Shown: positions 1 through 64,000 of the stretch, in pieces
Layout of the letters: each line of letters begins with the position of its first letter
Position numbering within the stretch: the stretch's first letter is position 1
DNA from: Tubulanus polymorphus
Taxonomy: Eukaryota > Animalia > Nemertea
Assembly (NCBI RefSeq): GCF_964204645.1
Contig: NC_134030.1
Coordinates: 14,756,110-14,820,109 of the forward strand
Direction: 5' to 3'
DNA: 64,000 nt
Made by a program: the position numbers and the translations under genes
The notes under the pieces: generated by a model
The model's database searches: none
The model's input: the letters and a program-made list of their open reading frames with translations, nothing else
What the model was told of the DNA's origin: nothing

Positions 1-100
1 CATTACCACGTGCGTAATGCAAACGGCAAACAAATTGAATTTTTTAGGCAAATTTCTCTAATGGAATGTTAATTTCTTTTTCATAATTTGCCTTTCTTTT
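1..100. repeat. Interspersed repeat fragment; second copy at 33003-33103
   Basis: cattaccacgtgc..aatgcaaa..caaattgaatttttt..ttgcctttctttt occurs at both sites. Confidence 0.75.
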
Positions 101-169
101 AAGGTTCGTGAAGTTCAATTGAGGAGTGACGAATTGACGAGTGACGAAATTCGTCAATATTAAGGAGAA

Positions 170-1295
170 GTTAGTTTGACGAATTGACGAAATTGACGAA
201 ATCGTATTCTGGGGTTTTTAAGGCACTACAGGGTCCCAGGGGCCTATAACAATATAAGATATGTGATTTAAACGGGTGACCGGGCACGGGCCCGATGGTG
301 ATATGACTAGCAATAACAAAGCTTACGGCAAAGTCGATAGAATCAAAACATATAAAGGCGTCGGCTGACTTCAAATTCATGTATAGGGCCCGGTCCTACT
401 GGTGCTATGACCTATTTTTACCAATCAGTTCGCCGAATATTGTTGGTCAGTCATTCACAACGCTCTTGCGAGTGATCTTATTTCGTCACAACGTATAAAC
501 AAATTTCGTCAATTTTTTCGTCAATTCGTCAATGCTGCTTGATGAATTGACGAAATCATATTGCGGCATTTTTTGGGCACTACAGGATCCCCAGGGGCCT
601 TATAGGATATAGAATACGTGATTTAAACAGGTGACCGGGTGTGGGCCCAATGGTGATATGGAAATCAATAACAAAGGTTACAGCAAAATCTATAGAATCA
701 GATGATATAAAGGCGTCCGTTGACTTCAAATTCGTTGAAAAATCAATCCAAGTCATATAGGGCCCGGTCCTACTGGTGCTATGACCTATTTAAAAGAATC
801 ATGACGTGGAGAATTGTTGGTCAGCCATTCACAACGCTCTTGCGAGTGATCGTATTTCGTCACAACGTATAAACAAATTTCGCCAATTTTTTCGTCAATT
901 CGTCAATGCTGCTTGCAAATTGACGAAATCGACGAAATTGACGAAATCGTAATGTGGCATTTTTGGGCTCTACAGGGTCCCCAGGGGCTGTTTAGGTCAA
1001 AATATACGCGAGCTAAACAGGTGACCGGGCACGGGCCCAATGGTGATATGGCAATCAATAACAATGGTTGGCAAAATCTATAGAATCAGAATATATAAAG
1101 GTGTCCGTTGACTTCAAATTCGTTGCAAAATCAATCCATGTCATATAGGGTCCTATTGGTGCTATGACCTTTCATCGAATCAGTTCGCCGAAAATTGTTT
1201 GGCAGTCATCCACAACGCTCTTACGAGTGATTTTATTTGGTCGAACCGTTGAAAAGAAAATTCGCCAATTCGTCAAGCTGAATTGACGAATTTGA
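170..1295. repeat. Tandem repeat, about 3 diverged units of 355-390 bp
   Basis: ctacagg(g/a)tccc, ggtgaccggg, gacttcaaattc and cacaacgctctt blocks recur with starts near 222, 577 and 966; units are bounded by inverted gacgaaattgacgaa/ttcgtcaattcgtc motifs. Confidence 0.85.
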
Positions 1296-4200
1296 CGATC
1301 GATGAAACCGTTAAAAAATATTTGCGCGATTTGGCTCATGATAAACCCTCCGAAACATATCACCACATTTGCTGCAATGACATAACATTATACAGTATTA
1401 GTCGCGGTAATTTAGGGAATATATTTTTCTCACACTGATCGTCATATTTTTGCTAAAGTTTGGTCAGATGTGGCCTTCACGGGTGCAGGACATCTTCGGT
1501 AGGTGAAGTACCGGTTTTCAAACACCAGTGAAGGACCTGGCCTCCATGGGCACATGTTATCCAAGATCTGCACGGGAGATCAGATACCGTATAATATTTT
1601 AACACAATACCAAAGAACCGAAAAGTTTTTCCTATCATTTATCAAACAAACATGATATAAGTAAATTCAACCGACCAGCCAAATCCAAGTCAAGTTAAAT
1701 AAGAGGCTACAATGTTGGTTTTCACACGAGCAGCAAAATAATCAACTCAAATTCAGTCACGATAAATCCCGTCCTTTGACGGGTTCTTTGCTAGTTTATC
1801 ATACATATTTTACTTTATACTTTTACATTGAATCAAGTTATTCTCTTTTCGTTGCATCTCCATTTGATACTGCAGTATCAACAGCACGAATGTCGTAAAA
1901 TGGAAATGGTTAAAATAGACAGTGTAGTGTTTATGTGCCTGTTTATGCATATCACCAATACAATACAATACAATACAATAAACTTTATAATCAAAAATAC
2001 AGAGAAATTATGGCATTATTTCGGTAGTATACCAAACAATTTCAAGTTCCTAGTAAAAAAGCAGTCAGAAATAAACTGTTGAACATAACACCGATATGGA
2101 CTGATATTACATGCGTGTATCAATTCATTCAATTACTTCATATAAACCCATATATATATCTGCGGTTAACTTTTCTTGTTTTTACCCCGGAATGATAAAA
2201 TGAAGCATTTTCGAAGTCAGAATTCTATTTAAATATATAAATCATATATAAATGTGTTCGTTATCTTGGTGGCGAGGATTTCGAGGACGACGCACTAGCT
2301 CATCAACACTCGCTGACATGTATCGCTACTATTTTATGGGCTTTTTTGGCATAGCGTTACATCTTCCCCTGACCTAGCGACCTTTTAACATGGATCATCT
2401 ATGCAGTGTCCTCTGATCTTCCTCTGCGGCACATGCGTGATTATCTCATTTTGTATCACATGGGAAGATATATTTTACTCTAGATTTTTACATTGAACAA
2501 ATAGTTCTCTTTTCTTTCGAAAGATAATTATGACCGATAGTAATTTTTAACTTTTTCACTCGAAATATGCTCTTATAAAGTTATATGCGTCTAACCGTAT
2601 GATCGATAAGTTTAGTCGTCACAAGCATTGTTTTGGTTCTTGGGACAACTCCAAGGCGAAGAGTGTTTGGGTGCAAGTTGCATTTAATACAGGTAAGTAA
2701 AATCATGCATTTTCAATATCAATGTCCATTTATTGATTGTAACCTTTTTAAACATTAGGTAAATTAACAGGAAATTAAACATTTGAAATACCGATATGCA
2801 TACCTGGCTATGGATGTCAAATAGGAAGTTTCTTTTAAAAAACCAATGTCTTCTTGATTTCGTAAAAAATGTATCGATTATTCTGATTTCGTAACCCTTT
2901 CAAGTCAGAGAAAATTTGCAGTCCCACCTTTTCTATGAATAACTGATAACAATCCTCTAATCAGTTCTTGATTTTTACTGCAATTCATAGAAAAATTTTT
3001 GAAGTAAGAATAAATCATTAAATTTTGTATGTTCGTTTCTCCAGGTCGCTAATTACCCGCCAACTATGATTTTCGTGAAACTATCAGCGCATTCATGTTC
3101 ACAAACCGTATGAAAAATATCGAGAATTGCATGGAGAAAATAGTTCCGGAAAAAGTAAGGTTTGAAGCAAATAATATAATATCTTCTTAATATAATCTCT
3201 TGATCTATAATATCTAATACTAGCTGAATACCCATCCAGTGGACGGCTTTCTCGTTGCGCACATGGGTGCATTTTCCGCTCATCTCCTCCGCATAATCCA
3301 GAGTTCTGCTATTTTTGTATACAAAATACATTCACTTTAATTGGCTGGGAACCGTAGTGCATGCTTCAAATGTTCAGAATTTTTGAACCAATCGACCAAT
3401 AGACCTGTCTGTGGTCTAACCTGTGGTGTAAATTCAACACGGGACATCCGAGAAGATGTATACCAGTGAATGAATGTCTTAACCAAAAAACCCGCAAATC
3501 ACAACTGAAGTACAAATCAGTGTGACAGAACTGTGACATGTACTGTTTTGTTGTGTATCCTAAATCGGTCAGTAAATTACTATAGTATTACTTCATCAGT
3601 ATAGTACGGTACTTAACTGTTAGATGGCGAACACATCTTTTTAACCAAATTTTAGCCTGTATTCGGGCTTTAAATGGATATTGTGACTCCCTCGGACCAC
3701 CAATCTGTTTAAAACATGAAACATCAAATTTGGACACAACACTGAAGATAAATAGTTCATCAAGTGAATAAGAGTTCAGATTGATCCATTGATCAGGGAA
3801 AAAGTTTTAAGTTTTAAGTTTTGGTACTATGAATTAGCGCATATTTTTTTAATGTGCACTGATGACTTAGGGTATCGTGTTACTGTTACTGTGCCTTGCA
3901 AGCTACATTGATTCACTTGAAAACTCCTCCCTTTATGTCATTCAAAGATTCAGCGTTTGAAGTTAATAGCAATCAAATAGCTGCATTAATCAAAGAGGAG
4001 AGCCTTAAACTCATTTTTGACCACAGAAATGAATATATTAGACTGTCTGACAAAAAGGTTGATCCAAATCGGTAGAAAATACGGAAATCCAGAGTTGGCG
4101 CTCCTCACTGCTCTAGACTGCTCCATGGGTTCAGAGATTACTGCCATATCTGATAGATGATAGTCTAGTTTTCAGTTATGTAAAATTCATTTCTCACATT

Positions 4201-4655
4201 TGCAACAATGAATGCGACACGAGAATGATACATAAAAAGGCTACATATGTAGAAACTGGCCAATTTTCGCCTCGCATTAAAATTCCTCCTGATAAACAGC
4301 CACCGTCACAGTCACAGTTTACTGCCAGTATTGCATGCGAAACAAATCATTTGTATCCGAAAATGTAATATCCTCAAAATTTTGAAATTTTCTCCTTTAA
4401 AAACTCTTTAAAAACTCATATCTGGAATGACCGATTTTCTGTCATAGGTTAGAAACACCCAGAACATCAGATTTGATGTTCCGAAGAGTAGGCCTAGTAG
4501 AACATCCACAATCAAACACGGAGAACAGATTTGTACATAGACCAATTAAGGGTTTGTGTTGGCAGCGGGCAGCAATCAAACTCTGTCGAAACCGGACAAC
4601 CAGTGAATGTGTTTCCATTCCTATACATACCACAATTTGAAAAACATCAGTTATA

Positions 4656-4844
4656 AGATAAATGAAGAAATCCCACACTTCGAACTAAATTATACTGATA
4701 GAATTCATGATTATGAAACCACAACGTTTCGGCTGTTGACTAGCAGCCATCATCATTCCACCTGATGATGGCTGGTAGTCAACAGCCGAAACAGTGTGGT
4801 CATAATAATAAATTCTATCAGTATAATTAATTTCGAAGTGTAAG
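4656..4844. repeat. About 200-bp palindrome resembling an inverted Penelope-like pLTR; the right arm continues at 11598-11613 beyond the BEL insertion
   Basis: 4656-4755 is the reverse complement of 4763-4844 joined to 11598-11613. Confidence 0.85.
4758..4799 (+). ncRNA. Minimal type I hammerhead ribozyme motif (degenerate), Penelope-like
   Basis: CCAC-CTGATGA-T-GGCTG(gtagtcaa)CAGCC-GAAA-CAGT-GTGG; the mirror copy on the minus strand (4719-4755) reads TGATGA-T-GGCTG..CAGCC-GAAA-CGTT-GTGG. Confidence 0.65.
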
Positions 4845-5337
4845 TATAAACCACTGCAGACTAAAATCAGCATAAATAGAATGCGTCCATTTGTAATGTC
4901 CTCGTCCAACGAATAACGCAACACATGAAAATCGACGTAACTGAATTCATGGTGTATGATATCTCTTTAATGAGGTCTCAAAGACGATAACGACGATTCA
5001 CTACAAAAATACAACAAGTCAAACTTATTTCAAAACATGACAAAATTTGAATACAATAGTTATTAATTCTTCGTGAAATAACGACTTAGAATAACATTAT
5101 ATTAATGTAAGGATTTTCTTACCGAATTTATGCCCACATGAAATGTGTCTATATCATGACCACACACAAGCTAAACTAGCTCAGAACCTCACCTACACAG
5201 ATATATAAGCTAACCTATACAAAAACTGACCAAGTGTATCCTTATCCTAACAAAATCAGTGAAGCTTACGTAAATACCATACACACAAAACAGGTAGAAT
5301 CACCAGTCCTTAATAAAAGAAACTACACAACCTAACA
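4845..5337 (-). repeat. 3' LTR (493 bp)
   Basis: Near-identical to 11097-11592; I count about 8 substitutions and one 3-bp indel. Confidence 0.95.
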
Positions 5338-5352
5338 TACCCGGCCCCTATA
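5338..5352 (-). other. Polypurine tract
   Basis: Minus strand reads tataggggccgggta immediately before the TGTTAGG start of the 3' LTR, a BEL-type PPT. Confidence 0.8.
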
Positions 5353-5485
5353 TCGGGCACCGAAATAATACTAAACTAATAATAATACTATACTAATGAG
5401 ATATACAATTACAGTAGCATATTAAAGATTATGAATCAAGAAAACTGTTTTACTTGTATTACATCTAACAACCTTACATATTATC

Positions 5486-6805
5486 TCATGTATCAATATC
5501 CATCTCCAAAATGGAAGATAACTTGTGTATCGGTCTTCTCAACACATTACTTTTAGTTTTCACATCCAAGAATCGAACATGCCCATGCGCATCAGGAAAC
5601 GTTTTTACCACTCTGCCAAGTAACCAAGACCCTCGAATGTTGCTTTCAATTAATATAACTATGTCTCCGACGGCTACATTAGTACGCTGTTTACACCATT
5701 TTGCACGACGTTGCACGACGTTTTCAGAGGTGAGCACTGGTGGCAAAGAATCAGCAGAAGGGAACAACAAAACGTCATTAGGTGTAAGAGGACGTAACTC
5801 ACATGGATCATTTGAAGTTCGAGTCAGTGGTAGTGAATTCAAAATGTTCTCCACTTCGCACAATAACGTGCACAAACCTTCGTCATCTAAGTGGAACACT
5901 TGCTCCTTTAGTAAAGAATACATCACTTTTCGCACGGATCTAATGAGCCTTTCCCAAGAACTACCAAATTGAGACGAGGAGGGAGGGTTGAAACGCCAAT
6001 CAATTCCTTCTTGAGCCAATCTTTCAATCAAGATGCTGCGATTCCACTTATCTAACTCATTACGAAGTTCTTTCTCGGCCGCAACGAGATTGGTTCCATT
6101 ATCTGATCGCATTGTTTTGACCTTACCACGCCTAGCCCTAAACCGACGAATGGCATTGATGCATGAATCCATATCAAGCGACGACGCGACCTCTAGATGG
6201 ATAGCTCTACTAGACAGACATGTAAAGATTACACCATAACGTTTAACTCTTGATCTGCCACGCCTGACTTCAAAGGGACCAAAATAGTCAACCCCTGTAT
6301 GTGAAAAAGGGGGATCAGTAGAAACGCGATCTGCAGGGAGGTTCACCATCTTTTGGCTATCCAACAGACCACTATATTTGCGACAATTCACACATGAAAT
6401 GAGCATCTTCACTATCCGATTTGCGCTGATTACCCAATAATCTTCATTCAGTTTAGAAAGTATTGAATTCTTTCCAAGATGTCCAATCAAATTCACGTGA
6501 ACATGTCTGATAATCTTTTCAGCGATACAAGACTTCTTAGGTATGATAACGGGATGCTTCATATTGAACGAGACACGAGCGTTGCGAAGTCTGCCGCCAA
6601 CTCTCAATAGACCACTTCCCGAGTCGATGAACGGATCAATTTTGTACAGGGCGCTGGACTTTTTTTCTGGTTTACCGGCCTTCACCAATACCAACTCATC
6701 GTGGAAGAATTTGCTTTGTTCAGAATTGATAATGATGCTTTCTGCTTCATCCAACGTTGACTTGTCAAGCGTAATGAAGTCCTTATTCTTCAGAGACTTC
6801 CGCAA
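5486..6805 (-). pseudogene. BEL/Pao integrase region (HHCC zinc finger plus DDE core)
   Basis: GLLRVGGRL, HPVIIPK, H..GH..C..C, TGVDYFGPF, SDNGTN, WERLIRS, PLTPN, GRVVKTFPD..G.VR. Confidence 0.93.
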
Positions 6806-9360
6806 AACCCTACCTATCTCGATTTTCCGCTTAGCAGTACTTCCAGCATACTTAAGAGTTGTTGATAATCCAGTTTCTATTATCCTTTACGCTCCATAAC
6901 CTTGAACCGTAAGTAATCTCGAACTTTAAGCAACCGACCAGTGAGACGTTTGGTTTTACTCCAATCCGAACAATGGTTTAGCAAGTTATCGACTACCTTG
7001 CTGGTCGAACTGCAACCCTCCCCCACGCACGAAGACGACACCGCTTTGTTCACCTCTGGTCCATCTTCACACTGTATAGGTGTATCATGAGGCTCTCATG
7101 TTTCAAGAAACCCAGGCCATAAAACCACGTTTCACCATCACATGAGGGATCCATGCTCCTGGAGGCTATATCCACCGGATTGAGGTTTGTACTGACGAAC
7201 CTCCAAACATGCGGATTTGAGATCGCGTGAATGACCGACACGCGATTAGCGACATACGTTTTGAACTGGGTTGAATCGTTCCTTATGTAGCGCAAAACCG
7301 CCATGCTATCGGTCCAAAAAAACACGATCGTGGCTTCCAAGTTGAGCTCTCTCTTAAGCATCGCATGAGTTCGAACACTCATAGTGGCAGCAGCTAGCTC
7401 CAGACGCGGAATCGTTAATTTTTTCAATGGGGCTACTCGAGACTATCCGTATAACAACTGACAATGAGTCTCTCCTTTGTCGTTCGTTAAACGCATATAA
7501 ACTGCAACCCCGAATCCGGACTCAAGCATCACTGAAATAATGTACCTGTTCGTCTACAATTTCACCAAAATTAGCGGGCTTAATGCATCGGGATACGGAC
7601 ATTGATTCAAATCTCGGTATTCCAGCTTTCCATTGCAACCATCTTAGGTAATCGCCAGTTAGCTCAATGTCCCAGTCCATGCCATTTCTACAAACATCCT
7701 GAAGTAGAATTTTTTCAGGTAAGACGTAAGGAGATATGAGGCCAAGCGGATCAAACACTGAACTGATAACAGACAGAACGCCGCGGCGCGTAGGCGGCTT
7801 ATCCTTTATCGATACAGTAAAGCCAAAACTATCGGAATCCAACTGCCACAACACCCCTAACGCACGTTCCTGTGCTGTAGCTGTATTTGCAACTTTCAGG
7901 AATGGCATGAATTACTGACTGATTGTTGCTGACCCATCCAGTAATCCGGAAACCGCCACGCGCGCAAATAGATATTACTTGACGAACGATACGAACCCCA
8001 TCGTTTACTGAGTCAATACTCTTTAAGCAATCGTCCACGTAGAAGTTCCTTTTCCAGCATCCAGAACATCCTCATCGAAACTACTTGCGAAATCTTCTGC
8101 AGTCTGGCGTAAAGCTGTGTTTGCACAACTACCTGAACTTACGGCGCCAAGCAGGTGTACAGTCATACGGTACATCTTGGGTTCGATACTAGTATCACCA
8201 CCAGGCCACCATATAAAACGTAGATAATCTCTGTCTTTTTCAGGAACGCGAACCTGATAATACATCTCAATATCTCCCATCACGGCTATGCTACCCATAC
8301 GAAACCGTAACAACATGCCAAGTAAGTTGCTGGTAAGATCGGGACCCTTAAGCAATAGATCGTTTAATGACACACCCTTCCATTAAGCTCCACAGTCAAA
8401 GACTACTCGCAACTTGGACATCCTGGGATGATACACGCCATGATGGGGAATGTACCACACATGGCCGTCATCACGATTAAGTAAATTCTCCGGTACCAAT
8501 TCTGCGTAGCCGCGTCCTATTATGGTTGCCATGAAATTATTATAATCTGTTCTAAATTTGTCATCTTTGACGAACCTAGCTTGAAGATTTTTTCAATCTT
8601 GATGTAGCCAATTGCTTATTATCAGGCAGTTGAACATCTTGATCACGAAATGGCAAGTCGACCACGTAATGCCCTTCTTCTAGCAACATGGAGCTTTTAA
8701 CCTTCTTTGTGAACAACATATCGTCTTGCGAATATTCCTTTTTTTCATCAACGAAGCCAGACGAGAGACGGCAACCAATTTAGAAGTCATCGAAGATTCA
8801 TAACTCTTAATTCCCCAAGGAATCCAACCTAGGGAAGTACGCGTGACGTGAGGGCTCCCAACAGGCCCTGTAATACTCTCCAAAGGTGTGTATGCTTCTG
8901 TCACATCATTACCAATTAACAATTCCACCTCCGAATCAATGGAAGGCAAGACAATTTCTTGGAGATGCGACCAGCAATTCAAATCGTCTTGGGTAGGAAT
9001 GTGCTCACGTAACACAGGAATCTTATCTTTAGTATATATAACGGGGAAGTCAATGAACGATTTGGCTTCAATGTCCCCTACTTGAATTCCTTTCAAGCAG
9101 AAAGTCTCCAATGATACGACATCACCCATGGTGTTGAGTCTAAACGATTTTTTTCTACCAGTATGACGCAATTTACGCATAAGTGAATCGGAGCAAAAGG
9201 TCCATAAAAGCATATGTATTTACTACGTTCGAGCATCCCATAACACGCACAGAAACCGGTATCATCGAACACTGCATCCGTTGCTGTATCTTTGCTTTCA
9301 GCCTTAACATCTGCAACATCTGTTTTGAACCTTTGAATATGCAACACTGTAGGATGTGCC
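6806..9360 (-). pseudogene. BEL/Pao protease-RT-RNase H region, multiple frameshifts
   Basis: Fragments ELLIG..RTSLGW, WYIPHHGV, MGDIEM, VDDCLKS, LGVLW, SVFDPLG, HYFSDA, TIPRLEL, NPVDIASR. Confidence 0.92.
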
Positions 9361-11081
9361 TTATGACATTTGTTGCACACCGCTCGATTCGAACACACGA
9401 CTTATATGACCAGGTTGCAAGCACCCAAAACATAGCAACTGCTTACGGATGAAATCCTTTCGCTCTCTAAATGGCTTACTTTCAAAGCTACGACAAGATC
9501 GCAAACGATGGTTAACCTTTTTACAAAATATACAAATTTCAACTGATTTCGCGTTATCAACGTTGCCTGAAACTGGTGTAGTATCCGAATTTTCCACGAT
9601 AGAAACGCTCGCGTGACTTAACCAGCTTTTACGCGCGGGAGACGAAATACTCTGAGCAGATGACTTTTTTCGATTGTTGAATAGTGTTTCTCTTCCGTAG
9701 ATCACATCATTAGCTTTTCTAGCTTCTCTACGCACGAAATTTACCAAGTCCTTGAAACATACTAACAACTTCTGATCTCTCTTTTGTACGACTATATTAC
9801 GCCACTTATCATGCATTGAAAACGGAAGCTTCCCCACCAAATGCTTAATATTTTCTGGATACTCTAAAACCTTCAACGCATCGCTGTAATTCACTGCATT
9901 CTCACATTCTGAGAGTAGAATCGCAAATTCATCCAACGATTTCGGTTTATCCAATCGTATTTCGTGCCAACTAAACGCCTTTTGTATGAAAGCATGCGCT
10001 ACAGTGTGCGGGTCACCATAACGTTCCTTTAATTCACGCATGGCCGCTTCATATCCTTTCCATATATCGCTTTCGAGATAACTGTAACCAGTAACAATAC
10101 GGTACGCTTTACCTTGGGTAAACTGCTCCAAGTAACTCATCCGTTCATCGTAATCCGCGCAAACTTGTTCAACTTTCATACGAAACTGCCTCATAAAACG
10201 ATTGTACTCAAGGGGGTCGCCTGCGAACCTTTTAATGTCAACGACTGCTTTCTTGAGCTGATTTATCATCATAGCAACAGGATCAATGCCGACAGTTCCC
10301 CCTTGAAATGAACGACCGACATCATTATTTTCTTGACTCTTTTCGCATGAACGAATAACATTACTATTTCTGTGATAATCGACATTTGGTACGAACGGTG
10401 GTGAAAACGGATTAAGTTTTGGAGTATCATCTTCGGGATATGCGATAGAATCAATAGCTTTAGAACATGCACCGGCCACACGTAATTCGGTTTCTAATTT
10501 TAAGGCTTCTTCTTGCTTCAGACGAAACATGCTTTCCTCTATTTGTTGTTCTTTTTTGAGCGCCTCTTGGCGTTCCTGTATCTCCGCTACCCTCTGCGCT
10601 TCTTTAATTCTCGCTGATATAATCGAACTAGACCGACTCGACACTGAACTTCTGCAAGAACGACTTTCTCCTTTTGCACTCAGCTTACTGACTTCCATAG
10701 CACCTCTCTCCTTAAACCATAGTTCAATTAACAACTTAAACGCACGCATATACTTATCACGTTCATCGTATGACGACTGAAAATATTTTTCCTTTTCTCT
10801 GTCATCGAAAATACCACATAACTCGTCATGCTAGACAAAGAACGATTCATACAACGTCAACCACTCTTTGTAATCCTCGCACACATTTGCAACTGCCACA
10901 TTTTCGTCCTGGATTTTGATACGCAGAAAATCACTTTTTGACGCAGTTCATCATAAACCGAAGTATTACGTTTTTTCAGCGAACTTATTTGAAATTCTCG
11001 TCCCTTTTCGGTAAATGTCTTCTTACTAGCACCACGACCCATTTGGATACCATCAGACAATCTTTCTTCACTCTCATCCAT
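9361..11081 (-). pseudogene. BEL/Pao gag (DUF1759-like plus CCHC knuckles), broken near its 5' end
   Basis: TEKGREFQ N-terminus, F.GDPLEY..F, LKERYG, V.KLP, CIFCKKVNHRLRSC, LCFGCLQPGH. Confidence 0.9.
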
Positions 11082-11096
11082 GGCATTCGTGAATGA

Positions 11097-11592
11097 TATA
11101 AACCACTGCAGACTAAAATCAGCATTAATAGAATGCGTCCATTTGTAATGTCCTCATCCAACGAATAACGCAACACATGAAAATCGACGTAACTGAATTC
11201 ATGGTGTATGATATCTCTTTAATGAGGACTCAAAGACGACGATAACGACGATTCACTACAAAAATACAACAAGTCAAACTTATTTCAAAACATGACAAAA
11301 TTTGAATACAGTAATTAATAATTCTTCGTGAAATAACAACTTAGAATAACATTATATTAATGTAAGGATTTTCTTACCGAATTTATGCCCACATGAAATG
11401 TGTCTATATCATGACCACACACAAGCTAAACTAGCACAGAACCTCACCTACACAGATATATAAGCTAACCTATACAAAAACTGACCAAGTGTATCCTTAT
11501 CCTAACAAAATCAGTGAAGCTTACGTAAATACCATACACACAAAACAGGTAGAATCACCAGTCCTTAATAAAAGAAACTACACAACCTAACA
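11097..11592 (-). repeat. 5' LTR (496 bp)
   Basis: Direct repeat of 4845-5337. Confidence 0.95.
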
Positions 11593-12162
11593 GTAAGATT
11601 TCTTCATTTATCTACAGTTTACACGGATTATAGTGTTTATTCGACTACTATCAGTTAACAGGCATGGAAACACATTGTTAAATCTTATTTATTCAAGAAA
11701 AATGGTGTCTATTTTCTCTGAGACAACCCTTTCGTTGAAGACTTTAAGGCAATCTTTCAATAAAGTGTAAAATGTATCAAAAATCAATGTTTTAGATCAA
11801 CTGCCAGTCCAGGGGTCCCATTAAGACTTATATCAGGTATGTGCCAACATAACTGACTGCGCTAGGCCACCTGATGTCCTCCCAAGTCAAGTAGAACCAA
11901 ACTTTAGCAATAATTCCATATTTCTTGTCATGACGTGACATCTCATCCGGACTGATAATCCAATCTGCAGCTTTTTTGGACCAAATTTGATAATGTTTTT
12001 TTGAACTAGTAAAATCTAATAATGAAAATGATATCTTCTTGATTTCAGCTTGTAACAGTTGAAGATGAGTAAATGTCAAATAAAACGTCCAGCAAGATAC
12101 AACAGTAATGAATTTCTGATCCCAAAAAAAGTATACAAAGTTAAAAGTTAAAAAGGAAGAAA

Positions 12163-14412
12163 ATGAATGGGATAAAAAAAAGGCAAAAGCTTGAGGAAAT
12201 TGTTCAAAATATAAGGTTTGCTTTTGAAAATCAATGCAACCGGAATCCTGTAAAAAGCATTAATGAAGTAGTGGATAATGATGACTGCTCGAGTGAAAAT
12301 CGTGTTGATGATGGACTGAATTCAGAAAGCGACCATGAATATTTTGTTCAAAGTGAAAAAAATGGTTCTAATGATTGGGAACAGTATTTTTATGATGGTG
12401 ATGATGGTGATAGCGACGATGGCAGAGATAATTACAGTGGGGATGATGGTGACAATGGCGGTGATGATGAAAGTGGTGATGATGATAATGAAGATGATGA
12501 CGATGAGGATAACGACGGCGACGGCAACAACAATGACGATTATGGTGACAATGGCAGAGATCATGGCGGTGATGATGAAAGTGATGATGATGATGATGAT
12601 GACGACGATGACAACAACGATGACGATGGCAGAGATCATGGCGGTGATGATGAAAGTGGTGATGATGATCATGGAGATGGGGGTGATGATAATTATGGTG
12701 ACGATGGCAGAGATCATGGCGATGATGATGAAAGTGATGATGATGATTATGAAGATGGTGATGATGATAATGATAATGGTGATGACGATGACGGTGACGA
12801 CGATGATGATGGTGACGATGACAGAGATCATGGCGGTGATGATGAAAGTTGGTGATCATGATCATGGAGATAGTGGTGATGATAATTATGGTGACGATGG
12901 CAGAGATCATGGCGATGATGATTATGAAGATGGTGATGATGATAATGATAATGATGATGACAGTGACGATGATGGTGACGATGACAGAGATCATGGCGGT
13001 GATGATGAAAGTGGTGATCATGATCATGGAGATAGTTGTGATGATGAGCAAGAAAACGCCGAGGATAATGATGACGAAGATGATTCGAAATGAAATACAA
13101 ATATTTGTGCCATGGGAAGAGTACAAGAATATCCGCCCAGTAACTAGCGGCAACAACCATCGACTCTTGAATAATTGGTCTGATACCATCTACAACAATT
13201 TTCGCAAACACTTTCATGGTTGTGTTCTCCGTTTCACCTATAACCGGGTTATAAAGACTAACAGCAGTCGGCAGGAATCAGAGAACTTCTTTTCTGGGAG
13301 AGCATATTGTAAAGGAGACAAATACTCAGCTCAATTTCAATTCAAAATAAAAAACGAACCTCCACCCAATAAACCGGTTTGTTTCAAGTGACGAGGACTG
13401 GAATCATCGAGCATACCTCTAATGAACATAACAAGAGACAAATTCGTGGTAAAAGAAGAGAAGAGATAGCTAAGAGAGTTTCAGTTGAAGGCGCATTGAA
13501 TGTTTTCAACAAAGAACTAGTGAAGACGCCTACGACCGAACTCGAAAGTGGCAATTGGACACAGCCACAAACCTTAAAAGTGTTGAGAAAAGTTGCCTCT
13601 GAAGCACTGGAGAAAGAGATGTATCACAGGGTCTATATTCGTGATTTGATGCTTCTCTGGGAAGCTTTCACTGCGAATGGGGATAGCTATTTTATAAATC
13701 TAGGAGTCTGTCCGTTTAACATCATATGCATGGCTGACGAGCAGATACGTCTGATCAACGAAAGTAACTTCTGTTTGCACTTCAACTCCCCCGGTTCAAC
13801 CATCAATGCAATCAAAGGACAAAAACGACCTTATCTTTACTCGCTTGTTCTCAATAAACCCAACATTTGCAAAATATGACTTCAATTACGCATTAATACA
13901 AAGCATACTGATTGCTTTCAACCGTATGAGTGTGAAAGGGTAAATAAACCTTACCTGGAAAAATCATCCGAGGAACGTCAAGTCAAAGTGCAATGCAACA
14001 TATAACAATCGTTCACCTGTGTTGTGCTCATATGCTTAAGCTTTATTCAGTCAACATGGTCGAAATATTAGGGAAGAAAAAGCTGAAGAAATTTTGTATG
14101 TTTGTCTTTGCCTTGTTCCAGAATGTGACCTCCCTGAAGGCAGCGGCAAATATTTTCAAAAAATTTGTTATCGTCTGTATGACTGAATTCAAGTCGGCTC
14201 CTGTTGAGAAAAGTATAGCCGATATTGCCAAATTTGTCGAAAAAAATAATGTCAAGATCCCTAAAAAAGAACAGGCAGCCAAAGTTGAGATGGATTTCTT
14301 CATTGAAGATAGGACGACGATAAAAAATGCCTCTCCATATTTCAGATATTTCACAGATATGAAATCTGAAGTAAATATCTCAAATGGCGGATGTGAACTA
14401 AACAAACTATAT
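12163..14412 (+). pseudogene. Mutator-superfamily (NOF/Foldback-like) transposase relic with Asp-rich N-terminus
   Basis: Successive frames give W..I...F...C...F, FSGRAYC, G..EH..RQIRG..R, LHFNSPGS (degenerate DATGS), YLYSL and IVHLCCAHMLK (Mutator CxxH); truncated by a piggyBac fragment. Confidence 0.65.
12392..13085 (+). repeat. GAT/GAC-rich coding minisatellite with higher-order units (DGRDHGGDDESGD)
   Basis: gatggcagagatcatggcggtgatgatgaaagt recurs several times; an extra T near 12850 shifts the frame. Confidence 0.9.
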
Positions 14413-15016
14413 TGGCAACGGACACCAATAACAATAATGAAGAACTAGAAACTGTCCATCCTCGAGGTCACATATATCCAAATAATTTGCCTTATTTGTA
14501 ATCCCAATGGTTATCAACACCATGGTATACAATGTATCAGTGTCAAATACATAGGTAACAATTTTCTGAGGCCTGAAATTATACCCCAATGAAACCCCTT
14601 ACATCCGGCCTTCCGACATATCGGTGGAGAAGTTGGTAAATGAGTGGAAAAATGAATTTTTTTGTTCTATTGCTTTGTAATTTTTACTACATTAAGTAAG
14701 GATATATGGCGTACAATTTCAGTTGGAATTGAATAGATCAGTGCATTTAGCTTGGAGACAGAGCAGTTTATCTGAAACTTTTTTATGAATTTTTTTCATG
14801 GCGGCCATCTTGGAGTATGTGACCTTGACCTCAAGTTCACTTATTTCCAAATTATTTATGTCTACATTGTTGGCCCAAAAGTTATCAACAACATGCTATA
14901 TAAATTTTCTGTGTCAGATACCTTGGTAACTATTCTATGAAGTTTCAAATATACCCCTATAAACCCCTAAATTCCCTCCGGTACAGCAGCGGAGACACTA
15001 TGTGGTATTGAAAGGG
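14413..15016 (+). mobile_element. 3' half of the piggyBac non-autonomous element seen complete at 39036-40037 (opposite orientation)
   Basis: Reverse complement of 39036-39643; ends gtggtattgaaaggg followed by TTAA. Confidence 0.9.
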
Positions 15017-16575
15017 TTAAATGACGTATTATCGATGCGATTGAAGACATGGCGAATGTCCGTCGATGTAATGGTCAACTGAATTAAAATTCTATGAAAA
15101 ATTGTTTTTGGCGGGAAAATTCTTAGCTCTCGCGTATAAAATTGCAATGACCTCGATTGGGGGGCGTCGTCTCTACGAGTGAATGGGATTGGCTGATTTT
15201 GGGATATACGGGGAATTCCGGCGCAACTAAAATAATTATGGGAAAGCCATAGAATGGCGTATGTTTCATTGGACTATGTGCCGCATATGTGCGAATTTCA
15301 AATGCTCATTGCTGGTGAGGATGTAATTATTTCACACATCCGCCATAGGTATTGTTTAATTTTAATACCCGGTGATTGATTTGATTGACATTGAGGTGTA
15401 AGTGAATATTCACTTACACAAGGCCTCCATGTGCGCGCGGAGTGCTACACGACACACAAGCTCGTACACTACACTACTTATAAAGGTGATGCTGTAACGC
15501 GTGCACGTTTGACATGAAAATAGGCTGAATAATCGTAGCAGAAGATGAGCGCTGTGTTTTCTGTTTGATAGAATTTGTAATAAATTGTAATTTCTTGTGA
15601 CTGAAAATACTAAGCAGCAAACGAATATGGTCTGTCGAGGTCTGAATATTGTAGTGGTAAATTCCAGGATTTAAAATGATCTAAAATAGCCGATTTCTTC
15701 TTCGTATATTAGCTTCCGCGGCCAACATTGGAAGAGGTTTCCAAGACCTAATATTCAGCCACCCTCTGATATGTGACATCATATGAATCTTAGACCATCC
15801 CAAAATAATGGTCTGTTTGCCGTAACCCAACCAACCCGACTTCAAAGGTACCGAGTGAAAACGTTTTTCTGGGATTCATTGAAATTAATTTTATTTTTGA
15901 TAAAAACACCGACCGACCCACTGCCGGCGTATGAGCATCGTGTGAAAACATGCCTTGACATGTGGCTTAGTTTAAGTTTTCCAGGAAACTGGCAGTATTC
16001 CAATAAGCTGCCATTCATTCTAATAGTGACTATATTAAAGCTGGTTACGTAAAAGCGTGCACATATTCAATGTAGTTTCATTTTTAACACAGAGATGATG
16101 CTCTGGACAAAGTTAAAATTTTAGAATAATTCTTCAAATCTACGCTATTAGACAAATTCCCCGTGCACAACGTAGATGATTTTTTGCGATATTGTTTCCA
16201 TGTAGAAAAGGCCAAACGTGAAGAATTTGTTTTTTTTTGCCCAAAAATTTTGCCAAAAAAAAAAATTTCTACTTACCTACCAACTCATCCGTAAAAGTTG
16301 AGTCGGTGTTACGGCAAACAGACAATTATTTTGGGATGGCCTTATTTTAATATTTTGTCATATTTTGAAACATATTTTTTTGAAAATATAAAATAGTTTT
16401 ACTGCCGCGCCTACCTGTACCCTACAAAATTTTGGACGTTGACCGTAAACAAATGTATATCTTTGGTCTTATTTGACTACAAAATGATTCTTTAAGAAAG
16501 ATAAAATACAATGTAAACTTGTGGAATTTTGAAGTCACGAATTAAAAAGATTTTTCAAGCGATGCCCTTATTCCA
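15017..16575. repeat. About 1.55-kb composite repeat; direct copy at 58565-60146
   Basis: Collinear, highly similar sequence throughout, including the nested MITE. Confidence 0.92.
15793..16341. mobile_element. PIF/Harbinger-like MITE
   Basis: TIR g(g/a)ccatcccaaaataat.gtctgtttgccgtaac with TTA on both flanks. Confidence 0.7.
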
Positions 16576-17824
16576 AACAACCTCTAGCTTTCAATGTAAA
16601 CCACACTTTGCCCATGGGCAATTTATTTCCATTCATAATTTGAAAAAAAATGGATTTTTTTCCTGATATTTTCTGTCCTTATTTTCGATCAAATTATCCA
16701 TCAAAAGTTAGGTTTCTCCCATCATTTGAATCCAATCTAATAGAGTTTTCACTCTCATCCATTTGTTCTGCTTGACCTTTAGAGTATATATCTAGCGTCT
16801 CTTTTAAGCCTCTCCAGTCCTATTGGGCCAACCAATAAAAATATTGTTCTAAACATTTGGTTACTGTTCTTAAACGAAGCAAAAAGAATTTTCCTGAGAA
16901 TGGTGATGTCGCCTGGATATATATGTATCGATGCATAACATTATCACCTAAGCTTCAATGCGGGCATAGGCCTCTTGTCAAGTTTTGATATTTTGAGCCT
17001 AAGGACCCTTGATCCTCTAGCAGGGATGCGAATTCCCCGTGGATTTCGGTATTGAAAAATATCAATTTTCCAAATAGTCCAAAAATGATGTGATAGTATG
17101 GGGGGGTAATGATCTCACTCGATTGGTCCGGCGCAATCGGTAATCAGGTGAACCGTAAAAGCATTCAGTGCCTGTTTTACTTATCGTCGCGTAAAAGTAT
17201 CGCATTTCAATGCATATTCATTGCAACACAGTGATTTTGTATCTACATTTGTACTACGATGAGTGTGTATGTATTCTATCGATCGGTTGCAGACACGCGC
17301 GCGCGGCAACAGAAGTAATGTATATAGGCCTACTTACTGTTGCCGCGCGTGTGTGGCGAACGCCTTCGGATATTATACACTACAAGGTGATGATTTTTAG
17401 TGAGCATTCATCGGCGAATTTTTACTACGATAATTCAGGGCTCGACCCGTAATGCATCAGATGCTGAATGTCATCGAATGAGGATGTACCACATTGGAAC
17501 TAGCCATTACCTTCCAAAATATAATTGTCATTCATGGGTTCAAGATCGCTCTAAGTGGTCGGAAAACGCTTTTAATTTCTAAAATTTATGTGTCGTATTA
17601 TATATTTATCGTATAATACGTCGCGAAACATCGGTGTTGCCTAGACCCACTGTCTGTGCATGTTCAACAATTCAATGATATATGCACATGTAAAAAACGC
17701 TGCGCTGGAATTCTGTATTTAGAATCGTGCATATCAGTTCATTCAACAAAGCATAGCCTACATGCTCATGGAATTATTCATTATTTTAATTTAGGCACTG
17801 TGTGCTTGTCTCGAGTGATAGATT

Positions 17825-17990
17825 GGAAGATTATAAGAGGCTTCTCTTAGGACTCTCAACTATTTATTGACAAGTGCATTGAAGTATGAACATGCCCTGG
17901 TGATTTCGATATTGTTGGAGCCATCCTTTTCACTGACTCAAGACATAAACAACGAATCTTCAACTGCATGGCAGTAGTCCTATTTTGTCA
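17825..17990. repeat. Interspersed repeat; second copy at about 19757-19915
   Basis: ggaagattata..ctcaactatt..gagccatccttttca..ctcaagacataaacaacgaa..ggcagtagtc shared. Confidence 0.8.
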
Positions 17991-18107
17991 TTAGTAATAA
18001 TTAGTCATAAGCCTTCCTATACTGACTGGTCAAACTTAGATCTTAGATTTAGTAACATTATTTAGAATCTGGGAAAGTTCAATATCACTTCTCTATCCTG
18101 TTTACAG

Positions 18108-18152
18108 GGGACGGAACAGGTGGCGAGTCCATATATGGAAGAACATTCATTG
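18108..18152 (+). CDS. PPIG: Cyclophilin G exon (GDGTGGESIYGRTFI)
   Basis: cag/gtaagt splice sites; GGESIYG cyclophilin motif. Confidence 0.92.
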
Positions 18153-18237
18153 GTAAGTGTTTTTCAATTCAAACAAGAAACAGTTTGTGTCTTTGTCTGA
18201 GGGGTATTCTATGATGATGTATTTCCCATACTTTTAG

Positions 18238-18325
18238 ATGAAAGTTTTGAGTTCAAGCATGACCGAGAATTTTTACTTTCAATGGCTAATCGTGGCAAAG
18301 ATACAAATGGCTCACAGTTTTTTAT
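18238..18325 (+). CDS. PPIG: Cyclophilin G exon ([29 protein letters not shown])
   Basis: tag/gtaagt; [15 protein letters not shown]; phase fits neighbouring exons. Confidence 0.95.
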
Positions 18326-19352
18326 GTAAGTAAATTGTATGCATTCTACCCTGTTTTTCCAAGATTTTGCATAATATCTCCTACGTGCATATTAATGTTT
18401 GTTCCTCTCAAACTTAAGAACAAAACTAAAAGAACTAAAGTGTCCTTGATGGTGGGTCCAAAATGAACCTGTCGAAGTTCAGGGTGCTATTGTAATCCCA
18501 ATATTTGCACCTTAAAAACTTCTAATTTTTGGCTGATTTATGGTGAGATTTTTGTCGTAGACCTATATTCATTGTACACAGGTATTGTGTATCTTGGCGA
18601 CTAAAATTTCAACGGATTATCCCCCATTTAGCTAATTGATGCTTGACCTTGTTTCCATTGCCAGGTATATCATCATATTGACATATTTATAAAGTGGTGT
18701 GCCGCCATCATCTCACCTTATTGCAAATTCCAGAACATCTCACTTTTTGTGCTCATAAGCAAAATGTGCTCAGTTGATCCTCTTTATTTTCTAAAACCCG
18801 GGTGTGCGGAAATCTCTTCATCGAACCCGATGTTTCGAGTGTAGTGCAGACGCAGAACCTGGGTACAAAATGCTAGTGTAGACATAGCTTAGATGAACTA
18901 TGGAGCAGCAGTACAGTGCTGTGAGCCTAGCTTAGTGTACTTTAATAGCTTCATAGCAGCGGATGACCTTTTATGACGTTGCAGCGCGTACCTGCTGGTT
19001 TGGCTGACGCTGAGCAGTAGGCGATGTAAACAATGAGGTCAAATCGAAAAAATGAGGTTCGAAGTCACGTTACAAAATCACAAATTGTGCGTAAACTGAT
19101 TATTTTTTAACAGAATGGTTGATGATTAGTGGATAGATCAATAGAATACATCAAATTTTGAAATAAAAAAAGTGTCAGTTACGCTTTAAGAGCTGAGTGA
19201 AAAAACTATGAAGTGAAAGTGCCAAAAAATTTTTTTTCAGCAACAGCTTAAGTACCAAGAAAAGCGCAAATAAAGCTCACCTCTTGTGATTGTACTCCAC
19301 GTGTTTGTCCTCTCTGTGTTCCTGTTGTTTGAAGTGAAGATGAGGTCTCGCA

Positions 19353-19585
19353 ATCCCATCCTCGGGAGGGAGTTGAACCCGATGGCATCGCTACACTCAG
19401 CCACGGCACGAACCCCTGCCACAGTAGATCAGGTGTGCACGTACATGCGCAGCTTTGCGGCATGAATGCTTGCGGCACCGATCACATTGCTTGTATAATC
19501 GCTGCGGCAAATTTCACAGAAGAACTATAAACGAGAAAACCCAGGCTAAAATAAAACAGGATTTCTGATTGGCTAATAATAACAT
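19353..19585. repeat. Partial copy (left arm plus spacer) of the fold-back element at 48178-48522
   Basis: gaacccgatggcatcg..gaacccctgccaca..gcagctttgc..gaagaactat..ctgattggctaataat shared. Confidence 0.8.
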
Positions 19586-20246
19586 CAAAATTTTCTTGGG
19601 GGAGGTCAACCCCCCTTAGGAGCTTAGCACCTCGGTTCGCAACTGCTGGCTTTAGAAGCCTGTATTTAGAAGCTACGGTCACGTGCTTCAATCAATTAAA
19701 CAAAGCATATCTTACGTGCTCGACAGTGAGCTTGTATTGAGTGATAGGCCTTGATAGGAAGATTATAGATAGGGGTTCCTCTTGGGACTCAACTATTCAT
19801 TGACCAGTGCATTTTAGTATGAACATGTGGTTTGTATATTGTCGGAGCCATCCTTTTCATTTACTCAAGACATAAACAACGAACGATCAACCCCGCGGCA
19901 GTAGTCTTATTTTTCATTGGAAAATGGGCCTCATTCTCCTTGAAATTGCTAAATTTTTGTGGGGGAGGTCAACCCCCCTTAGGGGCTTTGCACCTTCGGT
20001 TTGCAACTGCTGGCTTTGCCAACACTAGTTAGCTTAATACTTTTATTTTTAATACTTCCGCGTTTTTCAAATGCCTCTGTATTCAGGCAGGAACACAGAT
20101 CCGTGCCGGTCAACACACTGATTTAACAACAAAAGTCGTACCTGCTAATAACACTCGTCTTGTGCTCAGCAAGAACTTTAGAAAAAATCATCTTTGTAAA
20201 TGAATGATACTTTTGTTTCATTTCATCTGATGTACCTAAATTATAG

Positions 20247-20276
20247 AACCACTAAACCAGCTCCGCATTTAGATGG
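20247..20276 (+). CDS. PPIG: Cyclophilin G 30-bp exon (TTKPAPHLDG)
   Basis: tag/gtaagt; PHLDG as in PPIG/NKTR. Confidence 0.92.
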
Positions 20277-20715
20277 GTAAGTGCATTTCTATTTATGTTG
20301 ATTGATAAAGTAATTAAAGCAAGTTCCTATTGACAGTAATAATCCACTACTTATATTTCTTGCGTAGAATTGCGTACAGGAGTGCAATTAACTGGTTAAT
20401 GTAAAACACAGAAGTTATCCTTGCGTTAGCACTATATCATTGTATCTGTTATAGCCTAGTTCACTGTAAGTAATACCTATAGTGCTTCAAAATAACACTT
20501 TGGATTGATATCTTCGAAGATATAAGCGCCATATTTGCAGGACCTTTAGCCCTTCAGTGTGAAAACTTTTCTCAATTTGTTTTCAGTTTCAATCCTGATT
20601 CATAAATTAAGCTTTTAATAGATTACTGATCATTAGATTTTCTTCAATGCCTTTGGTATTTGTTATCCTATCAATCAAGTGTTTTGATTTTTTATAGGAA
20701 AACCCCTATGTGCTG

Positions 20716-21295
20716 TTTTTAGGCTGGTCGTAAGCTGAGCCTATTACTATGCAAATGGAGCGAATTTAAATGACATGGTTTCCAGAGCTAAGGCCCTTTG
20801 ACTGTGCTACTGAGTATATATTCATACAAATCATTCATTAAAGCATTATCCATTCTCCAAATTGTAGCGAGCTGAATTTTGAAAAAGGGCCTTGTTAAAA
20901 TTAATATGAGCTTTTTCATGAAAATCTGAATGTGAAAATATCGGTTTTAAATAGCCAATCAGAAAGCCAAGACTCCACTATGATTGGCTTGGCTGCAGAA
21001 ATCAGCAGTGAACCCGTGGTATCGTCTACTGTTTTACTTTCAGGTTTTATTTTAAGATTTAAAATTGTATTTCAAGTTAGATTTCTGTGAAATTTTTAGT
21101 TGATTTGGTTTTTGGAAGGAATATTTCTATTTCACTACAAAAAATATCATTGACAATTTTGCAAAGTCCAGGAAAACTAGCTTGTAGTGTAGTGTAGTTT
21201 GTGTAGTTTGACAAATATAACCCACAGAATGCATCATTCGCCGTTTTATGAAAAGCTGACAGGTTGGCCATAGTGCCCCCTGGAGGCTCTTGTTT
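20716..21295 (+). mobile_element. Helentron-associated (HINE/DINE-1-like) non-autonomous element
   Basis: ttttt-aggct..agcct 5' inverted repeat; 3' hairpin gccccctggaggc then tcttgttt; related copy at 29172-30325. Confidence 0.55.
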
Positions 21296-23026
21296 CAGGG
21301 CATGTTCTTTTACATAAGTTCTCCCATTTAAGGCACTGATTCAATGGTGCAAAGCACATACGGTAAAGAAATTAAATTGACATCGTTTAAAACAGAAATT
21401 GATTGATTGAAAGGAATTAAACGCGTACTGTAGATCGTTATATCGGTTTTCATTGTTAAAAAGTGTTCAAATCGCGTGTATAACGCGTTTTAATCGGACC
21501 GATAAATGAAAACGCGATGTGTTCAACAAGCAAACACTGAGACTTTTTTTATTACTTAACCCTTTCAGTGCATCTACACCGAATTGCAGTGTATAAAGCA
21601 GTGATAGAGTTTGATAGATTACTCAACAAAGTAGGAAAGCATGTGAATGTGAAATTTGAGCCTTGCATTCTTTTACTTAGTCCAGAAGAGGTTTTTTTTA
21701 TCAAATTGGAATAACTGTTTTCAAAATTAGGTGAACAGCTCAACTGAATTTATTTCAGTATTTATTCTATCAATAATGATAATTGTTAGGCTTATTCTCA
21801 CTAGCATATGCTCAGTGAGTAATGGGTATTAGATTATAATATAATGCACTATTATTTTGATCTTTTGACGTGATATTAGAAGTTGTAATATCATGAAATT
21901 TCGGTTAAGGTATCATTTCTAACAAGCGATAAAAGGGTTCAATATTCGTAAACAAACAAGCAGAGAACAGCGTGACAAAGTGAACATCACATGGATTACT
22001 TAAAAATTGATTGTATCGAAATAAACAATAATTGTAGGTTAATTCTAAGTATTTTAGATACATTTTTTGGGAAAATTTTTTGGGGTCTTTCATCCAGGTA
22101 ATGAGATGTAAAGATATAATCCATTTCATGAACATATGATTTTATTTGTATTTTCGTCTCTCATATATCCTTGAAGACAAATTAAGCCTAAGCGACAAAT
22201 TGATTTCTACAGAATCAAAGATTTATGACAGTTGATTGCCCCAGTAAGTTTTATAATTGCAAATATAAAACAAAAATCATTAAATTCTAAATTAGATCTG
22301 GCACAATACTAGTTTTAACCGTTTTAATCCATAATGATGTTATTTAAATCAATAGTTTTCCTATTGGATATTTCCATTTTGTTGAGGGTGATATAATTTA
22401 GGGGGTTCTTAGCAACTCAGAAACTAGGATTTCTATTCACAGAACAGCATTCAAAGCATACAGAGTTCTGTATACAAAGCATATGGGGTTTAACAGTACC
22501 TTTGACCTTGTCACGTATCACTGCAAATCTTTAAAAGATGTGGCTATTTTGAACAGGAAATTACCATGCCATCTCAAAAAGATCACTTTTCACTAGTTGA
22601 CTTTTAGAAATGATGTGTTTTGAGAGTAGCTATTGTGGCAGGAGTTACTATCTATCACTAAGTCGCTGTTTACAATCGGTTGGTTACAGTCACCTCTACT
22701 GCCTGTGTGCACTAATAAAATGCTAGCACATCTGATTTTTACATAAGTCACTTTTCAGCAGTAGACTCTTTCAAACAGCTACTATGGAAAACCAACTGAA
22801 TTGACAGGTAGACTATTTCAGAGTGACTGGTGTTAAATGTATACTACTGGGAAAGTAGCCGATATTGTTAATTGCTAAATGGCTACCAAGTAAAAGTAGA
22901 CATTTGGGCTCAAAAGTGCGATATAGACATGTTCTTTGATTCAGCCTTTCGTTTGAACTCAAAACTGGGATAGACATTTCTTGGATTCAGCCTTTCGATT
23001 TCTGTATCACTCTCCATCCAAAACAA

Positions 23027-23722
23027 GGGTATTCGAACTTCGCTATTTTCGAGTCACTGAATTGCTGACATGCTGAATGCTGTGTTAATAACTATAATTG
23101 TTTTCATTTCACACGCTGAATGCTGTGTTAATAACTATAATTGTTTTCATTTCACAAATTTTTCAAATAATTGTAAAATAAACAATGTATACTAAATGAT
23201 AGATCATACAAGTGACCGCATATATTACGACAGTATCACCTTTAGAGCAAGATTAACGTTGTTAACAGCGCTCTAACATTTTGGTATTTAAAGCGGCCCG
23301 GTTAGGCCTAACAGGCGTTAGTTTCTTTGATATTTCTGATAACATCCAGCAGTCAAATGATTTCATTTCAATCGTTGCCTCAACTAATCGTCACGATTTT
23401 TTGTATATTTTTCTGTCATATCTGAAACTCGAGTCCCCATGGCGAATCCCCATTAAAGCAGTAAGACTACATTGAAGTACCGATGACGTAAGTACCGATG
23501 TCGTAAGCCGAAAGCCGTTACCGCTCTGCGCAAAATACATTCGTTACCGTAATCCAACTGAATTTTTATAGGATATATGTAACGAAATTTATCAATGAAT
23601 CGGTCAAATGAAACAGTTTCTTTAGAATATATGTAAAATATGCATGGATTCAGCGTAAATTCAAAACAGCGAAATTAATATAATAATCAATGATTCAGTG
23701 ATTCAGCGAAGTTCGAACACCC
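23027..23722. mobile_element. Mutator-type MITE
   Basis: TIR gggtattcgaacttcgct / agcgaagttcgaacaccc; 9-bp TSD CCAAAACAA at 23018-23026 and 23723-23731. Confidence 0.8.
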
Positions 23723-23855
23723 CCAAAACAATGCAGATCTGACTCCAATTCTATATAAATTGTCATCCGATTCTGGAAACGTTTTCTTATCAATCATGGC
23801 AATTGCGCAATTGTAAGTATTAGGCTCGCACTTAAACTTCTTTTAAACCCTTTAA

Positions 23856-24427
23856 CCCTTTAACTGGCAAATATTTTTCGGCCTATTTTTCGGAAAACTT
23901 AATTACTCAGTAGATATGAGGGATAACCCCATATTGTATGTTTTTTATGAAAGCTATTTTCATAAGCTTTCAAATGATACCATGTTTGCGAACTTTGAGG
24001 GTTATCTTCAGGGTCTGATCCCAAGGTCACAGATCCCAAGGTCATTCAGATTTTTGGGCCACCCATAATAAAAAACTGTCATCAGATTCATCCCAATATG
24101 AATTATCAGAATCTTTCATTACTTTGTCCAAAATATCAGCCAAACTCACTAAAGAATGTCTTTAGTGCATTGGCCATTACTACTAACGATATTCTCAATT
24201 TTGGAAATCTGACCCACGTGACACGTGGTTTCCATACCCCCTTCTACATGCCAAATGTATGATATATCACTTTCCAACCTTGTTAGACATTGTAGGCCGT
24301 CTGGTGTCGCCATCTGCTGATAGGAAAATGAGTAAGAATGCTTCACTGAAATCAATACTTGACTATTCTATTCACTATAGCTGGTCTATTCAAATCGGTC
24401 GCTAGCGACCGATTGCCAGTTAAAGGG
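23856..24427. mobile_element. piggyBac MITE
   Basis: TTAA-ccctttaactggcaa ... ttgccagttaaaggg-TTAA. Confidence 0.88.
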
Positions 24428-24638
24428 TTAATTTGGAATGTGTACGATGTACATTCTTAACTGTTCATGTCATTCCTCAATGATAGGAGACGTTTGACTG
24501 AAACACTTTTGGATTCCACGTTAGTCAAAACTACAAATCAACCAACTGATATCGGACCAGCAATAACTTCAAAAACTGATCAAGTTAACTGACTGATCTT
24601 GATCTTTGATTAGTGAATACTGCAAATATAATGCAGTA

Positions 24639-24862
24639 AACCGACCGTGGTTACAATATTGTAGCCTCGGTCAGTGTATGCAGATAAATCCGCGCAAGTC
24701 AACCGACCTAGGTTACAATATTGTAGCCTCGGTCAGTGTATGCAGATAAATCCGCGCAAGTCAACGGACCTAGGTTACAATATTGTAGCCTCGGTCAGTG
24801 TATGCAGATAAAGCCGCGCAAGTCAACCGACATAGGTTACAATATTGTAGCCTCAGTCAGTG
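24639..24862. repeat. 62-bp minisatellite, about 3.6 copies, each with an internal palindrome
   Basis: aaccgacctaggttacaatattgtagcctcggtcagtgtatgcagataaatccgcgcaagtc repeated. Confidence 0.95.
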
Positions 24863-25132
24863 TTCCACTGATATATCATACATTTGCCTCAACCTAGTCT
24901 GCCAGGTTACTTATTGCTTTGTCTTTATCCTGGCCCAATCATAATCGTATTTCTTTTTTTCAGCTTTACAACTGATTCCACGAAATTTATAATTCCATTT
25001 GCGAATAATATTGTGTTTTCAACTAAAATCCCTGTGTATGCTTAACTGATGTGACAGATTTTAGTCTATTGCAAGCCAACTACAGGACCAATGGGCCTTT
25101 ATGATTGTTTTTCTCTGTGTTCCTTATTGTAG

Positions 25133-25278
25133 TATCCATGTTGTGTTTGGTCAAGTGATTCAAGGACAGGACATAGCAAGACAAATTGAAAATTTAAAAA
25201 CTGATGCCAACAGTTCGCCATTCAATAATGTTGCAATAGCTAACTGTGGGGAGTTAGTCTTGCAGCTTAAATCAAGAG
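25133..25278 (+). CDS. PPIG: Cyclophilin G exon (IHVVFGQVIQG...IANCGELVLQLKSR)
   Basis: tag/gt; HVVFGQV and CGEL motifs close the PPIase domain. Confidence 0.93.
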
Positions 25279-25356
25279 GTCACTAATCATTTGTTATATT
25301 CATTTTGATTCATTTCATTCAATTTGGTTGATTTTGTTTGTTTTATGAATTGACAG

Positions 25357-25492
25357 CTAAAAAACGAAAAAGTGAAAAGAAATTCGAATCAGATGAATGT
25401 ACAGATGAATCAGAGAAGCATCAAAAACGCAAGAAAAAGAAAATGAAAAAACTGAAAAAAGGAAAGAAAGGCCATTCTATTAGAACTAAAAG
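25357..25492 (+). CDS. PPIG: Cyclophilin G Lys-rich exon
   Basis: cag/gtatgt; AKKRKSEKK..KRKKKKMKK; phases fit. Confidence 0.85.
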
Positions 25493-25525
25493 GTATGTAC
25501 GTAATCAATTACCCATGAGACTTAC

Positions 25526-25948
25526 ATGAAGACCATTGAGGACGCACGTGCTCATTACACAATCGTGTTGCTGACGGCATCGCAAGGGACTAATATGCTG
25601 ATGAATGTGGCTCAGGAGCATGCGACATACTCTGACAACGATGATGGATCTGTATGCTCGGATGCCGGTCATGATTGTGGTACCGATAATGTTACTACTG
25701 GTTATGAATCCCATCTGGGATCGTCAGTCCTTGAAAACTCGAGAAAAAGTATGGATTCTGAAGAGTTAGATGGTCCCCACGAGTTCAGCGGAGATAACTA
25801 CAACAATTCATCAGTATCCACTGAAACTGAAGATGTTATGGTACCAGGACCACAAGTTCAAGGCAGAGGAGGAGCCCCTTCAAGAGGTGGAGGTGTCTCT
25901 ACAAGAGAAGGAACATCACAACCCCGTGGGCGCCGAGGGGTTGAGTAA
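25526..25948 (+). other. Intronic acidic/RG-rich ORF, possibly a piggyBac-type transposase N-terminus
   Basis: S/D/E-rich stretch then GRGG..RGRRG; no catalytic domain seen. Confidence 0.25.
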
Positions 25949-26721
25949 GAGGTGCTGTGAGAGGTGGGACAGTTTCCCCGTACCATTTCCCTATATTTTC
26001 CTCTATATCTATTTAACCTTCAGGCAATAAGCATTACCCCACTCCCAGTTGTCATGTCAGCTATAATAACAAAATTTGATAAGAATCACAATGCATGTGT
26101 AACGCATGTCCCACTAACCCAGCATTATCTGAAACCTGCTTAACTATGCAGTTCTAGTATATAACCTCATTGAAATTGATGAAATTGCGTTAGATTACAT
26201 CCCTTCTGAAAAAAAATGTGAAAAGCTGGTGTGAAGCTTAGAAATGTTAAAAAGTCGAAAATGCCAATGTGAAAAAATGTAAAAATTAATGAAACTTGCA
26301 TTTCATCCTGACCAAACCCTAGTAGAATATCTTGTGACTGAAAATCCCATATCTTGACAATGATCGCTTTTTATTTTGACATGCCAGAATTGGTGACAAC
26401 TTCCCTCTAATTATGTTTCTAACCTTTAGATACTCCTCTACAAGGATTTATTTCTGCTCATAGCTCCAGTTAGGCAACATTTTCTTGTGTGCCATGATTA
26501 CAATCTATTAACTACAGGCAAGTTTCATGGAATGATGGCTATTTGCTAAACTAAGGTTGTAACAGCATGTTTCATTGGCTAAAACATTTTGCCACGAGTA
26601 GGCCAAGAACAAGAATTATCCCAAGAGGTTAACAAGTTCGCTGCCACCTAGCGGTTAAGGTCCGGTCGCCATTGCCAATGGCAATTTTTTTACATCATAC
26701 ACTTATATGCTGCCAGCACTA

Positions 26722-28185
26722 TTTTTAGCTCTCGAGGAACGAGAGAGCTATTACGACGATGCCTGGAAATCGGTCATGTATGTTGCCTGTCGTTCTACGC
26801 ACATACGTGTATGCATGCAAGCTGAACAAATAGTTCCATAATTTTAAGGCTAATATACATTTTGGTACTTATGATTCCGGTGTGATTACAATGTATTACG
26901 AATAAATGAATTGTCATGATTAAACTGATTAAAGCTGAATAGTTATTAATGAGCTAATCCATTAATTAATGTACTGTAATTCTCCTTGTCTATTACTAAT
27001 ATACTAGTACATTTACTATTATTATTACTATTATTATTGTTATCATTGCCTTTATTCCTATTGATCTTTATCTGTTTTTTAACATTATTATTATTATCAT
27101 TATTATTACTATTATTATTATTATTATTGATATTATTATTATTATTATCATTAAGTATTATAATCCTTCCTATTATTATGAATATGGATGAATATTATAA
27201 TGTTATTGATATTAATATGTTATAAAGTAACATTTATGTCTATTTGTATTGCACCTTGCACATAATGCGCGTGGGCACAGTGCCTTAGTAATTATAAGTA
27301 CAGCCCTAGGCTCGCACTGTGTCCCTCATCTTATGTCTGTAAGAAATATGTTTAACTCCTATATTGTATCTTGCATGACATAATGATGAAAAATAAATTA
27401 TATATATATATATATATGTAAACTATTTTTCGATTGTGAGTTGTTTAAACATTCGTGTCTGTGTTGATGAATATAGCAACAATGTAGTCAGCCGTCAGCA
27501 TTGCGCTTTTTTGCTTTGTGGACGATACTGCACGTGTCGCCGGTAAGCGATAGTTTTTAACTTTACATCACTTAGAGGCACGAAAACAGCAACATCGTTT
27601 CCAGAGAAATAATGTTGTGAATACTTGATTGAGTCCTTATACTGATTAATACAGCTAAATACCATAATTGCGAAGCCAATTTGACAGAAATCAAGTCCTT
27701 ATGGAAAAAATAAGTGTAAAGAGCCAAGCAGCAGCTGTTCACGTGAAACCGGCGGTGGCGGTATCATCGTCTTAATATAATACACTATTTTACTTCCGGG
27801 TTGGTTTTACGACTAAAATAAGCATTTCAAGTTTGATTTTTGTAAAATCCTGAATTGTTTATGGAAGGACTTTTCAAATGCACAACAGAAAATTTATCTT
27901 TGACAATTGTGTAAGGGTTGGGTAAAATAGCGTTTTCTCTTGCTGCCGTAGGCGTGGATGTTGTGAAATGCTAATTAGCCATGTGCTTATGAACAAATCC
28001 AATTTGATCTTATTCAGCAAAAATATATCAAACTAATTTGAGCTTTGTTCAGTATAAATCAATCTTTGAGAGAAAAAAATGATTAATTTAACGCATATGC
28101 TACTTCCTGTGTTACTTAAAAAATCAAAATTGTACTGTGTTAATAAAACAGGAGCTGAGAGCACTGGACCTTAGGTCCTCTAGTT
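26722..28185 (+). mobile_element. HINE-like element with internal (TTA)n and (TA)n tracts
   Basis: ttttt-agctctc..gagagct 5' inverted repeat; 3' hairpin ggacc-tta-ggtcc then tctagtt. Confidence 0.5.
27010..27225. repeat. Degenerate (TTA)n microsatellite
   Basis: Runs of attattatt. Confidence 0.9.
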
Positions 28186-29171
28186 ACATTGATAAATCAA
28201 TCACTGACCTTTTTCAGTTTAAGCCAATGACAAGATGACTCGTCACTGGCAATGGTGAAGAGGTTCTCTATTTTTTCTTTCTCCCCATTGCCAATGAGAA
28301 GTGTGTAAAATCAATCTAAAGAATAAAAATTTCATTTTTTAAATGATATAGAATGATTTTAGTCATTATATTCTCTCTAGATTTTGGCCGGAAAAGAAGC
28401 TAAATTTCTTTTCTTCCTGAAGATTTCATAAAACAATTTCAAAGTGTACACCAGACTTGAGTTACCCCCATAAATATTAGCTTTCTGCGAGGTCATTCAT
28501 TATGTTATAAAATGACATTGAATTGATGACGATGTAACTTATCATGGCAAACTGTGGTACACCCACTATGACGATTTATCTCGTCAGCGGCAACGATATG
28601 CTTAGCTAAGGAAATTATTATGATCCTTATGCATCATACTTAAACCCTTAACCTGCCAGCAGCTTTAATGTTAAGGGCTTCGTGTGCCAGATGATTTGCA
28701 TGTTAATGAAATTAACTCATTAAATCCTCATAACTTCCAAACTATTGTATATAGGGCATTGAAACTCCACAAAGCAGTAGTTTATAATCATAGCTATGGA
28801 CTAGTGCTAAAAGATCAAACTTCTGAGTTTTGAAAGAGGGGGTCCACTGGGTGGGATCACTACCTACTGCTTCTAACTACCCAGGAAGAAAGACATTAAG
28901 TATTTGGATGGATATATGAAAGCTGTGGGTACTCGAGTGTGTAATGGGTAGTATTTGTGGCTAGCACACAGATCACATTGTTCATTGGGGTTTGGTCCAG
29001 GACTCGCGAGATTTTCAACAACACGGAAGTAACGTGTAATAAATGATGACTTGAATTGCATGACTACCCACCACCCCTCATTATTATTGGAAAACTAAAC
29101 GTTCTGCACGGACTAAAAATTAGTAATAACATTTTAGAGATGGCCAGGATTTTAACTTAGGTTGTATCTCA

Positions 29172-30325
29172 TTTTTAGGCCAGCCGTAGGCGGAGCCTAT
29201 TACTATACAAATGGAGCGAATTTAAATGACATGGTTTCCACACAAAAGGCTCTTTTGCTTGCCAAGTGAGGGCATATTCGAACAAATCACGTATTTAAGC
29301 GTAATCCATTCTCGGAATCGTAGCGAGCAAAATTTTGAAATAGGGTTTCATAAAAATGTTTTCTACATTTTTCACGAAAATTAAATCGGGAAAATTTCAA
29401 TCTTTATCAGCCAATCAGGAAGTTGTGTTTTCCCTGTGATTGGTTTATCTGAAAATAAACGGAAGCTGTTCAAGTGAATTATCGTGATTTCATTACTGGC
29501 GCTTTTGAGCATGACGTCATGTATCAACATGCGACAATACTTCCGCATTCGCTACGTGTTTGCTGATTGGCCCATTTACTGGGAAATTCTACAGAAGCCT
29601 AATGTGGTTTGTTACAAGCACTGTGATTGGCCCGACCCGATTCTGGCGCGGCTTTAGCTTAGTGGGTTCGAATCCCTTGACGGGTGAAGATGATGGATCC
29701 TATCAATATCTATTGAAACAAATAAGTTTCCCGGTTGGGCAGTCGCACATATCTACCGGAAGTGTTCCGGTTCCATATTTCGAGGCTTCTTTGAATTTTT
29801 GAGTGATATTGAAATCGGTAGATTTTGAAAACCCATTGCATGATATTTGTATAACTTAATCAACGAAAAGCGTCGGGGCCGCGCCAGGAGTTTTCGCGAT
29901 TCAGGTGGCGCAATAGCCTACTTCTTCGTGTTCGTCCACCTCAATTTTCACTCCGCCGATCTCTGACACGGCTCTGTCGCCGTCGGCGCTGTGACTGATT
30001 GCACTTTCGTACCACCAAAATTTTTTATTTCTATATCAGGGAGGTCTGGAGAATAAAAAGGTCAAAATTTGGATATCACATAGGCCTGATTTCATCGAAT
30101 AAGTCGACCATGGTCGTTACGTTTCCGTACTAATTACCACCTAAAACGTCTGAACAATTTTGTCACAACCAACATTTCGTTTACAGAAATCAGGTGTTCA
30201 CGTGAACCCGCGGTATCGTCTACTGTTTTACTTCTGGGTTTTATTTTAAGATTAAAAATTGTATTTCGAGATCGATTTCTATGAAATCTTTAGTTGATTT
30301 GGTGTTTGGGAGGAATTTTTATTTG
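29172..30325 (+). mobile_element. HINE-like element related to 20716-21295, with a longer interior
   Basis: Shares gagcctattactat.caaatggagcgaatttaaatgacatggtttcc and gaaccc.ggtatcgtctactgttttac; interior 29483-29692 matches 57899-58156. Confidence 0.6.
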
Positions 30326-31833
30326 CTCTATTGCCATATCACATCATCAACTTATATTGTGCCTTAAAACCCTAACAGCCGAAATAATTGAAATGCACAC
30401 ACGATTTCTAACATTAGAAATTGAGAGAGTGGCCATGTTTGTCTTCTGCTGCTTCGCGTAAATACCGCGCAGTGGCGCAACTGCGCGGAGTGGGGCCGAT
30501 ACATCCAGTGTATGGACTAGTCGCCTGCAGCAATTTTAGGGTTAAAGTGATAAGCTAAGGAATTCCTTTCTATTTAAGGTCAAAATTTTGCTAAGGAAGT
30601 TTTATACATGCCAGGCCAGGGCCTTACAAGTGTCACGGTGACTTTTGTACCACAGCTTCACAACGTGGTACACGGTCAACAGTGACCCACATTTTCATAA
30701 AGAATGTTCATGATTCCCATGCGTCGACTATCACAAAACCTTCAAATTACTTCAGCTACTTTGCACCTCCAATCATCATCTATTTAGGACTATTTTGTTA
30801 CTTTGTTTCATTCATCACCTAACAGCAGCAATCTAATAGCGCAGCGCTAGTACATTTGTATATACGCGCATCAGCAGTCAGCCATGTGTGAATATTGGTT
30901 ACAATATATGGCTCTGTGTGTTAGTAATCACCCGAGTGAGTCTATCTATAGCAGTGACACGGCGATGATAGAATACACAGCACTCTCACACATCAGCAGG
31001 CATAGTGGGCCTCATACATCGTCAATTAAGACAAACTAATAGACAAATCAGTGAATTAAAATCTGATGAAGGACCTCGGCTTATTGGGCGAAGCATTAAG
31101 ATATCCATGTATTTTAGGTTAAAATACTGCCCTCGGCTTATCGGCCGAGTCGGCTTAATGGCTGGAAAATACAGTATATGAATTATGCTTATTAGGTCAC
31201 GTGATGCTTGTAATTAGTATGAAAATTAATTTTTTATCACCAAAATGTTTGGCCATTACGTTGCCCTCTGTGGGTACAGTACCCCTTTCATAACAGTTAC
31301 GGTATCTTTATATCACACAAAATCTCGATATCTGGCTCATTACAGTGGCTGGGTATGGCTAGTACTGAAAGGATTAAATTGACATCTGAATTCATTAACA
31401 CTTGTTATACTGCACTGTTGCTGACTTCTTTATATTCATGATAACTAACAGTACCTGTCCTGAGCTAGACCTGGTGTTTGACCCCCACAAGGGTTTACCC
31501 TTTTTGGGTACAGATTTTAATCTATATTTGTATTTATCAAAATAGTTATGCTCTTGTTGCACCATATATATGATATCACCAGTCATACCCATACACCATC
31601 TAGCCATATTGGCTGTCATTAACGTTGTATCAGATGTGCTACCGAGGGCGCTGAAGGGTTGAGTTGAACATGATGTTAGGTCGCTGAAGTTTCAACTGTG
31701 GCCACAAGGGGGTCTTTTGGAAATCAACAGGGGCCATTTACTCAAAAGTTCATTGAAGTTAACCAGTGGATAGTTTATATAGTGACAATTGAGTGTTCAT
31801 TGTTACTTGGTAAAGAATACTTTATTTTTGTAG

Positions 31834-32053
31834 TAATGATGATGAAGAGCACACGCAAATGACGTCAGATAAAATTGAAATTCGAGCAGATGAAATTCCG
31901 GATGTACCAAAACAGAATTTTCTTTATCGAGGCAGTCCTGCTAAAATGGAGTTAACAAAAGTCAAAAGAAGTAACAGACGTCGAAGTCCTACTTATCACT
32001 CACGCAACTTTGTTTCACAGTCAGGTCGTAAAGTGAAAGGTCGCGGCAATATG
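31834..32053 (+). CDS. PPIG: Cyclophilin G exon (IRADEIPDVPKQNFLYR...SGRKVKGRGNM)
   Basis: tag/gtgagt; matches PPIG EEIPPIPENRFLMR and SGRKIKGRG motifs. Confidence 0.92.
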
Positions 32054-33104
32054 GTGAGTACAATGCATACATCGTTTCAGTACATCCAAATTAGCATTTT
32101 AGTATTCTACGCTGCTTAACATGCCTAAGAAGATCATGTTAGTACCTAATGCAGTTGCTAAGATAGTAATGTTGCAATTCGAGAATTTTGGGAAAACCCA
32201 GTATGAATCGACATGGAGCTAACAGATTTGTTTTATAGAGTTAAGTATTTCTCACTACAGTCAAGCTTTTTGAAAACTTTTTTGCTGTTTTATTGATTGA
32301 AATGGCTGTTAGGTGTAGTAAAAACTAACTGAGATAAGAGACGTCTTTGCATATTTTTTTCCAATGATAGTCAGTTTACATGTTCGCTGCCACCTTGCAG
32401 TTAAGGTCCGGTCACTATTGCCAACACTTTTTTATAACACCATTTTATTGGTTCGAAGAATGAGAAACTAAGCTATCGTCAAGTTTCAGTCATGAAGTCA
32501 CGTGACAGGATCGGAAGATTTTTTTTTCAGATTGAGTGATACACATACATAATTCACTTGTCTTAAGAATATTATAATTATCATGATAGATATATTCAAA
32601 TACTCAGAATAATATCATTTTCTAAAATCATGCGTAATGAATGCCGATTTAGCGGTTGATTAAAACAAATCATTACATCTACTCGCGCATAAATACACCA
32701 TCAATGCTGTGCCTGTTAAAGCGCCTGTACCCATACGTACAGCCATACACACGTTGATGCCGACACCGGCTTCCACTTCAAAAGTTAAGAACAAAATATT
32801 AGAAATATTTGTGATCCGATTTACACCAAATAAACCTTTAAAGTAAGGTATTTAGCATCGGATATTGTGCCGAAAATTCTAGATTGATACACTTCATAGT
32901 TTTTCAAGGAAGCGCATTTTTAGTGTAAACCAATTATGTTGATTGACAGGCAGGCTCAGCTGCGCGCCTCATTTTATCGATGACGTCAGATGTAAACAAT
33001 AACATTACCACGTGCACAATGCAAATGGAAAACAAATTGAATTTTTTTTAAACAAACTTCTCTGATGGAATATCAATTTCTTTTCATGAGTTGCCTTTCT
33101 TTTA

Positions 33105-34750
33105 TGTGATTTATAATTTGTTATTCGAATCTTATTAAAATTTAAAGTATTCTCTTTTTGAAAAGAAAATATTAGATTTTGAAAAAAAATAAAATAGAAA
33201 TAATGGTTAGTTGAAGTTATGTAATTTTTATTATATTTTATTTGAATTCTATCTAATATCTTCTTTGAAAAGAAATATTAGAATATGATTTTAATATCTC
33301 ACTACTTTTGTCTATGTATAGGAGCAGTTACTATAACTATCCAGTCATTTCGGATCCTCGATATTAAATTCCTCAAACTGAAAATTAACTTCAACGTATT
33401 GTTCATTATTTGGATCATTGTTCCATAATTCAATAAATTTCTTTGCTTTATCTAACTGATCTAAATATAATTTCATATCTAGTTTGTTAGACTTAATTAT
33501 ATTTTCTTTCTGTTCTAGTAGTCTTAGATTCTTCAAATTCCAAATTAACTTCTGATTGTATTCATCATTCATGTTAAATTTCGATGTTGGTAAAATATGA
33601 TCTATATGAAAATATTCACCACGATTATTCATATTCATTTTATCATCGAACTGATATAAAATCCATGATTTAAAAAATTTATCTGAACAATCCAATAAAT
33701 TTGTAAGTGAAACTGAGTGATTATCTTTACTGAATAACGTGATAAGACTACGCAATAAATCTCGAGGGACGAATGAAATATGAGTCCCACAATCACAAGT
33801 TCGAAAAAGGTTTTGAAATATCGAAACTATAAAGAATTTATTAAAAACTCGAATTTTCGGTTTTATCCTAAAAACCTTTCTCAAGAGTGACTAAAATTAT
33901 GAAATTTCACAGTATATTTACCAGTAAGAACGACACACACTATTGCACATGAAAACTAGGTAATATTAACCAGAGAGGAAATGTATAGGGATAATAAACT
34001 GTTGTCCCTATACATTTCCTCTGTTATTATACACTTTAACATGTTCTGGATTATTTGCCCGAAATTTTTTCATATGTTCTGGGTTATTTTTATAATATTG
34101 TTTATTATATAGTTTAATTACAAGTTTTACAAATATTTCGTAAACCATCTTTGTAAAACTTATGTTTATAATATTCTGAAGATTGTTTACTTAATTCACA
34201 TTTTGAACATATTTTATAGTATATATTAACAACAATTATTATTGTTTATATTTATAGTTTGTGATTGTTCCTCCATTTATTATAGATATTTTTATTAAAA
34301 TTGATTTTCATATTTACTCGTAAATTACTCGTTACTTTTTAGTTGTCCATTTATTTCACTTTTCATATTAAAAAATCTAAATTGTTTTATTCACACTTTA
34401 GTCACACTTTTACTATTAAAATTGGTTACTGAATGATTGATTACATGTATCGCATTTATATATTTCTTTTACATTCTTTAATTCTTCTTATTTAGTGTGT
34501 AATATATCATCTATTCTAATTTCAATTTATTCTCTAAGTGAGATTTAGTTCTATTATGTCTTGCTTTTTGAGATTTATCTATATTGATTTTACATGTTGG
34601 ACTGTAGTACTTCTTATTTGCTTCCATTTTGATATCAAATTTTTTATTAAAATTGATTTTTGAAGTTATTCATATATAAAATTTTCATTTATATATGTTA
34701 TTCATTTATATGTTATTCATATATATGGAATTATTAGAGTAATTGTATAT
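33105..34750 (-). mobile_element. Polinton-like/viral fragment A: decayed zinc-finger gene start plus HNH endonuclease gene
   Basis: Very AT-rich; 34627 down to about 34425 is closely similar in nucleotide sequence to 62059-62260. Confidence 0.8.
33345..34276 (-). pseudogene. Phage/NCLDV-type HNH endonuclease with N-terminal C4 zinc finger, interrupted by an insert at about 33760-34030
   Basis: KICSKCELSK...KDGLRNICKTC, then LLDCS..F..W...QF...M.MNNRGEYFHIDHILP..KF...NLRLLEQKENIIKSNK. Confidence 0.8.
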
Positions 34751-35433
34751 ATAAGGGTTCAGATCAGAGGTTGAAGGGGCGAGTGAGTAAAAAATGAAAA
34801 ATAAATTGGAGCGTGCGAGAATTTTTTTTTAAAATTTTTTACTCGCCCCCATTTTTCATTTTTTATATCAATTACGAATATCCGTTCCTGAATTTCAACC
34901 ACAGACAGGTTACTGACGGGGTAGGCTCGTATACAACTGCTCGGAATGGCTCTTAGCTCTATACTATGCATTGTTCATGGTACGCACAGATCGGGAAGAT
35001 CAGGGTTTTTCCCTGCAGGAATTTGAAACTATCTTATTGTCACCTGTTTCTTTTCTATCCATTTAATCAACAATAACACTGTTATAACATGTAACTCTCA
35101 ACGTTTATCATGAGAATTTCTCCATACCCTTGCTGCCACCTCGACAATCTAGGGGTATTTGTGGCATCACACTAGTTCATACTCATTGCAAAGGTGTACT
35201 CCATGATATGTTCTTTGATTGAGACGAGATTCAACGTCTTTAGCTTTTCTATATACATTGACCAGGTGTCAGGGCAATAGACCCTGAGATGGTTAAGCAG
35301 CGGTGCTGAATAATGCTTTTGTCAGATTGTCAAGTATTCCAGTACCACTTGCATAGTTGGTGATGTCCCTGACCTGATACCATACTGTATATTTACAATA
35401 TCTGATACAATTTCAAATTTTATTTTTAATCAG

Positions 35434-35636
35434 AGATTTCATACTCCTACTCGTTCGGTGAGTCGGGAACGAAGTATGACGCCACCTCATTGGAAACAAG
35501 AACTGCAGAAAGTTCATCCATTATCTGAGGAGCAACCAATAATGAAAGACCGTTGGATAAAAGGAGATAAATTGAACGTACATAAAGAAAAGTCGAGAAA
35601 AATGAGAGAGAATCGTCACAAAGAATATCGTAGAAG
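35434..35636 (+). CDS. PPIG: Cyclophilin G exon (RFHTPTRS..SMTPPHWKQE..RWIKGDK)
   Basis: cag/gtattt; TPPHW.QE and RWIKGDK are PPIG motifs. Confidence 0.93.
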
Positions 35637-37343
35637 GTATTTAATTCATACTGTATGACAAAATTTAAGGAAAGTCATTCCTGTGACTTCACACAGGTTG
35701 TTCCAGTATGCGCTTTGGTAAAAAATATATTGAGTAGAAATAACTACAAAGCAAGGCTAAAGAGTTTTCAGCAGCCTGAATCAAAGAAAATTGCTGCTAT
35801 TTCTACACTGCAGGGAAAAATATGCAAAATGTGTGCACGGATATATTGAAATCTAATAAACACATTCAGTTTTTAACCATTAAATACATGCGTGAATTGT
35901 AAATTGCTTGTAATACAATAAATAAGAAATACAATCGGGGTTGCACTTAAAAATCCAGGTTTTTCAAAAACCACAAATTCTCTAGAATTGTCTTATCAGC
36001 TGCTGGGTTTCTGTGAAAAACATGGAATTGCAGATTTGGGCACCCAAATGGAGCTCCATCTAGGGTACCATCATATGTATTAAACCAGGGTGTTTTGATA
36101 TCAAATATTGACGCCGATAAACCTGGACCTATTTTTATCAATTGATATAGAAGAGCCGGCTAAAAAATTGCTTTAAATGCTGAGATATTGGTAATTTAAG
36201 TTTTGAAGTGGGCCGCTGGATCATGCGCATGGACACATGAAAAAATATTTTTCACATCACCAATCAAGGGTAGCTAGGCCTATGAAAGTAATGTTTCAGC
36301 TTACTGTCACCTCAAGTCAACAGTTGTTAGGTTTTTTATGCCCCCAGCTCAACTTAAGTTCAGAGGGGGCATATAGATTTACCCCAGTCTGAATACGCTG
36401 CCGCCACAAGTGACGTTAACAGCCTAGAGGCCACAATTGTTGAGCGATTGTTTTCAAACTTCGTTTACAATTAGGATATAACTTGGGCCAGAACTCTATG
36501 TAAAATTGGGTAGATTAAATTCAAATTATGGCTACCAGGGGGCCAACCTAAAAAACAACGTTGACAGCCTAGAGGCCACATTTGTTGACCGATTCAAATT
36601 ATGGCCATCAGGGCCTAGAGGCTGCAACTGTTGATCAATTTTCGGCTCGAGTTAGCCTATGTCAACGGTCTGGCCGATCGATAATCATTTGTATGCTTAA
36701 TACACTACGCTTGAAGCTATTTTTAGCATTGGTTGACGTCTATGACGTCATGCCAATGCTAGTAAAATGGATCAAAAATACTAGTACGAAAAAATAGCGC
36801 CGACTCTTCTCATTTTCATAGTAACTTCAAATTGTCACTCTGTTCACGTAAAACATAAGAAACAGCTGAAAATGACTAAAAAAAATGTGTCAATTATTCC
36901 CCACAACGTAGCGTCGCCAGATTTCTGATTTAATGGTCCAAAAAATTATTCGATCGCATTTTTCTTGTTCATTATCTGGTAGATGAGAGTGGGTTAAACA
37001 ATCGCGTAGCGATATGTCCGCGTTGACATTGGCAGTAAAGAATGGGGAACAGCCTCTTCTGAATAGAAAAACATAAAATTATTTACCTCCGGTTTATAAG
37101 TATCACAGTGTTTGGATATCACTGTTATTCCAACTATCAGTATCAATGGGATTATTTGGGATTCATTCTCAGCGTCAGAATACGTATTTCTAGAGCAGTG
37201 GAACGGCAGACTACTCGTGACTGAAACCCGTATGTGATTGTGCGGGAACGCCTTTACTAAAGTTAAAACCATTTCATGATGACACGAAACATCAAACGGT
37301 AAACAGTAGGCTAGCACCATGATACGATATCACCACTAAAGAT

Positions 37344-38075
37344 CAGAGATGCTAGTTTTCCGGAAATATCCGGAATTCCGGAAATTTAGGATCGCCGATG
37401 TCAATTCCGGAAATTTGGTGAGAATTCCTCGCTGCGACCAGTAATGGCACGGACCGTAAAAGCATTCGTTTGTTTGTACTCGTCGTCGCTTCTGTGTTAT
37501 TTTATCTTGGTCTCTGTCCGAGGACGTTCTGCTACAATGTATATATGTCTGCTTGTTGTGGTATCTGTGCGTGCGTAGGCGGAGCGCCACTGTTGTGACG
37601 CCATTTCCAATTAAAAGTCAATTATCTTTACGCGCCGTTGTACATCGTCCCGCTGACGGCCAACAATGTGAAGATGCACGTGGTAATGATTAAGATAATA
37701 TTTAATAAATATCATCTTAATTATTACCACGCGCGTGCTATGTCCTGAGGCACGCAGCTTTGTAACTTTCTTTTTGCGGGACGGTCTGCAAAATGAGCAC
37801 GCACGGAAAGATTGTCAGTCGGGAGTCGGCCGATATAAAGGCAATTGACAGCGGTATAAAAAATAAATTTAACTGGCAATGGCTAGAGTGTAAGGACAGT
37901 AACGGGGACTACTTATCGAACTACATTCGTAAGATAGACTTAGCTGGCGTGGGGTACTGCGTCGTTTGTAAAGACCATGTCAAATACGGTAGTGGCGGGA
38001 AAAAAGATATTCTTCGTCACCCGGATAGCGCGCGGCATAAGAAGGCAGCGAGGGATGTGAAGCACAACGAATGCC
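37344..38075 (+). mobile_element. hAT-like transposon 5' end with N-terminal zinc-finger ORF (37793-38075)
   Basis: cagagatg terminus with ttccggaa subterminal repeats; KNKFNWQWLE..YIRK..G.GYCVVC...YGSGG..DILRH..S.RH. Confidence 0.6.
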
Positions 38076-38560
38076 TTGGATAGTTCATTTAACCTCAAGA
38101 CAGTACGGCCTTTGAAGTGTTGCCCGCACACTGTTCGCAGCCAGCAGGACTTTAACCCACTTGTCACACAGCATTGATAGTGGATTCAACAGCATCACGC
38201 CTTATCTCACTGAGCTACCGAGGCCGTTCGATTCAATTCCAAAAAACTACAGCAGCGACAAATAACCATCGCAATATTGCAATTTACGACAAACAACATA
38301 TGACGTCTTTGACAAACTCGTCTTGGAACTAATGACGACCCCTTGGTAGCTCAGTGAGATAAGGCGTGATGCTGTTGAATCCACTATCAATGCTGAGTGA
38401 CAAGTGGGTTCGAGTCCTGTTGGCTGCGAACAGTGTGCGGGCAACACTTCAAAGGCCGTACCGTCGTGAGGTTAAATGAACAATCCAATAGGAATAGTCT
38501 TGGGAAACCAAGATCCAAACGACGTTTGTAAAGCCAAACAAACAAAAAGACAAACAAACC
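38076..38560. mobile_element. Head-to-head pair of tRNA-derived SINE-like units; the right unit ends in an (AAAC)n tail
   Basis: 38076-38223 is the reverse complement of 38341-38488; A box tagctcagtgag, B box ggttcgagtcc. Confidence 0.8.
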
Positions 38561-39035
38561 ATCATCAGCCGGACTCAGTGACACCAACGCCGGCATCGCT
38601 CTCTGCGACGTTTTCAATGCGTACATGCATCAGAGCTTGGAGCTCTAAGATCAGATGGTCTTGCAATTGCATTCAGAAAAATCGTTCTGGTTTTGTTTTC
38701 ATTATTCAGTGGGGCCTAACAGTTCATGCGTAAAAATGGGTTTTTGTATCCAAATCTTGATTGATATAAATATCTTGGCTGGGTCATGATGGAAAACATA
38801 AGAATAAACTAGTTTCGTCTTTTTAACAGAATCGCATTAATGATGTTTAACAGTACAAATAGCCTAGGCTAAATCGTTCGGCAGAAAATAAATTCATTTT
38901 CAGGAATAAAATCATACTAGACACATAGACATAATGTACCAATGCTTCAAGGCCCATGGGCATCTTGTTAGCACTCTCAAACGCAATTTCATTAGCCTGT
39001 AATTTCACTACTAATGGACGAATTGAACGGATTAA

Positions 39036-40037
39036 CCCTTACAATACCACATAGTGTCTCTGCTGCTGTACCGGAGGGAATTTAGGGGTTTATAGGGGTA
39101 TATTTGAAACTTCATAGAATAGTTACCAAGGTATCTGACACAGAAAATTTATATAGCATGTTGTTGTTAACTTTTGGGCCAACAATATAGACATAAATAA
39201 TTTGGATATAAGTGAACTTGAGGTCAAGGTCACATACTCCAAAATGGCCACCATGAAAAAAATTCACAAAAAAAGTTTCAGTTAAACTGCTCTGTCTCCC
39301 AGCAAAATGCACTGGTCTATTCAATTCCAACTGAAATTGTATGCCATATATCCTGACTTTATATACTAAAAATTTCAAAGCAATAGAACAACTAAAAAAT
39401 TTATTTTTCCACTCTTTTACCAACTTCTCCACCGATATGTCGGAAGGTCGGATATAAGGGGTTTCATTGTGGTATAATTTCAGGCCTCAGAAAATTGTTA
39501 CCTATGTATTTGACACTGATACATTGTATACCATGGTGCTGGTAACCATTGGGCTTACAAATAAGACGTATTATTTGGATTTATGTGACCTTAAGGATGG
39601 CTTGTTTCTTGTTCTTCATTATTGTTATTGGTGTCCGTTGCCATGACAAGCATATCAACAGGGTCTAAAAAATTGTCACTGATTTCATTTTCATCATCAA
39701 AATCATTGCCGGCACTATAAACCTATTTTCTGACTTAGTCTCATCATCTGAACTGCTGTTGTCATATTCGTTGTCAGTCTCAATTTGTTCACTACCAAAT
39801 TCCAAGTCACCAGCATCACTGTCAGCATCATATATGAGATGCTGAACCGTTTCATCCAGCCAAATTGTTTTTTCCTGGCGGTTGCCATCTTGGATTTTAT
39901 GCACATGGCAGCACCGGCTGATACTGATAGTTATGCCCTTCTATAAGAAGGGTTAAGTGATACCGTATCACATACAGTACGGGTATGCTAGCTTGCCAAT
40001 TTGTACCGTATGCCATACGGTAGTGGTATTGTAAGGG
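39036..40037 (-). mobile_element. Internally deleted piggyBac element
   Basis: TTAA-cccttacaataccac ... gtggtattgtaaggg-TTAA; acidic transposase N-terminal remnant at 39665-39906. Confidence 0.9.
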
Positions 40038-42525
40038 TTAAACAAAAATATATTTTGTAATTGGTTTTTTGACGCCTTATAAAACGTTACCATTATGAAA
40101 CCTAAACAATGCTAACCATTCAGCGTCATTTTACAAATGACAGCCGTAAATCGATGTGCAAAACGTCACAGGTTTATGTGTACACAAACAAGCTATCTGG
40201 CAAAATATTATTGACATAGATGTAGAATGGCTTCCTGTGATTATATAATGACCTATATTTGAACGTCGAAATGTTATATTGCATTGAATATCATTAGAAG
40301 ACGTATTGTAATAGTAAAGGATGTATGATTATATCAGAAGCGGCAGGCATAATTAGAAATGATAAGTAAATCGAATTATTCGGTTAAATGGCGGATGTAT
40401 ACACGATGCGGAAGTCTGATATAAAAGTCAGACCCTGACGTGGGCATGCCGGTGGAATGACGAAGCTATCTACGATGTGTGTAGGGCCGGCGTGAATTTC
40501 ATCAGCGGCTACAAGCAGTCAATATGAAAATGTGTAAACATATAATTTCAATATTCAATCGTTTGTGAAAATATGTTTGATATTAGGAGTATGCAAGTTT
40601 CGTGAGATTAGCAATTTATAATAGCATAGCTGTCATATACGGCTCCGTGTCCTCTGATGGCATGTGTATTAGGTGACAATTCAATTCCTTATTGATCCTT
40701 ATTACATTGAAATTCCGGGATAAAATTCCCAAATTCAATAAATACAAATTTTAAAATAAATTAATACAACATACATGACACAAGGGTAATTCATACAGAA
40801 CAACATAAGCATGTTATTTTAAATGACAATGTCTACTTCAACCCACCCAGACTCAAGACTCTAGGATATCGAGTGACAGCCAAACCCGTGGCCCGGGACC
40901 GGGCCGGCTGGCTAGGCCACACGATATGCTCGAAGTCATGATGAAGCAGACATCAGAAGAGCTCTTTCTTCATCCATGGAGGCAATGAAGTTGCAGACCA
41001 GCTTAGAGGCATAAGTAAATGAAGTCGGTCGCAAGTTCGCGATCAATTATTGAGAATTTTCAATAAAAAAATTTAAACCACTACTAGAGTCGAAGACCTG
41101 TATCATCTACCCAATCGCCAAATCTCATCATTCCCCAAATTTCTTAAAACTTCGATTTCAAATTTGCAATTCCACATTAGCTTAGCCCAGAAATTCTTTA
41201 TTTTTTTCCCAGGCATCAAATAATTTTCTAAAATTAATTTTCTTGTTTTTTATGGTGCGCAAAGTTGAAAGCCCTGGGTTTCATATTTTTTGAGAAATTT
41301 ACCAAAAAGTTTCTAAAATTCGATTTATTTGAGCACGTTTTTTTATAAAGAATCGTTAACTGTCCAAAATAACACATGTGAAATTTCGATGCTTGGTTCG
41401 GTAGTTATTGTCTTTCAAAGATGAAACCCCTCAAAATCTTGGTTCTATAAAATTTGTGTTGACCCAGTTTTGACTTCCAACCTGACGTCATTACATTGAA
41501 CGAGGAGGATCAGCTGGTGCGCGATATTGCACTAACAAAATGGCAGCACGATTGAATATGTCGATATTCATCATTTCTAGCGTGAATACTGATATTCAAG
41601 GTGTATGACATACCGATTTAATGTGTGCGATGTGTTCAATGATTCATCTAGTTTTGATATATCGTGCGTAAGGTAATGTTGCATCAAGATATCTGAGGAA
41701 AATGTGGTCTCAAAATGCGGAAATTTACTTCTGTGTTCGCCACACGGCTGATTCACTGATAGCATCGAATTTTTAGAGATGAGTCTGATATTTACACGAC
41801 TGGAATACCTGTTTTATCATCATTAATTGAAGTCATTTTATTAACGTTCGCATTAGCGATCCGTTTTGGAGCCTGATTATTTGTATTAGTTTGTTAAGTG
41901 GGGCACAGTGGAGCGTTTGCGTTGAAAACAGTCGTGTAATCTACATTACATTGAGTTCTATCATATTATAGCTTTATGACTGGCTGAGTGAATAAACCCG
42001 ATTGCGCAGCGGGCAACGTGCTGTTTTGACGTGCAGTAGTTTGCGTGATCCAAATTGCAAATTGATGTAGTTCGCGTGATTTTACATTCCTTTTTTTGGT
42101 TTGTTTTGTTTGGTATTGGCTTATGGACATTTTATTCATAGTTTTCAATAGTGTTGACCATACGGTCATATTAGATATGGATTGTCTTACAGCCCGGATT
42201 TTTATTGTAAGCAAGTAACTCAGGTATATAATAGTCACTAAATTGACAAGTTACTCGGGCATTTGCTCAGCCGAGCATAATTTAAGAAGGTATTTGCTCG
42301 GCCGAGTGAGTGGTTAAATTCGGCGGTCTACTCGGCCGAGTACACCGTATTATATAGCTCAGTAATTCTCAACATGGTAGATGTTATCACAACCCTCTAT
42401 TTACTAAACAGCTTAGCCGTGCAATATTATACACGGTTTTGAGTCAATCCAACGTCTCTCTATGTCTATCTGTCTTTCAGCTGCTGAGCTTCATTAATGG
42501 TTTTGTAATCTTACCCAAGCACGGA

Positions 42526-42787
42526 AATTCATTTCAAAGATTATGTCAATTGTATATTCAATGAAGGAGTTAGAAAACACAAGATGAAATGTTTAAGATC
42601 AGAAGATCATGAAATGTTTATTGAAGAGATAGAGAAGATAAGTTTGAATCCTTTCGATGGTAAAAGATATATTTTAGATGATGGAATTCATACAGTCGCT
42701 TATGGTTGCAATTTAGATGAATATCTAAAATTTAAAAGAGAAGAAACAAAAGAGAATGAGATTATGAAAAGGATTCTTACATGTTAA
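42526..42787 (+). pseudogene. Protein-primed DNA polymerase B, C-terminal fragment
   Basis: FKDYVNCIF...RSEDH...KISLNPFDGKRYILDDGIHTVAYG. Confidence 0.88.
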
Positions 42788-42816
42788 TCAAATTTCAATA
42801 AAACTATGTATAATAA

Positions 42817-43170
42817 ATGGAGAGTAAACAAGCACACAGTGAGAACAACAAATCATTCTTAAATAGAATAAAAGATACTACAAATGTAAAATCTGTAGAT
42901 TATAAATTTAGGAAGTTAACAGAATTAACAATTCATAAGAAATATTTAATTACAAATATTGATACAGTTACTAATAATTATGGAGATAAATTAGTTATTC
43001 ATTTAAAATATGAAGGGTTAAAAGGAAATAAATATAAATTCAGAACATATTTACCAGATAGATTTCATAGATTATCTAGTGAAGATCTAGAAGAATTATG
43101 TTCAGGTGATTTCTATTTCATATACAAAGGTAAGAATGAAAAGGGGCACCATGAAATAGATTTTGAATAA
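42817..43170 (+). CDS. Small protein, putative OB-fold ssDNA-binding protein
   Basis: KLTEL..KYLIT..TNNYGDKLVI..YLPDRF..FIYKGK pattern next to pPolB; the fold is inferred. Confidence 0.5.
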   Translation: MESKQAHSENNKSFLNRIKDTTNVKSVDYKFRKLTELTIHKKYLITNIDTVTNNYGDKLVIHLKYEGLKGNKYKFRTYLPDRFHRLSSEDLEELCSGDFYFIYKGKNEKGHHEIDFE

Positions 43171-43184
43171 AATACGTAAAATAA

Positions 43185-43943
43185 ATGGTAGAATTGAAAG
43201 AATATAGAATATATGTTGATTCTAGAAAACTGTTAAATTCTAAATTGCATAATTTACTAGTACAATTAGATAGAGAATTTACGAATTGCGTAGATTTGAA
43301 ATTAGTAAATGTAAGTTTATGTAATTCTTTTTATAATATAACGGATAAAACTATTGAGGATAATACTTTTTCAATTCATATTAGAAATATAAATAAATGG
43401 TTTCATCTAATTTTAAAACCAGGATTATATAATTTAGAAACATTAGCTCAAGAAATTAATCGAAGAGCACGGTTGAAAATTAGAAGAGATGATAAATTTG
43501 TAATTAGATTTATAAAAAGTGATAGCACAAATAAAGATAAAATAAAGGTATATGATGAAAGTCAAAATGCATTTATGGCAAAAAAACCATTAGCTAAATT
43601 GCTAGGAATTGCACCAGATACTGTTACAGGAAACATAGACGGTAATTCAAATATAATGCCTTTTACACACTTTGATATTTATTGCAATTTAATTGACCCT
43701 GTAAAAACTTTCGAAGCAACTAAAGATACAATTTGTAATTCTAGTATATTAAATATTATACCATTAAAAAATGTTAAACAATTTGGAACGCAAATAAATT
43801 ATAATTTAGCTGAGTGTGATTTCAAACCATGTATTCCAAAATTTAATAATTTTAAGTTAGAAATAAGAAATCATAATGGGTACTTAATTGATTTAAATAA
43901 TTTTCCTGTAATTTATGAATTATTTATAAGATGTAAAGAGTAA
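43185..43943 (+). CDS. Minor capsid (penton)-like protein
   Basis: IYVDSR, NSFYNI, PGLYN, LLG, DIYCNLI, ILNIIPL, FG..INY, LEIRNHNG.LIDLN pattern of Polinton/virophage minor capsids. Confidence 0.75.
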   Translation: MVELKEYRIYVDSRKLLNSKLHNLLVQLDREFTNCVDLKLVNVSLCNSFYNITDKTIEDNTFSIHIRNINKWFHLILKPGLYNLETLAQEINRRARLKIRRDDKFVIRFIKSDSTNKDKIKVYDESQNAFMAKKPLAKLLGIAPDTVTGNIDGNSNIMPFTHFDIYCNLIDPVKTFEATKDTICNSSILNIIPLKNVKQFGTQINYNLAECDFKPCIPKFNNFKLEIRNHNGYLIDLNNFPVIYELFIRCKE

Positions 43944-43962
43944 TTTTTTTTTATATATAAAT

Positions 43963-44319
43963 ATGAATATAACAGTAGGACCGAGTACATGTTTTGGATT
44001 TGATTTTAAATGTGAGAAAGAAATGAAATTTAACATTGATGATGTAATAACTCATATCAAAAATATAACATTTTTTAATGAATTAACATTTGAATATGAA
44101 ACAACAATAAATAAAGAAACTTCTAATGTAGAAAAGATAACCGATTTAATAAGAGAGTCTTTAGGATTTTATGAATTAGATGAAGATTTTATCATTGATG
44201 ATATTAGAAAATTAATAACTGAAATATATGATAATCATAAAAGTAGTAATGAAATAAATGTTGAAATAATTATAACTAAGTTAACTAAATATTTTGAAGA
44301 AGGTGATTTTTTTTATTAA
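43963..44319 (+). CDS. Hypothetical acidic viral protein (118 aa)
   Basis: Intact ORF packed between viral genes with the shared start motif. Confidence 0.55.
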   Translation: MNITVGPSTCFGFDFKCEKEMKFNIDDVITHIKNITFFNELTFEYETTINKETSNVEKITDLIRESLGFYELDEDFIIDDIRKLITEIYDNHKSSNEINVEIIITKLTKYFEEGDFFY

Positions 44320-44322
44320 TAA

Positions 44323-44534
44323 ATGAGTGATAATAAGTGGATAATAAATGGTTTATATAATGGAGGATTATTATCAGTTAGAACTGTTGGATATAGAATT
44401 GTATTAAAAAAGTATTTAGAATTTAGAATGATAGATTTGATATCATTGATATTTTAAAATTAACGTTAGCAGTTACTTTATCTAATTTAACAATTGATTA
44501 TTTAGAAAAATAAAAATGTATTCCTCCTATATAA
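44323..44534 (+). pseudogene. Small hydrophobic viral protein (frameshift and stop)
   Basis: MSDNKWIINGLYNGGLLSVRTVGY...DILKLTLAVTLSNLTIDYLEK...IPP. Confidence 0.55.
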
Positions 44535-44558
44535 ATGTGTAATTTTTTTACTAAATAA

Positions 44559-44984
44559 ATGGCATCTGCAATTATAACTATTATAGGGTCAGCAATTGTT
44601 AACGCCTTAGGATTTACTAGTGGTGGTTATTAATTTAAGCATATTGATAAAAATAGTTCAATAGCAGAACAAAGAAGACATAACTTAGCATTAGAAAAAT
44701 ATAATAAAGCTGCAGAAGAATATAGAGAATAGAGACAAAACTATATGGATTATATTAACAAAGAATTATATGATCAGAAAATTTCACATAGAGATTTTCA
44801 ATCAGTCGATGATGCAATGAGTTTATATAACACAGTAACAAATAAAGAAAAATTATATCTACATAAACATACAATATCAGATTATTATACCCCAAGTAAT
44901 GAACAGAAGAAATATGAAATAATTTGGATTTTAGGTAGAACAGTTATTGTATTATTTGTTGCTTATAAATTTACTAATAAGTAA
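44559..44984 (+). pseudogene. Maverick-type protein with N- and C-terminal hydrophobic segments and a coiled coil (two in-frame stops)
   Basis: MASAIITIIGSAIVNALGF..EQRRHNLALEKY..DYINKEL..DDAMSLY..SDYYTPSNEQKKYEIIWILG. Confidence 0.65.
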
Positions 44985-45000
44985 TTTCTTTTCTAAATAA

Positions 45001-45327
45001 ATGGATGATAAAGTTGATAATATTGATATTATTCCTCATGATATAAATAAAACTAAATTAAAATTATATTTGGAAAAACAAATATTAGAATTTGAAAGTG
45101 ACTTAAAGATAAAAAAGAAAAAATATTTAAAAAGTAAAATTATATATTATTTTATTATTAGTGGTTCAGTTACAATTAGTTCGGTGATAACATTTCTAGC
45201 AATATTTTCACCATTAACACCTTTAGCTATATCAATTGGTGTGTTAGGATTAAGTTCAAGTGTTTTAACCGGAATAAGTTCAAAATTAAATATAAAAAGT
45301 AATAAAGAAAAAATGATATATGATATA
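45001..45327 (+). pseudogene. Two-TM viral membrane protein, truncated at the fragment edge
   Basis: KKKYLKSK followed by two hydrophobic helices; base composition changes at about 45327. Confidence 0.55.
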
Positions 45328-45439
45328 CACTTTTCAACGTACAGCTAGTAGTACATACTTAACAGCCTTGTTGCACCCATCTGCCATCTATTTGATTAAA
45401 GCAGGGATAAAGTTTGAGCCGGCACACTGCAGGAGTTGA

Positions 45440-45625
45440 AAGTCGACGCCACAAGATGAACGCAAAATACAGTCCTCGTTTACTATCAGCTATGGATGGA
45501 AATTTAACCTTATAATCTTTACGAAATTTTTGCTTCCGCTTCTTCTTTTTCAATGTCGAACCAACGGTCTCGATGAAAGATTCATCGGCGGATTCTGAAT
45601 CAGTCATCGGCCAAGCGTCTGCCAT
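45440..45625 (-). pseudogene. hAT-like transposase N-terminal remnant
   Basis: KKKKRKQKFRKDYKVKFPSIADSKRGLYFAF resembles the start of a BED-type finger. Confidence 0.4.
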
Positions 45626-46616
45626 TTTGTTTTAACCGACTGACACTGATATTTCCCATTTCAATTCAATTCGAAAGTGAATACAGCTAATGTTAAACAA
45701 AGGCCAATTCATGTCACTTCTTTTCATTTCTTTTCATGCTTTTACCATAACAAATTTATTTAATTTTGTGTATATCATAGGAAGGAGACATGAGGAAGTT
45801 TTATAATGAAAGTTGTATTTTGAAAACATTTTCAACATCGCGACATTTGCGATGAAATTCGTATTTTCTTCAACCTTGTCAGAACGGCGTATTTTCATAG
45901 GCCAAATTGGAACAATTCCGCCAAAATTGGAACACTTTGCAGTTTTTGCTGTTATAAACGACTTTTGTGCTAGCCCAAATCTGGAAAATCAACGATAACA
46001 AATTTTAACGGTACTTCTTCGATGTCAGAATTTTCAGAAATTAGATATCCCCTAGTGAGTCAATGCAATCCTCAATAGAAAATCCTTTGGACTTACCTTT
46101 ACACTTTTGTTACTGATCTCGCAATTTTGGGAAGACTGAATACACATCACTCAGACCCGATGTCGCAAATATGCCAGCACTCCAAAAATCAGGAGAGTTA
46201 AGCATTTTTGGTCTCCTCGATCGAAGGTGCAGACAGTCCTGTCTGTGCCCAAGTGCTCTTGAAATGTGCGGCTTTGTGCTAGATTTCGGAACCACTATTT
46301 AGCTATACTACCACTCCTAAAAAGCCTTTTTTGGGCAAAATCAAAATATATAATGTTATTTTGTTTACATGAAAATGTATTTTTAATGGTGTGAATATTC
46401 AAAGATTAAACTTGTGAATATTCAAAGAATTGAGTAGCTCACTCAAAAAAGACTGCCTTCTATATCCCGTGCGACAATTGCCTCTAGTGACTATACCTAC
46501 GTGCCAGCTGTCCGAGATCCAATCACCTGACAGCAATTGGATGATATCATGTAGGAGGCAGACACTTAAATTGTACATTCTTTACTAATGAAAAATATGT
46601 GTACAAATTTATGTAG

Positions 46617-46797
46617 ACAAAGATCATCACCTCAATCTTGGCGTAAAAGGTCAATGAGAAAACGGTCGTCCTCATCATCATCATCATCATCCGGTCAGTT
46701 TAGATCATCAGATTGCAGATCTCGAAGGTCACAAACCTCCGGATCGGAGTCATGTAGAAGTGGCAGAGAACAAAAAGAGAGGAAATTACAAGGAGAG
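46617..46797 (+). CDS. PPIG: Cyclophilin G RS/Ser-rich exon
   Basis: tag/gtacgt; phase 2 start matches the previous exon; SR-rich. Confidence 0.75.
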
Positions 46798-48177
46798 GTA
46801 CGTTCTTGGATTTGGCGTACTTGCGACTAAAAATTTGGAATTTTCTTTTGTATGATTCAATAAAATTAACTTGTAGCATATCCAAAGCCATTCTGGAGGT
46901 AAAGAAGTCAGTGGTTTGGTGGATGTCATAAACGCTATACATAAACCTCAGGTATGAAACCCTACAAAGTTGTTACATTTCATTTGTATTTTTCATTTTT
47001 TAGCCATTATTTACCACTCTTCAGGTATATGTATTGAACGTAGAGCATTGATATTTTACGTGTGTCTGTTTATTAATCTTAAGTAATGATATCATCCAAG
47101 TTGGCTTACTGGTGGCCATCTGGTTTCCAAAAATACCAGGGCTTCCAATTATCCGCCAATTTAAAATCCACAATTTTTAAGTCAAAAGGTTTATAGCCAA
47201 GGTCTTCCAAGTCGGTATTTATTAATATCAAAAAAAGAAAATCATAGTTAGTATTTGTTTTTCTTTCTATGATATAAACAAAAAGTCTGTATAATTTTGT
47301 ATTTTTTGACATTTTGTGGATGAATGGATGGATTCTGACTTGTGAAATTGCGGTCAATCTAATACCGCGTCGCTAATACATTTGTTTATATAGCCGAGTG
47401 TATGCGAACATCATGACGGTACGGAGCCGCAATTTTCAGCGACCTTGGCTGTGAAGACGTGCACTTGCTCCCTGTCAATTATGCGTATGACGTCACAATG
47501 TTCTAGAAAACAAAACGGCTTTGTCGCGTGATCTGCCTCTTAAAATCTTAAAATTTAACGCTGATGTCTTAATAAATTTTATAAAAATGAAGTGAGTTCT
47601 TTAGATTTATAGCCAGATATTGTAAAAGTAATTGAATTTGATGTTTATTTAAAAAACTAATTAAAAACTTGGCCATTCATGTCTCAGGAATTATCATCTC
47701 TATGTTTGTTGATACGGGATGTGTTTGTTTGATGGAATATAATGCCTGGAAATGTGTAATCTGTACGCTATTCAGCTGAGCCACCGCGAAATGGAATCAA
47801 TTCAATTCAAATTTTAGTCAACTCATCTCAACAATAGACTCAGAAAGGAAAACTCAGATCTTAAATTCTGTTTAATGCGCAAAAATATGCTGATATGTAA
47901 TATGACCGAAAATCAAAATGAAAATTGAGCTAAGTAGGCTAAGAGTGGATCTATAGTGCCAAAATTGGGAGCTACCATTCTATATGTTGGGAGCCAGTTT
48001 TACCCACCCCTAGTTGAGAGGTTAGATGTCACATCTCAAGTTAGGCCTACCATGTGCAGCAAAGATTTACACACAGTTCAAAATATTCAATACTATTTGA
48101 GAAGTGACATTGAAATAAGTGACATTTTGGTTAGTTTGTTGGAATTTCTACTGATGGCTATCAGATCCTGACCCAGA

Positions 48178-48522
48178 TAGCTCATCCTCCCAAGCAGGAA
48201 TTCGAACCTGATGGCATCGTTACACTCAGGCACGTCATGAACCCCTGCCACACTAGACCGGGTGCGCAGGTACATGTGCAGCTTTGCCGCACGAAAACTT
48301 GTGGCACCAATCAGATTGCTTGTTGTATAATCGCTGAGGTAAATTTCACGGAAGAACTATCAATGGGAAAACCCGGGCTAAAATAAAATGGGATATCTGA
48401 TTGGCTAATAATTATCATCTAAGCTGCGCGTGCAGCTGCGCACTCGATCTATTGTGGCAGGGTTCGTACCATGGCAATCTCGATGGCATCAGGTTCGAAT
48501 CCCTGCCGTGGAGGATGGGGTA
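48178..48522. mobile_element. Fold-back element with about 105-bp inverted arms containing tRNA-like A/B boxes
   Basis: 48178-48284 is approximately the reverse complement of 48421-48522; ggttcgaatcc B box. Confidence 0.7.
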
Positions 48523-48632
48523 GCTTAGCGGTTCCACAAAAATATTGGATATTGAGAAAAAATCAGCCGCCTGCCCTATTGCCTTATTTTTGAATATGGT
48601 TGCTTCCCCATCTTAAATGTGTTGCGATGCCT

Positions 48633-49196
48633 ACAGATATACAGACAGATAGACAGACCATAAACATTGACATAAAGACAGATAGACAGACCATGAACAT
48701 TGATATTGAATTATCTGACAGTAGAGTGAGCAGGAGGGATTAAACCCGAACATAACAATGGTTTAGTACCATCGAATTGCCCAATTCCCATCCACTTCTC
48801 TACTGTCAGAAATACATATAGACATTCAGACAGATATAGACAGACCATAAACATTGACATACACACAAATAGACAGACCATAAACATTGATATACAGACA
48901 GATAGACAGACCATAAACATATATATTGAATTATCTGACAGTAGAGCAAGCGGGAGGGATTAAACCCGAACATAACTCTATGGTTTAGTACCATTGAATT
49001 GCCCAATTCCCATCCACTTCTCTAGTATCAGAAATACATATAGACATACAGACAGATATAGACAGACCATAAACATTGATATTGAATTATCTGACAGTAG
49101 AGCGAGAGGGAGGGATTAAACCCGAACATAACTCTATGGTTTAGTACCATAGAATTGCCCAATTCTCATCCACTTCTCTACTGTCAGAAATACATA
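48633..49196. repeat. Tandem repeat, 3 units with (ACAG)n-like sub-repeats
   Basis: tattgaattatctgacagtagag..ggattaaacccgaacataac..catccacttctcta x3. Confidence 0.9.
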
Positions 49197-49231
49197 TTTA
49201 AGATGTTTTCTAAACATTAATTCTATCATTT

Positions 49232-51824
49232 CAGATGACAGCCGTGTTGCCATGCTTACCACATTTCTGACAGATTCGTGAATTGTCTTTCACACATACT
49301 TCCGGATTACAATTGGTGCATCAATATGGTTTCGACTAGAATAAAGACCATGATAAATGAACATTAATTTTGTTCTGTGGACTTGATTACGGATGTTGCA
49401 GTACACACGAGCATCTTCATTCATGACGGCATGTTTACTTTCGAGACCTTGTTCACTAAATAATTCAAGGGATTCCTAGGTTTTCACGAAATCAGGGATG
49501 TGGTAGATAAGAATATGCATCTTAGGAGTTATAGTCGAATTGGGAAATGTTATGGGAAACCAATAACTGAATTTGTGACAAAGACTCTCGAGTTTCTCGA
49601 TTTCATCTTGTGACAAAAATCTGTGAGCCGTATATAAACGATAAATAACACTGAATTTTTCAAATAATGTAAGAAATTTTGCTTTGTCTGTTGGATGGTC
49701 ATTCAATGTACTAAGTAGTTGTAAGGGATTGTTAGTAATGTTGTCAATTTGCAATAACTTATGAATATGGTTCCCTATAAAACTGTTGGAGTGGTATGCT
49801 TGACGAGCAATGCCTATTTCATGACCTTGAAGTGCTTTGACTTGGCTATGGATTGCTTTTAAATTTGATCTCGCTGGAATCAAATGAATTTTAACTGCCT
49901 CTATGTCGAATTTCAAATTGTCCTGTATTTCGTTCTGAGTTTTCAAAATCGTATTGGCAGATACTTCCTTGCCAGCTGTGCACTGGTGGCAGTGAAACGC
50001 AGTTGGAAGACTACCTTGGTGAATTTCAATGCACTGCTCATGGTGAGGTGCATCACATTTTACACAGTAGGCATATAGATTCGGTCAAGGGTTGTCAATT
50101 ACACGAAAAATGCATATAGTTGCAGAACAGTTAGAAACAGTTAAGTGGGCTCGAACCATTTTTTTTGGCATTGATTAGCATCTTAGTGAATTTCAATGAT
50201 GATGTAAGATTCTCATTGAGATCCTTGAGATGTTCATCGAGCTGTCTCACTTTATTGGAGGCATCCTTCCATTTCTCATTGAGGAGGGGGTCCCGCTCAC
50301 CAAGCATTGCGTTGTCGAGCTCAATTGTTCCACAATTTCAAATATTTGCAGACCCACCTCAAGAGACACATGTAATGGTGGGGGAACTAGATACATAATG
50401 TCTAATGGTCGGAACAGCATGGGACCGTTAATGCTGTGACTGGTTGGTCCAGGTCTTTCATGCCGAGACGTACTCAGATCCTCTAGATAATTATTGATAT
50501 CCCGCTGAGGATATACCGTTATCAGTGCGGTTGCCCTTTCTTGTTTCGTAAGTCATCTTAAGGGTCAAAACACCAGAGAGAGGGGTATGATGCCGAACAT
50601 CATTGATGTCCCATCATGCTACACAGGTAGTGAATGTCCCCTATTAAGAAAATGCGCACAGAATATATTGTGTCATTGATTGTGATAGGCGTTACTTTTT
50701 CAAATTCGGTTCTACATCTACCGAAGAGAAATTCGAGATTTTCAATATCGTCAATGGCTTCAAAGTAGCCAAGAAGGTGGGAAGAATCGGGACTGTTTGG
50801 AGAGTTGCTGTTGATAATTGAAAATACCATTTTGGTACTTACCCCACCTTTATCAACACCAACTTTTATCCATATTTCTCTATGGAATTGGTCGAAAAGA
50901 TTAAGCTTATTCTTGTCACACAAAATCTGTACAGCTCTTTGAAAATAGTTCCTAATTTCATTCAGCACGACTTAAGGTGCAAGCTGTTTTTCATGTGTTC
51001 GACTGTTTACTTCCATGATCATTTCTCCAGCATGGAGGTATGGGACTAAGTCCTCACTTCAAGAAACTAATTCATTGCGTATTGACGCCACATATGGAAA
51101 AATAGGTTGATCCATTGATTCGAGAATTGATTTCATACGTAGCAATCTCTTTGTGGGAAGGCGAAGATGAAGTTTCAAGTCAATGGATTGGCTCGGAGAC
51201 AAAGATGTAGCCATAAAATGGGATTTAGCTAGAGTTGCGAAGAGTGATATTGCTTTAATAGTTGGCATAAAGTTGATGCAGCATCGTCAAGACATGGTTG
51301 ATCTTTAGTTGAAACATAATCCAAGATACATTTCAATTTTGATGCTCGGTCTTCTAGGGTACGGGCGCTAGTAGATGCTGAATCCATACTGGGAGTTTCA
51401 AGTTTCACGTATTTAGATGGTCTGACAGCGTTAATAGGCATAGCTGTAAAAACGTTTCAACTGATCCATCTAAAACTTGCAATAGATTTGCATTTAGAAA
51501 TGCCTGTAATTTTGTATTCAAATATTCAGAGTTAGATTTGACTAATGAATTTTCTGTTATTATCTTTGCTATGAATTCTTTTTGCTCCTTTGCTCCTTGT
51601 TCAAATCTTAACATACTGGATTTTAACTCCTTTATTTCGGTATCTTTATCAGTAACAAGTTTCTGTAACAGCTGCATGCGAGATCCATCTGAAGATAATG
51701 AGCAAATCGGAGTTGAAACATTTTGGTCAATCGGTAGAAAATGGGTTTCGGTATCGGTATTCTCATCAGAGGTTTCTTGGGTTTCCTCTAATGTCTCTTT
51801 TGATGAAAGACGTCCTAATAGCAA
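49232..51824 (-). pseudogene. Chapaev-like (CMC; Transib/RAG1-related) DDE transposase relic
   Basis: IKVGVDKGG.STK..N...PNS, IFLIGD...MMGH, PPPLHVSLG, FIGNH, ITPKMHILIYH, FSEQGLESKH; many stops and frameshifts. Confidence 0.7.
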
Positions 51825-52939
51825 TTGAAAGAAAAGTCTAAATGAATTCTAGGTACAGTTTGAAATCAACTTGGTTTAAATTTATAGCCTCGGGAATTTA
51901 TTTTTTTCACCCTGAGGTGACTTTACCCTGGAAATTTTAAAAAATATTACTTTTTAGGTCTCCGTCTTTTCCATTGCGAAATATGTGTAGAACCAATGTC
52001 AGATTACAAACAGCTAGTGCAGATTTGGAGGCTTAGGCTAATTTGCATATTTCATAATTACTATTTTTAGAAGTGTATAAGCTTTCATCCATGTATAGTT
52101 TGAATGAATCCAGTAAGAAATAAGAAATCTAGTATTTCCAGGGTTAAGTTACCTTCAATTCGAAATTTACTTTTGAGTCAGTTTAGGAATAATGTAGGCT
52201 AATAAATGTACTATGTAATTACTGATCATAACTATTGGTTATCCAGGTAACATTAATTTCATACTCACATATTTAATCCATTGTATGCTTGCTGAACATT
52301 AAAATTGTGTTAAACACAATAAATACGGTACTGGTATGTAAGTCATTAACTCACATCTCACCTTTGATAGAGACTATTAACAATGAAAAATGAATAGATG
52401 CATCCCAAAAACACCCAGAATCATACTGGTATTTATGGCATATTTTCTCAAAATAACCAATCGATAAAAAGAACGAAAAACTCGAAAAATTAAAAACACA
52501 AAAGATCGAATTTATTTTCTAATTCAATAACACAGATTGGAAGAAAACTTACTGGCAGACAGCATTTTTGCCATTTTAGATTTGAATTTATTTGACTTTT
52601 TCCAGATCGGAAATATAATTTTCTCTTGCCAGAACGAGCCTTAACTGTCCTACTTCCAGATTCTTTATCAGCCATCTAAAGTGAGAAGACAAAAGAAAAT
52701 TGGGCACATTAAAAAAGTTGACTTTTGATAGGGAAAAGTTAATAGTACATGTAACTAGGGGTTCAGCTGCATCATGCCCACTTGGAAAGTGGTTAAGAAT
52801 GCTAAAAAATCTGTCAAATTCAATATTCAATGCCCTATTGAACAGATATGAAAACCAATGACCTTGCCATATTTCAAACTTCAATTCAGTGTTTCAAAAT
52901 TTAAAAAAAGAATTAAATACTATTGAATTCGAATTGGCA

Positions 52940-53310
52940 ATATCAACGGATTCCACAGGACTCAACGTCGCAGCACACAAACTGATGATAAAATCATCAG
53001 ATAACTTACATCGAACGCTAGAATTCACAAATATCAACGGATTGCTTGAATATTAAACATGTATCGCCACACACTAAATGTTGACGGATTCCTTGGAGGA
53101 CTCGACGTCGCTGCACACAAACTTAACCGGACCTGTTAAAAAAAAGAATTAAATATGGATGAAATCATCAGATAACTTACATCGCCGGGAACGCTAGAAT
53201 TAATAAATATCGATGGATTCCTTGAATATTCAACATGTATCGCCACACACTAAATGTTGACGGATTCCTAGAGGGACTCGACGTCGCCGCACAAACCGGA
53301 ACTGTTAAAA
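52940..53310. repeat. Tandem repeat, about 2.5 units of 140-175 bp
   Basis: acggattcc..ggactc.acgtcgc.gcaca and aaatcatcagataacttacatcg recur. Confidence 0.85.
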
Positions 53311-54051
53311 ACAAGTATGAAATACCATTGAATTTGAATTACATCATGGCCTGATTGAAAGAATCAACAGATTGCTCGTGGTACATTGATTAAGTAATTA
53401 TCATACATTAAGTAGGCCCTAGTCACCATTGAGTGATATGTAATGAAATAAAGTAGATTGAATTGGATTGATTTCAATGTTGGCCAAGGACTCATTAATT
53501 ACATAGGATTTTCCTTAAATCTCAAAGAACTAGATTATTTCATGAAATAACATGGTTTTCATTATTCTTAATAGGCTCATGTAATTAGGCCTAGGGAATA
53601 TCATATTCAAGCAAACTTAGTTGATGTGGCCATATTCAATGGTGCAGACCATCGAAGTATAGCAACCAGCCCAGCAGTAATGTCATTAATGAGACAAATT
53701 ATCAGGCGCGGATTTAAGTGAAGATCGCTTTTTTTCGACCGACCTCCCGCCACTCGCTTAATATTAATGTTGTTGTACATAGAACACTCTGAACTTCTCT
53801 CAAACTTTTCTAGAATGATTAGTTATGAAGTATATAAACCTTGAATTTTATGATGTTTTTGAAAAAAAGAACATTTTGTTATTAAAATAATGCAATTTGT
53901 TTTGTGCAATTTTGTATTGAAATAATCTGCTGACTCCTGATGTGTTTTTTCCTTTGCGCGATCCGTGTGAGGTCTGACGTAGTGGTGGGATATACCACGG
54001 CTGGTCCCGAGCCTCAGAGTCCACTACGGGAAAACAGCTGATTTCAAAGAA

Positions 54052-54134
54052 GAATGTAAACTAATAATAAAAGAGTTTATTACACGAACGTCGAGAATGC
54101 CTCTTCTTTCAAAGAGGACATCTTACAGAGTGGC
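54052..54134. repeat. About 80-bp direct repeat; second copy split by the LINE (54525-54588 plus 57744-57759)
   Basis: aactaataataaaagagtttattacacgaacgtcgagaatgcc.cttctttcaaaga..catcttacagagtggc. Confidence 0.85.
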
Positions 54135-54588
54135 CCCCAAGGCTGTTTCAGGATATAGGTTACATTTCTCATTTTACACCATCGTACTAATCATGAGACA
54201 TTAATCACATTAATTCCTAGACTTAACGTATATAAGCTTAACGTATATAAGCTTATATTATTGACACATAAAGCGCATACACCAAGCCACAATAAGCGTA
54301 AACATATAAAGCCAACAGCTAAGCTAAAACTACATACCTCTAACTGACCTATATTAACTTGGACATTAACATAACTGACCAATGCCAAGGTCAAGATCTA
54401 CACGTGTGAAATACTTATTTCTTTATTCAATGCCAACATGAGTATTCTATGACCCAACAAACTACACGGGAGTAAAACAACAATGCTTTACCAAATAGAG
54501 GTACACTTACCTAAAAGACAGAGGGAATGTTAACTAATAATAAAAGAGTTTATTACACGAACGTCGAGAATGCCCCTTCTTTCAAAGA

Positions 54589-57500
54589 AATGAAATTGAA
54601 ATGAAATTTATTTACACTCATCACCTCAACGAGAGGTATACAGAGGGACATCAAGAAGTATTTACAATTGTATAACATAACGTAAAATATAGAATAATCA
54701 ATAAAATTTGACAGAGAAAAAAGGAACACAACAGCTGTACACAGAATACATGTTGTATACACTATACAAAGAAAAATGAAGTTGTTATGTACAGCTACTT
54801 ATCTATTTACAATGGACCTGAAGGCTGAATGGTAAAGAAGTGGGTTTCTAGATCCTTAAATGACGACGAGGGTTGATAAGTTTCACAATCGTTTTACAAA
54901 AACTTCCTAATCTTCTAGATTTGTTGTTACACCTACTTAATAGGGTTCCAAATTTAGATAAGTTTAAAGAGATGGGGCCGTTCCAAACTAGTTGTCTATA
55001 CTCGTCTAAAATTGAACATTCTGCAAATAGATGATACTCGTCGAAGATAGTTATATTATGACATAAAGAGCAAGAACGAAGGCAATCGGGTAAATCAAAA
55101 AGTCTACAGTTAATTGAATCCATACAGAGATTTGATGTTCTGAAAAAACAAATAGGAAGAGCTAAATCGGCTGGCAAGTTTAGATACGTTTCAAAACAAA
55201 ATTCTTTTTTGGCAAGATTATAAAAGCAACACCTTTTATCATGATGCAGTTCGTTCCAAAAGTAATTAATGTACGCAGTTTTGAGGACACTTTGAACAGT
55301 TCTTTTAATAAAACTTTCCGATACATTTAGTTGATTGAACGCGTGAAGGAGGTTGCATTGGGAAATAATACCTTTAACTTTTAAAAACCACGGTGATTGT
55401 AAATCCCATTTCTCAGTAAGTTCAGCTAAAATCATATAAAAAATAACATTCCATTTGTTCTTCGTAATTTCGTTTTTCATTTTAGTCCAATAACAAACCA
55501 TACGACAGTGGATAGACACTGACAAAGGGAGCTCACCGACTTCACCTAATACCATAACTGATGGAGTAGAATTTTTCATCTTTAATAGATATTTGTAAAA
55601 TTTGGTTTGCACAGCATCAATCTCATCTAAGTCTTCAAACCCCCAGACTTCACATCCGTACATCATAACTGGCACGACCAAACAATTGAATAAGTGTATA
55701 AGTGTTGGGATAGACAAACTTAGTTTTCTACCTTGCCGTAACAAAGAAAACATCGCTTTCCTTCCTTTGTTTGCCGCCCACTTAATATGGCCTTTGAAAC
55801 TACCGTATGAAGAAAAAAGTACACCCAAGTAACAATATTCGGGCACTGTATCAACTGTCTGATTACATAATTTAAATAAAGGTACTGGGTTTCTCTTTCT
55901 TCCGCGACTGAATACCATAATGTTGCATTTCTTGACATTTATTGATAGTTTAAAATCAATACAATACTGAGACATGGCATCGAGACCTAATTGTAGTTGC
56001 TCTTTCGAATCCGCTAATATAATGGTGTCATCAGCATACAGGAGTAGAAACATTTTGATTTTCTGACCCAACCCCCGCACAAACTCTGAGGTAGATAGTA
56101 AGTGTAAGTTATCTAATCCTAGAAAACCGTGGTCTTGCAAATGTTTCTCAAGATCTTGTAAGAAGATTGCAAAGAGGAAAGGGGAGAGGTTCTCGCCTTG
56201 ACGAACGCCTGATTCACATGAGAATTTCGCCGAGAACCCGTTTTTTGTTTTGACACAGGATTCGGCTAAAGAATACATGTTCCTAATAATTCTAATAATT
56301 TTGCCATCTATCCCGTTATTAAGTAATTTACGCCATAGGGCTGCTCGCATTACATTGTCGAATGCTTTAGAATAATCCACAAAACACGCATAAAAACTTT
56401 GCCCTTTGCTTAGATATATGTCGATCAGGCTTCTGAGGGCAAATAGATGATCTACGGTTGAAAATTTCTTTCGGAAGGCCGCTTGGTTTACCCCTAGGAG
56501 ATCAAGTTCATCAGAAAAACTGTTCAGACGATTATTCAGAACTAGTGTAAAAAGTTTACCTAAACATGATAAAATTGTGATGCCGCGGTAATTACTTGGG
56601 TCACCTTGGTCGCCTTTGCCTTTATACAAAGGAATGATATAACCCTGAACCCATGCTGACGGAACTACTCCAGAATCTAGAATGATATTAAATATTCTGA
56701 CATATATCCTCATCATGTCATCGTTCGAGTTTTTGATGTGTTCATTCAAAATACCATCAAAACCAGGGGCTTTGTTATTCTTCAATGACTTAATTGCTAG
56801 TCGAATCTCTTCCTCTGTAATTGGACTGTTTAGGCTAGAATTATCGTCGATGTTAATCGGGCTATCAAAATCAAACTCGTTTATATCAGCTGGTAATTGG
56901 TTAAGCTTCCTAAAGTGTTCACTCAGGCGATTTGGGTCAATTTTTTTAATTGGTGCCGGTTTGCTAGGCATGACCTTTTTCCAAAATTTCCTACTATTGT
57001 GAATTCTATCCCCATCAATCTCTTGAGCTAACTTCAAATTCTGACTTTTTCTTGTTCAACAGATGCTTATACGTTTTACTGGCTAATTTGAGATGGACCT
57101 TATTGTCGGCAATCGAGTCTTTATCGAATATTTTTTTCCTAGCGTAGTAACATTCGTTATCAAACCACGGTTGCGAATTTTTCATGACTCTGCCGTTATT
57201 GTTGGCGGGTCTCCAGGATTTACCAAAAGTAGTTTTCGCGCTTGAAGCGAATATGTCACCAATTTTCTGAATACTCGTATCAATGATGTTTTGGTCAAGA
57301 GAAGAAGGATCTAAGGAAGTGAGTTCATCTAATAAAGAGTTTACCTCAAGCTGGGATATATTTTCTCTGAACTGGTCACTAGAGTCACAAACCCAAAAAG
57401 GTCTTTTCAGCGAGATATCCGAATTAGACATATCATCGTTACGTGCTTCTGTTTGATTATCTTTTTTCTTACGTAAAAACGCAGAAAATTCAACAGGACA

Positions 57501-57743
57501 GTGCCTGTCCGAAAACAAAGGGTTAAAATTACAGACTTCAAAGCTATTCCAGTAAGGTATGAAATGAGGCGACATGATCACATAATCATCCACAGCACGG
57601 TCACTGCAGGTATTCCGCCCGATATATCTATCTTTACCAGATCTACCGTTAAGGATCACGAGATTTAAATCCCGAACCAGGTCTATGAGTCTTTTCCCGA
57701 AGGGATTGATAGGAGTAGTTTCTTGAGATGACCGTTCAATTGT
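54589..57743 (-). mobile_element. 5'-truncated non-LTR retrotransposon, RTE-X-like
   Basis: AP-endonuclease C-terminal half (NGR, DYVI, SDRHCP), RT, C-terminal CxxC..H..C, AATAAA and (TTTCA)n-like tail. Confidence 0.9.
54848..57743 (-). pseudogene. LINE ORF2 (EN-RT-zinc finger) with one frameshift near 57040
   Basis: KAPGFDG, NYRGITILS, VDYSKAFD, GVRQG.NLSP.LF, LLYADD, YCYLG, YGCEVWG, GEVG, CSLC..DEYH...C. Confidence 0.93.
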
Positions 57744-57898
57744 CATCTTACAGAGTGGCACCCTCTATAATCGAAAACAGGCTAAGTATCAACCGAAACC
57801 GACATGAACCCACTTTGCCACACTGTCCTCATCCTCGCTTGCCAGGGGTCCAGTATCACTCCCGAACTCGCTTCCACCAGCCCCCTGGCCTCACGAAG

Positions 57899-58156
57899 CG
57901 TGATTTCATTACTGGCGCTGTTGCGCATGACGTCATATATCGATTTGCGAAATACTTCCTTGTTCGGTAAAACGTTCGCTGATTGGTCCATTTAACGGGA
58001 AGACCAACAGAAGTCTACTGTCGGTTTGTTACAAGCGCTGTGATTGGTACGACCGGATTCTGGTCGCCTAGTAACGACTCCAACGACTCGTGAGGTCAAG
58101 GGGTTCGGGGAACAGCTTTAGCGTAGTGGGTTCGAATCCCTTGACGGGTGAAGATG
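57899..58156. repeat. Interspersed repeat homologous to 29483-29692
   Basis: cgtgatttcattactggcgct..catgacgtcat..gtgggttcgaatcccttgacgggtgaagatg shared. Confidence 0.85.
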
Positions 58157-58564
58157 CACTCTCCTCTGACTTAAAAAAACATAGTCCCAATGTTTTCGCA
58201 ATGTTCACTATCTAGAAGACAAAAAACCAAATATCCTAACCACAATACCAAAGGATATCAAAATACATCCCATGTAAACAGACTACTTAATGTACATATG
58301 CCACTCATACTTTAAGTCAACCGCTTATTACCTAGACGTATACTCACAACCAGTCATAAGTCAACTTGCTGCAGATTAATTCCTAACGTGTCATCATCTC
58401 AATCGTCTTCTCAGATGCCTCAGAAATGTCAATACTCGTTTTATTTTCATTTTTTTTCTTTTTTTGGTTTACCTTTGTCAGCGATATGAGGTTGGCATTG
58501 AGCCAATTCATGTAAAATTGCGGTACGTTTTTGTATGTGAGCATTTGATTCATTGGTTTTCGGC

Positions 58565-60146
58565 TTAAACGACGTAGAATCGATGCGATTGAAGACACAG
58601 GCGAACTTCCGTCGATGACATGGTCAACTGAATTAAAATTCTACGAAAAACTGTTTTTGGCGGGAAAATTCTTAGCTCTCGCGTATAAAATTGCAATGAT
58701 CTCGATTGGGGGGCGTCGTCTCTACGAGCGAATGGGATTGGCTGTTTTGGAAGATACCGGGAATTCCGGCGCTACTAAAATAATTATGGGAAAGCCAGAG
58801 AATGGCGTACGTTTCAGTGGACTAGGTACCGTATACGTGCCGATTTCAAATGCTCATTGCTGGTGAGGATGTAATTATTTCACTCATCTGCCATAGGTAT
58901 TTGTTTCATTTTAATACCCGGTGATTGTTTTGATTGACATTGAGGTGTAAGCGAATATTCACTTACAGGAGGCCTCCCATGCACGCGGAGTGCCACATCG
59001 CACACACACGAGCTCGCATCACCCCTACTACTAAGGGTGATGCTGTAACGCGTGTACGTTTGACATGAAAATAGGCTGAATAATCGTAGCAGAAGATGAG
59101 CGCTGTGTTTTCTGTTCGATAGAATTTGTAATAAATTGTAATTTCTTGTGACCTGAAAATACTAAGCAGCAAACTATAGGTCGAGGTCTGAATATTGTAG
59201 GGATAAATTCCAGGATTTAAAACGATCTTATAGCCGATTTCTTCTGTACCGGTATTTTAGCTTCCGTGGCCAACATTGGAAGAGGTTTCCAAGACCCAAT
59301 ATTCAGCAACACCCTCTGATATGTGACATCATATGAATTTTAGGCCATCCCAAAATAATGGTCTGTTTGCCGTAACCCGACCGACCCGACTTCAAAGGTA
59401 CCGAGTGAAAACTTTTTTCTGGGATTCATTGAAATAAATTTTACGTTTGATAAAAACGGCCGACCGACCGACCCACTGCCGACGTATGAGCTACGTATGT
59501 TTGAATTCAAGTGTGCATCATGTGAAAACATGCCTTGAGATGTGGCCTAGTTTAAGTTTTCCAGGAAAATGGCAGTGTTCCAATAAGCTGCCATTCATTC
59601 TAATAGTGACAATATTAAAGTTGGTAACGTAAAAGCGCGCACATATTCAATGTACTGTTTCATTTCAGATATGACGCTCTGGACGAAGTTATAATTTTAG
59701 AATAATTCTTGAAATCTACGCTATTAGACAAATTTCCCGTCCACAACGTAGATGATTTTTTGCGATATTGTTTCCATGTAAAAAAGCCCAAAGGTGAAAC
59801 ATTTGTTTTTTTTTGCCCAAAAATTTTGCAAAAGAAATTTCTACCTACCTACCGACTCATTCTGAAAAGTTGAGTCGGTGTTGCGGCAAACAGACAATTA
59901 TTTTGGGATGGCCTTATTTGAATATTTTTTCATATTGTGAAACACATTTTTTGGAAATTATAAAATAGTATCCCTGCCGCGCCTACCTGTACCCTACACA
60001 ATTTTGGACGTGGACCGTAAACAAATGTATATCTTTGGTCTTATTTGACTACAAAATAATTCTTTAAGAAAGATAAAATACAAAATAAACTTGTGGAACT
60101 TTGAAGTCACGAATTAAAAAGATTTTTCAAGCAATGCCCTTATTCC
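58565..60146. repeat. Second copy of the 1.55-kb composite repeat (nested Harbinger-like MITE at 59343-59913)
   Basis: Collinear with 15017-16575. Confidence 0.92.
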
Positions 60147-60489
60147 AGGTAAGCGATTTTTTCTACCGGCCACAGTTAGGTTTCGCACTGCGCATGTTCT
60201 GAATATACCGGAAGTAAACAAACCGTGACGTACGCGGAAGTAAAGCACATGGCTTGTCAAAAGTCAATTACAGTGTCAATAGGTATACGTTATTCTGCGA
60301 TGATAAAATCGAAATTTTAAGGTTAAAATCTGAAAAGATTTCCGATCCGTTTCCTTCCATGACAGGTTGTAAATATTGAGACAAAAAATAAAATGGAATT
60401 CAGCATATAGAATGAATTTAATGTGTTTATTTCTTTACTTAGTACAGTACTGCTTGCAGAAAATACATTTCCAATCAAAATTTAGAATT

Positions 60490-61318
60490 ATCTTTCGGTT
60501 TAAAGTATGAGGTAGATACACCACATGGTACCATCGATAGCAATAGTTGCATTCCTCCTAGAAAAGAAATAACAGAACTGTATATTGATATTGATTAATG
60601 TTCATTTATACTGGCACTAAAATTAAAAAGGATTGCATTATAATGAACTTTGAATTTAATAACTATAAGGTCGAGGGCCTACCTGATTCATTAACTAGTG
60701 CAGCGGCTGAGGTCCAACGATGTGAATTTGCATTTACTGTTGAAATATAGGTCGTGTCAGTACCTTGAAGAACACTGCCAGCATACTGTTGAATACACTT
60801 ATGTAATTGAATGAGATTTGTTAAACAATAATCAATAATATTGAAATTAAACAAATCAATCCTACCAAAATAGTTAGCACGCCACAACTATGCCCATCAA
60901 GTTGTTTCTGGTGAGGCGGTTCGATTATGGACCATTCAATATCATCAATGACATGTTTACCAAGGGCTGTGGCTCAGTAAGTCAAGTAAGACCTTACATT
61001 GAGATGAGAAATAGTTTGGAAATTATACATAATACATTGACATCGATAGAGAATAACGCAGTTTTCATAATGATTTCTTACTTAATATTCTAAAATCAGA
61101 AAATCAGATGCTCCAAACGGATCAAGGTAGACGATTTCATAGTTTTTGGGCTTGATCATCTAATATGAATAAAAAAATGCATTATTTCTAAATACTTAAT
61201 ATTTGACAAATAAATACCGAAATTATCAAATAATTATAATTCTACTTACAACCAGAACCCAATGATTACTATCCTTGTTGTAGCCGCCAATGATCATATA
61301 TTTGTTATCAAAATTTAT
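60490..61318 (-). pseudogene. Intron-containing Ulp1/SENP (C48) protease plus PHD-finger relic, probably from a Ginger1-like or Mutator DNA transposon
   Basis: Exons 61250-61318 (..NHWVLV), 61082-61159 (..YLDPFG), 60866-60992 (..PHQKQLDGHSCGV), 60683-60785, and one from 60557 down (EECNYCYRWYH), with AG/GT boundaries. Confidence 0.75.
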
Positions 61319-61386
61319 CTAGTAATCAAATAGATTTTATGAGGAGTCTCAAGAGTAAATGAAAAACGAGAAAAGTTATCAAAGTA

Positions 61387-61592
61387 AGTAATAGGGGTTT
61401 AGTAGTTCTATACCATAGGTCGAAAGGTCGAGGTCGAGAAATTTTCCAAATGTGAAAATAACAATAATTTCTACTTGAATTAGTCGCGTACACTCCTAAT
61501 TCAAGTAGAAATTATTATTATTTTAACATTTGGAAAATTTATCAACCTCAACCTCTCAACCTTTGATATAGAACAACTAAACCCCTATTACT
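61387..61592. repeat. 206-bp imperfect palindrome
   Basis: agtaataggggtttag..aataatttctacttgaattag / ctaattcaagtagaaattatt..ctaaacccctattact. Confidence 0.93.
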
Positions 61593-62022
61593 CTATCTAA
61601 TCACAAGTCTCATAATTTACAAGCCTCAACACGTTGAGTATTGCGTATTACATGTTGATTCTAGATCCATCCATCTAGGAAAACTACATTAGCCAATCAC
61701 AGTTGAGTATTACTCTAGCCAATCACAGTTGAGTATTTCCAGCCAATCACAGTTGAATATTCCCTATTACTCTATCCAATCACAGTTGAGTATTTCCAGC
61801 CAATCACAGTTGAGTATTTTACTATTATTCTAGCCAATCACAAGCCTCATAATTTACAAGTCTCAACACGTTGAGTATTCCCTATTACACGAGCCAATCA
61901 CAAGCCTCATAATTTAAAAGTCTCAACACGCAGCTGGGTTTTCCCCACTGTTGAGTAGTATAAATAGGCGGGACTCACACATGGTTGGACTCACACGTGG
62001 CGGGACGCGTTGAGAGGTAAGT
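61593..62022 (+). promoter_or_regulatory. Putative Pol II promoter: CCAAT array, kB-like site, TATA, E2F-like sites, splice donor
   Basis: 7 x CCAATCAC (61693-61901), GGGTTTTCCC 61936, TATAAATA 61959, GGCGGGA 61967 and 61999, CACGTG 61994, AG/GTAAGT 62015-62022. Confidence 0.6.
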
Positions 62023-62058
62023 GTTATGTTCAATTTTAATAAAAAATTTAGTATTAAA

Positions 62059-64000
62059 ATGGAAGCAAATAAGTACTACTGTCCAACATGTAATATCAAT
62101 ATAGATAAATCCCAAAAATCAAGACACAATAAAACTAAAACACATTTAGATAATAAATTGAAACTAGAATATAAAGATGATATATTAGAAACTAAATTAG
62201 ATGAATTAAAGAATGAAAAAGAAACATATAAATGTGATACATGTAATCAATCATTCAGTGATAAAAGATATTATAAAGAACATTTAAAATCTAAAAGTCA
62301 TATTAGAAATATGAATAATGATATTTTAGGTGAAGATTATTTTGATAATGATAATGATAAGAAACAGAAGACAATTAAAAGCATAAAAAATAAATTAAAC
62401 AATAAAAGACCATACATGGAAGATGTAAGAAATTATATTAATTCATTAGATAATAAAAAAAGATATAGAGATAACCGAAGCATTTAAAAGTGATATTGGC
62501 CCAGCAGCTATCGAGTTTAAATTTCATAAAGGAAAAACATTAGAAGAAAATAAAAAACATTTAGAAAATATGAAAAATATTATAAAAATAATTACTGATG
62601 TTGAATATCCTAAAATAAGTATTTCATCAAAAGTAAAGTTTATAAAATCTGAAGATAAACCAATATATAATATAAATTCTCATTCACAACATATTATTTC
62701 AAAACAACATATAGATGATAAATTAGATAAATGTTATAATGAAGTAAAAACTAAAATAGAAGAGAAATATTTTGAAGGATCTGGTTTAATATTTGATGAG
62801 ATAATATTTATGACTTTACATGTTTATAACACAAAATATAATAAGTTAACTAAATCAAAACCAATTGATGAAAATAATATATCATATTTATAAAGAACCA
62901 GATATTGAAGCATCGAGTTATATCAAACTACCATTTAAAACCAATGCTGTAATAAATGTACAAAATGAAGATGATAAATGTTTTCTATGGGCTATAATAA
63001 GTTGTTTACATCCAACAGAAGATATTACACATAGTTTTAGATTAACTCATTATAAACAATTTGAAAAAAATTATAAGATAGATAAGTATCCTGTTATAAT
63101 TAAAAACATCCCAAAAATAGAAAGAGATAATAATATAAAGATAAATGTATTTGATTTAATCAAATTACCAAATACAAAAGGTAACAATATAAAACATTAT
63201 ACATTAGAACCTCTATACTTATCAAAAGATTATGATTCAAATGATGTGATAGATATATTATATTATGAGAAACATTATATGTGGATTAAAAGAATTGATT
63301 TATTTTTCAAATCAGAAAATGATTTTGATAATAAAATATATGTATGTAGAAAATGTATAACTAAATTCAGAACTGAAAGGGTATTATTAAATCATAAACA
63401 ATTATGTGAAAATCATGATTATTGTAAATTAGTTTTACCAAATGAAAAAGATAAAATATTAGAATTCAAAAAATGTGATTACAAAAATAAAGTACCATTT
63501 GTAATATATGGAGATTTTGAATCATTAAATAAAGAATTAACTGATCAAGATAGAAAAGAAATATATTATAAAAGAAAGAAACAAAATTCTAATGAAAATG
63601 ATTTTTCAGATGAACCACCAAAAACAAATACTATTAAAAAGATTCATCAATCAGCTGCTGCTTTCGGGTTATATATAAAATCTGATTATCCAGAACTAAT
63701 TAAAAGTGAATATTATCATTATAGAAATGAAAATGTTATCAATCATTTTTGTGACTTATTAATTGAATATGAAATAAGATTTAGTAAATTATTGAATACA
63801 AATATAGAAATTATAATGACAGAAAAAGATAAAGAAGAATTTGTGTTTGCAGGTAAATGTTATTATTGTGAAAAGATATTTAATTATAAAGATAAAAAAG
63901 TAAGAGACCATGATCATTTGAATGGAAAGTTTAGAGGCGCTGCACATGAGAATTGTAACTTACAAGCTAAGAAAATTAACTTTGTACCAGTTATATTTCA
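62059..64000 (+). pseudogene. C2H2 zinc fingers followed by N-terminal part of protein-primed PolB (frameshifts near 62480 and 62885)
   Basis: YCPTC..H...H and YKCDTC..H...H; EGSG; SSYIKLP; VINVQNEDDKCFLWAI..LHP; HYMWIK; VPFVIYGDFES (Exo I); CYYC..VRDHDHLNGKFRGAAHENCN (endonuclease VII-like). Frame from 62892 is open to the window end. Confidence 0.9.

Follow-up and report, generated by a model that had tools for sequence, protein, structure and literature searches.

Among the closest described systems are mavirus and the EMALEs with CroV, Gezel-14T with PgV, and the pacmanvirus transpoviron, all of them small or integrated DNA elements with promoters that match the motif of a helper virus (PMC10945749, 10.1101/2022.07.28.501842, PMC11788076); for the EMALEs, the promoter motif is described as predicting the helper that reactivates the element (PMC10945749). 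The elements analysed here are likewise small or integrated DNA. In the parts of those accounts considered, known helpers act in protist hosts and the motifs are TCTA, AAAATTGA and TATATA; the present element resides in an animal, has a motif of the pox type and would depend on a hypothetical helper.

Among elements of animals, the entomopoxvirus-associated PLVs (AHEV_PLV1/2, CBEV_PLV1 and Ca_PLV1) have been proposed to be hyperparasites of poxviruses, to which they are linked by co-occurrence in occlusion bodies (PMC11296320). The portions of the text and supplement of that paper considered contain no promoter analysis and report no rve integrase for these PLVs, whereas the present family, compared with them by description, has one (in the relative L004, see below). 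Animal Mavericks, Polintons and adintoviruses, as described in the passages considered, share with it pPolB, the rve integrase, the A32-like ATPase and the penton, and are also multi-copy and mostly degraded (PMC8097293, PMC8502044, 10.64898/2026.06.19.733378). A virophage role of animal Mavericks has been offered as a possibility (PMC8097293). No gene-promoter motif appears in the passages considered from the Maverick/adintovirus papers and from the main text of two 2026 preprints, and a literature search, with most subscription papers and bioRxiv supplements outside its scope, returned no report of a TAAATG motif in Polintons. What appears to be new here is a per-gene pox-type motif in an animal Maverick; PLVs in entomopoxvirus occlusion bodies and helper-matched promoters of virophages were already known. 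The pGKL elements of yeast are not known to have a capsid or integrase. According to the passages considered, they are small linear elements with a pox-related TAAAAT initiator, but have their own RNA polymerase (PMC12722222).

The window, that is, the whole stretch of 64,000 nucleotides of Tubulanus polymorphus that was analysed (NC_134030.1, positions 14,756,110 to 14,820,109), showed three AT-rich islands in its GC profile, at 33340-34860 (- strand), 42505-45324 (+ strand) and 62030-64000 (+ strand), with about 21-26% GC as compared to 31-47% elsewhere in the window. Each island is a broken fragment of one Maverick/Polinton family that is AT-rich and present in many copies. The main fragment (42505..45324, + strand, ~22-24% GC) had a read depth of ~450-1150 in most bins (lowest 113), as against 1-75 in the adjoining flank bins, in raw reads from a different sample with the same species label; it is therefore a repeat of tens of copies. 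Of other read runs, one presumed to be RNA gave a single 44-nt match and two gave none, a result that carries no information on expression.

The genes of the main fragment are, in order, the end of pPolB, a 117-amino-acid OB-fold protein, the penton and four small genes, of which two are broken and one is truncated here. The C-terminal piece of pPolB, the family B DNA polymerase (42509..42787, +), was recognised by tblastn to the polymerase region of the distant Maverick L010 (43% identity over 54 amino acids, E=1e-9), a region in which polymerase motif A was recognised. The 117-amino-acid protein (42817..43170, +; structure model with pLDDT 80) matched a phage SSB in Foldseek (E=1e-4) and gave weak OB-fold matches against PDB (Z <=5.6); judged from this model, it is a likely single-stranded DNA-binding protein. 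The penton, a minor capsid protein of 252 amino acids (43185..43943, +; model with pLDDT 60), had the mavirus penton as its best PDB fold match in Foldseek (E=5e-7) and also matched minor capsid entries in BFVD. No usable match was returned by an Atlas search for the 118-amino-acid ORF that follows (43963-44319). In this copy, stops or frame changes interrupt the genes starting at 44323, 44559 and 34276(-); that starting at 45001 ends prematurely at the edge of the main fragment (~45324).

Using the penton in an alignment search, we found seven metagenomic loci (L001-L007) with 23-45% identity to the window penton. The longest of them, L004 (11.3 kb), has the gene order of the window and, beyond the shared stretch, a putative major capsid gene, an rve integrase (E=1.5e-10, with a chromodomain), an A32-like ATPase (Pox_A32, E=4.6e-11) and a deoxynucleoside kinase. 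Neither the integrase nor the ATPase was found in the three fragments of the window. The frame at 5877-7124 of L004, which from its size and position we take to be the putative major capsid protein, has 98 unnamed homologues and found no match in Pfam and PDB sequence searches. No cysteine protease was seen in the 11.3 kb of this partial element, Atlas searches with its 442-amino-acid protein gave nothing usable, and searches of NCBIfam, PHROGs and PDB profiles gave no name to its remaining proteins. Protein-based searches of viral_contigs returned no relative. Fragments at both ends of the window pPolB, N-terminal and C-terminal, matched the polymerase region of L010, one of the three more distant Mavericks (L008-L010) that were the only outgroup. 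From the pPolB pieces, the rve integrase, the A32-like ATPase and the single jelly-roll penton, the family is a Maverick/Polinton (Polintoviricetes).

The sequence-only reading had placed the starts at 42817, 43185, 44323, 44559, 45001 and 34276(-) in AATAAATG and the start at 43963 in TAAATATG, with T-runs ahead of four genes; these contexts were all confirmed, the T-runs lying upstream of 43963, 44323, 44559 and 45001. The starts at 34627(-) and 62059, which belong to two copies of one gene (88% identity over 233 nt), read (C/T)AAAATG rather than TAAATG. Over the three fragments, TAAATG was found at 6/9 starts as compared to 23/253 of the remaining ATGs (Fisher p=7e-5); for the main fragment, the counts were 5/6 and 8/105 (p=6e-5). 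When the window was pooled with L001-L007, TAAATG occurred at 42/46 curated starts versus 75/1164 other ATGs, and the preceding A was near-fixed (39 of the 42), so that ATAAATG stood at 39/46. These 46 starts include orthologues common to L001-L005 and are not 46 independent events; of the single loci, L004 gives the cleanest test. Not among the 46 are L003:118, which lies in a penton frame truncated where the contig ends; L004:7588, an internal ATG in a stop-interrupted integrase frame whose first ATG is at 7141; and the SSB-like start of L001, whose match sets in at base 23 of its contig. L004 alone had TAAATG at 15/15 genes versus 22/387 other ATGs (p=1e-17). Its 15 upstream regions were 36% alike at -40..-21 and 67% alike at -20..-1; they are therefore unrelated sequences with a common motif.

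AT-richness itself would supply some of these motifs: 6-9% of the other ATGs in the elements read TAAATG, and AT-rich viral controls averaged 14% of starts. The controls came from a DNA pattern scan of viral_contigs (120 loci of an estimated ~480, of which 80 had long flanks), from which we kept the 15 of L011-L090 with GC <=27% and removed the starts that matched the search pattern. With one automatic ORF rule applied to both sets, TAAATG was found at 26/27 family starts versus 30/220 control starts, and at 17/27 versus 6/220 when a T-run was also required. Enrichment over an AT-rich background, which the sequence-only reading had called for, was thus borne out. Against 15 of 15 unrelated L004 genes and a T peak at a fixed position, chance in AT-rich DNA is extremely improbable, and we rejected it on the L004 and family counts against the controls. 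Clearly, the TAAATG start motif is real and beyond chance.

Alternatively, the motif could serve translation or simply result from compaction, the next start being fused with an upstream stop, poly(A) signal or splice acceptor. The DNA is ~80% AT, the genes lie close together (median intergenic gap of 17.5 nt in 34 gene pairs) and AATAAA lies <=40 nt from 26/46 starts, as such an origin would have it. However, an AG that could serve as splice acceptor lies <=12 nt from the ATG in just 2/46 cases; AATAAATG is present at only 21/46 starts and TAAATG at 42/46; the divergent pair at 10981(-) and 11054(+) of L004, which has no adjacent upstream gene on the same strand, bears the motif on both sides; and the motif is retained where coding sequences overlap (gaps of -23 to -80). 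Overlap of stop, poly(A) and start signals, named in the sequence-only reading as the competing account, failed when it was run, as TAA was the stop of the upstream gene in just 2 of the 34 pairs. We regard compaction as a very unlikely origin of the motif.

Upstream of TAAATG, most starts carry a T-run. Counted from TAAAT, T was found at -9 in 36/42 and at -10 in 34/42 starts, with peaks of A at -14 and -15; at least six T within -6..-13 were found at 27/42 starts but at only 4/75 internal TAAATG sites. In vaccinia late promoters, TAAAT(G) overlaps the start codon, and T is conserved as the 10th base upstream (PMC11980589; also PMC5294985), and the T peak of the element starts coincides with that position (PMC11980589). 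In the main fragment, putative T-run promoters lie at 43944..43965 (+; the variant TAAATATG, ahead of the 118-amino-acid ORF, whose orthologues in L001-L004 start with TAAATG, unlike this one), 44307..44325 (+; TAAATG, late-like, ahead of a small conserved gene that is broken here), 44543..44561 (+; TAAATG, ahead of a conserved gene of ~140 amino acids at 44559-44984, with in-frame stops here and 73% identity to its L004 orthologue) and 44985..45003 (+; TAAATG, ahead of the two-helix membrane-type gene cut at ~45324).

A second, long form reads TT..AATAA, 11-13 nt, (T/C)AAA, and was found at 7/46 starts (one with C) versus 0/75 internal sites; the pattern was defined post hoc, after the sequences had been seen, and is a weak criterion in AT-rich DNA. 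The sequence-only reading had described AATTT(T/C)AATAAAA at 42817, 34276(-), 34627(-) and 62059, where it is indeed present, the third and fourth sites not being independent copies. The spacer of 7-9 nt given there was revised: counted from TAAA, the AATAA spacer is 12 nt at all four sites. Putative promoters of this form are located at 42793..42819 (+; TTTCAATAA core, 12-nt spacer, TAAATG; intermediate-like), ahead of the OB-fold gene; at 43161..43187 (+; TTTTGAATAA core, 11-nt spacer, TAAATG), ahead of the penton gene, where the form had been overlooked; at 34274..34306 (-; 12-nt spacer, TAAATG), ahead of a degraded gene; at 62030..62061 (+; TTTTAATAA core, 12-nt spacer, TAAAATG), ahead of pPolB; and at 34625..34656 (-; CAAAATG), at the degraded second copy of the zinc-finger/pPolB start, 88% identical to 62030-62259. 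The degraded gene from 34276(-) likely ends in the HNH-type nuclease frame at 33345-33890 (PHROG HNH match, E=0.002), the link between the ATG and that frame being our own reading.

Vaccinia intermediate promoters are described as an AT-rich core without sequence consensus, a 12-bp spacer and TAAA (PMC12917281). The vaccinia G8R promoter printed in the same source reads, by a count by eye, AATAA, 12 nt, TAAAATG, as at 62059 (PMC12917281). The apparent likeness of the long form to intermediate promoters comes from the spacing and this one example. Compared to the vaccinia late and intermediate promoters as described in these sources, the element is alike in TAAAT(G) on the start, T at about -10 and a second form with a spacer of ~12 nt, but its motifs belong to a Maverick that is integrated into the nuclear genome of an animal, have a near-fixed A before TAAATG and are known from sequence alone. 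The two forms had been proposed to separate replication-type genes from the rest. Two forms do exist, and the long one precedes pPolB, the SSB-like gene and the likely nuclease; the division holds only in part, as the penton also has it and orthologues switch form. The SSB-like gene has the long form in the window but the T-run in L004, and the penton gene has the T-run in L001 and L005, as against the long form in the window and in L004.

The resemblance to poxvirus late promoters, as first proposed, stood up in that the motif is near-universal in relatives at 23-45% penton identity and comes with the T peak; its specificity for poxviruses did not. L069, an unrelated AT-rich giant-virus locus with TFIIB, had TAAATG at 6/16 starts and A at both -1 and -2 in 16/17; and two further control loci had TAAATG at 3/7 and 6/20 starts. 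The signal is therefore not diagnostic of poxviruses, and a non-pox helper is possible. Six loci from the viral_contigs scan were inspected by eye, and no poxvirus was recognised among them. In the distant Mavericks L008-L010, TAAATG was found at 0/9 long-ORF starts, three of which read TAAAATG.

From these sequences, we consider it probable, with some reserve, that every gene is served by a separate postreplicative promoter of the pox type, which the cytoplasmic polymerase of a helper large DNA virus reads in trans, and that the element is a virophage-like hyperparasite kept in an animal genome. Transcription would start inside the A run of TAAA(T), so that the mRNA would nearly lack a templated leader, and neither the in-frame TAA nor the T at -3 would ever be read. 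The base at -3 was T in 42/46 starts. The Kozak context favours a purine at this position; T makes sense here if the mRNA starts after it. By analogy with vaccinia, slippage of the polymerase may add a poly(A) head at the 5' end. Genes with the T-run would be read by late-stage factors and those with AATAA-N11-13-TAAA by intermediate-stage factors, in a loose two-step cascade, intermediate then late, with no early class; no early promoter class was recognised in the element. The polymerase would be supplied in trans by a helper of the Nucleocytoviricota, of which poxviruses are the best match, although the helper need not be one. Transcription would be cytoplasmic, and integrated copies would stay silent until a helper infects the cell. 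As for reading in trans, foreign plasmid DNA bearing the G8R promoter is reported to be transcribed in vaccinia-infected cells (PMC12722222). The route from an integrated copy to a cytoplasmic factory is a point for which the helper model offers no explanation.

Pox-type promoters could also be read by the RNA polymerase of a sister element, as in the cytoplasmic virus-like elements of yeast, with no large helper. Those elements are described as using a TAAAAT initiator together with a vaccinia-related polymerase (PMC12722222), and the gene content of the present family was sampled in part. However, no RNA polymerase domain and no DxDGD motif were found among the proteins of L004, itself a partial element, and two pox-stage forms would imply several stage factors, likely too many for a small genome. 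We consider a sister-element polymerase quite unlikely.

If a helper does read these promoters, an unrecorded large DNA virus is predicted in this host. With a pox-type promoter at each gene, the expression of animal Mavericks and their possible dependence on giant viruses, like that of protist virophages, become testable; the motif would offer a sequence-only way to sort helper-dependent from autonomous Mavericks. More tentatively, and with doubt on our part, the whole lineage may consist of endogenous virophages whose helpers are poxvirus-like viruses, yet to be discovered, that infect aquatic invertebrates. Both promoter classes would then be copied from these viruses and would point to the helper ahead of its discovery, and the integrated copies may serve as an inducible antiviral reserve.

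The element may instead be autonomous in the nucleus, with host Pol II and a promoter-binding factor of its own starting transcription at or just before TAAATG to give near-leaderless mRNAs. Many starts do read TATATAAATG. A TATA box abutting the ATG is unable to serve that gene. TATAWAW was present 25-60 nt upstream of only 12/46 starts, as compared to 14% of random windows. TBP is listed among the genes of related elements (PMC8502044), and several small proteins of L004 are without assignment in what is a partial element; nevertheless, no TBP-like or other factor domain was found in its 16 ORFs. Poly(A) signals also bear on Pol II. In 20.4 kb of coding strand, 111 copies of AATAAA were counted, with observed versus expected counts of 55/54.7, 21/18.9 and 35/28.4 under synonymous-codon shuffling, as against 3 versus 7.4 expected in two distant Mavericks (P=0.03) and 1 versus 3.0 in ORFs of host retroelements (P=0.11), controls that are small and higher in GC than the element. 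AATAAA is not depleted, which suggests that the genes are not under selection against cleavage by the Pol II machinery and argues against host Pol II. Depletion of the splice donor GTRAG was dropped as evidence for its inconsistent pattern, and that of TTTTTNT because it was seen in L004 only (4 versus 8.7). Taken with its supporting points, autonomous transcription by Pol II is unlikely, though not negligible.

The N-terminal part of pPolB (62059..64000, +), with zinc fingers and an endonuclease VII-like domain, lies in three frames here and is cut by the window end. A CCAAT/TATA cassette of the host type is found upstream of pPolB in a subset of copies, as autonomous transcription by Pol II would have it. 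In most copies, the shared sequence upstream of pPolB begins at the long-form core: the high-copy block starts at the 62030 core, where read depth rises from ~300 to ~1670 at 62036, and the loose ends of 918 reads lie before 62030.

Immediately upstream of the promoter of pPolB, the family B DNA polymerase gene of the Maverick/Polinton element, there is a CCAAT/TATA-type cassette (61610-62029, + strand). This cassette contains seven CCAAT boxes and two copies of GGCGGG, together with TATAAATA at 61959 and a donor-like site, AG/GTAAGT, at 62015. Read depth over the cassette was far below that over the pPolB gene, and about 98 reads jumped over it; therefore, the cassette is present in only some copies of the element. 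It could serve as a host Pol II entry for the polymerase gene, or else be an unrelated insertion.

An imperfect palindrome of 206 bp (87%), beginning with AGT, is located at 61387-61592. The palindrome is present at high copy, and the sequence preceding it varies among reads. It is likely the terminus of the element.

In L004, an 11.3-kb metagenomic relative of the element, a full T-run promoter precedes a deoxynucleoside kinase gene (10343-10981, - strand; Pfam dNK, E=2e-31). The homologue search returned only three other close homologues of this kinase.

L069, an AT-rich giant-virus locus on a 130-kb viral contig, carries genes for TFIIB and DUF5767 and two LicD genes. The bases at positions -1 and -2 of its start codons were A in 16 of 17 cases, and TAAATG was frequent. 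This locus is a possible example of a non-pox type of helper. The more distant Mavericks used as outgroups (L008-L010) are contigs found within three bacterial/archaeal MAGs of the genome collection, a placement probably due to binning contamination.

The window also contains a BEL/Pao-like LTR retrotransposon (4845-11537) with DUF1759, rve and DUF5641 domains, whose direct repeats lie ~6250 nt apart and share 95-98% identity, and, at 54848-57746 (- strand), a reverse-transcriptase ORF of 707 aa with an adjoining 243-aa ORF. Across a GAT-rich repeat (12163-13391), several overlapping frames stay open owing to the repeat.
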